Source: Ascoidea asiatica JCM 7603 (taxonomy: Eukaryota; Fungi; Ascomycota). From it: a stretch of DNA of 64,000 bases. The position numbers and the translations under genes are program-made. Location: contig BCKQ01000003.1 of the NCBI GenBank assembly GCA_001600695.1, positions 1,494,526 through 1,558,525 of the forward strand, given 5' to 3'. Positions 1 through 64,000 of this stretch are shown piece after piece. Position 1 is the first letter of the stretch. The number at the start of each line of letters is the position of its first letter. The notes under the pieces were generated by a model, which was not told the origin of the DNA, made no database searches, and saw nothing but the letters and a program-made list of their open reading frames with translations.

Positions 1-2219
1 TTTGAAGCAGATTGAAAAAGTAAAAAACCAGCAGAATTTTGATTAGAACCATTGTTAAATTTAGATTTGGAATCTTTTGATGATTGAGTTAATAAAGTTT
101 TTAAAGATACCCCATCATTCAATATTTGAAAGAAATTTAAAGAAGATTTTGAATCGGTAATAAATGAACTCAACATTAAAGTAAAAGCGGATTTCATTAA
201 AGGTGTATTTGTTTTGATTAAACCCCAGTAAATGAAATCAAAAGTTGTATTATCTTCATCATTGATAAACCATTGATCAGCAGCAGGATCAATAATATTT
301 ATATAATATATTAAGAGGTAAAGTCTTTCAAGATCTGCAATTTCAGTTACTTCATCTAAAATAGAATAGTTTATAATTTTATTATTTACATTTGAACCAT
401 TATTACTATTTGGACTATTATTTATCATTCCATTATTATTATTTATATTGCTATTCAAGTTGTTGTTAATACCATTATCATTATTATTATTATTTTGATT
501 ATTGTCATTATTACCATTAATATTATTGTTATTAGACAAAAGAAAATCTTCTTCAAAATCAGAAATTTTGTTTAATAAATTTAAACAATTTTTAATGAAC
601 TGCTTTACAACTAATATTAACTGAGAAGAGATTAAAGATTTAAAATTTTCATTTAATTTATATGTATTTTGTATTTCAGCCAATTGATTACTTTTTGAAT
701 TTATTGAACTATTAGAACCATCAGTATATGAATTATTATTAATATCATTGAGATTATTATTACTATTAATACTGTTACTATTATTATAATTTGAATTAAA
801 ATTATTATTAGTATTAAATTTTGAATCAAAAGCATTTGAAGCTAAAGAATTATTGATTAAATCTGAAGAAGAATCAAGTAATTGTGAAGGTGATAAAGGT
901 GGTAAATGTTTTTGTAAAATATATCTAAAATCAATAAAAGATTTTTTTGATAATTTAAAATCTAAAAAATTTTCACAATTTGAATTTGTACTTGAATAAT
1001 TTGAAATATCTGCAGTTATGGACATTAAAGCTTCAATTGAAGATAATTTTATAGTATCTAAAATTAAATTTTGTAAAGAATGAATTTTATATTTATCAAT
1101 TTTGGAAAAAATAGTATAATTTAATAAATTTGTTAAAAATATAAAAGCTAATGAAGAAAAAATTGGATTTGTATTTAATAAAGAATCACTTATTTTTAAT
1201 TGATTAATGAAATAATTGTATAAAGTATCAATTTTTTTTAAATTATCATTTTTTTGATTATTTTCAATTTTGAATAAATTATTAAAATAATTAAGAATTG
1301 GAGGTAAATAAAATATAATAAATAAATCATTTTTATTATCATTTAAATAAATATTTTCTTTTAAAAAAAATTTTATAAATAAATTTATATCAATATTGAT
1401 ATTTATATTTGTATAAGAATATAAAATTTCAGATAAAATTTGAAAATTATTAATTAATTGAGATTTTTTAAAATTTATTTTCAATAAAAATTGTTGATTG
1501 AAATTATTTAAATTATTATCATTATTTAATAATTTATTTTGAATTAATTGATCATTTATGAAATTGAATTGAGAATTAATATTATTAATTGAATTAAATA
1601 AAGAAATTGATAAAAATTGATCATCATTAATAATAAAATCAGGTAAATAATTTGAATTTAATAAAAAAGATAATATTAGAAGTAAAATTTCATTTCTTTT
1701 ATAATAATGTATAATTGCTTGATCTAATTGATCTATACCTTGAATTGAAATATTTTTATTATTAATAAAAGATTGATTTGAGTTTGAATTTGAATTTGAA
1801 TTTGAATTAATGTCAGAAGAAATTAATAATTCACAAGCTATCAATTCATCAATATTTAAGAATTGTGATAATTGAATAGTCAATAATTTAAAAGGTTGAT
1901 TTAAATTATAAATAAATGGAGAATTATTTGAATAAATTTTAATATTTGAACCTTTTTCAATCAAATCTCTTGAAATTTGATTTGGTTTTTTGATATTTAA
2001 TAAAGTTTTGAAATCATCTTTAAAATAATTTAAAATATTTTCAATTTGTAAAATTTCAGAAATATTTTCAAGATTTGAATTATTTGAATTTGAATTTGAA
2101 TTTGAATTTGAATTTGAATTTGAACTTAATAATTGATATAAAGATTGAAATTCATTTAAATCCCAATGCAAAATATTTGAATCATCAGAGGATATTGTTG
2201 TTGCAGAAGTCAAAGACAT
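1..2219 (-). CDS. NUP192: Nucleoporin Nup192, 5' part (runs off the left end of the window)
   Basis: Not in the ORF track because there is no stop inside the window. ATG at 2219 gives MSLTSATTISSDDSNILHWDLNEFQSLYQ...ISRDLIEKG...NLNQPFKLLTIQLSQFLNIDELIACELL...HYYKRNEILLLILSFL, which resembles the yeast Nup192 N-terminus (W...FQTLY, RSQLEKG, NQEF...LNLDEIVACEL). The frame is also open at position 1. Confidence 0.8.
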   Translation of the reverse strand, partial: MSLTSATTISSDDSNILHWDLNEFQSLYQLLSSNSNSNSNSNSNSNNSNLENISEILQIENILNYFKDDFKTLLNIKKPNQISRDLIEKGSNIKIYSNNSPFIYNLNQPFKLLTIQLSQFLNIDELIACELLISSDINSNSNSNSNSNQSFINNKNISIQGIDQLDQAIIHYYKRNEILLLILSFLLNSNYLPDFIINDDQFLSISLFNSINNINSQFNFINDQLIQNKLLNNDNNLNNFNQQFLLKINFKKSQLINNFQILSEILYSYTNININIDINLFIKFFLKENIYLNDNKNDLFIIFYLPPILNYFNNLFKIENNQKNDNLKKIDTLYNYFINQLKISDSLLNTNPIFSSLAFIFLTNLLNYTIFSKIDKYKIHSLQNLILDTIKLSSIEALMSITADISNYSSTNSNCENFLDFKLSKKSFIDFRYILQKHLPPLSPSQLLDSSSDLINNSLASNAFDSKFNTNNNFNSNYNNSNSINSNNNLNDINNNSYTDGSNSSINSKSNQLAEIQNTYKLNENFKSLISSQLILVVKQFIKNCLNLLNKISDFEEDFLLSNNNNINGNNDNNQNNNNNDNGINNNLNSNINNNNGMINNSPNSNNGSNVNNKIINYSILDEVTEIADLERLYLLIYYINIIDPAADQWFINDEDNTTFDFIYWGLIKTNTPLMKSAFTLMLSSFITDSKSSLNFFQILNDGVSLKTLLTQSSKDSKSKFNNGSNQNSAGFLLFQSAS

Positions 2220-2555
2220 TATTTGAATTTCAAATACAATTGAATTTGTATCCTTTAGTTTAAATTGATTAAAGGTAAATCAATAATAATTTAATTGATT
2301 GTTTATATATTTTCTATTCTTGTTGATATTTTGATCAATATTCAATTGCAGTGGAACACTTTCAATTTTTCAAGTTCAGATTCAATAAATTATCAAACCG
2401 GTCATGTGATGAAGATTACGTAAGCAATCACATAATCAGAAAATATTTTGAGACCATTTTAATGGGTTTGGAAAAAAAATAGAAGAACACCCGCAAACGT
2501 GGTCTCTTCTACATTTACAAAATTATTTTTATGTTTATGTTTATGTTTATTTGAA

Positions 2556-4085
2556 CTAATCAATTCTAACTAAATGTTGTTTATCAGTATTTATAGATTT
2601 TGCAATTGTTATTTCTCTACTATCAAGATCAAAAACAGTATAAGAATATTTTAAAAAAGTATTACCAAGGATTAAATAAACATTATCATTATCTGAATCA
2701 TAATTTAAATCTTTTTCAATTGGTTTTATAGCTAAGAAACAATCTGAAGAATCTGAGGAATCTGAATAATTTGAGAAATAATTATTAATTTTTTGAAAAA
2801 AATTTGAAATTGGAATTTTTATAATAAGATTTTTAAATTTAAATTGTAAATTATAATTTTTTTTTGAAATTTTATTAAAATCATTACAATTACCAATAAA
2901 ATAATTTAATTTTTTTGAAAAATTTAAATCTAAATTTAAATTATTTGAAATTTGATTAATTGAATTATTTGGTAATTTAATAAATTCTTCAGATGTATCA
3001 AAAATTGCAGGATATGTTGTGAAATTATCAATTAATAAATTTTCTGAATTTTTTAAAGATAATGATAATTTATTTAAATGTATACCTAATTCCATTTTTG
3101 ATTTAAAAGAATTTGAAGTTGTTGAAGTTATTGAATTTGAAATTGAATTTGAATCAGATATTGAAGTATAATTATATCTATTTGACATTGGTAAAGTTAC
3201 AAAATTATTTTTATTAACTTTTTTTGAATCAATTGCACCAAATAATAAAATACCATTATTATTTAAATTATTTATATAAATTGAATATAAATTTTTTGAA
3301 AGGTAACCATCATTTAATAATTTTGAAGGTAAATTATTATAACCTTTATTATAACCAAAATTTAAATTATCAGATAAACCAAGACCTAAGATTGGATAAG
3401 ATAAATTTCCATTAATTTGAATACCAAATTCTTGATGATTTAAAATTATATTATTATTCAAAATAAATATATCTTCTGCAAATAATAAATCATTAATTTG
3501 ATAAATATTATTAAATAAATTAATATTTAGATTTAAATTTGAATTTGGTAATAAAGTTATATCATTTAATTTACTTTTAAATTGATTTGTAGTTGAATTT
3601 ATAATTGTATGATAAGTTGTAGAAGAATTATAATTGAAATAATTATCTGAATTATTTAAAGATGATGAAGATGAAGATGAAGAAGTATTTGAGATTAATA
3701 TAAGATCAGAAATAGTAGTATCTAAAATAAAAGAAATATTTTGAGAAGGAGTACCAACTAATAAATTAGTTTTATAAATTATTTTATTATTTAAATCATC
3801 ATTTATTGTAATTGAAGAAGAATCAAGATTAATTTCATCATAACCATTACCAGAAGTTAAACCTCTTTTTGAAAATTTATTATTAATTAAATTATTATTA
3901 ATTATTTCAAAATTTAAAGATAATGGAATTTGATTATTTGAAAAATCAGAAAATTTTAAATTATGAGAATTTGAATTTAAAAATTTAGGTATATAAAGAG
4001 AATTTGATAAATATGGAAAAAAAATAATAAGAATATTAAAAAAACATATTAAAAAATGAATATTTATAATTGAATTTAGAATCAT
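2556..4085 (-). CDS. Secreted pepsin-family (A1, yapsin/Sap-like) aspartic protease homolog with degenerate active-site motifs
   Basis: Hydrophobic signal peptide, Kex2-type KR site (FSKR), VGTPSQ..FILDTT, GILLFGAID, AIFDTS, CFLAI, ILGNTFLKYSYTVFDLD; no GPI tail. Confidence 0.8.
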   Translation of the reverse strand: MILNSIINIHFLICFFNILIIFFPYLSNSLYIPKFLNSNSHNLKFSDFSNNQIPLSLNFEIINNNLINNKFSKRGLTSGNGYDEINLDSSSITINDDLNNKIIYKTNLLVGTPSQNISFILDTTISDLILISNTSSSSSSSSLNNSDNYFNYNSSTTYHTIINSTTNQFKSKLNDITLLPNSNLNLNINLFNNIYQINDLLFAEDIFILNNNIILNHQEFGIQINGNLSYPILGLGLSDNLNFGYNKGYNNLPSKLLNDGYLSKNLYSIYINNLNNNGILLFGAIDSKKVNKNNFVTLPMSNRYNYTSISDSNSISNSITSTTSNSFKSKMELGIHLNKLSLSLKNSENLLIDNFTTYPAIFDTSEEFIKLPNNSINQISNNLNLDLNFSKKLNYFIGNCNDFNKISKKNYNLQFKFKNLIIKIPISNFFQKINNYFSNYSDSSDSSDCFLAIKPIEKDLNYDSDNDNVYLILGNTFLKYSYTVFDLDSREITIAKSINTDKQHLVRID

Positions 4086-4479
4086 TATTAAATTTTCAAA
4101 TTACACGATGAAATAATTAAACTTTTTCTTTTTTTGAAGTAGAAAATTGGTTATTTATATTGATAGAGATTGAAAATTAGATTTTGAATTTGATTAGGTT
4201 AATGTTAATTATTTTCAATGATTATTATCCTATTTATTAAATTCATTGTTTATTTGCAAGTAGCTGATATTGATTACTACATATTGTAATTGTAATTGTA
4301 ATACTTGAATGTTTTTAAAGTAAAGTTAATGTTAATATACATTTATTATTAATGGTAAGTTAAATTAAAGGTTTTGACCTTATGTTTGGTAAAGGATTAT
4401 TTATGATAAAGGAGTGGTACCTTTAGATCTGAATTTGCCCTAAAATAAGAGAAGTAGTGTCCTACTTCGGGTGTCTGTC

Positions 4480-4740
4480 TTTTAGGACGCCCGATCAGCC
4501 CCCTCTAATTAGCCTCGGTGTGTCGCAGCACACGGCTGGCAAAGAAAGTGTCATGTGACATTCTTATTTTCTACTGAAGACGCCTCTGGCAGTGCTGCAA
4601 AGACACGTGCAACGTTTTGGCGCGTTGGGCACGTCTGACAGCGGTTTTTCTTGGGCTTGCTCTGGGGTTGCAGCAGAGTCACCTGACAGGAAGCACTGCT
4701 TCGAGACGGTTACCGCAATAAGCAATTACACCGCTTTCAC
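4480..4740. promoter_or_regulatory. GC-rich divergent promoter between the protease and PHO4, with E-boxes
   Basis: GTCATGTGAC at 4550-4559 and CACGTG at 4604-4609 lie in a GC-rich island within AT-rich DNA. Confidence 0.5.
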
Positions 4741-4899
4741 GAAAAGAAAGTCAATTTTGAGAAATTAGCATTAAATTTGATAAACCTTTAAATAATTGCA
4801 ATTATTACAAGTATTACAAGTATTAGAATCATTAGAATCATTACAATTATATTAACCACATTCATATTATAATCATATTCGGTTCTATTAATCTTCAAT

Positions 4900-7680
4900 A
4901 TGGAGTCTTCTTTAAGTCCAGTCGAAAATAACTTAAATAACATAAATCATTTGAATAATATGAATCAGTTAAATAATATAAATCATTTGAATAATATGAA
5001 TCAAGTAAATAATATAAATAACTTTAGCAACAATAATCATAATATCAATAATGATATATCTTTTGATTTCAATCTAAAAAATCAAATGAATTCAAACATC
5101 AACAATAACAATAATAACAATAATAACAATAATAGTAATAGTAATACCAATACCAATGGCAACGAATTATTAAATGAAATATTCAATAATTCAAATGATT
5201 TATCACTTGATATTAATCAAATCAATAATTTTAATCATTTAAATACTACAAATACAAATAGTACAAATACAAATGGTACAAATACAAATGCAAATTCAAA
5301 TTCAAATTCAAATTCAAACAATATGAATAACTTAAATAACATGAATTTCAATATGAACTTGAATATGAATGATGTCTATCAATATATAAATCAAGATCAA
5401 AATATTAATATCAATAATAACGCCCACAATAACAATAACAATAACAATCTCAATACTAATACTAATAACAATACCAATAACAATAACAATTGTAATAATA
5501 ATAATACAAATAATACTCCTTTTATAGATCCAATCATTGATACAAGTTTCTTAGATTTCTCAAATGATTTAAATATTTCAAATCTTAATTCAAATATTAA
5601 TCAAAATATTGATCATAATTTTATTGATTTAAATGATAAAATTTTAAATAATACAAATGATTTAAATAATGATTTATTTTCTCCATTTATTGATCCTCAA
5701 TTAAATATTAATATTAATCAATCTAATCATAACAACAATAATAATAATAACAATAACTTAAACAACAATAACAATAACAACAACTTAAATAAAAATAACA
5801 ACTTAAATAATCATTTAAATGAATTATTCTTTACACCATTATTATCTCCGGCAATGACTCCATTAGATTCCATTCAATCTCAATCTCAAAATCAAATTCA
5901 AATTCAAAACCAAAATCAAAATCAAAATCAAAATCAAATGCAGAATCAAATGCAAAATCAAAATAATTTTATACCTTTAACTTCTCCAGCGCTTCAAGCT
6001 TTCAAATCTCCTGCTTATTACAATAATTTAAACTCTAATTCAAATTCAAATTCAAATTCAAACTCAATTCCTCAAATTATTCAAAGACAAGTCACTTTTG
6101 ATAAACAACAACAACAACAGCAAAAACAAAACTCAAATATATTATCAAATACCTCTGATACAACGTCACCTAATAGTTTGATAAGTTATACTTCTTCTGC
6201 TCATTCATCAACTGTAACTTCTTTACCTCCTCCTTCTGTAAATAACTCCAATATTTCCAATATCAATAACATCAATAACATCAATAATTTCAATAATATC
6301 AATAATATTAATAATATTAATAATACTTCTAATAAAAGAGATTCTTCTTTAATCTATTCAAAAAGATCAAAATCAAAATCAAGAATAGATTTAAATTCTT
6401 TTCAACAATCTCCAAATTTAAATTTAAATTCAAATACTTCTTCTGGAAGAATCTCAAAAAAAAATTCTCCAATTATAAAACCTGGAATGAGACAATCTCC
6501 CAGAATTTTGGCTTTTAATAAAAGAAAATCTTCTATAACTAATTTATCAAAAACTTTAATTGATAATGATAATAATAACGATAATGATGAAGATGATGAT
6601 GATGATAATGATTCTTCAATGTTACCTCCTTCAAATATACCATCAAATATACCTCAAAATATTTCTCAAAATTCAATAATTAATGAAAATATCTCAACTT
6701 CTACAAATCAATCTATAATACCTGCAACATTTATGAATTTTAAAGGTAAAAAATCTTTACAACCAAAATCTTTAAGAAAATCTTCTTCAAGTAGTATTAA
6801 TTCTTCAAATTCAAATAATAATAATAATAATAATAATAGTAATAATAGTTTACAACAAATTCAAAAACATCAATCTATAATTAAATTAAATCAACCTTTA
6901 AGTCAAAATCCAAGTCCTCAAATATTACCAATGAATTCAAATATGAATTTTTATAATCCTCAAAATCAAAATTCTCCAATAATTTTACCTTCAAATAATG
7001 GTAATATTTCTGCTTATAATTTCACTCAAATTCCAAATGAATTTATAATTTCAACAAGTTCTTTAGGTAAAAAAAATTCTTATTTAGATAATTCATCTAC
7101 TAAAAAAACTTCACATAAATTAGCTGAACAAGGTAGAAGAAATAGAATGAATAATGCAATTATTGATCTTGGAAATTTATTACCTCAAGATTTAAAAGAT
7201 TCTGTTCCAATTCCAAGTAAAGCAACTACTGTTGAACTTGCTTCAAAATATATTAAATATTTATTAACTGAACTTCATGATATTAGAATTGAATCTTTGA
7301 AACTGATGTCTAATTCAAATCAAGAAAATAAAGAGATAAAAACTGTGTCAGAGCCTAAACTAGAAGAAAAAAAAAAAACTGAACCGGAATTAGATATTGA
7401 TATTGAAAAAGAAGTTGAGGCTGAAAAACAACCTGAAACTAAAACTAAAATCAATTTAGAGAAATCTTCTGAAGATGCTTGTTCGGAAAGTGTTAATGAT
7501 GAAAAAAAAGATGCTGAGATTTCGGGTATTGAGATTGAAAATGATCAAGTATCAAAAATAGAATCAAAATTGGTTGAAAAGGATGAAATTGTAGAAAGTA
7601 AAGTAAACGAGAATATAAAAAGTTCTCAAAACACAAAAATTGATTCAACTATCATAAAGCCTGAAAAGAAAGAAGAGTGA
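4900..7680 (+). CDS. PHO4: bHLH phosphate-response transcription factor Pho4
   Basis: KKTSHKLAEQGRRNRMN...PSKATTVELASKYI is a Pho4-type bHLH; several SP sites (FTPLLSP, PLTSPAL, SPII, SPRI, SPQI); poly-Asn tracts. Confidence 0.88.
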   Translation: MESSLSPVENNLNNINHLNNMNQLNNINHLNNMNQVNNINNFSNNNHNINNDISFDFNLKNQMNSNINNNNNNNNNNNSNSNTNTNGNELLNEIFNNSNDLSLDINQINNFNHLNTTNTNSTNTNGTNTNANSNSNSNSNNMNNLNNMNFNMNLNMNDVYQYINQDQNININNNAHNNNNNNNLNTNTNNNTNNNNNCNNNNTNNTPFIDPIIDTSFLDFSNDLNISNLNSNINQNIDHNFIDLNDKILNNTNDLNNDLFSPFIDPQLNININQSNHNNNNNNNNNLNNNNNNNNLNKNNNLNNHLNELFFTPLLSPAMTPLDSIQSQSQNQIQIQNQNQNQNQNQMQNQMQNQNNFIPLTSPALQAFKSPAYYNNLNSNSNSNSNSNSIPQIIQRQVTFDKQQQQQQKQNSNILSNTSDTTSPNSLISYTSSAHSSTVTSLPPPSVNNSNISNINNINNINNFNNINNINNINNTSNKRDSSLIYSKRSKSKSRIDLNSFQQSPNLNLNSNTSSGRISKKNSPIIKPGMRQSPRILAFNKRKSSITNLSKTLIDNDNNNDNDEDDDDDNDSSMLPPSNIPSNIPQNISQNSIINENISTSTNQSIIPATFMNFKGKKSLQPKSLRKSSSSSINSSNSNNNNNNNNSNNSLQQIQKHQSIIKLNQPLSQNPSPQILPMNSNMNFYNPQNQNSPIILPSNNGNISAYNFTQIPNEFIISTSSLGKKNSYLDNSSTKKTSHKLAEQGRRNRMNNAIIDLGNLLPQDLKDSVPIPSKATTVELASKYIKYLLTELHDIRIESLKLMSNSNQENKEIKTVSEPKLEEKKKTEPELDIDIEKEVEAEKQPETKTKINLEKSSEDACSESVNDEKKDAEISGIEIENDQVSKIESKLVEKDEIVESKVNENIKSSQNTKIDSTIIKPEKKEE

Positions 7681-8744
7681 ATATTATTTTTATAGAATTT
7701 TATCACTAAATTGTTTATTATTGTATGTACATTTATTAATTTTTATTAGTTATTTTTTAGTTATTATTTATTGTTTATTATTTATTGTTTATTGATTGTT
7801 ATTTTTTTATTTTGCTTTTTGGTTATATAGATTTAATTAGAAAAACATTTCCATTGTAATTGGTGCTGAATCTTTCGAGATACAACAAAATGTATTTCAG
7901 TGAAAAGCTCAAATCAAAATTTTATTAATGTAATTGATACTGTTAAATTAAATTCAAAACAAAGTATAAAAATATAGCCTAATGATATTAATTTAGTTGA
8001 AATTAGAAATCCAAATTATACATAGTATGAAATTAGCTAGAGATGCTTATATTCATATTGAAGAAAATAGAAATGAAACTATTCCTAAAAATAAATTAGA
8101 AACTGATATCAATTATATTAAAGGTATTAAACTATTATCAATCAAATTTTGTCTCAATATATCAATACCATTAATAGTAACAGTAACAATGATAATAATA
8201 ATAATAATAACAATATTATAGAATACATTCCATGGGACCCCTCCTTTTAAATCAAAAAAATATTTCAAAAGAAGATTAGAAGAAAATAGTGTGATACTTT
8301 AAGTGAAAGAAATGATACCGGCTAACCTTTATTGAAAACATTTTTAAAGCTTTATTCTATAGGCTATTATACAGTTTATAAAGTCTATTAAGTCTAAAAG
8401 CAATAGCAAAGCAAAGCAAAGTGATCTAAGTTTATCTATTTTGTTTTTTTCATTTCTTTTACTTCCTTACATCTCTTCCTTGGTGGGATTTGAAAATAAT
8501 GGTTTTGAATTACGCGTTTGGCTCCATGCCCAATTTTGCTTGAACAAAAAAAAAAAAACGGCACGTGACAAAAACTCTATCTTTAATTAACGTTACGAAA
8601 AATGGCTCCTTTTACTTTATTTATGAATCGCCCTGGTACTTCAGTTATCACTTATTTTATTTATTCATTCATTCATTTATTTCATTTTATTTTATTTTAT
8701 TTTATTTTATTTTATTTCATTTCAATCACTTGAATTTTTGTTCT

Positions 8745-9123
8745 TAGCCACATGATTGAAGCCTTGTTGAAATGGAATTTTGTATGACATTTGAGATCTG
8801 AAATGAGAAAAGAAAAGAAAAGAAAAGAAAAGAAAACAGAAATAAAGCCAGAGAAAGCGATAATTCTATTATTCGGTACAATTTTTGGGTTATTCAAAAT
8901 AATGGTGATTGAGGTATAAACCCATTTCATTCAGAACTATTCAGGTTTATCAATAATTTCTAATAGAAACAACTCAGATATATCTAAATGTAAAAGAATC
9001 ATCATTATCATTATCACTTTTGAATTTCTTTTTACCAAATATTCTATCTTTCAACGAGAAATTGGCTTAAATTGAAGGAGCATTTGATTTTATTCCTGTT
9101 GTAGAAGTTTGGGTCCTGACCAT
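8745..9123 (-). pseudogene. Possible decayed gene fragment
   Basis: ATG at 9123 reads MVRTQTSTTGIKSNAPSI*ANFSLKDRIFGKKKFKSDNDNDDSF, then frameshifted coding-like text (LEIIDKPE*F*MKWVYTSITII...). No family recognised. Confidence 0.25.
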
Positions 9124-9539
9124 TAAAAATTAAAGGATATGTGGAAATTGAAATATAATAGAGATTAAAATGTAAATATATGAACATAACAACTTTTCAT
9201 TAGAAATCATTAAGTTGGAGATTTGCGACTTGTAAAGCAAACCAAATATTTGAGGTGTTAGTGATATGCAGAAGAAAAAACCTTAATTAACCTTAAATTT
9301 CTTATTGATATTAAAATAGTGCTTTTTATCATAATGGATTGTTGCTATATCTCTCATTATTTGTCTGCTATACTTGACAATTATTAGAATATGCTTTTTT
9401 TAAAACAATTTTACTTCATATAAAATATTTAACTATTAAAACATTTATTATCTAAAGATTGATATAAAAAGAGCGCTTTCACCGAAAAGGGTTCTAATTT
9501 CTTTATATAAAGTTTTATATACAGTATATATTTATAATT

Positions 9540-10680
9540 AAGAAATGCTTTAAAAATTTGTTTGAAAGCTTAGAATATCATGATTTTTAGAATGCAAATA
9601 ACATCTCTACTTTAATAAAATCTCTTATTAATGCAGAAAATACAATTAAAGAAATGAGGGAAAATAAAAATGGTGTAAGATATTATTACTACAACTATTC
9701 AGAAACTGTATATTTAGGTATGATTGAAATTTCGACTAATCACTTTAAATCAACGGTTCAATTAACTTCAGCAAAAAAAATTTGATTATGAGAAAATTAA
9801 AACCAGCATTTTTTTTTCTCATAGAAAAGGGAATACTTTAAATGATCTGGATACAATTCTTCAAAAATATGTCCCAGCTCCTGTTCATAAGCCAAATCTA
9901 GAATTATCATTTTTGATAAAGAATATTTCCAAATCAGTGCTGCTACATTTTTTTGTAATCGAAAAATCAAAAGCTTGATATGATTAAGAGTTATTTTGAA
10001 ATTATTATGTTTTCTATACTTTTTTTAAACTTTTTTTATTTGCTATATAATTTTATATAATATACGGGTTCCAATATTCTTGCTATTACCTTTTAAAACT
10101 TTGTTACTTATTAATCTGAACCCCATTCTTGAACCCCTTTCAGTTTATGATAAAAGAGAATTTTTGCATGATTTATTGACTGAAGAATGAATAAGTAGAT
10201 TGGTCAAAGGTAATCAAAAAATGAAATTCTCAAATATAATTGAATAAACTTGATATTAATGATATAGATTGAAAAAGTCTTATAATTTAAACGGTCACTT
10301 GATATATGATAAATAAATTTAATTACCAGAACAATCATTCAATTGTAAGTTTTTTCTTTCTTCAAACAATTAATATAATAATATCACGGAATACAATGAA
10401 TACTTCAAACTTGGAATGATAAAATCAAACCAAACTAAATTTAATCATGTTGAAATCAAGTGGAAAAGTATGATAAATTGCAAGCAATGAAGTTATTAGG
10501 TATGCCTGACTTTTAAAAATAATGAAAATAAATCAATTACAGTCTCAACAAGGTTAATTAACAGATGGAACTTCAATGAAAATCAATTTGAGCAAGGAAT
10601 CGATGAAATTGTATCTATTAATATTGATAATAATAATAGTAGAAAAAATACTAGTGCTAAAGGTAATGTAATATGATTGA
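9540..10680 (+). pseudogene. Possible decayed gene with multiple stops and frameshifts
   Basis: Protein-like stretches broken by stops: LFESLEYHDF*NANNISTLIKSLINAENTIKEMRENKNGVRYYYYNYSETVYLGMIEIST..., TLNDLDTILQKYVPAPVHKPNLELSFL, NPILEPLSVYDKREFLHDLLTEE*, STRLINRWNFNENQFEQGIDEIVSI. Confidence 0.35.
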
Positions 10681-11158
10681 TAAAGGTAATATAATATGAT
10701 TGAAAAATTTGATGGAGTTTTCTTTTTCTTCACTTTTTGTTTTTTCATTACTATCATTATCTTGGATATTTTGAATATTGAAATAAAACAGTAGTTTGGA
10801 ATATGAATCAAATAAATAAATGTTTTTACTGCAAACACATAGAATATGTCTTTTATTAGTAAAAATATTATATAACCCCAAATCAACCATTTTTATATCA
10901 TACTACTTTGTCCAATAAATAAATTAGACAGCGATTGAATGAATATCACTTTTCAATAATTATCATTAGTATAGAATAAGTAATTGAGATTTTCGTAAAT
11001 AAAAAAAGTTTATTTATTTTAAAATTTTTCTCAAACAATGAATATTTTTTTCTTTTTTTTACATATTTGCTAATTACTCTTTTAACATTTTTTATTAGAT
11101 AAATAGATAAATAGATGAATAGTATTCATTCTAAATTTCGTTTAGTCATAATTTACAT

Positions 11159-12772
11159 TCAGCCTTTTAAAAGATCATTTAAATCATCATTTCTCTCTAA
11201 TAAATCTTCGATTCTTATTTCAACTTCTTCAACAATTCTTTTAGACCAACCAGTATGTTTTTTACAGTTTTTTTTATTTTTCAAACATAATTCATCAAAT
11301 ACAGTTTCATTAATTTTTTCATTTTGACAAATTATACTATTTATATTATCAATATTAATTTTATTGGATTTGATTTCTTCTAGTATTTCATAACTTACAA
11401 TTTTACTTAAATCATAATTTTGTTCATCATTAATATTAAATTTATTAAAAAATTGAAATTGATTTAAATTAAAGATTTTATCATATCCACAAATTTCATA
11501 AATAAGCCTAGATTTTCTTTTTCCTTTATTATTTTTATTTTTTTTAACTTTTTTAATTTTACTTAAAATTTTATTTTGATTTTGAATTTCATCATTTAAA
11601 ATCTCAGAATCTTCTTTTGGATTAAAATTTATAATATCATTAATTAATTTATTTCTATCTTTAATTTCTGATAATAATGTTTTTTTAAAATTATAATAAT
11701 TAATTTCATTCAAATTTTGTTTAATTTCTGAATTTATAGTTTGAATTTCTTTTCTTATGCCTAATAAATCTTCGGGATCATTTATATTTTGAAATCTTAA
11801 ATTATTATTATTGTTATTGAAATCTGTTTGCAAAAATTTAGAATTCAAAATTGACTTTAAATCTTCAGATTTTATATTCATTTTATTTATTAAGAATTTT
11901 TTTAAATAATTATTGAATTCAATATCATTGAGAATTGAATTATTATTTTTAATTTCAATAAAATTATCTAACATTAAATTATCATTATCATTATCTTTAT
12001 TGTTATTATAATTATAATTATAATTATTTGAAATATCATTTGAATACAATTTAGATTTGATTTCTTTAAAATATAATAATCCATGATCTTTTGAACAAAA
12101 TTTACTATTTTTTGAAATTCTATTATAACAATTTTTTAATAAACATTTTTTCATAAATTTAAATTTTAATAAATTTTGTTTATCATTAAGTATACAATAT
12201 GGACAAAAAAATTTTAGAATTAAATCTTTTAAAAGATAATTAATTTTCAAACAAGTAAAATGATACCAATTAAGACATTTATCACAACATATCATCAATT
12301 CACCATTATCAGGTTTTTCACAAATACAATATAAAGAAAAATTATTTTTTTGATCAAAATGTTTCAAAGAAGAAAATGGTTTTAAAGTATAAATGAAATT
12401 ATCTTTGAAATAATCAATTTCATAAAGATCATTATTGATGATGGATTGATTTGATTGATTTGATTGATTTGATTTATATGAATCCTCAGTTTCAAATTCA
12501 ATAAAGTTAGTCGAGAATAATGATAATGAATTTGATTCATTATTTTCAATCAATAGATTTGAAGAAGAATTTTCAGTGATAATTAGTTCATCAGAACCAT
12601 TTTGGTTTTTTGAGTTTATGTTATCAGCGCTTAGATCATTTGGAGAATCTTCTTCTTCTTCGTCTTCTTCAGAGCTTGTATAATCATAAGAAAACCCAGG
12701 TTTATCAGATGAAGTCTTAACACTTTTACCTTCAACTCCTATTAAATCCTCCAATTCATCGTCCAAGTCCAT
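11159..12772 (-). CDS. SPP1: COMPASS/Set1C PHD-finger subunit Spp1 (Cps40)
   Basis: PHD finger YCICEKPDNGELMICCDKCLNWYHFTC...FFCPYC, then C..KNC...SKFCSKDHG, an ICGYD motif and C-terminal CKKHTGW. Confidence 0.88.
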   Translation of the reverse strand: MDLDDELEDLIGVEGKSVKTSSDKPGFSYDYTSSEEDEEEEDSPNDLSADNINSKNQNGSDELIITENSSSNLLIENNESNSLSLFSTNFIEFETEDSYKSNQSNQSNQSIINNDLYEIDYFKDNFIYTLKPFSSLKHFDQKNNFSLYCICEKPDNGELMICCDKCLNWYHFTCLKINYLLKDLILKFFCPYCILNDKQNLLKFKFMKKCLLKNCYNRISKNSKFCSKDHGLLYFKEIKSKLYSNDISNNYNYNYNNNKDNDNDNLMLDNFIEIKNNNSILNDIEFNNYLKKFLINKMNIKSEDLKSILNSKFLQTDFNNNNNNLRFQNINDPEDLLGIRKEIQTINSEIKQNLNEINYYNFKKTLLSEIKDRNKLINDIINFNPKEDSEILNDEIQNQNKILSKIKKVKKNKNNKGKRKSRLIYEICGYDKIFNLNQFQFFNKFNINDEQNYDLSKIVSYEILEEIKSNKINIDNINSIICQNEKINETVFDELCLKNKKNCKKHTGWSKRIVEEVEIRIEDLLERNDDLNDLLKG

Positions 12773-12944
12773 AATCTAACTGCACCAGAAACTACCTTAT
12801 TATTATTTTTTGTCTGTAGAAATGGCAATTGAAAACCTGCAACTAAACAAACATCAAACGATAATCAACAATCATAAACAAACAAATACAAACTTCTTTT
12901 GCCTCTTTCGCCTTTTGGAGATGGAAGCAGCAAATCATCGGGCA

Positions 12945-13050
12945 GAAGGGTCACGTGCTCTATTATATGCCATGAGATAGCGCTAAGCACGTTACGATAA
13001 ACCCATGTTGGCTGCCAGAGCCGAGAGCTTTATCTTATCATTATATAAAC
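12945..13050. promoter_or_regulatory. SPP1/RNY1 divergent promoter with Pho4/Cbf1-type and GATA sites
   Basis: CACGTG 12952-12957, CACGTT 12988-12993, GATAA 12996-13000, TTATCTTATC 13029-13038, then TATATAAA before RNY1. Confidence 0.5.
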
Positions 13051-13191
13051 ACTACAAAAAGAAGCTTCATTTGCTAACTCTCTTGAAGAAAAAGATTCAT
13101 TTCAATAGAAATTATTCTTCAATTCTCAATTGTTTTTGAGATTGATTGTTTGGTTTTATATAAGATTGATCTAAAGTAGTTTTTTCGCAAA

Positions 13192-14690
13192 ATGGTCAAT
13201 TTCAAAAATACACTCACAATAATATGTTGTTTAGTAATTAGTGTTAGTGCTTCTAGTATTTACAATATTAAAATAGAAGATTCATTGAAAAATCAATTTC
13301 AGAATCAGAATCAAAATGATGATAAACTTGGTAAATATAAAAATAATATTTTAAGTCAGTTATTCAATTTCAATCTATTCAATGATAATCATAGAGTTAA
13401 TATAAATGGTGATTATGAAAATAATTTCAATAAAAATAATCAATGTCCAATAGATATTCCATTAACATGTAGTAATTCATCTCCAATTGAAAATTCATGT
13501 TGTTTTGAATTTCCTGGTGGTATAATGTTATCTACTCAATTTTGGGATTATTATCCTCCAATTGGTGATAATCAAACTTTTACATTACATGGTTTATGGC
13601 CTGATAATTGTGATGGTTCTTATGAACAATTTTGTAATGAAAATAATCAATTAAATAATAATTTAAATTTAACTCAATTTTTAATTGAAAAAAATCAATC
13701 TGTTTTATTAAATAAAATGTTAAAAGTTTGGAAAAATTTTAATGGTAATGATGAAGAATTATGGAAACATGAATTTAATAAACATGGTACTTGTATTAAA
13801 ACTTTAAATAAAAATTGTTTAAATAATTATTATCCTTATGAAAATTTTGAAATTATAAAATTTTTTAATATAACTATGAATTTATTTGAAAATTTAAATA
13901 CTTTTAATTAGTATATCTATGAATATATTATATATTATAAAATTTAAATACTTTTAATTTTTTAAAATCAGAAAATATTTTACCTTCATTAACAAAAACT
14001 TATACAAAATTAGAAATTTCAAATGCTTTAAATAAAAATTTTAATAATTTAAATGTTTATTTTAAATGTAATAAATATAATGCTTTACAAGAAATTTGGT
14101 ATTTTCATTATTTAAAAGGTTCAATATTAAATCAAGATTTTATAAGAATTGATTCTTTAATGAATAATAATAATTGTCCTAATGAAGGTATAAAATTTCT
14201 TCCAAAAGGTTATTTACCACCAAATAAACCTCCAATAATACCACCAGGTTTACCAGGTAAAAAACCTTTAAATCCTAATAATAAAAAAGGTTATATAATT
14301 GTTGAAATTTTAGATAAAAATTCAAAAAAAATTTCTGATTATGGTTGTTTAATAAGTAATGGAAAATGGTTTAATACTAATATTAAATCTTGTGCTTTAT
14401 TTAATTTAAAAAAATCTAATTTTGGTGGTTATGATTTATTATCTTCTAAAGGAAATTGTTATTTAGATAAAAATACAAAACTTTTTATTTGTAATAATAA
14501 ATCTTCTAACTATAAAAATCAATTTGGTTTTGATAAATCTAATAATTTAATTAGTAATGGTGGTATTAATAGTTTCATTGCTTATCAAAAACCAAAATCA
14601 ATATCTCAAGAATCAATTTATTGGAATATTAAAAATAATGATAATCATATGACTTATAATTTAAATTTGAGATTTAAACAGATTGCTTGA
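13192..14690 (+). pseudogene. RNY1: Ribonuclease T2 (Rny1) interrupted by a 50-bp insertion; pseudogene, allele or assembly error
   Basis: Signal peptide, CAS I FTLHGLWPD, CAS II LWKHEFNKHGTC. TAG at 13909-13911. Removing 50 bp restores ...NLNTFNFLKSENILPSLTKTY...CNKYNALQEIWYFHYLKGS and joins ORF 14160-14690 (Rny1 C-terminal domain, GCLISNGKW). Confidence 0.8.
13889..13959 (+). repeat. 21-bp direct repeat AAAATTTAAATACTTTTAATT flanking a 29-bp AT-rich filler
   Basis: Copies at 13889-13909 and 13939-13959, exactly 50 bp apart. Confidence 0.9.
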
Positions 14691-14910
14691 ATAGTTAATT
14701 AAGCTTTATATTTAATATATTTTTACATACAATTTATAAATTTAGTACAATTTACCTTTTGATATGAACTTTAACGAAGAGTTCGGTAAATTTATAGTTC
14801 ATTTTATTTAAGTTATGTTCAATGTTAATAATAACAAATGTTCAAATATTTAATCTTACTTAGGAAATTAGGAATGCTTAATCAAGTGTTCAGGACCTTT
14901 TTTGAAGTTT

Positions 14911-15290
14911 TTAACAAAGTTGATAAATATTTTTTAAATTAAATAGTAAAGCTGAATTCATATTAGATTCATTCCTAAACATAATTATATCAACTCCCAA
15001 TGAAATCAAATATTTTAAATTAATCAATTCAATTTTTTCTATTTTTCCAGTACCAGTTGAATTTATTGGAGTTTGTAAATTATTTGATTCAAATTGTAAA
15101 ATATTTAAATTATTTTGCAATTTAGATAAAAGTAATGAACTTCTTCTTGTTAGAAAAGAAGTATCGAAGTACAAGCTCTAGCTTCTTCAGATAATGAATT
15201 TAATATTTGATCTTTCATTGAAACAATATTTCTTTCATTTTGAAGAAATATTGTTTCAACATATATTCTTTTATTGCCATTAAGATTCAT
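14911..15290 (-). pseudogene. Frameshifted relic, possibly ankyrin-repeat-like
   Basis: MNLNGNKRIYVETIFLQNERNIVSMKDQILNSLSEEARA, a frameshift, then NNLQTPINSTGTGKIE..LKYLISLGVDI..RNESNMNSALL, resembling the ankyrin consensus TPL..A...G..E.VKYLI..GAD.N. Confidence 0.3.
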
Positions 15291-15582
15291 CAATTGGAGT
15301 TTTTATGATAATAAAGCTTTAATCATAATTTTCAAATAACAAGGCAGAATTTAATTGCAATTATCGTGCCTTTGCAGGGTAACCCTCGCTTCTTCTGCTC
15401 ATCAGCCATGGCAGTAAACTGTTCTACTGCCAGCCAAATCGCCGCCACCGACTCAAGAAGAAGAATCAAAAACTGCAGATTCTTCAACTTCTCTACAGGA
15501 AAATAAGAATCAATTCAATTCAATTGAAATCATATTCAATTCAACTTGCAATTGTTAAATATAGACTTATCAATTTACTACA

Positions 15583-16577
15583 ATGGTATGTATTGTTTTG
15601 AAATATTACAGAAGTCGTTTCGTATCTTTTATCAAGTTCTTTCAAAAACTAACTTTTTTTTAATATTTATCCAGTTCAGAAATAATTATGACAGTGATAC
15701 TGTAACCTTTTCACCAACTGGTCGTTTATTTCAAGTGGAATATGCTTTGGAGGCAATCAAACAAGGTAGTGCTTCTGTTGGATTAAGATCAAAAACACAT
15801 TCTGTATTGGTAACTTTGAAAAGAAATGCAGAAGAATTAGGATCTTATCATAAAAAAATTATCAAAATTGATAAACATATGGCAATTGCTTTATCAGGAT
15901 TAGCACCAGATGCTCGTGTTTTATCGAATTTTTTAAGAACTAAAGCAATGGAAGAAAAATTAGTTTTTAATAGACCTATACCAATACAAAGAGCAGTTAA
16001 TTTATTAGCAGATAAAGCTCAACAGAATACACAAAGTTATGAATCAAGACCATATGGTGTAGGATTATTAGTTATTGGTTATGATGAATTAGGTCCTCGT
16101 TTATTTGATTTTCAACCTTCTGGTCAAGTTTTAGAATATTTTGCAAATGCAATTGGTGCTAGATCTCAAGGTGCTAGAACATATCTTGAAAAAAATTTTG
16201 ATTCATTCCCAAATTTAGATGATAATGAATTAATCAAAAGAGGTATTCAAGCTTTGAAACAAACTTTAAAAGATACTGAATTAACATCAGCAAATACAAG
16301 TATTGCTATTGTAGGTAAAGATGGTTTAAAAATATATGAAGATGATAGTGTGGAACCATTTTTAAGTGCTGATGCTGATGTTGATAATAATGAAAATGGT
16401 AATGCAGATGATGATACACCAATTGAATCAGAATCAACTACTGCTTCAACAGTTGTTGGTGATTCTAACACAGCAGAACCAAGTACTACTGTTTCATCTG
16501 CACCAGCTACTACAGCAGATGAACCTACATCGTCGGTTGTTCAAGATGCTGATGGAGATCAAAGAATGGATGAGTAA
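15583..16577 (+). CDS. PRE5: 20S proteasome alpha-6 subunit; exon 1 = ATG 15583-15585, exon 2 = 15675-16577
   Basis: Spliced product M-FRNNYDSDTVTFSPTGRLFQVEYALEAIKQGSASVG...RPYGVGLL; acidic C-terminal tail. The ORF-track start at 15546 is a TTG artefact. Confidence 0.95.
15586..15674 (+). other. Spliceosomal intron (89 nt) directly after the PRE5 start codon
   Basis: GTATGT donor, AACTAAC branch at 15647-15653, CAG acceptor; splicing yields the canonical MFRNNYD start. Confidence 0.92.
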
Positions 16578-17080
16578 AGTTAATTAAGCATATAACATAT
16601 AGTTAAATATTATTAGTGTTATATAATCAATAAGATATTATAATCTGATAATCTATTTCAATCTGTTCGGTAACAAAGGAAGCAATGGATGATTTATTCC
16701 CTTAACAATCCAATTGCAGTTTTCCAATATCACGATAATAATCATATATTAAAGTTGCTAGTACAGTACTAGTAAAGGAGGAGTTATTAGCACTACACTA
16801 CCATTACAGTACTAATCTCCCACTTTCTATGATGCTTTTGCGATTTAAAACATGAATATATTATTTCATACTATTTATTTATTCCAGTGTACACTATAAA
16901 AGACTCAGTTATCTCTTAAATTTTAATTTATATAATCTTATCGTATTATCAATATTATCAATATTATCAATATTATCAATCACTTAATTTTTTATAAATA
17001 ATAGCTTTTTTTATCATTTGAATATATCATTTGTGATTATATCAATATAATAATATATAATAAATAATCTTTATTATAAA

Positions 17081-17932
17081 ATGTTTCCCTTTGCAATTGA
17101 ATATCCTCCAGTTCCTCAATATAGTTTCTGGGGTAATCCAACTGCCACTATAGATTGGTGTGAAGAAAATAATGTAATAAGTCCATATATAACTGAATTT
17201 GTAAATACTTTAACAAATATTATTTATATTACAGTATCTTTATATTCTATTTATTCAGTTAAAAAAAATAAATTAGAACTTAGATTTCAATTAACTTTCT
17301 TAGGTTTTGCTATTGTTGGTTTTGGATCTTGGTGGTTTCATATGACTTTATTATATCAATATCAATTATTAGATGAATTACCAATGATATATGCAACTGT
17401 AATTCCATTATGGTCTTTATATTCAGAAAATGATGATAAAAAAATTCAAAAAAAAAAGGGAATTGCAATATTTGCTTTTGTATTAATATTTTCAATTTAT
17501 TATATTCTAATAAATAGAAATCCAGTATTTCATGAAATATTATATGGTTTAATTAATTTTTTAATTGTATATAAAGCTTATAAACTTACAATAAAAATTG
17601 ATAAAAAACTTTATAAAAATGAATTACAAAATCTTCATAAAACAATGGGTTATGGAGTTTCTATGTTTTCTGCAGGTTTTATATTTTGGAATTTAGATAG
17701 AATTTTTTGTTCTCAATTAATTAATACAAGAAGATTAATAGGAATTCCATATGGTTTTGTTTTAGAAGGTCATGGTTGGTGGCATATATTAACAGGTTTT
17801 GGTGTTTATTATTTTGTTATATATTTGGAATATTTAAGATGTTTTAGTCTTAATGTTCAAGATCATTATAAAATAACTTGGCATTTTAAAGTTTTACCTG
17901 AAGTTGTTTTAAGACCTTCATTAACAATTTAA
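17081..17932 (+). CDS. Alkaline ceramidase (Ypc1/Ydc1, CREST family), copy 1
   Basis: WGNPTATIDWCEEN, EFVNTLTN, GSWWFHMTL, QLLDELPM, LEGHGWWHILTG; 7TM-like hydropathy. Confidence 0.93.
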   Translation: MFPFAIEYPPVPQYSFWGNPTATIDWCEENNVISPYITEFVNTLTNIIYITVSLYSIYSVKKNKLELRFQLTFLGFAIVGFGSWWFHMTLLYQYQLLDELPMIYATVIPLWSLYSENDDKKIQKKKGIAIFAFVLIFSIYYILINRNPVFHEILYGLINFLIVYKAYKLTIKIDKKLYKNELQNLHKTMGYGVSMFSAGFIFWNLDRIFCSQLINTRRLIGIPYGFVLEGHGWWHILTGFGVYYFVIYLEYLRCFSLNVQDHYKITWHFKVLPEVVLRPSLTI

Positions 17933-18155
17933 ATAAGTTTCTCTCACTTTCTTTCAGTTTCAAAAATTAGACAAAAGACATAAAAAAAAAAAAAAACATA
18001 GAAAAAAATGCATAAATTAAGTATATAAATTATATATATATACATAAATATATATATTGTATAAATTAAATATAAATTGAATATAAATTAAATGTATAAA
18101 TACCTTTGATGATTATATAAAAAATTATGTAAATACTATAACTTCTCATAAATTT

Positions 18156-19940
18156 TTAAGCTAATTCAAAATCTAACCAACATTCATCAAATAAAGGTCT
18201 ACTTGTCCAACTATCTGCCATACACATCATAACTTCATCAGTTTTACCAAATTTTTTAATATCAATTCCACAATTATTTTTAAATTTTTCACTTTGATAA
18301 CCCATTAAAATATCACCATTAGTTTCATTTTCATTTAATACATAACACCAATCTTTTGAAATTGAAGTTTTAAAATTATAATATATAGCTGCAATAGAAA
18401 TTTTAATTTCTGTTAAAGCAAGATGCATACCTAAACAAAATTTTCCTCCAACACCAAATGGAAACATATAATTATTCATTTTTTTAATTCTTAAATTAAA
18501 TTCATCATCATTTTCATTTTCATCTTTTAACCAACGTTCTGGTATAAATTTATTTTCATTTGGAAAAATTTTTGAATCTCTTTGAAGTGACCATGGTTGT
18601 AAAGAAACAATTGTACCTTTTGGTAAATAATAATTATCATATAAATAATAATCAGATTTTATAATTTCTCTTGGTTCAGAACCTGGAATTGCAGAATGTA
18701 ATCTTAAAGATTCATTAATTATTGCTTCTAAATAAGGTAATTTATTTAATTCAAATATATCATTACTTGGTAATTTTAAATTATTATTTTTATTAATTTT
18801 TGAACCAAAAAATTCATTTAATTCTTTATTTAATTTAATTTGAATCATTTTATTAAATGGTCTTGATAATTCCCAAGTTATATAAGATAATGTAATTCCA
18901 GTTGTTTCATGACCAGCGGCAATATGATCACTTAATTCACTTGCAGCATTTAAACCTTTAATATTATTTTGATATAAAGTTTTAATAACAGGTTTAATTT
19001 CTCTTAAATTTGAATTAATTGAAGAATTTTCAAAATTTTCAACATTTTCAAAATTTTTAAATTTATAATTTAAAATTAAATTATCTGAATTTTCATCAAG
19101 ATATTTAATTTTTTCCCATAACCAATCTCTAATAAATTTTGAATTTTTTTTAATTTCTTTTGAAGCTACAATAGACCAAAATTTAGGTAATAAAGTTGTA
19201 TAAAACCACATTGAAGATTGTTGTCTATAACCATTTAAAACTAAATCTCTTTCTTTAATATTAGTTAAAAAATTAGTTGAAACAGATTCACCTAATTCAT
19301 AATAAGTTACAATATCCATTGCTAAAGCACTAAATAAATTATAAACATTAATACTTTTAAAATTTTTAATTTTATTATTTTTTAAAATAATTTTAAAATT
19401 TTTTTTTGATAAATCTGGAGTTTCTAAAGAAATTCCAGTTTTATAAATTATATTAATTAAATTTAAAATTTTATTATTTAAAAAATTTATTGAATTTTTT
19501 GAATATATTGAAGATTTTGAATATTGATTATTAATAATTTTTTTAAAATTTAAATGAATTTTATTATCAGTTGAAGAAAACATATTTGGTTTATTATAAT
19601 TTTTAAAATTTGAATAAAATTTTGATCTTGGTAAATTTTCTTTTAAATAAATTTTTTTTAAAAAAATTGGATCATTAATTGATAATTCAATTGGAGATAT
19701 TTGAATAATTTTACCAAATTTTAAATGTAAATTATTTAATAATTCATTTCTTTGTTCTAATCTTTGATTATTATAAATTGGAAATTTTGAAATTTTATAA
19801 ATTAAAGGACCAGGAAATTTTCTTAATGGATTTAAAAAAAATGGATAAATGAAATATGAATATATTAAATATGATAAAGTAATTGAGAATATTGAAAAAA
19901 CATAATGATTTAAAATATTTTGAATAATATCTGAAAACAT
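18156..19940 (-). CDS. Cytochrome P450 of unknown substrate (not recognisably Erg11, Erg5 or Dit2)
   Basis: N-terminal TM anchor plus PLRKFPGP hinge, I-helix DHIAAGHETT, K-helix ESLR, PERW, heme motif FGVGGKFCLG. First ATG at 19940 (track start is TTG). Confidence 0.93.
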   Translation of the reverse strand: MFSDIIQNILNHYVFSIFSITLSYLIYSYFIYPFFLNPLRKFPGPLIYKISKFPIYNNQRLEQRNELLNNLHLKFGKIIQISPIELSINDPIFLKKIYLKENLPRSKFYSNFKNYNKPNMFSSTDNKIHLNFKKIINNQYSKSSIYSKNSINFLNNKILNLINIIYKTGISLETPDLSKKNFKIILKNNKIKNFKSINVYNLFSALAMDIVTYYELGESVSTNFLTNIKERDLVLNGYRQQSSMWFYTTLLPKFWSIVASKEIKKNSKFIRDWLWEKIKYLDENSDNLILNYKFKNFENVENFENSSINSNLREIKPVIKTLYQNNIKGLNAASELSDHIAAGHETTGITLSYITWELSRPFNKMIQIKLNKELNEFFGSKINKNNNLKLPSNDIFELNKLPYLEAIINESLRLHSAIPGSEPREIIKSDYYLYDNYYLPKGTIVSLQPWSLQRDSKIFPNENKFIPERWLKDENENDDEFNLRIKKMNNYMFPFGVGGKFCLGMHLALTEIKISIAAIYYNFKTSISKDWCYVLNENETNGDILMGYQSEKFKNNCGIDIKKFGKTDEVMMCMADSWTSRPLFDECWLDFELA

Positions 19941-20302
19941 TATTAAGGTTAGGTTCTTAATGTTATTATAAGAAGAGCTTTTAATAAATTGAAATTGAAT
20001 CTTCAAGAAAAACCCAGTTTGTAGTCAAAGGAATATCCAATACCTTTATATTCTTTTTTATCATTATTATTAATATATATTCGAATAACTTTGATTTGAG
20101 TAAAAATTGGGAAACCGAGAAGATTGGCGCGTGGATATTCCAAATTGAGATAGAGAAACGAAGTTTGATTCGGCGATAAGAAAGAAGAATCTGTTGGTTA
20201 TCGGATTACAATGCAATATATTATATTATATTATATTATTATTGTATTATATTATATTATATTGGAAGCTTTAATAGATATAAAGAGAGATGTGAATGGG
20301 TG

Positions 20303-21082
20303 TTATAATGATTTCAAGGCATACATTTTAACAGGATATAATTCAGATGGTAAACCTTTTTGTTTTTCTTGAGCTATTAATTTCAAACCAGCTTCTTTAA
20401 ATATTTTTTTAAAACTTGAATCAGATCTAGTTACAGAACTATCAAGATCATCAAAATTATCAAAATTTGAATTATTTTCTTTAATTATTATTAAACCAGA
20501 ATCAGGTAATAAAGTTTTTTTACATTTTATTAAAAATTTTATTAAATTTTTATCATTTAAATGTCCAAGACACCATTGACACCAAATTAACCAATATTTT
20601 TTATTAATTGAAGGATTAAAATCTTGCATACCAATTGGATAAATTTCACCAATTTTATCTTTAATTTCATTATTTTGATTTATTAAATCATTCATTTCAA
20701 TTTTTATTTGTTTTATAAAAGATGGTGTAGGTTCTAATAAATCAATTTTATCACAAATTTTTATTAATAAATTTTTTGAAACTCTACCAATTCCAGCACC
20801 AATTTCAATACCATTTTTTTTATAATTAAGTTTTAATTCATTTGAAGATAATTCCATTCTTGTTGATAATTTTCTTAAAAATGTTCTAGATCCTATTATA
20901 TCTACTTTCGGTACACAAGTTGTTTCACCAAAACCACCAAGAACACCATCAACAGTTGCTGGAGTTGAATCCCAATATGAAATAGCATCTGAATAATTAA
21001 TTAAACTATCTGGACTTATTGGAGTACTATTATCAATTTCTTTTTTTTCAGAATTCTCTGGAATACTTTCCTTTATTGCCAT
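20303..21082 (-). CDS. TAE1: Alpha-N-terminal protein methyltransferase (Tae1/Ntm1)
   Basis: YWDSTPATVDGVLGGF, EIGAGIGRV, GMQDF, IWCQWCLGHL, IKEN, DSSVTRSD, LYPVKMYAL. Confidence 0.93.
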   Translation of the reverse strand: MAIKESIPENSEKKEIDNSTPISPDSLINYSDAISYWDSTPATVDGVLGGFGETTCVPKVDIIGSRTFLRKLSTRMELSSNELKLNYKKNGIEIGAGIGRVSKNLLIKICDKIDLLEPTPSFIKQIKIEMNDLINQNNEIKDKIGEIYPIGMQDFNPSINKKYWLIWCQWCLGHLNDKNLIKFLIKCKKTLLPDSGLIIIKENNSNFDNFDDLDSSVTRSDSSFKKIFKEAGLKLIAQEKQKGLPSELYPVKMYALKSL

Positions 21083-21482
21083 TGTTATTGAAATGTATCT
21101 ATTAGTTTTATTATTATTACTTATTGGTTATTTTACTTTTACTTTTACTTTTACTCTTACTCTTACTTTATACTTCTTGTAACACTTTTTTTGCTTCTTC
21201 ATGGAGCATGTTTTCTGCAGACGCGAAAAAATTCAAAACCACCAAAAATATTTTCAAATTTCAAATCAAAATCTTTGACGCCAATTACTCGGGTGTCATG
21301 TGATATAATGACTTTCATAAGAAAGATTCAAAATCATGGAACATCATAATAAATTATTATGATAATTCTAATAAGACTTTTTACAAAACTACGAAAGTAA
21401 ACTGATTGAATAATTATAATAAATTAAACATTTATTAAATACATAAAAGAAATATAAAAAAAAAAAAAAAAAACTATTAAAA

Positions 21483-21856
21483 ACTTGTCAGACTGCCATT
21501 GTTATCCATCCAAATAATTACTCCTTCCGAAAAAGTATGTAATAATGGATTGAAATCATTGCTCCTTTCTTAAAATATCAACAAAATACGGATATCTTTA
21601 CAAACGAAAGGCAAATTAAAAACAAGATATCCAGACCAACAAAGGATCACAGATAAACTAATTGAAATTCTCATTCAATGGATACAATGGTTTTCATCTC
21701 ATCATCCAAGTTGGATTTGATGGCTCTTTTGAAGAATCAAAGAGAGACGTGACCTATAGAAATGATCCTACTATTGAATTTGTTAGTAATTGAAACTATT
21801 AATATTATTATTATCATTTGAACCATATGGTAAGCTACTTACTGAAGTACGTCGAC
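21483..21856 (-). ncRNA. SNR17: U3 snoRNA (box C/D), intron-containing; exon 1 = 21856-21843, exon 2 = 21770-~21483
   Basis: Minus strand: GTCGACGTACTTCA | intron | TAGGATCATTTCTATAGG...CTCTTTGATTCTTCAAAAGAGCCA..AATCCAACTTGGATGATGAG...AATGGCAGTCTGACAAGT. This matches the budding-yeast U3 5' end, box A, hinge, box C' and terminal box D. Confidence 0.95.
21771..21842 (-). other. Spliceosomal intron (72 nt) in U3 snoRNA
   Basis: GTAAGT donor at 21842, TACTAAC branch at 21788-21782, TAG acceptor at 21771; inserted after nt 14, as in S. cerevisiae U3. Confidence 0.92.
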
Positions 21857-21904
21857 AAAGAAAAAAAAGGAAAATAAAATAAATAAAAAAGATGAGACTC
21901 TTTC

Positions 21905-21972
21905 TTCTTTTATAGCAAGTGTTCAATCTCAATTTTCACAAACTCTTTTTCAGAATGTTCACCAGTTACCCG
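21905..21972 (-). promoter_or_regulatory. U3 promoter: TATA box and Reb1-type site
   Basis: TATAAAAG on the minus strand near 21907-21914; TTACCCG at 21966-21972. Confidence 0.55.
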
Positions 21973-22174
21973 ACAACAGAACTTCTTTCCATTAACTAAA
22001 AGAAGGGCGCTGAAGAAGAAGGAAAACTCGTCAATAATTTATTAACAGAAAAAATAGGTCTATTTGTTAGGACAGCTGGGTCAAGGTATGTCCTATAATC
22101 CAATAGATATAATCTTTATATTTATACTGTATATTATTTATTGAATATTTATTAAGTTATTGATGAAGAAATAA

Positions 22175-23080
22175 TTAAATTAATTTTCTTTTCTCAATTA
22201 TTTTTTCTTCATAATCTTTAATTTCATTTTTATTTAAACTTTTAATTAAAACAACTTGTGGTAAGATATTAAAATTCCAAATTAATTCATATTTATCTTG
22301 AATATTTAAATTAAAACATCTTAAATATTCTAAATATATTATAAAAAAATAAACTCCTAAACCTGTAAATAAATGCCACCAACCATGAAATTCAAAAATA
22401 AATCCATATGGTATACCAATTTTTCTTCTAATATAAATTAATAAATTACAATAATAATTATCAATATTCCAAATTAAAAATCCAATTAAAAAAATTAAAA
22501 TTCCAAATAAATATGTTTTATTTAAATTTTTTAAATCTTTTGAATATTTTATTTTACTTATATTTTGTTTTAAATTATATGATTTATAAATTATTAATAA
22601 ATTTAAAATTGCAAATGAAAATTGATGTAAAATTGGATTTTTTAAAATAAATATATAAATAAATGTAATTAATAAAGTTATAAAAAAAATTAAAATTCCA
22701 ATTAAAATTTCTTTTTTTTTTGAACTATTTGTTGAAAATAATGACCAAAATGGTATACAAGTTGCATAAATCATTGGTAATTCATCTAATAATTGAAATT
22801 TATATAATAAAGTCATATGAAATAAAAATGATCCAATTCCAACAATTTCAAATCCAATACATAATAATAAAAATCTAATTTCTAATTTATTTTTAATTGT
22901 TGAATAAATTGAAAAATTTGCTAACATTATAAATAAAATATTTGAAATTGTATTTATAAATTCAGAAATATATGAACTTATTACATTATTTTCTTCACAC
23001 CAATCAATTGTTGATGTTGGTTTACCCCAAAAACTATATTGAGGAACTGGAGGATATTCAATTGCAAAAGGAAATGACAT
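22175..23080 (-). CDS. Alkaline ceramidase (Ypc1/Ydc1, CREST family), copy 2
   Basis: MSFPFAIEYPPVPQYSFWGKPTSTIDWCEEN, GSFLFHMTL, QLLDELPM, FEFHGWWHLFTG, basic tail KRKLI. ATG 23080 has an A-rich context and aligns with copy 1; an alternative ATG is at 23101. Confidence 0.93.
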   Translation of the reverse strand: MSFPFAIEYPPVPQYSFWGKPTSTIDWCEENNVISSYISEFINTISNILFIMLANFSIYSTIKNKLEIRFLLLCIGFEIVGIGSFLFHMTLLYKFQLLDELPMIYATCIPFWSLFSTNSSKKKEILIGILIFFITLLITFIYIFILKNPILHQFSFAILNLLIIYKSYNLKQNISKIKYSKDLKNLNKTYLFGILIFLIGFLIWNIDNYYCNLLIYIRRKIGIPYGFIFEFHGWWHLFTGLGVYFFIIYLEYLRCFNLNIQDKYELIWNFNILPQVVLIKSLNKNEIKDYEEKIIEKRKLI

Positions 23081-23481
23081 TTTTTTATAAATATTCACCA
23101 TAAACCAAAACTAGTATTTTCCATTACTTCTATAGTTTATTATTTATTATTAAAAATATGGAAAACCATGGAAAAACATTATTATTTATAAGATTTATAC
23201 TATTCTCATTTCTTCTTTTAACTTTATACATACATCTCAATTGCTAGCTAACATTATAATAAAAACACTAACAACAATTATCAACACAGTCTTTAACTCA
23301 TATCAAATAAAAAGAAAAAAAAAGACAAGACCAAGATAAAAATACGCAAGCAAATGAAAGTCAGTACGTAAAACTCTGAAAAGATTTCAATCCTCTATAT
23401 TTTTATTCATAGGCTCAGGTTCTTCTTACTCTACTCGATAAAATCAACAGCCTAAAGGTAAAAGTAATCATAAGAATAAAA

Positions 23482-23618
23482 GACGGGTTACGCGGAAGAC
23501 ACGGGACTGCACGGGAATGGAAGATCTCGGAATACACGGAAAAGCCAAATTCTGAGACAACGGAAAAAAACACGGAAGTGGACACGGACACGGATGACAT
23601 TTAGAACTTGCTCCGTTA
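23482..23618. promoter_or_regulatory. Array of CGG/ACACGGA motifs upstream of ceramidase 2
   Basis: Ten co-oriented CGG triplets within about 110 bp; exact ACACGGA at 23534, 23570, 23582 and 23588. Confidence 0.6.
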
Positions 23619-23838
23619 TCTTTGATTTAAGGTTTAGATTAGATATGGACCCTTAGAACTGGTATCAAATTTAGGATTCATCAGACCTAAATTATAACAT
23701 ATAAACTCATATCTATTTGAAACGATTCAATTTCATTATTGTATTGTATTATATTGTATTGTATTGTATTATCAAGGTTTTATATAAATCTAAAATGTTT
23801 ATTCTATGGAAGTTCAGGGTAATAAAAACTTATATATA

Positions 23839-24357
23839 TCATTCCAAGCATGTTTTTGCAAATCTACCATCTTTCATTATTAATTTACAAATTCTTGGTA
23901 AAACTTCAACTTGAATTGGTTCAACTGGATAATTTTCACCATCAACACTAATATATGAATCTTTAAAACATTTTGGTATTAATCTAAATCCTTTAACTTT
24001 AGAATATTGTATATAATTATTATTAAATGCTGATCCATTTTCTATATTTAATAATATATCAAATTTTTGTTTTAATGATAATTTTGTATTCATATAAACT
24101 AAATCAATTAATCCATCATTTGGTAATGCCATTGGAAAAAATGGTACATTATTTGACATAAATGGCATTTTACCTGTATATAAAATTCCTAAATTATCTA
24201 AATCATATCCTTTTAATGAATCCCATCCATCTGTACTTAAAATTTCTTCATTTAAATTTGGAAATTTAGTTTTAAAATTATCTTCTGATAATCTCAATTC
24301 TTTATTTTTTTCATTTTCAAATTTATTTTCAATTTCATTATTTTCAATTTCATATTG

Positions 24358-24410
<53 letters not shown>

Positions 24411-25653
24411 AATTTATAATTTTTTTATTAAAAGTTTTTTTAATTTCTTCTTTATCTTCAATTTCATATTTTAAATATAATTCACAAGGATATTTACTTT
24501 GTTTTAAAATTTGAAATAAAACTCCAATATCAAATCTCATTGATCCAAAAATTCTTAACCATTCTGTACCAATATCTGCATATGCAATAATTCCCCAATT
24601 TTGTGATAAAAATGATAATGTATTAATTTCTTCATTTGTTTTTAAATTTATTTGTTTTATTGACATTAAATCACTAATAATATATGAAGATTTAATTAAT
24701 GATAAAGTTGCAAATGATGGATTTAAAGTATGATGACAAGATAATGACATTCCATTACCTGAACCACATGGTAATTGACTTAAAATTAATTTTTCAAAAC
24801 ATTTAATTTTATCATTTCTTAAATTTAAACCATTTATAACTTCATATGGTATACCATCACCAGAAGCACAAACAATCATATCAAATTTTATTAAATTATT
24901 ATAATTTTTTATAATTTCAATAACATGTTGATAATATTCTGTTTTAATTAATTCAAATTTTATTAATGGACAAGCTTTTAAAATTGGTTTACAAAAATTA
25001 TTAAATAAATTTAATGCTTTACCTTTACCACTATGAGGATTAATAAAAATTAAAATATTTTTATTTATTTTAAAAGAATCTTTATAAGATTTATTAATAA
25101 TTTCATTAACTAATTTATTATTACTATAATTATTATTAAATTTTGAAGTTGTTGAATTTAAATCTAAATCTAAATCTAAATCTAAATCTAAATTTGTAAT
25201 GTTAGTTTCAATTTTATCTTTATTAATTGATTGAATATTTAAATTTTCTTCAGAAGATATAATATTTAAATTTATTGTAGTTGGAGTTAAATTATTATTA
25301 ATTTCTATTAAATAAGTTAATTTAATCTCATTTATTATATTATCATTTAAACTTTCAACCCAAGTTATATTATAATAAGGTATAAACAGTGTTTGTTTTA
25401 TATTTTTTAAAAAATCTTTATTATTATTTGAATTATTTAAAAAAGATGGTAAACATGATGGAAATATTGAATTTTTTTTAAAATTATTAAAATTTGAATT
25501 ATTTTGTTTATATTGACTTGTATTAATATTATTTTCATTAATTAAAACTTCATTATCACTTAAATTAAAATAATCATTTTCAATATCATTATTATCATAA
25601 ATTTCATCAATAATTTGAATTCCTTTGGTGATTAACTTTGCTTTATATATCAT
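23839..25653 (-). CDS. LCB4: Sphingoid long-chain-base kinase (Lcb4/Lcb5)
   Basis: ILIFINPHSGKGKA, CASGDGIPYEVINGL, QLPCGSGNGM, DIGTEWLR..GSMRF, FFPMALPNDG, ISVDGE. First ATG at 25653 (track start is TTG). Confidence 0.92.
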
Positions 25654-26118
25654 TTTGAGAATTGAATATGATTGATTCAATCTATTATCTATTGTCTATC
25701 TTATTCTTTATTTATAGATATAATAATGATATTGATATTGATGGATTATATTATATATTATATATTATATATTATATATTATATATAATATAATATAAAT
25801 GGATTGATTGATTGAATTAAGTATTGAGATTATCAGTTTATTGTTGAATTTATCAATAGTTAAGTAAGTCAATCACTTTCCATACATACATTTTTGTATA
25901 GCGCGAGATAATTTTGCCTTGTTCCGACTAAGAAGATATTTAACACTGTTTTAAGGCATTTCACCAATTTTACTCCGAAATTTCCAGTGAATGAAGATTT
26001 CAATAATTTAAAAGATTCAAGAGAACTACAAGAAATACGATAATAAAGAAATATTATTTCATATATTGTAATGAATATGAATATTTACAAGTATATAAAA
26101 GTTAAAAGGTTATATAAG

Positions 26119-27882
26119 TTAATTATTTTGAGATTCGAATTTTAATTCATCATCTTCAATATCTTCAATTGTTACTTTTTTTTTAATCTTTTTTTGATCA
26201 ATTTCATTAATTGGTAATTTTGGAATAATAATATTTAAAATACCATTATTAATATATTTTGCTTTAATTTTTTCATCATCAATTCTAGGTAAAGTTGGAA
26301 ATTTAATTGATCTTTCAAAAGAACCATAATTAATTTCAGAAATTTTTAAATATTTTAAATCATCATCATTATCATGATTATCACTTTCATATTTATCAAT
26401 TTTACCTTTAATAATTAATTCATGAGTTGTTGGATGATAATCAATTTCAAAAGAATTTGAATTTGAACCAGGTAAAGCAATAATAATTAAATAATTTAAT
26501 GGTTTATCATATAAATCAATTTGTGGAGAAAATGGTAAATTTGAATTATTTAATTGTGGTTTAGATATTTGTAAAGGAGAACTAATTGGAGAAATTATTG
26601 GACTTGGAGCAGATAAATGAAATGTTGAAGGTCTTTTAATTGGACTTGGAATAAATTCATTTTTTTCATTATTTAATAAATTCAGTTTTTTTAATTTATC
26701 TTCTTCAGATTCTTTTTGTAATTTTTTCAAAATATCAAGAAATGGAATTGATTCATTATCATTCAAAGATTCAACAGATTTTTCTTTTTCATTTTTTTCA
26801 TTTTTTTCTGGAATTGAAGGAGTAGAATGATTATCATTTAAAAGATTAAATAAATCACCTAAAGTATTTAAAGTATTAAATTTTATTGGAATTTGATTTT
26901 TTTCTTTCTCATCATTTTCTTTAGCTTCTTTAGTCTCTTTAGTTTCTTTACTCTGTTTAAGATCATTGTTATCAGTAATATTGTTATTATCACTATTATC
27001 AGAAGTATTTAATAATTTGAATAAATCATTAAGTGTATTTAATTTAATTGCACTTGTATTTCTATTAATTTTAGAATCAGATTTTGATTTAGCTTTAGTT
27101 TTAGATTGAGATTGAGATTGAGATTTTGATTTTGATTTTAATTTTGATTTTAGATTATTATTTAATTTTGGATTATTAATATATTGATTATATAATCGAG
27201 GATAAGATTGTGGATAATGATGAAAAGAATGAGGATAATATTGAGGAATATTATTTAAATTTAATAAATTTTGAACCAAGGGATTAGGATTAATATTTTG
27301 ATTATTATTACGACGAGAATAATAATTAATTGGATATGAACTTTCAGATTCTAAATCAGGATTTGAATCAGGGCTTGAATTATAATTATCATCAGAATCA
27401 TTATCATTATCATTATCATTATCATTATCGTTACCATCACTTTTAATTGAAGATTTAGTTTTATTTTTATAAGGATCATAATAATGATTATTATTATCAT
27501 TTTGATTATCATCTACATCCGAATAATCATTATCATCAGTATCATTATCATTATCATAACTATTACCATTGTAGTAATTAGAATTATTAGATTGAGGTAA
27601 AATATAATTTAATAAATCATTTTGATTTGAATATGGAAATAAATTATTTTGATTAAAAGAATTTAATGAAGGACGATGACCATTATTTAAGATTAATGGA
27701 TTTGAAGGAATTTGATTTTGAAATTGATTACGATTGAAATTGTGATTATTATAATGATTATGATTATGATATTTATTTTTATATTTTGAATTGATTGATT
27801 TTTTATTTGAAGTTGTTGGTCTTGAATTATTATTCATAGCATTGATATATTGTGGAGAAGAAAGAAGATCATATAAATCCAT
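26119..27882 (-). CDS. HSP42: Hsp42-type small heat-shock protein
   Basis: C-terminal alpha-crystallin domain FSPQIDLYD...IALPG...IDYHPTTHEL...SEINYGSFERSIKFPTLPRIDDEKIKAKY..GILNIIIPK; long N/Y-rich prion-like N-terminus. Confidence 0.88.
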   Translation of the reverse strand: MDLYDLLSSPQYINAMNNNSRPTTSNKKSINSKYKNKYHNHNHYNNHNFNRNQFQNQIPSNPLILNNGHRPSLNSFNQNNLFPYSNQNDLLNYILPQSNNSNYYNGNSYDNDNDTDDNDYSDVDDNQNDNNNHYYDPYKNKTKSSIKSDGNDNDNDNDNDNDSDDNYNSSPDSNPDLESESSYPINYYSRRNNNQNINPNPLVQNLLNLNNIPQYYPHSFHHYPQSYPRLYNQYINNPKLNNNLKSKLKSKSKSQSQSQSKTKAKSKSDSKINRNTSAIKLNTLNDLFKLLNTSDNSDNNNITDNNDLKQSKETKETKEAKENDEKEKNQIPIKFNTLNTLGDLFNLLNDNHSTPSIPEKNEKNEKEKSVESLNDNESIPFLDILKKLQKESEEDKLKKLNLLNNEKNEFIPSPIKRPSTFHLSAPSPIISPISSPLQISKPQLNNSNLPFSPQIDLYDKPLNYLIIIALPGSNSNSFEIDYHPTTHELIIKGKIDKYESDNHDNDDDLKYLKISEINYGSFERSIKFPTLPRIDDEKIKAKYINNGILNIIIPKLPINEIDQKKIKKKVTIEDIEDDELKFESQNN

Positions 27883-28107
27883 TTTTAGTTAATTGATTGA
27901 ATTGATTGAATTGATAGAATTGGATTTAGATTGTTAATAGAGATTGTTAATAATATGAATATAAATACAAATACAAATATAAGTAAGAAGGAATATAAAC
28001 TGTTTATATACTGATTAATTTTATGATCCTTTGTTAATTGTTCAGTAAATGCAATAAATACAATAAATACAATAAATACAGTACAAACAGCAGCTCCACA
28101 ATAAAAG

Positions 28108-28400
28108 CTTCGAAGATTCTCAGCGTTTGTTCTCGTTTGTTCCATTCCGCCCCGGAACCTTCTCGAAGTCTCGCAGTCAGCGCACCCGGCACCCTCGGTC
28201 GGTTACATCTCCAGCCACCAAACCATTCAACCACAAACTAGAACAAGACCCATGGACATGGTTTGATTCATGTCAGCGGATGCAACCACCGCTATGGCTC
28301 TACACCCTCTAAGGGGTTTTACTGCACGTGACAATTCACTGTAACCGAGGTCTGCATGTTGTCTAGGGGTCTGTTATTCTCTATTCTGGTGGAACACGTG
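28108..28400. promoter_or_regulatory. HSP42 upstream stress elements: HSE, STREs, E-boxes
   Basis: Perfect three-unit HSE gGAAccTTCtcGAAg at 28154-28168; AGGGG at 28312 and 28365; CACGTG at 28325 and 28395. Confidence 0.7.
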
Positions 28401-28501
28401 CGCTTCCTGTTCTGTGCGCCTCCTCCTGTGAGGCCGTACCACTACTGCGGGTCCTGTTTCTTTTCTGGTGGTGCTTGTAAAGGGTTAACAAACCCAGTGA
28501 T

Positions 28502-28547
28502 CCAGCTCCAGCTAAAGAGCCAGCTCCAGCTAAAGAGCTAGCTCCAG
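28502..28547 (+). repeat. 18-bp tandem repeat CCAGCTCCAGCTAAAGAG, about 2.5 copies
   Basis: Copies at 28502-28519 and 28520-28537, partial at 28538-28547. Confidence 0.85.
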
Positions 28548-29151
28548 TTTCTTGTCCATTTATTGCCATTTTCATAGCGTTGATTACCACTTCCATTATC
28601 TCTACCATACACAGTCTGTCTTAGTCTTAGTTACTTTTAGTTACTTTTATCACTGCACTCACTCCCCAATATTCAAATATATTAAATTATTCAATTATTC
28701 AAATCAATTTATTATTTCTTTTCGTTTTAATTTATTTCATTATATTTTAATTTATTATATTCTATTCTATTGTATTTTTTTCTTTTCTATTCTTTCTTTC
28801 TTTACTTCCTTCGTTATCTTAGTTTGTTATTTTACTTTTAGTATTATTACATTACATTATATTTTATATCTTTATATCTCATATTATATCTCATACTATC
28901 ATATATTATATTATATTATTATATTATTATATTATTATTATATTATTATTATATTTTAAATTATCATATATTATAATATTTTCAAACATTCTACAATTGC
29001 TAGATTTAAAATTTTATAAATATCTCGATTGAATTTCCTCTTTTTTAAATCTTCTAATCTTCTAATCTTTTTATTCTCTTTATCATTTTTTAAAAGTAAA
29101 ATATTATCTCATCATATTTATTTCTTACTTTACCTTTCTTATTATAATACT

Positions 29152-29196
<45 letters not shown>

Positions 29197-29199
<3 letters not shown>

Positions 29200-30189
29200 T
29201 CTCCAAGAAAAAGATTGAGATCATCAAATGATGATCCAAGTTCAAATTCAAAAAAATTAAAAAAATCAAATACAAATACAAATACAAATACAAATACAAA
29301 TACAAATGATATTAATAATAATAATAATAACAATAACTTAATAAAATCAAATGTAATTAGAAGTTATCGTACTATTATTGAAGATGATAATTATGATTCT
29401 TCAGATTCAAATGATTCAAATGATTCAAATGATTTAATTACCTCCAATTCAAATACAACTACAACTACAAACACTAATCCTCTTTCTCATTTAGATTCTG
29501 ATTCAAACTCTGATTCAGATTCAGAATCTCAATCACAATCTCATTCACAATCTCATTCACAATCTCATTCACAATCTCATTCACAATCACAATCACAATC
29601 ATATTCATATTCATATAATAATTCAGAATCTGATTCAGATTCAGATTCAGATTCAGAATCTGATTCAAATTCTGATTTCGATTCAGAATCAAATTATTTC
29701 ATCAATTCAAATTCTAATTTACCTATTTCTCCAATTAATAAAAATTCAAATTCAAATTCTAATTCTAATTCTAATTCAAATTCTAACTATAACAATAACA
29801 ACTCAAATAATAATATCATAAGTTATAATTCAGATACTGATTATTCTTCTTCTGATGATTTAGATGATGATCTTTATAATAATTATCTTCTTTCAAATAA
29901 TAATAATAATAATATTAATAATATTAATAATAATAATCCTATAAATACTATAAATAATTCCATCAATATCAATACAAATACAAATACAAATTCAAATACA
30001 AATACAAATACAAATAATGAAGATTCATTATTAATTAATGATGAAAAAGATGCTATAAATTTACTTAATAATCAAGTTTTATATAATTTATTATTCGATA
30101 CCAATATTAATATATTAAATAATATTAATAATAATAATAATAATAATCACTTATATAATAATAATAATGAATTTGATAATTTCATATAA
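29197..30189 (+). CDS. Orphan low-complexity protein (330 aa) with a basic NLS-like N-terminus and S/D/N-rich body
   Basis: ATG 29197 follows an (ATA)n run; MSPRKRLRSSNDDPSSNSKKLKK; 1-kb open frame; non-repetitive motif EKDAINLLNNQVLYNLLFD near the C-terminus. Confidence 0.55.
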
Positions 30190-30500
30190 TATATTATCTT
30201 CAATATTATACATTTCGTATATCATTTACTCGTTTAATCTCATCACATATATCATATACATATATCATATACATATATCATATACATATTCAATTACTTA
30301 ATCTAGTAATAAATTAATAGATTACACTTTAGAATATACTTAAGAATATATTCATATTCACTCAAATAGTGCCTGTTATATATATATATATATATATATA
30401 TTCTATCAGCGTTGGTTTTTCACTTTTAAATCTATATATCTATTATATCTATTATATCTATTATATATATATATTTATCTATAATTACTTACTTACTTAT

Positions 30501-31370
30501 TTATTTATTATTGGATTCAAAACCTTGTTTGGCAACTGCTTTAGCTCCTTTTTCTGCTGCTTCTGGATCTAAATAATAATATTTTCCATTACATTGTAAA
30601 TTTTTATTAAATTTATAAATTAATGGAATTCCATTACATATATTAATATTTTCAATTTCATTTTCATCAATTATTTCTTCACTTATAATTTTTATTAATG
30701 ATCTAACTGTTGATCCATGACAAACAATTAAAATATTTTTACCAATTTTTAATTCTTTTAAAATTATATTATTATAAAATGGTTTAATTCTTTCAATAAC
30801 CATTTTTAATGATTCTCCTTTTGGTAATTTATCTTTATTAATATCAATAAATTTATACCTTTCAAAATCTTCTTTATTATCATTAATACCTGAATATTCT
30901 TCATTAATATTCTCAATTAATGGTGGACATCCATTAAATGCTCTTCTAATAAACATATATTTTTCTTTACCTAATTTTTTTAAAATCTCAGTTTTATCTT
31001 TACCTTGTAATTTACCATAATGTCTTTCATTTAATCTCCAAGTTCTAATAATATCAATCCAATTTCTTTTAATTTCTTTTAAAATTATTTCTCCAGTTTC
31101 TATACTCCTATTTAATTTTGATGTAATTAATAAATCTGGTTTAAAATTATTTTTTAAAATTAATTCTCCTGCATATTTTGCTTGTTCTTTACCCTTTTTT
31201 GTTAAATTTATATTAACCCATCCACAAAATTTATTATTATTATTCCATTCACTTTCTCCATGTCTTAATATAATTAAATATCTATATTCATCTTCTTCAT
31301 CATTATTATTAACATTATTAATAATTCCATCCATATTATCATTCATTTGATTGTTCATTTGACTATTCAT
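30501..31370 (-). CDS. GPM2: Cofactor-dependent phosphoglycerate mutase family, Gpm2/Gpm3-like
   Basis: LIILRHGESEWN..KFCGW, TWRLNERHYG.LQG, LPKGESL, ILIVCHGSTVRSL. The FCGW motif and the position near RPN4 (GPM2-RPN4 adjacent in S. cerevisiae) favour GPM2/3. Confidence 0.75.
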   Translation of the reverse strand: MNSQMNNQMNDNMDGIINNVNNNDEEDEYRYLIILRHGESEWNNNNKFCGWVNINLTKKGKEQAKYAGELILKNNFKPDLLITSKLNRSIETGEIILKEIKRNWIDIIRTWRLNERHYGKLQGKDKTEILKKLGKEKYMFIRRAFNGCPPLIENINEEYSGINDNKEDFERYKFIDINKDKLPKGESLKMVIERIKPFYNNIILKELKIGKNILIVCHGSTVRSLIKIISEEIIDENEIENINICNGIPLIYKFNKNLQCNGKYYYLDPEAAEKGAKAVAKQGFESNNK

Positions 31371-31823
31371 TTGATTGGCTATGGTTATTTCTATTCTTAT
31401 TTACTCAATTTTAATAATATTCCATTTCTTTCTTGAAATAATAAATAAAATATTCTTTAGACTCTTTTATATCCTTTTATATAAATATATTCTTAATATA
31501 TTCTAGTCAATTCTACATTATTTTATCAGTAAATCCTCTATCACAAAGGTTCTTTGATTCTAACAGCATGCTGAACATGCCTTAAAACGCTTCCAAACCA
31601 CCACGCGATGAGTTCACTCTTAGAAATTGTTGTTATCGAACGCTTTTATTTACTTTCTTAGAAATAAACGTTTATTAAAGATTATTATTTTAAATATAAC
31701 TAAAACTATATAACGATGTTCGATTGAATTCAGACTTTTGTTACTTATATGATCATTAATATAGATATTATTGATAGGTTACTTCTTAGAAATTAGAAAT
31801 TGAAAAAAGAAAATGATTGATAT

Positions 31824-34055
31824 CTAAAAATCTCTAAGAAAAACTCGAGTGTTTTCATATTCTTTTCCTATAACATTTGGTATTTTATTCAAATCAATTC
31901 CATTTTCAATTATATGTGAATTTACTTCTTTAACATCTTTATAATTCTTTTTAATTTCATCATCATAATCATTCATTCTATTCACATTAATTCCATCAAT
32001 TATAAACTCTTTTAAACAATTTTTAAGTCCCTTTATTTCATAAATTTTTTCAATTAAATAATAATAATAATGTCTAATGAAAATAAAATAATCCTTTTTA
32101 GTATCTTGAATTAAAAAATCATCTTTATTAATACTTAAATTTTTTTCAATATAATCAAATTGATAATCATAACCTAAATCAATCATTTTTCTTTCATATA
32201 TCTCATCATAATATACAATATCATTCTTATTTTCATTCTCATAATTTTGATTCATTTTATTTTCAGTAATTGAATCAATTAATTCAATATCATTCAATCT
32301 ATCAAATAGTTTTGTTAAATCATATAAAATTATCTCATTTTTAATGAATTTTATAAGTTTTTTTTCATTCAAATTTTCATTTAAATTTTTTTTAACTCTA
32401 TTTAAAAAATTTGAACAATCTATACATTCACAATATTTTATATTTTTTTCTTCTTTTAAAAATTTAATCTTTTCAGATTTTTTATCTTTGAAATTTGAAT
32501 AATAATTTGTTAAAAAATAATCAATGAATATATATTTTAAGTAATTTCTATTAAAATATCCTCTTATATTCAAATATTTTAAATTTTTTAAAATAACTTT
32601 ATCATTATTTTCATTTTCATTGATTATCAGATCAATTGAGCTAAAAATTTCTCCAAAAATCGATCCTTTAATTACAGGATTAACAATTCCCAATGTATTA
32701 ACATTATTATTATCATTATCATCATTGTCATCATTGTTATTATTCTCATTCATAGTTGCAAGGTTAAAGTTTTCCATAGAATTTTCAACTTCTTCAATTT
32801 TTGGAAAACAAATCAATGTCAATTTCTCAAGTTTTTCCAATTTTAGAAAACAAACTTTAAATATTTTTGAAATTAATTGTTTATCCGACAGATTTATTCC
32901 TCTTATTTGAAACTCAATAATATTACTGAATTCTTCATTATTATTTTTACATAAAAAAACATCGAAAACTTCATTAAATAACTTTACACTAGTAACTCTT
33001 AAAGATATTTTTTTTATAATATTATAATTCAAAATCTCTTTCATTATATTACTTTTTTGAAGATTAATTTGATTTTGAATTCGAGTTCTAATTTGGATTT
33101 GATCTTGATTATCTTCATTGTTGTTATCATTATTATTATTATTATTATTGTTATTGTTATTGTTAAGAGAAATTAGTGCTATACTCAAATTTTTATTTGA
33201 AAATGAAATATAATCTAATAATCTAATGAATCTTTTATAAAAATTTATTTCATAAGTAATTGGAAGTTCTAAAGTGTTAATAAGTTTAATATTCTCTATT
33301 TTGGATCCATTATTGAATTCATTCAAAAAACTTGAATCAATTTTTAACTTATTTGATTTATTTAAAAATTCCTTCAAGAAAATTGAAATAGAAATCTTAT
33401 TTTTAGAATGTTCATTCAAACCTTTAATAAAATAATTAAATAATCTCTTGAAAATAGTCTCAGAGGTGGAATTAGAAAAATCTAATTGAATTAAATTGAA
33501 ACAATTAATCAAAATTTTTATACAAAACAATCTAGAAATATATACATAAAAATTAAAAAATTCATTTTCATATAATAAATTAAAATCTATATTGATTGAA
33601 ATCTTTTTAATTAAATTTAACAAATTTCTATTAGTTTTAAATGAATAAAGAAGTTTTGAAAGAATTTGAAAAAAATCTTGAATTCTTTTTAATTCATAAT
33701 TTTTATAATCATTATTAAATTTTGAATTTATTAATGATTTTGAATTGATTATATCTTCATCTGAATTTTCATTCAGTTTACTTATAAATAAATCTGTGAA
33801 ATAATTAGTTTTTCTATAAACCATTGGAAAAAATGTCCAATTCTTGGCGAAATTATTATTATTGACTTCATTATCTTTTGGAATTAATATTTTAAAATCT
33901 TGAATATGAATATTTGAATATAATTTCGTTATTGAAAATTTATAAAAGAAATGATTTGTTAAAGATAAGTTGATTAAGTCATTTTGATTTAATTCTTTTA
34001 CAATTCTTTCAATTATCTCTATAGATAAGATTTCGTGAATAGTATTTTGAAGCAT
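31824..34055 (-). CDS. Divergent F-box protein with LRR-like body
   Basis: N-terminal LSIEIIERIVKELNQNDLINLSLTNHFFYKFSITKLYSNIHI fits the F-box consensus; LKLEKLEKLTL and LKNLKYLNI are LRR-like; CECIDC motif. Confidence 0.65.
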   Translation of the reverse strand: MLQNTIHEILSIEIIERIVKELNQNDLINLSLTNHFFYKFSITKLYSNIHIQDFKILIPKDNEVNNNNFAKNWTFFPMVYRKTNYFTDLFISKLNENSDEDIINSKSLINSKFNNDYKNYELKRIQDFFQILSKLLYSFKTNRNLLNLIKKISINIDFNLLYENEFFNFYVYISRLFCIKILINCFNLIQLDFSNSTSETIFKRLFNYFIKGLNEHSKNKISISIFLKEFLNKSNKLKIDSSFLNEFNNGSKIENIKLINTLELPITYEINFYKRFIRLLDYISFSNKNLSIALISLNNNNNNNNNNNNDNNNEDNQDQIQIRTRIQNQINLQKSNIMKEILNYNIIKKISLRVTSVKLFNEVFDVFLCKNNNEEFSNIIEFQIRGINLSDKQLISKIFKVCFLKLEKLEKLTLICFPKIEEVENSMENFNLATMNENNNNDDNDDNDNNNVNTLGIVNPVIKGSIFGEIFSSIDLIINENENNDKVILKNLKYLNIRGYFNRNYLKYIFIDYFLTNYYSNFKDKKSEKIKFLKEEKNIKYCECIDCSNFLNRVKKNLNENLNEKKLIKFIKNEIILYDLTKLFDRLNDIELIDSITENKMNQNYENENKNDIVYYDEIYERKMIDLGYDYQFDYIEKNLSINKDDFLIQDTKKDYFIFIRHYYYYLIEKIYEIKGLKNCLKEFIIDGINVNRMNDYDDEIKKNYKDVKEVNSHIIENGIDLNKIPNVIGKEYENTRVFLRDF

Positions 34056-35039
34056 TTTTCTTTCTTTTTGCCAGTCGAATGAATGCTTGATTTAATATAC
34101 AGTATATAATTAATTGAATTGAATTATGAATTTTATAATTATAATTGATTTTTTTATATCTTTTTCTAAAATGTATTTATCATTGTTATAAGAAATTGAG
34201 GACTTAAAATTAAAAGGGGGAAAGTGCCAGGTACTTTACTTACGATAAACAATACGAAACCACGAATTAAAGGAGTAGACTCGTACTTAAAGTTAAACAA
34301 TTAAAGATAAAATAGATTTGATTAACTTTTTATTGATGATTAATAATATGATATTTGATATTCAAAAGTATGATGAATTCTTTCATGAAATGATAGATTA
34401 TGTTAATCAATTCAATTAAATTCAATTGAGTTGCATAAGCTTTGAAGAAAATATCTGTTTTTGAATGATAATTTTAATCAATTGGATAAAACTTCATGTT
34501 GGCATATTTTTATAAAAGAATATAAGATGAAGTTTAAGAAATTTTATAAATAATTTATCTTTTTAACTAATGTTGTTTCTTCTTGAATTATTGAAAGTTT
34601 GTTTTAATCATCTCGAGATAACTTTTCTTTATATTTTCAGTGGTCTTATCAATTTAATCAGTTCAAATAAAGGGCTTCAACAAAATTGATATAAAAAAGT
34701 TTTAAAAGTAAGGCGATATAATCATATGATACGTGCTTTTAAGTGTTAGTAACTACTGGAACAGATTTTGATATTTGTACTGTATATCTTTTAGGGGGTT
34801 CAAATATTCCAAAACAAGTATAAGTGAGATGATGATATGATTATAGCTATATTTATTAAAATCTATAAAGTAATATAAATAAGAATTGTTTAGAATGAAA
34901 TTAAATCAAAAAAAAAAAGAAAAACAGTAAAGAAAAACTTTTGAATCTTTTCATATAAAATGCAATACAGTAAATCTAAAGTGAAGAAAAATGAAATAGT
35001 ATTTTATGAATGAAATGAATTGTAAAAGTAAATATGAAT

Positions 35040-35225
35040 GTAAGAGTTAAAGTAAATGTTAATGTAAATGTAATGTAAATATGTTGTAAATATAAATATG
35101 AATATAAATGTAAATGTTAATGTTATATGAATGTGAGCGTAAATGTAAATGTAAATGTAGATGTAAATGTAAATGTAGATGTAAATGTAAATGTAAATGT
35201 GAATGTAGAAGTAAATATAAATGGA
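35040..35225 (+). repeat. Degenerate (GTAAAT)n hexamer array downstream of RPN4
   Basis: Many GTAAAT/GTAGAT/GTTAAT units. Confidence 0.75.
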
Positions 35226-35310
35226 AAAGTTGCCAAGATGATTATTGATGTAAATGTTGATAGTGTATATTAATTATTATAATTAAAATGGAGAAGGATA
35301 AATGAAATTA

Positions 35311-36284
35311 TTAAGCATATTCAAAATGTTCTTTAGCATATTTTATTGCATCAGCAGCTTCAGTACCTGATAAACCATGTTTAACTCTTACATGTCTACT
35401 TAAAGCATCACCTCTACTAAAAGTTTTTGGTAAATGAATAATTTTTCTATTTTTTGATTTATTAGATTCATTTTTATCCATTTTAAAATTATCATTAATA
35501 TCTTTTTCATTATTATCATTATTAATTTCTTTTTTTTTTTTTTCATTTTCATTTTCATTTTCATTTTCATTTTCATTTTCAATTTTAATGTTATTTTCAT
35601 TTTCATTTTCATTTTCAATTTTGATTTCATTTTGATTTTGATTTTGATTTTCATTATTATCATTATTATTAATAATTTTTTTATTATTTTTTGATTTAAG
35701 ATAATTTTTATAAATATTTTCACAAATTCTACATCTAAATATTTTTCTTTTTTCAGCATGAATTGTATCTTGATGTCTATTTAAATCATAAGGTCTTGAG
35801 AAATATTTTAAACATTCTTTATTTGTTAATGGATTAATTAAATGACATTGATGATCATAATTATTACTTAATCTTCTTGTTTTTAAGATATATTTTGAAT
35901 TTGGATAAGAAATTGAAGCAATTGAAGAAGATGAAGAACGATTATGAGTTTTTATTGAAGGAGATAAATTTAATAATGAATTAAAATCTTTATTTTGATT
36001 CTGATTCTGATTCTGATTTTGAATTTGGTTATTATTATTATTATTGAGGTTAAAACTTGAATTAGAGTTTGAATTTGAATTTGAATTTGAATTTAGAATT
36101 GAAGAGAAATTTTTAAGATTTGAGAATTTTTGATTATTTGGTAAAATTGGTTGATTTTGAGATAATTTTTGAGATAATTTTGAGAAATTAGATAAATTTA
36201 AATTTGAAGAAGAATTATTATTTGGAAGAGGTAATAGATGAGGAGGAGGAGAATATGAAAAAGATTTTGAAGTAAATTTTTTTA

Positions 36285-36330
<46 letters not shown>

Positions 36331-36488
36331 TATAATATGATTATTAGATGGTTTTTTAATTATATGAGTAGAAGAAGATGAATTTAAAGAAAGAGTTGAT
36401 TGATTTGAATTATTGAAATTATTTGAATTTTTTTTTTGAATAATTAATTTTTTATTTGATTTATTTAAAATTAAAGATTTTTGATCTA

Positions 36489-36525
<37 letters not shown>

Positions 36526-37821
36526 GTTATTTACTTTGATATTATTATTAATAATATTATTAGTAAAATTTGGTAAAGAAGTTGATAATTGATTAGATTC
36601 ATTTATATTTATATTATTATTTATATTATTATTTATATTATTTATAATATTTTGAAAATCATTATAATCATCATTAATTGGATTATAATTATCAATATTA
36701 AAATAATCTAAACTATTGAAATGATTAATAAATAAATTCTTATCTTTATCATTATCATTATCTTTCTCGTTATCAATATCTTTTATATTAGTATCAGTAT
36801 TTGTAATAGAGTTTGTATTTGTATTTGAATTTGAATTTGAATTGATTAGATTTAAATTTAGATTAATATTTGAATTTAAATTATAATCATTATCATTATC
36901 AAAATCTATATTTATATTTTTGTTATAATTATAGTTATAGTTGTTGTTATTATTACTATTATTACTATTATTATCGATATTATTATCAATATTATTATTA
37001 ATAATATCGATATTATTATCGTAATAATAATCATAATCATAATCGAAATCATCATCATCATCAAAACTTGAATAATCAGGATAATTGAAAATATTATTTA
37101 AATTTAATTTATTTTTATTAGTAATAATATTATTAGATTTTTTGAAAATTTGATCAGATAAATTATAATTTTTATTATTAATATTAACATTATTATTATC
37201 ATTAGAAATTTTATTAATATTATTTTCAATAGTGATATCATTATCATTAATATTATCATTAATATTATCATTATCATAATCATAATCATCATCTTCATCT
37301 TCCAGAATTAAAGCGCTATCATTAATGTTAATTAAATTTAAATCTAAAGATTTTTTAAAATCTGAAACATTTAAATCTAAATTCAAGTCTAAATCTAAAT
37401 CTAAATCTAAGTCAAGATCTAAATCAAGACCTAAATTTATATCATTGAATACATTTTTATAATTTAGATTATTACTGCTGTTATTATTGATGTTATTAAT
37501 ATTATTAATGTTATTGATGTTATTGATATTATTATTATTATTAGTGGATATTAGAGTATTATTTGAAATTATTGAATTTGGAAAAGTTAGTTGAGAAGAG
37601 AATGAATTTGAATTTGAATTTGAATTGTAGTTTGAGTTTAAGTTGTTAATGAATTTATCATTATTATAACTATTATTATGATTATGATTATTTATATTAT
37701 TTTTTATGTTTATGATCTTTTTAATATTGTCAATCTTATTTATATTTATATTTATATTTGAATCTGAATTATTAGGAATATTTGAGTTATTTGAGTATAT
37801 ATTTTGATGAGAATATGTCAT
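35311..37821 (-). CDS. RPN4: Proteasome transcription factor Rpn4
   Basis: Atypical finger HQCHLINPLTNKECLKYFSRPYDLNRHQDTIH; second finger FRCRIC...KTFSRGDALSRHVRVKHG; acidic N-terminal tracts. Confidence 0.92.
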
Positions 37822-37982
37822 TAGAGATTGAATGGGATGGATTAGTAAGAAGAAGAGTGTTTAGAATAGGCGAAGAAGAAGCAGAAGAAGCAGAAACAGA
37901 AGAAAGAGAGGAAAGAGAGGAAAGAGAAGAAGAAGAAGAAGAAAAGAAATGGTTCTGGAGAAGGAGCTGAGATTCAGGCTGG

Positions 37983-38214
37983 TATTTATAAGCTCCGATC
38001 ACAATGCAACTTTAAAAGCGGTGGGAGTGTACGCAGAACCGCGACTGCGCTGCTTGTTGGGCTCGTTGCTGTGGCCCCGTTTGGGATCCGTTGCAGTGGT
38101 TTTTTTGTGAGTTGTAGACACGCCACACCAGTTCCCATTTAAGAAATGCATTGGAAGTGAGTCATTTGTGGCGTGTTTCGATTTTCATTTCATCAATCTT
38201 GAAAGTCACATGAT
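37983..38214 (-). promoter_or_regulatory. RPN4 promoter
   Basis: TATAAATA near 37983-37990; TGACTCA (Gcn4/AP-1 type) at 38158-38164; GTCACATGAT at 38205-38214; several GTGGC cores. Confidence 0.5.
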
Positions 38215-38312
38215 CGTTGTTTCTAATTCGACCCCTACTTGGGTTGACACTCTACAGAATAAATATTATGAATAAGTGTTAAGGGTTGTTACTGTTACTA
38301 TTACTATTACTA

Positions 38313-39020
38313 TTATTTAAAATTATATAAAGCATTTTTTTTAATATTTTGTAATAAATCATCAGATTTTTTATCATTTTTTTCAATAATTAAAGATTTT
38401 AAACATTTATTTTCCATTTCTAATTTTAAAACTAATTTATTCATTTCTTCAATTTTTAAATTTAATTCATTTAAATCATTTTCCATTTTTTTTTCTTTCA
38501 ATTTTTTTTTGATTCTAAATCTTGCAGAAGCTTCTGTATTTCTTTTTTTTTTTATAACTTTTGTAACATTTGTGACATTTGTAACTTTTGATTCTTTAAT
38601 TTGTTCATTTTGTTTATCTAATAATGGGGGGATTTGATTATGCTGCACTTTTGCTTCATTATGTAAATCATTTCCACAAACATTATTAATAAAATCTAAT
38701 AAATATAATTCATTTGGATTATTAACATTATTATTAACATTCATAACTGAATTTAAATCATTTAAAACTTTTTCAGGTTTAATAGCTAAACTATCATTTG
38801 CGAAAAAATCAAAATTAAAAAATTCAGTATTATTATTATTGTTATTATTATTATTATTATTGTTGCTAATATTATTAGTATTACTTGAATTGATATTATT
38901 ATTTAAATTATTAATATTATTAGTGGAATCTAAATTGTTATTGTTATTGTTATTGTTACCATTACCAATAATAATCTCTTCAAAATTTAAATCTTGAAGA
39001 TAATTATATGGTGATGACAT
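38313..39020 (-). CDS. bZIP transcription factor of the Met4/Met28 (Cys-3/MetR) sulfur-regulator family
   Basis: KKKRNTEASARFRIKKKLKEKKME...LEMENKCLKSLIIEK; FFANDS resembles the Met4 activation motif. Met4 versus Met28 cannot be resolved by eye. Confidence 0.75.
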   Translation of the reverse strand: MSSPYNYLQDLNFEEIIIGNGNNNNNNNNLDSTNNINNLNNNINSSNTNNISNNNNNNNNNNNNTEFFNFDFFANDSLAIKPEKVLNDLNSVMNVNNNVNNPNELYLLDFINNVCGNDLHNEAKVQHNQIPPLLDKQNEQIKESKVTNVTNVTKVIKKKRNTEASARFRIKKKLKEKKMENDLNELNLKIEEMNKLVLKLEMENKCLKSLIIEKNDKKSDDLLQNIKKNALYNFK

Positions 39021-39920
39021 TATTTTTTTAAGATTATTCTATTTTTAAGAATTAGTATTTAAAAAGATAAATCATATAATTATATTATATTATATTATAT
39101 TATATTATATTATATTATTATATTATATAATAATACTTTAGTTATTAAATTAAGTTATAAAGTCGAGTAATATGAATAAATGATTAAGGATATAGAATAT
39201 AGTTAAATTTGTAAATTATTATTATTCTAATAATTTAATATTAATTTGAGGATACTCTTCTCTTTTATATTCACCATATAAACATATAAACTGTTTAATT
39301 TCCAGTTAATTTCCAGTCAACTTCCTCGACTTAATGATGAGATGACAAATTAAAAAATAAAACTTTTACGTTTCACTTCACTTTAATTTGATCCAACGCA
39401 ATTTGCGCAACTTTCTCATTTCCAATACTTTTTTTATTCTCGTATACAAACCGTACACAAACCACTTACTTCTATCCGTTAACAGCGCGCATTATCCTCT
39501 CCAGTGTTATTCTTGCTTCTGCGCTCCTTTTTCTTCCCAATTGGCTAGTTCTTTCCTCGCACATCCCTCTTTTTCACTGTTCCTTTTCATTTTCCATTGC
39601 TTTCACTTTGCTTTCACTTTGCTTTCATTCAGCTGCCGCATGCCCATTTTTCTTTATTATTCTTGACTCTGTTCTGTTTCTTTGAATCCGATCCGATTTC
39701 CTCTTCAATTACTTCAGAGTCAATCAATTTTTCAAATCTTCACTTCTTCCGAAGTTCCAGGTCATATGATTGTGTTTTTTTAACTTTCCTTAAGAAGTAC
39801 CTTATTTCTGGCTTCATCCATAAACCTTAATTTTTTTTTTTTTTTAATACTTTTTTTTGAAATTTTATTAAATTTAAATCTATATAAATTATTGAATTAA
39901 ATCAAATTAAATTCAATTCA

Positions 39921-40643
39921 TCAACTGACCAATTGATCATTATTGTTCCTATTATTATTGTTCCTATTATTATCATCTCTTATATCTTCATCATGTATTG
40001 AAAAATCATCTTCCTGACTTTCAATTTCATTATTATGTAAATTATCTAATTGATTAGATAATTCAATATCTTCACTTATTATATTTTCATTTTCATTTCC
40101 ATTTCCATTTATATTTCTATTTCTATTTCTATTCATATTCATATTCACATCTTCATAATTGGAATTTGTACTTATATAATTCTTTGGTGTTTTCAATCCA
40201 AATTTAATTAAAAAATTATTTAAAATTCCTTCATTTCTTATTTTCTTTTTATTATTATTACTATTATTATTACTATTAATTTCAAAATTCTCATTTGTTG
40301 GTAAAAGTGATGATTCAAAACTTTCATCTTCTTCATTTTCATAAATATCACTTAAATTACTTGATTCATTACTCATATCATAACTATTATTATTATTATT
40401 ATTAAGAAATTTATTATTTTCTTGTAAATCTGCCCATTGAACTGATTTTTTTGATTTTTTATGTCCTGTAACTTTATTTTGATTTCTTCTATATGAAAAT
40501 ATTTTATTTTCTCTATTACTTTTATTCTTTTTTGCCAATATACCTTGTATATGACGATTATTATTATTATTAATACCATTAGTATTACTATTACTATTAA
40601 AATTACTATTAGTTTCTCGATGTATACTATTATCATTATCATT

Positions 40644-40684
<41 letters not shown>

Positions 40685-42470
40685 TATTGGTATATTTACT
40701 TCTATTCATATTTGAAAATTTATCTTGATATTTATAATTATAATAATATAATCCATAAAGTATTCCTCCAAATATAAATGAATATATAATATATTTCATT
40801 ACTTCAACTCCTTCACTTTCCAGATTATTTCCATTATTTTCATTACCTTGATTATTATTTTCTTTATTAGAATCAATTGTACTATTACCTTTATCATTAT
40901 TAATATCATTTTCATTAAATATTTCTTTTTTATTTAAATAATCATGAATTGGAGTAATAATTTGACTTTCTTTATTATTATAATCATTTTCATAAATTTC
41001 ATCATTCCATTTATAATTTCCCATAATATAATCAATAATACCTCTGGAAATTAATGGTTTATCATATGGTACCATATGACTACTATTAAAAACTTTAATA
41101 ATTGATAAATTTCTTTCACTAATAATTTCTCCAACATTATTATTATCATAAATCCAATCAACATAATTTATATTATCTGAAAATCCTTTTTGATTTAACC
41201 ATGTTAATTCTTTTACAAAATTTTCTGTACCTAAATAATTACAAATTATATCTTTATCACCACTAAATAAAATTATTGGAATTTCTTTATATAAAATATT
41301 TGATAAAAATTTTAATGAAATTTTTGAATTTTTATTTGTTAATTGACTATTAACATTATTATCACATTCATCCCAATTTTTTTTAAATTTATAAAATTCA
41401 TTATTTAAATTTAAAAAATTTTGAATTTTTTTTGAATTTAAAAATGGTTTAACATTTTTTAAATCATATGGCCAATTCATTCCACATGATGGAAAATCAT
41501 CTTTTAATCTTATATCATACATATTATAACATTTATATTTTTTATCATTATTATCATAAATTAAAGTATCTTTTAAAATTACATTAATAATATTTTCACA
41601 TTTTGAATATATATAATTTTTTTCATTTTGACTAATATCTGGTTTTTTTAAATTTGGTATTAAATTTTGACAATTTTCATGAATTTTTAATAAATCTTTA
41701 AAAAAATTATCATTTTTATTAATTAAATTATTTTCTAAAGCATATGGTAAATATGATAAACCTTGATTAATTGGATCAATCCATCCATTACCAATAATTA
41801 AACCTTTTAAATTAATTTTTTTATTAAATTTAATTTTTGAATTTAAAATTTCATTTGCAAAATATGGTATATATTGACCTGCATAACTTTCACCAGCTAA
41901 ATATAAATTTTTATTTAAATCATTTGGAAAAATTTTAAAATAATTTTTTAAAAAAATTAAAAAATCAAAAGATATTGAAGTTAATTCATTTGAATATAAA
42001 TCACCATATGAAAATCCAGTATTTACAGGTTGATCTAAAAAAACTAAATTTGCATTATCAATCCAAGAACCATTATTTAAAATAATTTTTGAATTTGAAT
42101 TAATTCTAAAAGGACCAATTTCCATTAAAGCACCATCCATTGAAGAACAACCTGGACCACCATTTAACCAAATTATTAAATTATTATTTGAATCAAAAGA
42201 ATTAGAATTAGAATTAGAATTAGAATTAGGATTATTATTTTGAATTTTTTTACTAAATTTCCAAAAAAAATAATTTGTATTATTTTCTTTATGAATATTT
42301 ATATGACCAGCATACATTAAAGGTAAATCATTTTCATTATAATTTTCAGAACCTGGTAAATTTTCAACTTTATAAGGTAAAGATAAATCTATTGAATTTG
42401 AATGAATTAAATTAAATTTTAAAGAAATTAATAGAATTAAATGAAATAAATAAAATGGAAAAAATATCAT
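39921..42470 (-). CDS. KEX1: Pheromone-processing serine carboxypeptidase Kex1
   Basis: Signal peptide, [42 protein letters not shown], a single TM ([18 protein letters not shown]) and a cytosolic tail with VQWAD. Confidence 0.93.
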
Positions 42471-42949
42471 TATATTTAAATATATTTAAAAGAAAGACAA
42501 AATAAAGTAATATGAAATGAGATTAAGATAAAATTATAATATTTTTGAATCCCAAGAGAATGAAAGTAAATTGAAATAAATATCTAATGGATATTTAAAT
42601 TATAATTTTTTAAAAGGAGATTGAAAAAAGAATGAAAAATGATTAATGCCGAGAGAATATGAAATGAAATGAATAATATCTTCAGGTCATAAATAGATTA
42701 ACAAGTGAAGTGTGTTAATTATCATTTATTTTATTAGTTGATATTGTTTATTGTTGAGAGTATTGCAAAATATAGATATTTTTAAAGAATAAACTATTAA
42801 TATTAATATCAATTTTAATATATCGCAGTATGATTAAAAGAGAGGAATTATGTGAGCATGGTAATATATGGGACAAGGACAAAACATATATGGTTCAGTC
42901 TAATTGGGAGATGGGGACAGGGTGTTTGGTTGAGTTGGGAAAATGCTTG

Positions 42950-43135
42950 AGGGGCGTCAGGGCACATGACAGTACTGAAATCACGGCAGCATCGGAAAGT
43001 TTCGGAAGGCCACGTCATCCGGAAACGGAGGGGACGGGATTTGTTCCGGAAGTGGCTTGAAGGTGGTGACTGTCTGAAGGCGCGTGACCGTGGTTTGGGT
43101 TGGAGCCCCGCAAGGCTGGTCTCGGCGCTGAGATC
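42950..43135. promoter_or_regulatory. GC-rich KEX1/NAT5 divergent promoter with repeated CGGAA
   Basis: TCGGAAAG, TCGGAAGG, CCGGAAAC, CCGGAAGT, plus CACGTCA and GCACATGAC. Confidence 0.45.
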
Positions 43136-43313
43136 AGTCAAGAAACTCGTATTTGAGATTTGGGATTTGGGATTTGGGATTTGAAATATTTTCTTTCAGG
43201 TGAATAAAAAAAGGAATAAAAGTCATTAACATAAGATATGAGATATGAGATATGAGATATTAGGTTGATTAGGATAAGATACAATAGTAATAGAATCAGT
43301 ATTGGAATTATTA

Positions 43314-43664
43314 ATGGAGAATCAATTGAAAATGGAAGAATCAAAAGAAGTAAAGGGAGTGAATGGAGGAGTAAAAGAAGAAGAAATTGAGAGTAAATAT
43401 ATAACTATAGATGATTTCACAATTAATAATCTTGGAGTTGTTAAGAAAATAAATGATTCATGTTTACCAATTAAATATCCAATTGAATTTTATGAAAATA
43501 TATTTAAAAATGAAACAAGTAAGAATAATTATAATAATGAATTAAATAAAATTGGATATTTTAAAGAAATTCCAGTTGGTATAATTAAATCAAGATTAAT
43601 TTATAAAGAAAATGAAAATGAAATTATAAATAATCCATTAAAGAATAAATTTCATTTTAAATCA

Positions 43665-43700
<36 letters not shown>

Positions 43701-43991
43701 AAAGTAATTAAAGATTTATTACCAATTGGAATTTATATTGATTCAATTTGTGTTTTAGAAAATTATAGAAATTTAGGTATTAGTAAAAAATTATTAAATA
43801 TAATTATTGAAAATTGTAAAAAAATTTATTTACATGAAATTTATTTACATGTTTGGGTTAAAAATAAAGAAATTTTAAATTATTATATAAATAAATTTAA
43901 TTTTAAAATTAAAATTGAAAAAATTAAAGATTATTATAAATATTATAATTTAGAAGAACCAGATGCAATTTTATTATCATTAACTGTTTAA
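43314..43991 (+). CDS. NAT5: N-terminal acetyltransferase Nat5/Naa50
   Basis: ITIDDFTINNLGVVKKINDSCLPIKYP..FY, YFKEIPVG, YIDSICVLENYRNLGISKKLL, YLHVW, DYY. ATG at 43314 or 43332. Confidence 0.85.
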
Positions 43992-44029
43992 ATATTCAAA
44001 TTAGAAATATAGTTATGTAATTTATTGAA

Positions 44030-44066
<37 letters not shown>

Positions 44067-44495
44067 ATAGATTGATTGATTGATTGATAGATAGATAAGT
44101 AAATAAGTAAATAGATAGATATATTGTTTAATATATTATATAATATATCATAGATAATTCATAACTTCATTAGCGTTAAGTAACTGAAACTTTAGTAATT
44201 GATACTTGAGTAATTGAGTAGTTTATTGATTGATAATAATATAAGTTAAATAGAAATGAAATGAATAAATAATATATAAAAAGACAATAGAAATGAGATA
44301 AATGAGATAAATGAGATAAATGATATAAATGATATAAATGAGATAAATGAAGTGAAATTATAATAAATGAGATATAATGAAATGATGAAATAAACAACAC
44401 AAATAGATATAAGATATAAGATATAAGATATAAGATATGAAATATAGGATAAAAATATGCAAAGAATATAAGAGGAATTTAAGATAAATAAACCA

Positions 44496-44696
44496 TTAAT
44501 AAGAATAATAATGATTACTATTTAATTGTTGTAATTTTAACTGAGTTTCTCTTATTGATATCATTCTTTGTAATTTTTTATTAGCACAAACAAAACATAA
44601 TTTATGTTGATGATTTGCAAAATAATGTTGAATCTTTTGTGGTGATGAATACCATATTGTTATATCTGTATTACAACTTGGACAATAACTTGACAT
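44496..44696 (-). CDS. Putative 66-aa zinc-binding microprotein
   Basis: AAAAAATG start context, CPSC...HKLCFVC, non-repetitive sequence, AT-rich UTR-like flanks and a long upstream regulatory region. Confidence 0.55.
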   Translation of the reverse strand: MSSYCPSCNTDITIWYSSPQKIQHYFANHQHKLCFVCANKKLQRMISIRETQLKLQQLNSNHYYSY

Positions 44697-45360
44697 TTTT
44701 TATAATGTATTTCTATAAGTTTAAATTTGATTTATATTTGATTAGTATTTGTAGTTAGTTTTGTATTAAGTAATAGCAGCAGTTATATTATATCAGTAGA
44801 ATTATTATATATCTTGATTTATTGTATTGTTTATATTGATTATAATGATGATAATAATGATAATGATGATAATGATTATATTTAATGAAGAATTAATTGA
44901 ATTGATTGAATGAGTAAATAATTGTAAATAAAAAAGAATTAAATTTAAATAAAATTAAGGAAAATTAGTAGTTTATATACTAATAAAAATCGGAAATAAA
45001 TAAATGCAATTAACAGATCATATATTTTTTTTTGAATTTTTTTTAAAATCTTATTAAAATCTTGTTAAAATCTTGTTAAAGTCTTATTAAAATATTGTTA
45101 AATATGGTTAAATCTTTTTAAATCTTTAATATATTTGAATATATTTGAATATATTATTCATTTAAAGACAAAATTGATACTAGTAAATATATTATATCAT
45201 ACCATACTGCTAGAATATTTAGTACGGTAACTTTAATAGTGACCCTAGATGCAGCGAGAGGTAGCTGAGAGTCAGTGGCAGTTGCTCCAGGCCGGGAGTG
45301 TGCTGGGCGAGTTCCAGAAGAAACTGTAATGCAAACCCTAACAAAGTGGTAATTCAGCAG

Positions 45361-45411
45361 TGTTTGCTCACTTGTTTACTCAGCGCTGTTTACTCACTTT
45401 TTGTTTACTCA
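45361..45411. promoter_or_regulatory. Four TGTTT(A/G)CTCA copies (forkhead-like sites)
   Basis: TGTTTGCTCA at 45361; TGTTTACTCA at 45373, 45387 and 45402. Confidence 0.6.
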
Positions 45412-46480
45412 GTGTCCATTTCTCCAGCATTACGTAAATCACACTTTAGTGGTGTTTCGGTGGAGCTGCAGCAGGAGACGCTTGCCCCTAGCGGTAATAG
45501 CGGTGGCGACTACAGTACTATTACTGCTATTACTACTATTAGCAGTACCTTTAGCAGTACTATCTCCGTCCGTGGCAAGCTGCGAGCAATCTTCGGCTTT
45601 CTTCTCCTCCTCTGAAGTTTTAGTATTGCTCCAGCATTGCTACTTCTACTTCCAGTTCTTGCCTCTGCTGACAGAGCAATCGAGCTGGAAGAAGATGATG
45701 TAACACCTGTTGCATTCCCCAGGATGGTTTGATTGCTGTCCACCATCGCCAATAACACCTTCCTTTTCCTTTCCACTTCCACCACCTTTTCCATTTTAAA
45801 TGCCGATTTCATTTGTGGCTCACAAACACCATCATTGCCAAGCCACCACCACCACCCAACACCCAACAACAACGTTGCTCATCATCATCGCCGCTGTTGT
45901 CAGAATGTCTCGAACCACCACTTCCCTCTACTACATCTAACACACCATCCAGTACCAATTCCACTAGCTTTATTTAACGTTAACCTTAACGCTACCAAAA
46001 TCAATCTATTAAAATGTTTTAGCAATATTCGTTTAATCTCTGAAACTGAAAAACCACTAAATCAGAAACATTTAAAACCTAAATCATATTTTATAAAATT
46101 TTATAATATTTATTCTCAAAAATTTTCAAATCTTTGTAAAAATCAAGACATAAAATCCTCAAGAAGAGTAAAATTCAAGATTAACTTCAATTTTTTCTAT
46201 GAATATCAATAAATTTCAATAAATTTCAACATAATATTCGATATAAATTTCAATAATATTCGATTTAATATTCGGTACTTTTTAATAATGTTGGATATTT
46301 TGGTAATGGATCTTGAGTTTTAACTTCAATCACTCCACAACCTTCTTTATAGCCTTGTTGGTAATTGTCGATGGTAAGACATTTGATCCACCTAACCAAT
46401 TAACCACTTAACTAATTAACTAAGCACTACAATCACCACCACCATTAATAACACTGTTACCGCAACAAACAACGAATTCC

Positions 46481-46560
46481 AACAATCTCGAGCAATCTCG
46501 AACAAACTCGAACAAACTCGAACAAACTCCAACAACTCGTATCAATCTCGTATCAATTTC
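46481..46560 (+). repeat. About 10-bp tandem repeat (AACAAWCTCG), about 8 degenerate copies, upstream of RMD8
   Basis: aacaatctcg agcaatctcg aacaaactcg aacaaactcg aacaaactcc ... Confidence 0.8.
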
Positions 46561-46819
46561 AAAACCGCAGATCTGGTTTGAAAATGATCTAAAATCAAGA
46601 GAGTCGCCAGATTTGCGGGTCATTCACACTTTTAGTTCTTTTACTCCGTGTGAAGAGTAATAATATAAATAATATAAATAATATAAATAATATAAATAAA
46701 TAAATAGAGGTATGAATAACTAGAGAAAAGTAAAGAAATATAGAAATAAAGAAATTAAAAACAAATTATATAATCTATATAATACACTTTTAGATTACGA
46801 ATTTCTTTAATTAAATAAT

Positions 46820-47316
46820 ATGTCAAAGTTATTGAATCAAGATTCCTCCTCTTCTTCTTCTTCTTCAACTTCTTTTACTTCCAATTCCAATTCCAATTCC
46901 AATTCAAATTCAAATTCAATATTAAGCGCCCATACAATCAATAAACATAATCCATTGAATAATAATAACAACAACAACAACAACAACAGTAAAAATAATA
47001 ATAATGATAATAATGATAATGATAATGATAATGATATTAAAAACTTAAACTCTTCAAAGGTTTCAACTTCAATACTAAATCATCTAAAAAATAAAAGAGG
47101 TCATTCAAATCAAATCAATAATTATAATAATACTTATAATGGTGGTTATAATAACTATAATAAATTAATCAATTCATTACCAAAAAGAACTAAAAGAACT
47201 TCTGAGAAATTAGTCTTAATTCCTGAATCACTCAATGAACAAGATGAAGATAATTATTTACGTTCAATAAAATTAAAAAAATCAAATATTATTAATAATA
47301 AACCATTAAAAAAAAT

Positions 47317-47351
<35 letters not shown>

Positions 47352-48712
47352 GTAACAACAAAAAAACTAACAACAACAACCATATCAATATAAAATCAAT
47401 TAAAAAAAAAAAATTTCCAAGAGTAACTGCTTATTATATATCTGAAGGTATAGATTTGAAAAATTCAATGAATTTTCTTAAATTAAATCATAAAGTATTT
47501 CCAAGATTATATAATGATGTTTTATATGTACCTTATATTTTACCTTTATTACCTGGTATTAATGATTATAGAATAACTTCAAATTATAATTTAAATAGAA
47601 ATAATAAAAATAATAAAAATAATAAAAATATTAAAAATATTAAAAATATTAAAAATAATGAAAAATTTAATATTTTTGAAAATTTAATTAATAAATTTGA
47701 AAAAATTGATCATAATTATGAATTTTATTCTTCAATTCAATTAAATTCAAATGATTCAATTAATAATTCAATTAATAATTCAATTAATAATTCAATTAAT
47801 GATAATAATAATGAATTTGATCCTTCTGAACCTCAATCTTTTTTTAATGAAGATGAAGATTATTCAGAAAGAGATATTGAAAGAGATATACAAAAAGATT
47901 TACAATCTGATATACAATCTGATATACAATCTGATATACAATCTGATATACAATTAGATAGAGAAATAGATTCAGAATCAAATTTAGAAGAAATTAATTC
48001 TAAATATTTTGCAGAAATGTTTTTATTTGATTATGGTTGTGTTGTATTTTGGAATTTATCAGAATATGAAGAAAAAGAAATTTTAGCAGATTTAATTTTT
48101 TCAAATTCTTTATTAATTAATTCAATTGAAAGTCAAAATTATGAAATTGAAAATTTTAATTATTATTATAATAAATCTTGTAAAATTCCAAAAATTTATA
48201 ATGATTTAATAATTTTATCATCACAAGATCATTTTATTAAACTTTCTTTATCTCATGCAATTTCTCAATCAACAAAATTATCAAATTTTGAAACAAATTT
48301 AGAAAAAATTTTAATTTATTTAGATAATTTACCAAAAAATTTATCATTAACTGGTAAAATTGAAATTTCAAGAAAAAAATTATTAAAAATTACTGGAAAA
48401 TTTTGGAATTTAAATTTTAAATTAAATTTATTATCTGGAATTTTAGATACTCCTGAATTTTTTTGGTCTTTTGAACCAAGTTTATATCCTTTATATGAAA
48501 CTACAAGAGATTATTTAGAAATTGATGAAAGAGTTGAAGTTATAAATAATAGATGTAAATTATTTCTTGAATTTTCTGATTTAATTTCTGAAAGTATTGA
48601 AGAAAAAAATATGACTAAATTTATTTGGATTATAATTATTATAATTTTAATTAGTTTATTTTTATCATGTTTTGAAATTTTTATACGTTATTCAATTATT
48701 AAAAAAGATTAG
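46820..48712 (+). CDS. RMD8: DUF155-family protein Rmd8
   Basis: RTSEKLVLIPE, PRVTAY, FDYGCVVFWN, LSHAISQSTKL, ILDTPEFFWSFEPSLYPLY, YLEIDERVEVIN, C-terminal TM; next to KGD4 and PRE4 as in S. cerevisiae. Confidence 0.88.
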
Positions 48713-50319
48713 TAATTATTATTTTCGTAAACGTAAATGATGATGAAAAAAAAGTGAAATTAATAAATGAGTTTTTTCTCTGAATAATTTGAATCAGATA
48801 TATTAGTTATAAACGTTAATTTTTAAGAGTAAGGTTGTAAGGTAGTTTATTTATAATTGGTACCTTAATAAATAAGCTTTTTTTTTTATTTATTCTTTAA
48901 GAGTAAAATTTATTAAAAATTACAACTAAATTTATATTAAAGTTGATAGAAACATTAAGTATCTTGTGAGGAGAATTGAAAATATATTTAATATATAAAA
49001 TAGAATAATTTAATGACCTTATTTTAAATAATATTTAATAGAGTAAAAGAATAGGAGATAATGTATATATTAAAATATTTAGGGAAATAAAAATGTTATA
49101 AAATAAGAGAATAAATTAAAAGTAAAAAATGATTTAAAAATGAGTTAGTTAATTTAAAGAATAGTTTATCATTTATTATTTATCATTTATTAATTATCAT
49201 TTATTAATAATTATTTTGTATTAAAAACAAGGAACCTCAAAAGTTTTTCAAAGAAATAAAATTATGAAATTATAACCGATAAAAATAAAGTTTTTATTGT
49301 TAAACAAAAAGTGAATAAAGTGAATAAAAGGTGAAGAAAAAGTGAAAACAAAACGAGGAGCAAAAAAAGTTAATTAAAGTATCGTTTAAAAAAGTAACCT
49401 TTATAACTGTTTATAAAATAAAGGAACGTTGAACTGGTACAATTCAATACAGTAAACTAAATTAATCAAAACTGGCAAAACTGTAGATTATGAGATTTTT
49501 ATAATTATATAAAAAAAAAAAGGTATCACCTTCCCAAAATCAATTAAGAATCTTTTTAGTTTTATAAAATTTAATAAAATCGTTATCTTAAAATAACAAA
49601 AATTCAAGAACTCAAAAATGAATAGAAAAGAACGTAATTGAAAAAAAAAAAGAATGTACTTAATGATAAAAAAATGTCTAAGAAATGAGGAGAAATAAGA
49701 TTTTTGTAAATTTACATTGAAGATATTTAATTAACCAATTATATTTAATGATATTTAATGATATTCAACAATTTTCAATATTCAACATTGGATAGAAATT
49801 GTTGAATGTAAGAATAATAGAAAGTAATTTATATGCTGACCTCAATTGTATTTAACTACAAATCTCAATATCAATCTCAATATCAATATCAATATCAAGT
49901 GATAAACAGTTTTTGGTTTTGTATGGAAATAAAGCTCAAGTTTTGTTCTTACTCTTTTCAGAAGATTGAACAATGCACAATCACCTGAAAGATGGTCTCC
50001 TAAAAGTCATATGACTAAAAAATAAGTACGTCCGGTATTATTACCCAATGAAGACACTGGACAAAATTGAGGCTGGGCCGACTCGGAGATTCCTTTTTTC
50101 AATGCTCGCTTCACGCGCGTTGAGATTCAAAGGCAATTTGATTTTGTGTCTGGGGATTTGAATTGGTTTTGTTTGATTTGGTTTTGTTTGATTTGGTTTT
50201 GTTTTGTTTTGTGAGTATTTGATTTGAAGCAGTTTGAATTGAATCAGAATTTGATATTTCGTTTCAGAATCACCACAATCACCAGATCCACCGTCCCCAC
50301 TCGTCGCACAACTGCCCAA

Positions 50320-50710
50320 ATGAGACCATCTGCTGCTGCTCTAGCCAAGGCCTACACTCCTTTGATCAAGTTCATCGGGGGAAGACACCCAATTCCAAGT
50401 AAGTGATTCTCCATTAATCTTGAATAACACTCTTTTTCTCAGACAGCTAACTAACCAACTATTCTTCTTGTCTTTTGTTTCTTCAGAGGTTATTGATCAT
50501 CTTCCAAACCCACATGCCATGTCGAATGGAGTGATGCCCTCTGCTGTTTCTGCTTCTTCTTCTTCTGCTTCTGCTGCTTCTGCTTCTGCTGCTTCAAATG
50601 CCACTTACACCTTAAGAAGTCAATTGCCCAAAAGATTCCAGTATCCTGCTTTATCTGAACAGGAAATTGAAGATGTCAACTTGGGTGGTGCTGAAATAAT
50701 AATGACTTAA
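50320..50710 (+). CDS. KGD4: Alpha-ketoglutarate dehydrogenase adaptor Kgd4 (Ymr31/MRPS36); exon 1 = 50320-50398, exon 2 = 50487-50710
   Basis: Spliced product MRPSAAALAKAYTPLIKFIGGRHPIPKVIDHLPNPH...LPKRFQYPALSEQEIEDVNLGGA; PLIKF.G.R and EIE.V..GGA are family motifs; lies between RMD8 and PRE4. Confidence 0.88.
50399..50486 (+). other. Spliceosomal intron (88 nt, phase 1) in KGD4
   Basis: GTAAGT donor, GCTAACTAAC branch at 50446-50455, pyrimidine tract and CAG; A+AG = Lys joins the two track ORFs in frame. Confidence 0.88.
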
Positions 50711-50891
50711 ATGACTTAAATGACTTAAATGTCAAAGCTCATAGATTAAATCATATTACATAATCAAATTATTTAATCTCTATATATTTCAAATAATTCA
50801 AATACATTAAAAAAAAATATACTCAATTAAACTCAATCATCTTCTACTAATTCATTAACAGAATCAAATAAGTTCATTTCTTAAAATCCAA

Positions 50892-50964
50892 ATCACGTGA
50901 CGCTTTATCTTATAATCTCAAAATAATGAGAATATCCTTATTAAATTTACTTTATTTTGCCACA
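50892..50964. promoter_or_regulatory. PRE4 promoter: Cbf1-type site and PACE-like Rpn4 site
   Basis: ATCACGTGAC at 50892-50901; TTTGCCACA at 50956-50964 (TGTGGCAAA, one mismatch to PACE GGTGGCAAA). Confidence 0.6.
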
Positions 50965-51142
50965 ATATATTAAATAAACTAATGAACTAATATTGAATAA
51001 TCAATCAATTGTAATAATTGATAAAGATAATCTGTAGTAATTTAATTCAATTCAATTCAATCCAATCCAATCCAATCCAATCCAATTGATAATATATTCA
51101 ATAACAAAATATAATAACAACATTAATAATAATATAATAAAA

Positions 51143-51967
51143 ATGGAACATGATCCTTTTAAATGGGGTAGACCAAGAGATGAAATTTATGGTTCTTATG
51201 ATTATAAAATTGCAAATGCTTCAATTAATCAAAATAATTCTTTAAATGATTATTCAAATTTTCCAAAAATGAATACTCAACAACCAATTGTTACTGGTAC
51301 TTCTGTAATTGCTTTGAAATTTAATGATGGTATCATTATGGCTGCTGATAATTTAGGTTCTTATGGTTCTTTAGCAAGATTTACAAATATTGAAAGATTA
51401 ATTTTATCTGGTAAAGATACAATTGTTGGAATTTCTGGTGATATTTCTGATTTACAAAAAATTCAAAATTTATTATTAGATTTAGAAATTCAAAATGATT
51501 ATGATAATTTAAATCATCAATTAAAATCTGATAATATTCATAAATATATTAAAAATCTTTTATATTCAAGAAGATCAAAAATGAATCCATTATGGAATGC
51601 AGTAATAGTTGGTGGATTTGATTCAAATAATAATCCATTTTTAAAATATGTTGATTTATTAGGTGTTGAATATTCTTCTCCAACTTTAGCAACTGGTTTT
51701 GGTTCATATTTAGCTATACCTTTATTAAGAAAATTAATACCAAATGATGGTGATGAAAAAAATGTAAATGAAATTGATGCAAGAAATTGTATATTAGATT
51801 GTATGAAAGTTTTATTTTATAGAGATGCAAGATCTTTAAATAAATTTTCTATAGTTACAATTTCAAAAAAAAATGGTATTAAATTTGAAAAAAATTTAAA
51901 AATTAATGAAATGTCTTGGAAATTTGCTGAAGGTATAAAAGGTTATGGTAATAATCAAAAAAATTAA
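51143..51967 (+). CDS. PRE4: 20S proteasome beta-7 subunit
   Basis: MEHDPFKWGRP, TQQPIVTGTSV, AADNLGSYGSL, RRSKMNPLWN, TGFGSYLA, VLFYRDARS. Confidence 0.95.
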   Translation: MEHDPFKWGRPRDEIYGSYDYKIANASINQNNSLNDYSNFPKMNTQQPIVTGTSVIALKFNDGIIMAADNLGSYGSLARFTNIERLILSGKDTIVGISGDISDLQKIQNLLLDLEIQNDYDNLNHQLKSDNIHKYIKNLLYSRRSKMNPLWNAVIVGGFDSNNNPFLKYVDLLGVEYSSPTLATGFGSYLAIPLLRKLIPNDGDEKNVNEIDARNCILDCMKVLFYRDARSLNKFSIVTISKKNGIKFEKNLKINEMSWKFAEGIKGYGNNQKN

Positions 51968-51987
51968 ATACAATTTTAATCTTTTAC

Positions 51988-52021
<34 letters not shown>

Positions 52022-52051
52022 TATTTATATATATATATTTATATAGATAAA

Positions 52052-53674
52052 TTACTTATTAAAACCTCTTGCTTTTGGTAATTTATCAAAACTTTGATCA
52101 AATTCATAATATCCTCTTGGATTTGTAATTGATAAACCTCTTGGTTGACAAATTCCAATAATTAAATTAATTAATAATTTTTTTGAATTAAATATATTAT
52201 TATATAAATTTGAATCAAATAATGTTATTCTATTTTTTCTATTATTTTTAATTCTTAAATTTTTTAAATATTCTTTTGTTGTTAAATTAAAAAATTTTAA
52301 ATAAATATGATAAAATAATAATAATAATGGATATAACATTAAAATATGTGTTAAGATTATTAAAATTATTGTTAAAATTTTATTATAATCTTCTGGTTTA
52401 TTATTATTATTATTATAATTTGAAAATTGATTGAAATAATAAATATATGATAAAATATTTAAATAAATTGTTGAGATTGAAGAAAATAATAAAAAATTAA
52501 AAAAATAAAAATAATTTCTTTGTCCAATACAATTATTTAACCAAATACAATGATGATCCATATTAATTATACAACCATTACAAATTGAACAATGACTTAT
52601 TCTTGGAGATTTCCAAATTCTACAAGTTGTACAATATTTTAAATTAACTGAATTTATTTGATTATTAGATTTAAAATCTTTATTTTTCTTAATTTTTTTT
52701 TCATTTTTATTTTGTTTAAATTGATGATTTTTAATAATTACTATTTCTTCATTATTTTTTTTAATTTTTTTATTTTCTTTCTTTTTATCATAATTTTCAA
52801 ATATTATTTGTTTTTTTGAAGGTAAAGATATTAAATTTTGATATTCATTTGGTAAATTAAATAAATTATCAGTAATATTTAAATTTCTTGGTAATAAACC
52901 AGGATCAGTAGTTGCAGATTTTAAAAAAGATAAAAAAGTTAAGAACCAAAAATAAAATACAAGAAAAATTAAAATTAAATTATAATTATAATTATTTAAA
53001 GAATTTGAAAGATTTGAATAAAATTTAAATTGAGTTATTAAAAAAAGAATAAAAGGTAAAAAAATTAAAATTATACTGTATAAAATATATGGTTTTTTAA
53101 AATTTTTATTTGATCTTAATCTACCACCAAATAAAAAAATATAATTATAAATATTCATTTTTTGATAATTTTTAATTCTCTTATTACTACCACTGATTTT
53201 TGAAGTTGAATTAAAAGTATTTTGATTTTGATTTTGATTTAGAGAGGTAATATTATTATTATTATTATTATTATTATCGATTATTATATTTGAAGGATTA
53301 GTGAAACACCATAATATGAATCTATCGAGAATATTTAAGGAACTTGAATCATTAATGTCATTACTATTACTATTATTACTATTATTATTACTATTATTAT
53401 TATTATTATTGTTGTTGTTATTATTATTGAGATTCATATTATTATTATAATTATTGGAGAAATTGTTATTATTGTTTATATTATTTGAAGATTGAAAGAG
53501 ATTATTATTATGTAAGGATTGTAATTGAACATAATCATCTTGATTTTTATGTCTTTTAATTGATTTATTTCTTTCAATATTTGGAGATTGAATTTTAAAA
53601 AGTTTATTACTATTATTATTTGATTCAATATTATTAAGAGTATTATTAAGACTATTTATATTTGATATTTCCAT
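52052..53674 (-). CDS. ERF2: DHHC palmitoyltransferase Erf2
   Basis: [39 protein letters not shown]...[23 protein letters not shown]. Confidence 0.87.
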
Positions 53675-55548
53675 TTTTAAAAAGAAATGAAAAGATTTGA
53701 AAGATTTGAAAGATTATTAATAGAACAATAAACTAAAGTTATTTGTAATAAGAGTTATAAGTATTTTATCATTATCATTATCATTATCATTATCATTATA
53801 ATTTAGGAATATTATTAAAAGTGTTGAATAATATAAGTTCTTAATTTATTATCTTATCGATTTTAACATTATTTATTTATGTATTTATTTATGTATTTAT
53901 TTTATATATTTATTATTTCTCTATTTCTACAGTACAGTCCAGTCCAGTTCTGTTATTGTTATTGTTAAGTTAACTTTTGAGTAGTAACGTTCAAAAATCA
54001 GAGATTATTTCATTACCAGTTTCAGGTTGGAAGCAACGTGAGCTTACATAATAACTGCACTCTCAGAAAAGAACATCCATCTAGTTGGTCTCGTTTTATA
54101 TTTCCGTGTTTTTATTTTCCACTTCCGGGTACGACCTTTCCGGTGTCGTTGCCCGGTGGTGTTTTGCGGTTGCTGTTGGCCACGCCAGCGCAATCTGCCG
54201 GATCTTGCGGCTGGAAAAGGTCTAGACCCTCAGCTGGCCCACTCCGGCAAGAACGGAGCATCGCTGGAGAAAGTCTCATTCATTGCGTTCGTCAACGGTT
54301 GGCGAACAAGGACCAGAATTCGACTCCAGTCTAACGATCAAATCACAGAACAAAAAAGGAATTACCTCAAAAAACAGGAGATCTGTATATCAAAAGAAAT
54401 AAAGAAAATAAAAGGGAATGAAATTGTATGAAAATTAAAGAATGGATTTCGGAATCAATTCGTTTACCCTTTATTTTTATTAGCTGGATACGATTATGTA
54501 ATTGGTTTAAATTATTTTATTTTAACAGTGAATATCAGGGACATTAATTAAAGAAAATACATTTAAAGACACGCAACGCTAAAAATAAAGTACGAAAAGT
54601 TATTGAAATGAAATAGAAATATTGAATGAATGAAAGTAAAAAAACAGAAAGTCTTAAAATTTTAATTTCAATCATATAAAATCTAATAATTTGAATCAAA
54701 GAAATAGAATAATTTATCTAAGCCAGGATGCTAAATAATTAAAATATTCAAATTTGCTCAACGTAATCAAAATACGCTATTTTCAGCAAAAAAGCTTCCA
54801 TGACTGTTATTATAATGCAATTTATAAATAGATTCCCAAAATAGGAAGGGCTACTAGTACCTTACCTAACTTATATTATTCAAAAATGAACCACTTTATT
54901 ACTAGAAACAAGTGCTTTCTAGCTTATTTAGTAGCCGCGGGTAACGGTTCATTACTTCCTTTACGTAAAAAAATGCTGTGATTGTTAATCATTTTATTCT
55001 TTTATTAGAATTGTCTTTGAATATTCTAGGCTACTCTTAGACTTTGTAAGATTGCATATATTGTTCCACGACTACATTCTATTGGGTTTTCAAAACTTCC
55101 GTGTGCATGTTAAATGTACTAGAACGTTCTGGGTCTGCATTATTTATTCTTTCTTCGTGTCTTCTAGAACAATACTTTATTCTATTTCTTTTCCTAAGTA
55201 TGGGAAGTGAACTTTCACATACTAAATTTACAAATTTATTCTTAAGATGGGTTACCCGCTCCTATTTTCCACTAATATAAATGGGGCACTTACCTCCCAT
55301 ATTTTTTATATAATTTTTATATATTTTATATTTTAATTAACAATTGTTTATAATTTGAATTAGATATCTTCTTAGTAATAATTAGATATTTCGTTCGAAC
55401 TACAATCAGCTGCGAGACTATCCGGAACACGGAACTTCGAAAAATAAACTAAAACCGACCCGAGCCGTTGAAGCCATTCCAGTCCTTTTTTGCCATCTTA
55501 GCCATCTTAGCTTTTAAGCTATCTTAGCTTTCAAGCTTAGATTACTGC

Positions 55549-55550
<2 letters not shown>

Positions 55551-55591
<41 letters not shown>
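55551..55591 (+). repeat. (CT)20 microsatellite
   Basis: Read directly from the sequence. Confidence 0.95.
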
Positions 55592-55593
<2 letters not shown>

Positions 55594-56737
55594 CATATCC
55601 CATACATACTGTTGTTGATTGAAATTTTTGTTCATCCTTGTGATTTTTGCTATCCCAGAAGAGGCCAAATTTGATTAAGAAACAATCAGTTAACCAAGAA
55701 CCAGTAACCATTGAAGTTTGCATTGATTTGAAGAAGGAATTTAACTGAGTTGGGAAAGTCCAAGCCATCCAGGCCCTGGAAACCATTTGGCTTTCTGTTC
55801 GTTAGGCTCACCCTTTTTTTTTTCCCTTTCACAGCAACGGGGTAGTTCTGTTCGCGAACACAACTTCCCTGGGTTAAACAGGATAAATCGTGCACTGCCA
55901 CAGCGCCAGGCTGTGCCGGCGTGGCGCTGTGATGCGTGCAACCTTAGATCTGCCTGCTTCATTGCCAATGGAACTATTTCAAACATTTATTTCAAACAAT
56001 TATTTACTGCAACTATTCTCACTATTTCATATATTTGCCAATATATTTACTAATAGGATTAAATTTATCATTATTTCAAACAACAATTACTATTGTTTTC
56101 AATAAATTCATATTCCTCATATTAAATATATCAAATATATCAAATATATCAAATATATCAAATATTTCATTCAGATCTTTTATGATCTTTTCATAATTCA
56201 ACAATTTCATTTAAATATCCTGAAAAAAATTTAAAATATTTCAAACTTATTCAATTTCAATTTCAATTTCAATCTCAAGTTTCTAATAAGTTTTTTAATA
56301 TCAATTAAAACTTTTCTTATTCATATATTGAAATATTGAAATATTGTAATATATTCATATTCTTATCCATATTATATTGTATATAATTCAGTATATGATA
56401 ATATTTTAATCAATTTTTGGTTTTTTCATTCGCTTTACCATATTTATTACTATTATTTTTGTTATTGTTATTGTTATTGTTATTGTTATTGTTATTATTA
56501 TTATTATTATTTCAATACAATTAATATTAACTTACTTCTTTTCCTCTTTTTCATTTTCATTTTTTTTTAATTCCTTATAATATTCATTCATATATCTCAT
56601 TCTCATTAACAATACTACTATTACTCATTATATCTCAAATTAATCATAATAACTAATCTCCCTTCCTTAATCAATCAATCATAATTGTCATTGTCTTTAT
56701 CCCCCCTTCTTAACTAATAATAATTATATCAACTCCA

Positions 56738-57310
56738 ATGTCAAATCGTTTTAATGTATTATGTGTTGGTGATAATCCAAACGTTGCCTTTTATGCTTGG
56801 AGATTATTTCATTCTCCATGTAATATATCTTTAGTTAATCAAGATTTAGATCAAAATCAAAATCAATCTCAATCTCAAAATAATATATCTAATAATGGTA
56901 TAAATTGGTATTCAAAAAAATTTAATAATTCAATAAATTCAATATCTAAATTCTTACCAAAAAATTTTTATAATAATTTTAATCAAATTCCAAAAAATTT
57001 AAAATTTGATTTAATTATAATTCATTCAAATTCTTTACAAAATTTTTCAAATTTATCAAATAATTTATTACCATTTTTAAAAAAAAAAAATAATGATTCA
57101 AATACAAATACAATAATATTAATTGAATCAACTGGTTTTTTACAATTAGAACCTTATATTCAACAATTAAATCTAAATTCAAAAAAAAATGATTATGAAA
57201 TTGAAGTACTTTCAATTATGACTGATTCAAATATTAAAAAAGTTTTCAATAAAAATCAATTATCTTATATTCATCTTAATTCATCTCCTTCTTCTTCATC
57301 ATCATCATCT

Positions 57311-57382
<72 letters not shown>

Positions 57383-60046
57383 AATACTATTACAAATGAA
57401 TCATCAACTTCAGAGATTTCAGAAATTTCAGAAACTCCTGAAAATGTTTATATAGGTCAATCAATTGATCATTTAAATCAAACAACTGATTCATATTCAA
57501 GAAATAATTTAATTGTTATTCAAAAAATTATAGATTTATTTCAAATTTCTGGTTTAAAAGTTTATAGATGTAAAAATCCTTTAGAATTTTTAAATATTCA
57601 ATGGAAATTATCTTTACCAAGAATTATTTTTAATCCACTTTTAATTTTTTTTGAATTACCTTATCCAAATTTATTAGCTCAACAAATTTTAGCAAAACCT
57701 TTAATAAGTGGTTTAATTACTGAATTATTTACTTTATTAAAAAAAATGAATTGTAAATTAATTAAAGGTTTTCAAAATGAAAATGCTTTATTATCAACTT
57801 GGATTGATTTTTATCCAAATTCAGATTTAAATTCAAAAAATACAAATAATATTCCTGATATTTTCAAAAATATTAAATTTTTAAATTCTCCTGATTTATT
57901 TTATCAATTTTTTCATCATTATGATTTACCAATTGATACTTTATTATTACAACCAATTTTATTAGCTGATGATTTTAATGTTAAAACTCCATATTTAGAA
58001 TTTTTATATGCTACAATTTGTCAATTTAATAAATTAAATCAATCAACTATTGATAAATTAAATCAAAATCAAATTATAAATTATGATTCTTCAAATAATG
58101 GTGATTCTAATTTTAATTCTAATATAAATGGTAATGATAATTCAGAATCTGATCATAATAATAATATTAATAATTCTTCTTTATCTCTTTTTTTTATCAG
58201 AAAAAATGATAATCTAACTAATTTAATTAATAGTTCAAAATCAATTGATAATTTAAATTTTGAAAATAATCATTTAAAACAAAAAAATACAAATTTAGTT
58301 AAAAAAATTGATGATTTATCAAAACAAGTATCTGATTTGAATCTTAAACTTAAAAATCAATCTCAAAATTCTCATCAACGTTCTCAATCTCAATCTCAGA
58401 ACATGAATATGAATAATTTGAATAATATGAATATGAACAATATGAACATGAATATGAATAACATGACTATGAACCAAAATCCAAATCAACGTTTACCTTA
58501 TCATCATCAATCAAGAAAAAGTCAAGGTCAAATTCAAAATCAAAGAGTTTCACCACCTAATGTTTATAATAATACTAATATGAATAATCAAACAAATAAT
58601 CAAAATAGTAATCATACAAGAGTTATTTCTAATCATTCCAATAAAACACCCCCTAAAATAAATACTGCATTAAATAATAATTCAAATCAATCAAATCCAA
58701 TTCCTGGAGATGATTTAGCTCCTCCAAATTTTATGAATTCTGATAAAGCTAATCTGGAAAAGGGAAGTAGTGGAGGAAATACTCCTGATTTAAATGATTT
58801 AACTGATATTGCTGTATATGGAGCTGTATTAAATGGTGAAATGTCTCCAGATGAAAATAAAAATAGCGAATCAAATAATAAAACTAACATCCCACTTCAA
58901 TTTCCACCACAACAACAATACCAACAACCACCTCCAAACACAAATCAAAAATATTTCACTGGAAATCCATATCAACAAGGGGGAGCTCCTGTTTCTTATC
59001 AACAACCACAACCATATAATCAGTATGCCCATCAACATCCTCAAAATGGAATGCAGATTCAACAGAGACAATCTTATGCTGCTGGCCCAAGACCTCAACA
59101 AAATGGTTATTATAATTCTCCTCCTCAACAATATGGTATGCAAACTTCATTACAACAACCTTATAATATGAATCCAGGTTCAGTACCCCCAAATCAATAT
59201 CGTACTCCTTCTGGTCAAAAGAGATACACTTCTTTGGGTTTAGGAGGTCCCTCAGTGCCAGATCAAACCGATTTAGTCGAGCAACAAATTGGCGATCTAT
59301 CAAATAGATTTAAACCAAATATGAGAAATAAAAGAAAATCTACTTTCCCATTAATGAATTCAAATCCAAATTTAGTTGGTATGGCAATGAATCAAAACTC
59401 TCAAGAAATAGATGCTTTTAGTTTATATAATGGTGAAAATTTACCAACTACTCATAATAGAAGACCTAAAAATAGGTTAAATAGTTTATCGGTATCAAAG
59501 AATCCAATGGGGAATCCTATGATCAATCCAACAGGTCCAGGAAGTAGAGCTCCATCTTCAAGTAATTTATATAATATGGGAGCATCAATGAATAATCATC
59601 GTGGTCTTACTGCTCCAAATGGAGGAGCTTATCCAGCACCCTCTAACCAAAATACTCCTAAAGTAAACAATGCCACCCTCAACGTGAATGGAAATGCTCC
59701 AAACTCCAATATGACTACTTATACTCCTGGTAACATGCCTCGTAAATCATCGGCTGTGAATTTGTCAGTTAGTGGGTCAAATGAAAACAGCAATTCATCT
59801 GGAGGTAGTGCATCTAATTTTGGAAGTTCAGATAATGCTTCCCAGCCATCAAGTCATAGTAGTCAGGAACAAACTCACCCACCTGTAATCACTCCTGCTA
59901 CAATAAAAGAAGACCATCCAATCATATTTTCAGCTTCTAATGGCAATTCTTCTCTGACTGCACTTCCTGTGAATAATAGCAAATCTTCAAATGCTGGTAA
60001 GAATGAGAAGAAAAAAAAGGGTCTATTTGGCAGAAAGAAAAAATGA
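56738..60046 (+). CDS. SVL3: Svl3/Pam1 family protein (ketopantoate-reductase-like N-terminus, coiled coil, N/Q/P-rich C-terminus)
   Basis: NVLCVGDNPNVAFYAWRL, ILIESTGF..LEP, QQILAKPLISGL, LLLQPILLADD..VKTPYLEFLY, C-terminal KKKKGLFGRKKK. Confidence 0.85.
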
Positions 60047-61182
60047 TTTGAAAAATGAGTTTTCGTTTTTTTTGATGCTATTAGTTGCTTTGATCTAACG
60101 CATTTATATTCAATAGGAAATTGCAAAGCTTAAAAATATAGAAGATTTTTGCATTCATTTAAAAGTATACATTGTTTTTATTTTTTTTTTTTTCATTTCC
60201 TCTAAACTCAATTAATATCAAAATTTGTATCATTTTTATCTTTTCTATGCTATTTAGGATTAAGTATTATTTTTGCTTGCACTTGTTTTTAATTTGCATT
60301 AAATTTTTCTCCTTTTTGGATTTCAAAAATATATGTGTTTGCGTATATCACATAAATGAAGAAAAAAACTTTCATTTTTAATCATTTTTTTAGATATTTT
60401 TTTTAAATTTTTATTCATATTTTTCTTATTTTTTTACTGAAAGTTTTTCAATTGGATTTTTTTATTTCTATTCTTTTTGTCCTTTTTTAAAATATCTACT
60501 TTTTTGTTTTTTGAGATTGCGAATATGCGGTAGTAATTATTTGTTTCAAAAAAAGTTTATTTTGTTTATACATACTTTTTATATAGGTATAATTAATTAT
60601 TTTGTATTTAGTTCTTTTCAATAACTTGTATAATTTTCAACTAAAAATTACTTTTGAATTGAAGATCAGGAATTATAAATTATATACTTAAATCGTTTAT
60701 TGAAGTAATAGATAAAACTTATCAGGAGAATAACAAAATCATAAGAGTTTAATAAGGAAAAAAAATTTGAAAAATAGGAATGAACAATAATGAATAAACA
60801 AAAAAATAAAAACAAAAGCAAAACTTTTTTTTCAGAAAACAAAAAGAACATCTTTAAACTTTCAAGTTAAAAATATATTGTATATAGTTATTAGATTAGA
60901 AAGTTTACTAACTAACAAAAAAGAATGTAGTGAAATGGAATAAAATTAGTGAAACAAGTTATTAATGATGAGAATTAAAAACGAAGGAAAAATAAAACAA
61001 AAAAGGTAATATTATGAAAACTAAAAGAGTGTAAGAGAAGCAAACGAATGGTAAACTTTGGTGGCATGAATAAATGTCATATTCTATTAATGAAATAAAT
61101 AATGATTCTGTTATGAATCAATATTATAGTTATAAGTTCTGTATATTATGATCAAATGATTATTTGCGCTTTTAGTTTATTA

Positions 61183-63519
61183 CTAAAAGAAACTGTTGTG
61201 ATTAGGAGGTGCACTTAAAGGATATGATCTTGAAACGAATGAATTAGAAATAGGTGAATCAGGATTGAAGGGGTTGTTGGAAGCTAAATCCAGCATATCG
61301 TTATCTTCTTTTATGGGATTTAGTTCATCAAGAGACAAATTCTTGAAATTCATTATATTGAAGGAACGAGAATTATTGTACGAATTTTCTGTGTCAAAAG
61401 AACCAAAATCGAAATCCAACTCTGGATTATTGAATGGATTATATGTTGATTTTGGTCTTATTCTTTGATTATTGAAACCTATGGATCTTGAACTATTGAT
61501 ACTGGTGGTACTTGTTCTATTACTGTTAGCCACAGTACTTGAAATTTGAGATAAGTTTATAGAGGAACTAGAAGAGTCGAATAAAGAGAATGAAGGCTTT
61601 GAGGTATTATTTGAACCATTATTCTTATAGTTAGGAGTTTGATTTGAATTGGACTGATAAGAATGACACAATAAAGAATCATTTTTTTTTCTTCGAGTAT
61701 TCATTATTGGATTTGTGTATTTCAATTTATCGTAATATTGCTTATCATATTCGGTGTAAGCAAAATTTGATTTACTTGTAAACTTTTCTTCTTTATTTTT
61801 TGGTTTGGATTGAAGCTTTGATTTAGATCTACTGAGACTATTATTATTAGTATTACTATTAGTATTTGATTGTAAGGATTTGGAACCTTTAGTGTTGGTA
61901 TAAGAAGAAGATAAAGATGAAGAAGTTGATCTTTTCATAACAGGAGAAGGAGATTTTGAACTACCAGTAGGGTTTGAATCGAATGATAAATTTGAATTTG
62001 AATTTGAAAGAGAATTACGAAGTGGATTAGTGGTAAACACTGGAGAAGAGGAAGATCTGAAAAATAGAGAATTTCGTTTCTTTGAAACATCTATTGTATT
62101 TGATAAAGAATTGTTTAAATCAGATTCAGAAAAATGGTTTGGATTAATTATATCATCATTCAAAATATTGGATATATCATTACTATTTTTATGGGAATGA
62201 CGTATTTCTGGATGAACATTTAAGTTTGCTTTACTGGAATTAGTATTATTATAACTTTTGAGAGAATATAATATTGAGTTTCTTTTTTTAGAAGCTGGAC
62301 TATAAAGTGAAAAATGTGGATTATTTTTAGTATTTTTATTTTCATTATTGTTATCATAATCTTCATTATCATCGTCATCATCTGAATAATTTTCTTCTTC
62401 TAAATAAATTGAATGTGAATTTTTTTGGGAATTTTTCTCAATTTTTTTTAACATTTTAATTTTTCTTTTATTTTCTATTCTTTTTTTAATTAAAATTGAA
62501 TTATTATCTAAAATCTCCAACAAATCTAAGGATTTTTTTTTAATTAACTGATTGATTTTGAAATCATTATTTGTTATATTATTTTTGATTTTAAAATTTT
62601 TTGAAATATCTAAGATCAAATTGTAAAAAATTAATTTAATATTTTTAATAATATCATTATTATTTGAATTTATTAAAATATGTTGTAAGATTATAATAAC
62701 TTTCAAAATAGTTCTATAATTAAAATTGTAATTATTTAAAGTTAAATTATTTTTTTTAGTTGTTGAATTTATACCAGGAATAAATATTTTCAAAGAATTG
62801 TGATTATTTTTATTATTATAATTAAGAATTTTATTAAAAGTATTGTTATTGTTAGCACCATTATTAAAAAATTTTGCAAAAATTGAATTTAAATCTTTAA
62901 ATAAAATTTTTAAAATAAATATTCTATTATTAAATGATAAATTTGAAATTTGAGTTAATTCATTTAATTGATCTGCTGAAGGTCCCCAACTATCAATATT
63001 TGTCGAATTTCTAATTAATATTTGAATGTAAGAATTATTATATTTTGAGTTTACATGGGATATTGGATTTGGGAAATTATTGTGATTACTATTATTATTA
63101 TTGTTATTGTTATGAATATTATTGTTATTGTTATTATTATTGTTATTATTAATGATTTTGCTTTTCTTTTGTGATGATTTAACTTTCGATTTCACTTTTA
63201 CTCTATTATTATAGACATCATTGTAATTATCATCATCGTTATCATTATCACTATCACTATCACTATCATTATTATAATTTTGATGAGTTTCTATATTACT
63301 TTGTCTATGAGATCTAATTTTAATTTCTCTTTCATTGTTTGAATTTAAAGAAGAATGACTTTTTTTTTGAGAAAATTGATTGAACTGATTAAAATTATCT
63401 AATTCAGCTATATTATTTAAATTATTTTTTGAATCATTTATATCAAATGAAGGACCCTTTTTTAAATTAAAAGATAAAGATAATCTTCTCTTCAATTTTT
63501 CAGATTTTGAATTGAACAT
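61183..63519 (-). CDS. Divergent ENTH-domain protein (Ent4-like)
   Basis: ILIRNSTNIDSWGPSADQLNELTQIS and TILKVIIILQHILIN fit ENTH helices; Ser-rich tail with two NPF motifs (YNPF, NNPF). Confidence 0.6.
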   Translation of the reverse strand: MFNSKSEKLKRRLSLSFNLKKGPSFDINDSKNNLNNIAELDNFNQFNQFSQKKSHSSLNSNNEREIKIRSHRQSNIETHQNYNNDSDSDSDNDNDDDNYNDVYNNRVKVKSKVKSSQKKSKIINNNNNNNNNNNIHNNNNNNNSNHNNFPNPISHVNSKYNNSYIQILIRNSTNIDSWGPSADQLNELTQISNLSFNNRIFILKILFKDLNSIFAKFFNNGANNNNTFNKILNYNNKNNHNSLKIFIPGINSTTKKNNLTLNNYNFNYRTILKVIIILQHILINSNNNDIIKNIKLIFYNLILDISKNFKIKNNITNNDFKINQLIKKKSLDLLEILDNNSILIKKRIENKRKIKMLKKIEKNSQKNSHSIYLEEENYSDDDDDNEDYDNNNENKNTKNNPHFSLYSPASKKRNSILYSLKSYNNTNSSKANLNVHPEIRHSHKNSNDISNILNDDIINPNHFSESDLNNSLSNTIDVSKKRNSLFFRSSSSPVFTTNPLRNSLSNSNSNLSFDSNPTGSSKSPSPVMKRSTSSSLSSSYTNTKGSKSLQSNTNSNTNNNSLSRSKSKLQSKPKNKEEKFTSKSNFAYTEYDKQYYDKLKYTNPIMNTRRKKNDSLLCHSYQSNSNQTPNYKNNGSNNTSKPSFSLFDSSSSSINLSQISSTVANSNRTSTTSINSSRSIGFNNQRIRPKSTYNPFNNPELDFDFGSFDTENSYNNSRSFNIMNFKNLSLDELNPIKEDNDMLDLASNNPFNPDSPISNSFVSRSYPLSAPPNHNSFF

Positions 63520-64000
63520 TTATGATTATTAATTATTCCAATTTTAGAAAGTATATCAAGGAAGGATATTTTTGAATTATGTTATGAAAATGAATGAACT
63601 GAAATAATCAAATAATTAAAAAATCAAATAATGAAATTGAAATAAGAGAAATTTTGATTGAATATAAAATAAGAAGACAAAAAGACAAGAAGATAAAAAA
63701 AAGAGAAAGTGAAATTGATTAGAGTCTTAGAATTAAAATTAGTATTGTTTGATTTAATATATCCAATCTCAAACCAACCAGTACAAAGCAATGTACGATT
63801 ATCTGAAATTTGAAAGTAAAGAGCACAGGTTTAGCCTAAAGAGTGCAGAGATGAATTGATTGTATGCAATAGCACAATATTGGACTAAATTATCAAAAAC
63901 GTCAATTGCATAAACCTCTTTCTATGTTTCTCAGCTTCTTAAGTTATTTTTATTTTCCTTTGTTTCCTTCTTTTTTTTTCACAATTAAACTGCAGTTGCC

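Follow-up and report, generated by a model that had tools for sequence, protein, structure and literature searches.

The stretch of DNA analysed here (the window) is 64,000 nucleotides of contig BCKQ01000003.1 from the very AT-rich genome of Ascoidea asiatica JCM 7603 (20.3-Mb assembly), and 8.6 kb of it (17081-25653) holds two ceramidase genes, an orphan cytochrome P450 gene and the sole sphingoid-base kinase gene of the genome. This raises the question of whether the genes form a functional sphingolipid cluster or are neighbours by inheritance. A preliminary description had listed six features here (ceramidase 1, P450, TAE1, U3, ceramidase 2 and an LCB4/5 kinase), and all six were found where it had placed them, with identities that agree with Pfam and Rfam matches. 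By our own rough estimate, which takes the genome to have about 6,500 genes and about 30 of them to act on sphingolipids, some two sphingolipid genes should adjoin by chance in about one genome in eight, so linkage in a single genome is unusual but not compelling by itself.

The two alkaline ceramidase genes encode proteins of 283 amino acids (paralog 1, YPC1/YDC1 type; 17081..17932, + strand; PF05875, E 1.9e-89) and 308 amino acids (paralog 2; 22175..23101, - strand; PF05875, E 4.7e-91), and their strands bear out the earlier picture of paralogs that point inward around the P450. Both match PF05875 over its full length (profile positions 1-258/259; 299.9 and 305.2 bits, the curated cut-off being 32.5) and align to human ACER3 (6g7o; E 5.8e-47 and 3.4e-51, respectively). 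Paralog 1 keeps the ACER3-aligned histidine of FHMT with the serine that precedes it, the histidine pair of H..WWH and the aspartate of LLDELP, and paralog 2 has the same metal-site residues; the S..FH, LLDELP and H..WWH positions, kept in both, are those that we take to form the zinc histidine triad and the serine and aspartate of the ACER3 active site. From what is established for the family, both copies are predicted to cleave (dihydro/phyto)ceramide to free long-chain base and fatty acid. No other ceramidase match is present in the whole assembly. The paralogs are 59% identical without gaps and the tree is (Cer2,(Cer1,A. rubescens)) with support 97/93, which together indicate that the duplication is old. 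S. cerevisiae YPC1 and YDC1, like human ACER3, share the full-length PF05875 match and metal-site residues, and S. cerevisiae also has two paralogs; those in Ascoidea, however, would derive from a local inverted duplication in that lineage rather than from whole-genome duplication, and lie 4.2 kb apart.

The kinase gene (23839..25653, - strand; 604 amino acids from the ATG at 25653) encodes an LCB4/LCB5-type sphingoid long-chain-base kinase with long asparagine-rich and low-complexity insertions. It has the DAGK_cat catalytic domain (PF00781, 60.8 bits, E 1.2e-16) that is shared with S. cerevisiae LCB4 and LCB5 and with human sphingosine kinase 1, and the last of these is its best solved relative (3vzb, E 1.2e-28; acylglycerol kinase, 1.6e-11). 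The genome has no second DAGK_cat match, which indirectly points to putative orthology with LCB4/LCB5, and the gene is 52-65% identical to the Ascoidea rubescens gene at the equivalent position. The order and strand of ceramidase 2 relative to this kinase gene are also identical to those in A. rubescens. LCB kinases phosphorylate the long-chain base that ceramidase releases, so the two enzymes catalyse consecutive steps; here the kinase gene is single copy and adjoins a ceramidase gene, whereas in S. cerevisiae there are two kinase genes, unlinked to those for ceramidase.

The microsomal P450 (18156..19943, - strand; 595 amino acids; PF00067, E 1.2e-43) is convergent with ceramidase 1, and their stop codons are 223 bp apart. 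Its mechanically called reading frame runs from a TTG (18156-20006), and the ATG at 19943 is the likelier start. The protein has a hydrophobic anchor at its N terminus, then a PGP hinge, and further on an I-helix AGHETT, ExxR and PERW motifs and the heme loop FGVGGKFCLG; C503, E411/R414, R470/W471 and A343-G344-E346-T347 are invariant in a 24-sequence alignment. It is predicted to be an ER-anchored, reductase-dependent monooxygenase. Its AlphaFold model (pLDDT 82.7) has a generic P450 fold. The gene is single copy, with no close paralog in the genome. The closest match is that of A. rubescens (56% identity), and the next are those of Babjeviella, W. anomalus, Hanseniaspora, Lachancea and Kluyveromyces (36-41%). 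The top matches are all yeast orthologs (K. dobzhanskii, Hanseniaspora, Phaffomycetales and CTG-Ser1, 275 bits or more); below them, after a large gap, come two contigs at 238 and 235 bits, the first named Pezizomycotina match at 197 and then one at 126.

By this match list the protein probably falls in CYP5217/CYP5223/CYP5252, an orphan clade of budding yeasts (Linder 2019, PMC6723986), which upholds the earlier statement that the P450 is without an assigned function. Like the P450 here, that clade is specific to budding yeasts, single copy and orphan, and the orthologs of the window P450 fall in the same taxa, including the Kluyveromyces and Hanseniaspora lineages and CTG-Ser1. No orphan P450 group is more widespread in budding yeasts than this clade, which is present in Candida species, evolves fast and is frequently lost; the paper makes no mention of a ceramidase neighbourhood (PMC6723986). 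The sole reported deletion in it, in S. stipitis, was assayed for growth on methylated amines and for nothing else (PMC5816127). The naming standard is at least 40% identity to reference XP_715414 (C. albicans), XP_503945 (Y. lipolytica) or CDR39009 (C. fabianii); our comparison uses W. anomalus and C. parapsilosis as proxies for such reference sequences, and we give no formal CYP family name because identity to orthologs outside Ascoidea (34-43%; W. anomalus 40-42%) straddles that threshold. If a substrate is to be named, a long aliphatic chain would be the likeliest, since the sister family CYP630, which with CYP548 adjoins the clade in the published phylogeny (PMC6723986), includes the oleic acid omega-hydroxylase CYP630B18 (PMC4368105).

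Between the P450 and ceramidase 2 lie two bystanders, a TAE1/NTM1-type N-terminal protein methyltransferase gene (20303..21082, - strand; PF05891, E 2.9e-78), which is absent from all related loci compared, and a U3 snoRNA gene (21483..21787, - strand; Rfam RF01846 Fungi_U3, 127.6 bits against a gathering score of 95, model positions 1-274/274). The hexamer TCCGTG occurs 10 times in the window against 2.16 expected, a count reached by no shuffle, and four of the ten copies form a cluster in the ceramidase 2 promoter (23535..23594); a search for the exact hexamer found none in the regions that precede ceramidase 1, the P450 and LCB4. The genes are probably under separate promoters.

In other genomes, P450 orthologs adjoin a ceramidase gene or sit one gene away, in four different orientations across lineages. 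The A. rubescens order is P450, Abhydrolase_2, ceramidase, DAGK_cat; in Babjeviella ceramidase and P450 are a divergent pair; in W. anomalus they are in tandem with ceramidase first, downstream of VPS16-ELC1-CTLH-SGF11-SEN54-BRO1; and in Candida verbasci and Candida parapsilosis they are in tandem with the P450 first. Six more metagenome contigs have the CTG-Ser1 (Serinales) arrangement. The pairing is therefore old and conserved, as the preliminary description had surmised, being found in Ascoideales, Babjeviella, Serinales and Phaffomycetales; its mention of a P450 beside C. albicans YDC1 found support by proxy in C. parapsilosis, where the ceramidase neighbour is a full-length ortholog (36% identity) of the window P450. 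We found no published description of this pairing. Ceramidase-LCB4 adjacency occurs in just two of the loci compared, those of the window and of A. rubescens. These two neighbourhoods have three genes in common, ceramidase, P450 and LCB4, and no others (19 window ORFs checked). An orthologous Abhydrolase_2 esterase gene lies near the P450 and ceramidase in both A. rubescens and Babjeviella (49% identity). Lachancea, Kluyveromyces and Hanseniaspora have an intact P450 with no ceramidase gene nearby, and neither a P450 nor a kinase gene lies within 10 kb of the ceramidase genes in Saccharomycopsis crataegensis, Trichomonascus vanleenenianus and Lipomyces oligophaga.

Unrelated neighbours show whether this linkage exceeds that of housekeeping genes. 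SGF11, which encodes a SAGA subunit, is no more than 10 kb from the P450 in Babjeviella, W. anomalus, H. vineae, L. mirantina and K. dobzhanskii. These species represent four lineages, and ceramidase is kept near the P450 in just as many. In Serinales, MET16 adjoins the P450 in nine of ten loci, and of the eight loci with sufficient sequence downstream, seven have a MutS gene next to the ceramidase; ceramidase and P450 are together there in 9/9 judgeable loci. The A. rubescens locus consists of three blocks, g1-YVC1, P450..ceramidase-LCB4 and H3-H4-FNT, each of which is intact at a separate place in the A. asiatica genome. Co-retention of the genes of interest is no greater than that of such unrelated neighbours, all of which are kept about equally. 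Decay at the rate of flanking housekeeping genes, which had been named beforehand among the outcomes that would speak against a module, is largely what was seen in this small sample, a comparison of low power with about six independent lineages. Because unrelated neighbours stay together about as often, shared function is a lead only. It counts against inherited microsynteny, however, that ceramidase is the sole gene kept immediately beside the P450 in core Serinales and Ascoideales, both of which lack the rest of the ancestral block proposed below.

The most likely explanation is inherited microsynteny together with an old inverted ceramidase duplication, and we give a probability of about 0.65 to the block being inherited microsynteny and not a demonstrated functional cluster. 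Gene order suggests that a ceramidase gene (the YDC1/YPC1 ortholog) and the P450 already adjoined in the organism from which Serinales, Phaffomycetales, Ascoideales and Saccharomycetales all descend, and that they stood last in a putative block VPS16-ELC1-RMD5-SGF11-SEN54-BRO1-ceramidase-P450, of which separate lineages would have retained separate parts. In the Ascoidea lineage the kinase gene would then have moved next to the ceramidase, and in that of the window an old inverted duplication would have left one ceramidase copy on each side of the P450.

A functional two- or three-gene sphingolipid module, in which the P450 oxidises a ceramidase product, appears unlikely to us. The P450 would be a candidate to hydroxylate, at the omega position or within the chain, either the very-long-chain (hydroxy) fatty acid that is released or the free long-chain base; the toxicity of free bases and fatty acids would be the reason for selection to maintain linkage, and in the Ascoidea lineage the kinase would have joined so that base release and removal are co-inherited. 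Two observations count both for such a module and against inherited microsynteny: ceramidase stays beside the P450 in four lineages through four orientations and full turnover of the immediate outer neighbours, and the window and A. rubescens share the three sphingolipid-related genes and nothing else. Ceramidase and LCB kinase act consecutively around a toxic intermediate, a kind of pair that is often linked in fungal clusters, which also counts against the microsynteny reading, and their adjacent genes are what a functional cluster comprises, linked genes for steps of one pathway. The presence at one locus of the genome's sole ceramidases and sole LCB kinase, the nearby esterase gene of A. 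rubescens and Babjeviella, and the CYP630/CYP548 relationship with its oleic acid hydroxylase point the same way. Against a module, however, SGF11, MET16 and MutS persist about equally beside the pair, Saccharomycetales and Saccharomycodales split it and still have an intact P450, the S. crataegensis, T. vanleenenianus and L. oligophaga ceramidases lack a P450 or kinase gene within 10 kb, the ceramidase 2 TCCGTG array has no counterpart before the other three genes, and the P450 model gives just a generic fold. A literature search found nothing that links the CYP5217/5223/5252 clade to sphingolipids. It is similarly doubtful, and a little more so, that ceramidase and this P450 are an ancient functional pair in which the P450 hydroxylates a very-long-chain fatty acid or long-chain base, and that kinase recruitment and ceramidase duplication enlarged it to a three-enzyme catabolic locus in the Ascoidea lineage.

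We consider it quite improbable that the P450 has an unrelated role, such as detoxification of xenobiotics or plant compounds or action on another lipid or an aromatic substrate, with its place beside ceramidase a matter of history and the ceramidase-LCB4 adjacency alone perhaps weakly favoured. The nearest solved folds, broad-substrate CYP3A enzymes and CYP46A1, would suit such a role, as would the rapid evolution and frequent loss of the clade (PMC6723986); the more distant relatives annotated as benzoate 4-monooxygenase and trichodiene oxygenase would too, but they share just 21-25% identity with it, and nothing positive ties the P450 to any particular xenobiotic.

Other P450 gene pairs offer a comparison. 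CYP630B18-CPR2 of Grosmannia clavigera (PMC4368105) likewise has a P450 of a neighbouring family conserved beside a functionally linked gene, with a long-chain fatty acid substrate; the gene beside it encodes the redox partner, with both induction and activity demonstrated, whereas here the partner is a hydrolase and a functional link would be putative. DIT1-DIT2 and PUL1-PUL2 of budding yeasts (PMC6723986) also keep a P450 beside one partner across many yeasts. DIT1 and DIT2, however, hold a fixed divergent orientation, the members of both pairs co-occur, and DIT1 and DIT2 are lost together (PMC6723986), while ceramidase and P450 vary in relative orientation and have come apart in Saccharomycetales, and the ceramidase outlasts loss of the P450.

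The retention of a ceramidase neighbour in three orders or more gives the CYP5217/5223/5252 clade its first clue from genomic context. If the clue is true, orphan P450s that span most yeast orders would acquire their first known role, and the turnover of sphingolipids in fungi would include a P450-dependent step. If it fails, the locus would be an ordinary case of small synteny blocks persisting in yeast genomes and a warning against inferring function from adjacency alone.

The block at 17081-25653 contains six features, and the preliminary description had named and placed all six correctly: a full-length alkaline ceramidase gene (ceramidase 1, 17081-17932, + strand), a P450 gene (18156-19943, - strand), a TAE1/NTM1-type methyltransferase gene (20303-21082, - strand), a U3 snoRNA (21483-21787, - strand), a second full-length alkaline ceramidase gene (ceramidase 2, 22175-23101, - strand) and a DAGK_cat kinase gene (23839-25653, - strand) for which human sphingosine kinase 1 is the nearest protein of solved structure (E 1.2e-28). 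The window is about 20% G+C and the assembly comprises 20.3 Mb in 71 contigs, genome-wide searches of which matched only these two ceramidases and this one DAGK_cat kinase, and none of the genome's seven P450 matches is a close paralog of this one. The closest proteins are those of Ascoidea rubescens, with identities of 56% for the P450, 56% for the ceramidase, 66% for YVC1 and 68% for FNT. Insertions in and before the catalytic region of the LCB4-type kinase, consisting of ~17 consecutive Asn residues and a repeat of the form (LD)n, explain why it aligns to its A. rubescens ortholog in two segments. Outside the block, an RNase T2 (RNY1-type) gene is present as two ORFs, 13192-13911 (catalytic domain) and 14160-14690 (C-terminal domain), a split that points to a frameshift, insertion or intron.

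Both ceramidases give full-length alignments to human ACER3, with the metal-site positions kept, and are 59% identical to each other (gaps excluded). Their genes flank the P450 gene and are both directed inward, and ceramidase 2 adjoins LCB4, a position common to A. rubescens. In the tree, ceramidase 1 and the A. rubescens protein form a group (97/93 support) outside which ceramidase 2 branches. Either the duplication is older than the split and one copy was lost in A. rubescens, or the tree is distorted by the composition of ceramidase 2, which the tree tool flagged as biased; the duplication is old under both readings. The 91% nucleotide identity of the 5' ends (codons 2-31) is uninformative about gene conversion, because this AT-rich genome leaves almost no freedom in codon choice; owing to its extreme AT bias in codon use, 70-89% of identical residues have identical codons along the whole ceramidase gene. 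The ceramidase 2 promoter has four TCCGTG motifs within 60 bp (23535-23594) out of 10 in the window, where 2.2 are expected; CCGTG-like and CCCGTG-like variants surround this cluster. The motif resembles half of a Pdr1/Pdr3-type CGG element. A search for TCCGTG in the upstream regions of the other three genes (ceramidase 1, P450 and LCB4) found no copy, and the array was rejected as a shared promoter element.

The P450 has microsomal features (a membrane anchor at the N-terminus and, after it, a PGP hinge), and its I-helix AGHETT, ExxR and PERW motifs and the heme loop with the ligand Cys do not vary across an alignment of 24 relatives. All of its full-length relatives at 34-56% identity are from budding yeasts (A. 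rubescens, Babjeviella, Wickerhamomyces, Hanseniaspora, Saccharomycodes, Lachancea, Kluyveromyces and C. verbasci). Below these the scores drop sharply, first to two proteins of Sordariomycetes (28-30%) and from there to generic fungal P450s. A second protein search with the 24-sequence alignment gave no further taxa and did not retrieve the reference sequences of C. albicans or Y. lipolytica. The two strong non-yeast relatives are both from Lasiosphaeriaceae, Podospora appendiculata and Lasiosphaeria miniovina, and in Podospora a type III polyketide synthase-like gene is found 5 kb away (10001-11718 and 16749-18209 of the Podospora locus, L015). This set of taxa matches that of the orphan cluster CYP5217/CYP5223/CYP5252, making the P450 a putative member of what has been described as a single fast-evolving clade specific to budding yeasts, with CYP548 and CYP630 as neighbours (Linder, PMC6723986). 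The sole reported deletion of a clade member, PICST_63000 in S. stipitis, was assayed on methylated amines only (PMC5816127). An omega-hydroxylase specific for oleic acid belongs to CYP630 (PMC4368105), and this enzyme gives the only hint, a weak one, that the substrate of the P450 might be a long-chain aliphatic compound. The AlphaFold model is confident (pLDDT 82.7), and a Foldseek search with it returned only the generic P450 fold (nearest CYP3A4/5 and CYP46A1) with no substrate clue, as did a PDB sequence search. A C-terminal tail that extends past the usual end of the fold (window 18156-18440, residues ~530-595) is conserved clade-wide, with W532, C533, D569, M573, M575, D577, Y579, T580, R582, P583 and C588 near-invariant; its residues 551-566 are modelled with low confidence.

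We inspected the surroundings of both P450 and ceramidase orthologs in a sample of about six independent lineages, in which C. albicans, Yarrowia and Pichiaceae are not included. The A. rubescens order is P450, Abhydrolase_2, ceramidase, LCB4-type kinase; Babjeviella inositovora has ceramidase and P450 as a divergent pair, W. anomalus has ceramidase then P450 in tandem, and C. verbasci and C. parapsilosis have P450 then ceramidase in tandem, so that in all of these genomes the ceramidase gene adjoins the P450 gene or sits one gene off. The C. parapsilosis P450 is a true ortholog, 36% identical over its full length and with the distinctive Cys-containing C-terminal tail, and C. verbasci falls within the CTG-Ser1 (Serinales) clade of the ceramidase tree. 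Seven loci with the CTG-Ser1 order MET16-P450-ceramidase, most of them continuing into a MutS gene, came from scanning metagenome contigs; one of the seven matches the C. parapsilosis locus itself (100% identity). The four-gene block of MET16, P450, ceramidase and an opposite-strand MutS-family gene is seen in loci L011, L020, L021, L023, L026 and L030, and in part in L006, L027 and L042. In three Logan match pairs (P450/ceramidase), P0006/P0176, P0003/P0246 and P0009/P0140, both matches come from contigs of equal length, which suggests further co-located pairs. Occurrence of the pair in these genomes means that it is older than the split of Serinales, Phaffomycetales and Ascoideales, and the earlier conjecture that the pairing is ancient is thus borne out across the three orders. 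That conjecture had leaned on a P450 beside YDC1 in C. albicans, a neighbourhood that holds by proxy in C. parapsilosis. Literature searches found no paper on this neighbourhood or joining ceramidase, P450 and gene cluster, and nothing relevant under C. albicans ORF names near YDC1, so as far as these searches show the pairing is unreported. An orthologous Abhydrolase_2 gene (esterase/thioesterase type, 45-49% identity) lies between P450 and ceramidase in A. rubescens (L001:11997-13112) and three genes from ceramidase in Babjeviella (L002:2305-3024); the A. asiatica genome has only 31-33% matches to it, on other contigs, and it may be a former member of the neighbourhood that has since been lost.

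The preliminary description proposed that the block may be a catabolic, detoxification or signalling module, and named linkage decaying at the pace of housekeeping neighbours among the grounds for refuting it; unrelated neighbours are in fact kept about as well, which weakens the idea. In W. anomalus the pair stands at the end of a block VPS16-ELC1-CTLH-SGF11-SEN54-BRO1-ceramidase-P450, SEN54 and SGF11 are still nearby in Babjeviella, and in Lachancea, Kluyveromyces and Hanseniaspora the P450 lies beside SGF11-(RMD5)-ELC1-VPS16 with no ceramidase within 10 kb, a picture repeated in a Hanseniaspora-like metagenome contig. SGF11, a SAGA subunit with no lipid link, lies close to the P450 in as many lineages (four) as ceramidase does; the window has no SGF11, SEN54, BRO1 or VPS16. 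Within Serinales, MET16 is beside the P450 at 9/10 loci and the MutS gene beside ceramidase at 7/8 loci with enough downstream sequence, against 9/9 judgeable loci for ceramidase beside the P450. Ceramidase, P450 and LCB4 are the only genes common to the window and the A. rubescens neighbourhood, and the A. rubescens flanks are themselves small conserved blocks: g1 (encoding a 1,709-residue protein) and YVC1 are together on contig 1 of the A. asiatica genome at 2.43 Mb, as the sequence of that region shows, and H3-H4-FNT are together on the same contig at 0.97 Mb. (Introns of A. rubescens genes were read through in translation, with X written for stops, and these translations served only to locate homologs.) About half of the A. 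rubescens locus adjacencies survive, and survival of the ceramidase-LCB4 adjacency is therefore not unusual. In a check confined to the surroundings of the ceramidase, no P450 or kinase lies within 10 kb of that gene in Saccharomycopsis crataegensis, Trichomonascus vanleenenianus or Lipomyces oligophaga. Neither the Podospora homolog (30% identity) nor 36 more distant metagenome P450 loci (L033-L041 and L043-L069; ~23-39% identity in the segment that matches best, and no tblastn match for three) have a ceramidase nearby. In S. crataegensis a PAP2_3-domain protein, of the family of the inositol-phosphorylceramide synthase AUR1, is encoded two genes from ceramidase (L012:5533-7008); this may be a further adjacency of sphingolipid genes or a coincidence.

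We favour inherited microsynteny, rather than coupling of the genes, as the explanation of the block (probability roughly 0.65), and the module finds no support that neutral survival of small synteny blocks would not also give. That ceramidase and P450, alone or together with the kinase, are truly linked in function is fairly unlikely, given that SGF11 and the other neighbours persist about equally well. The P450 is intact in the lineages where the pair is split, so its function does not require the ceramidase neighbour; that it has an altogether unrelated role takes up the small probability that is left. The lead still merits a cheap test, because the ceramidase neighbourhood is the first genomic-context clue to a widespread orphan P450 clade.
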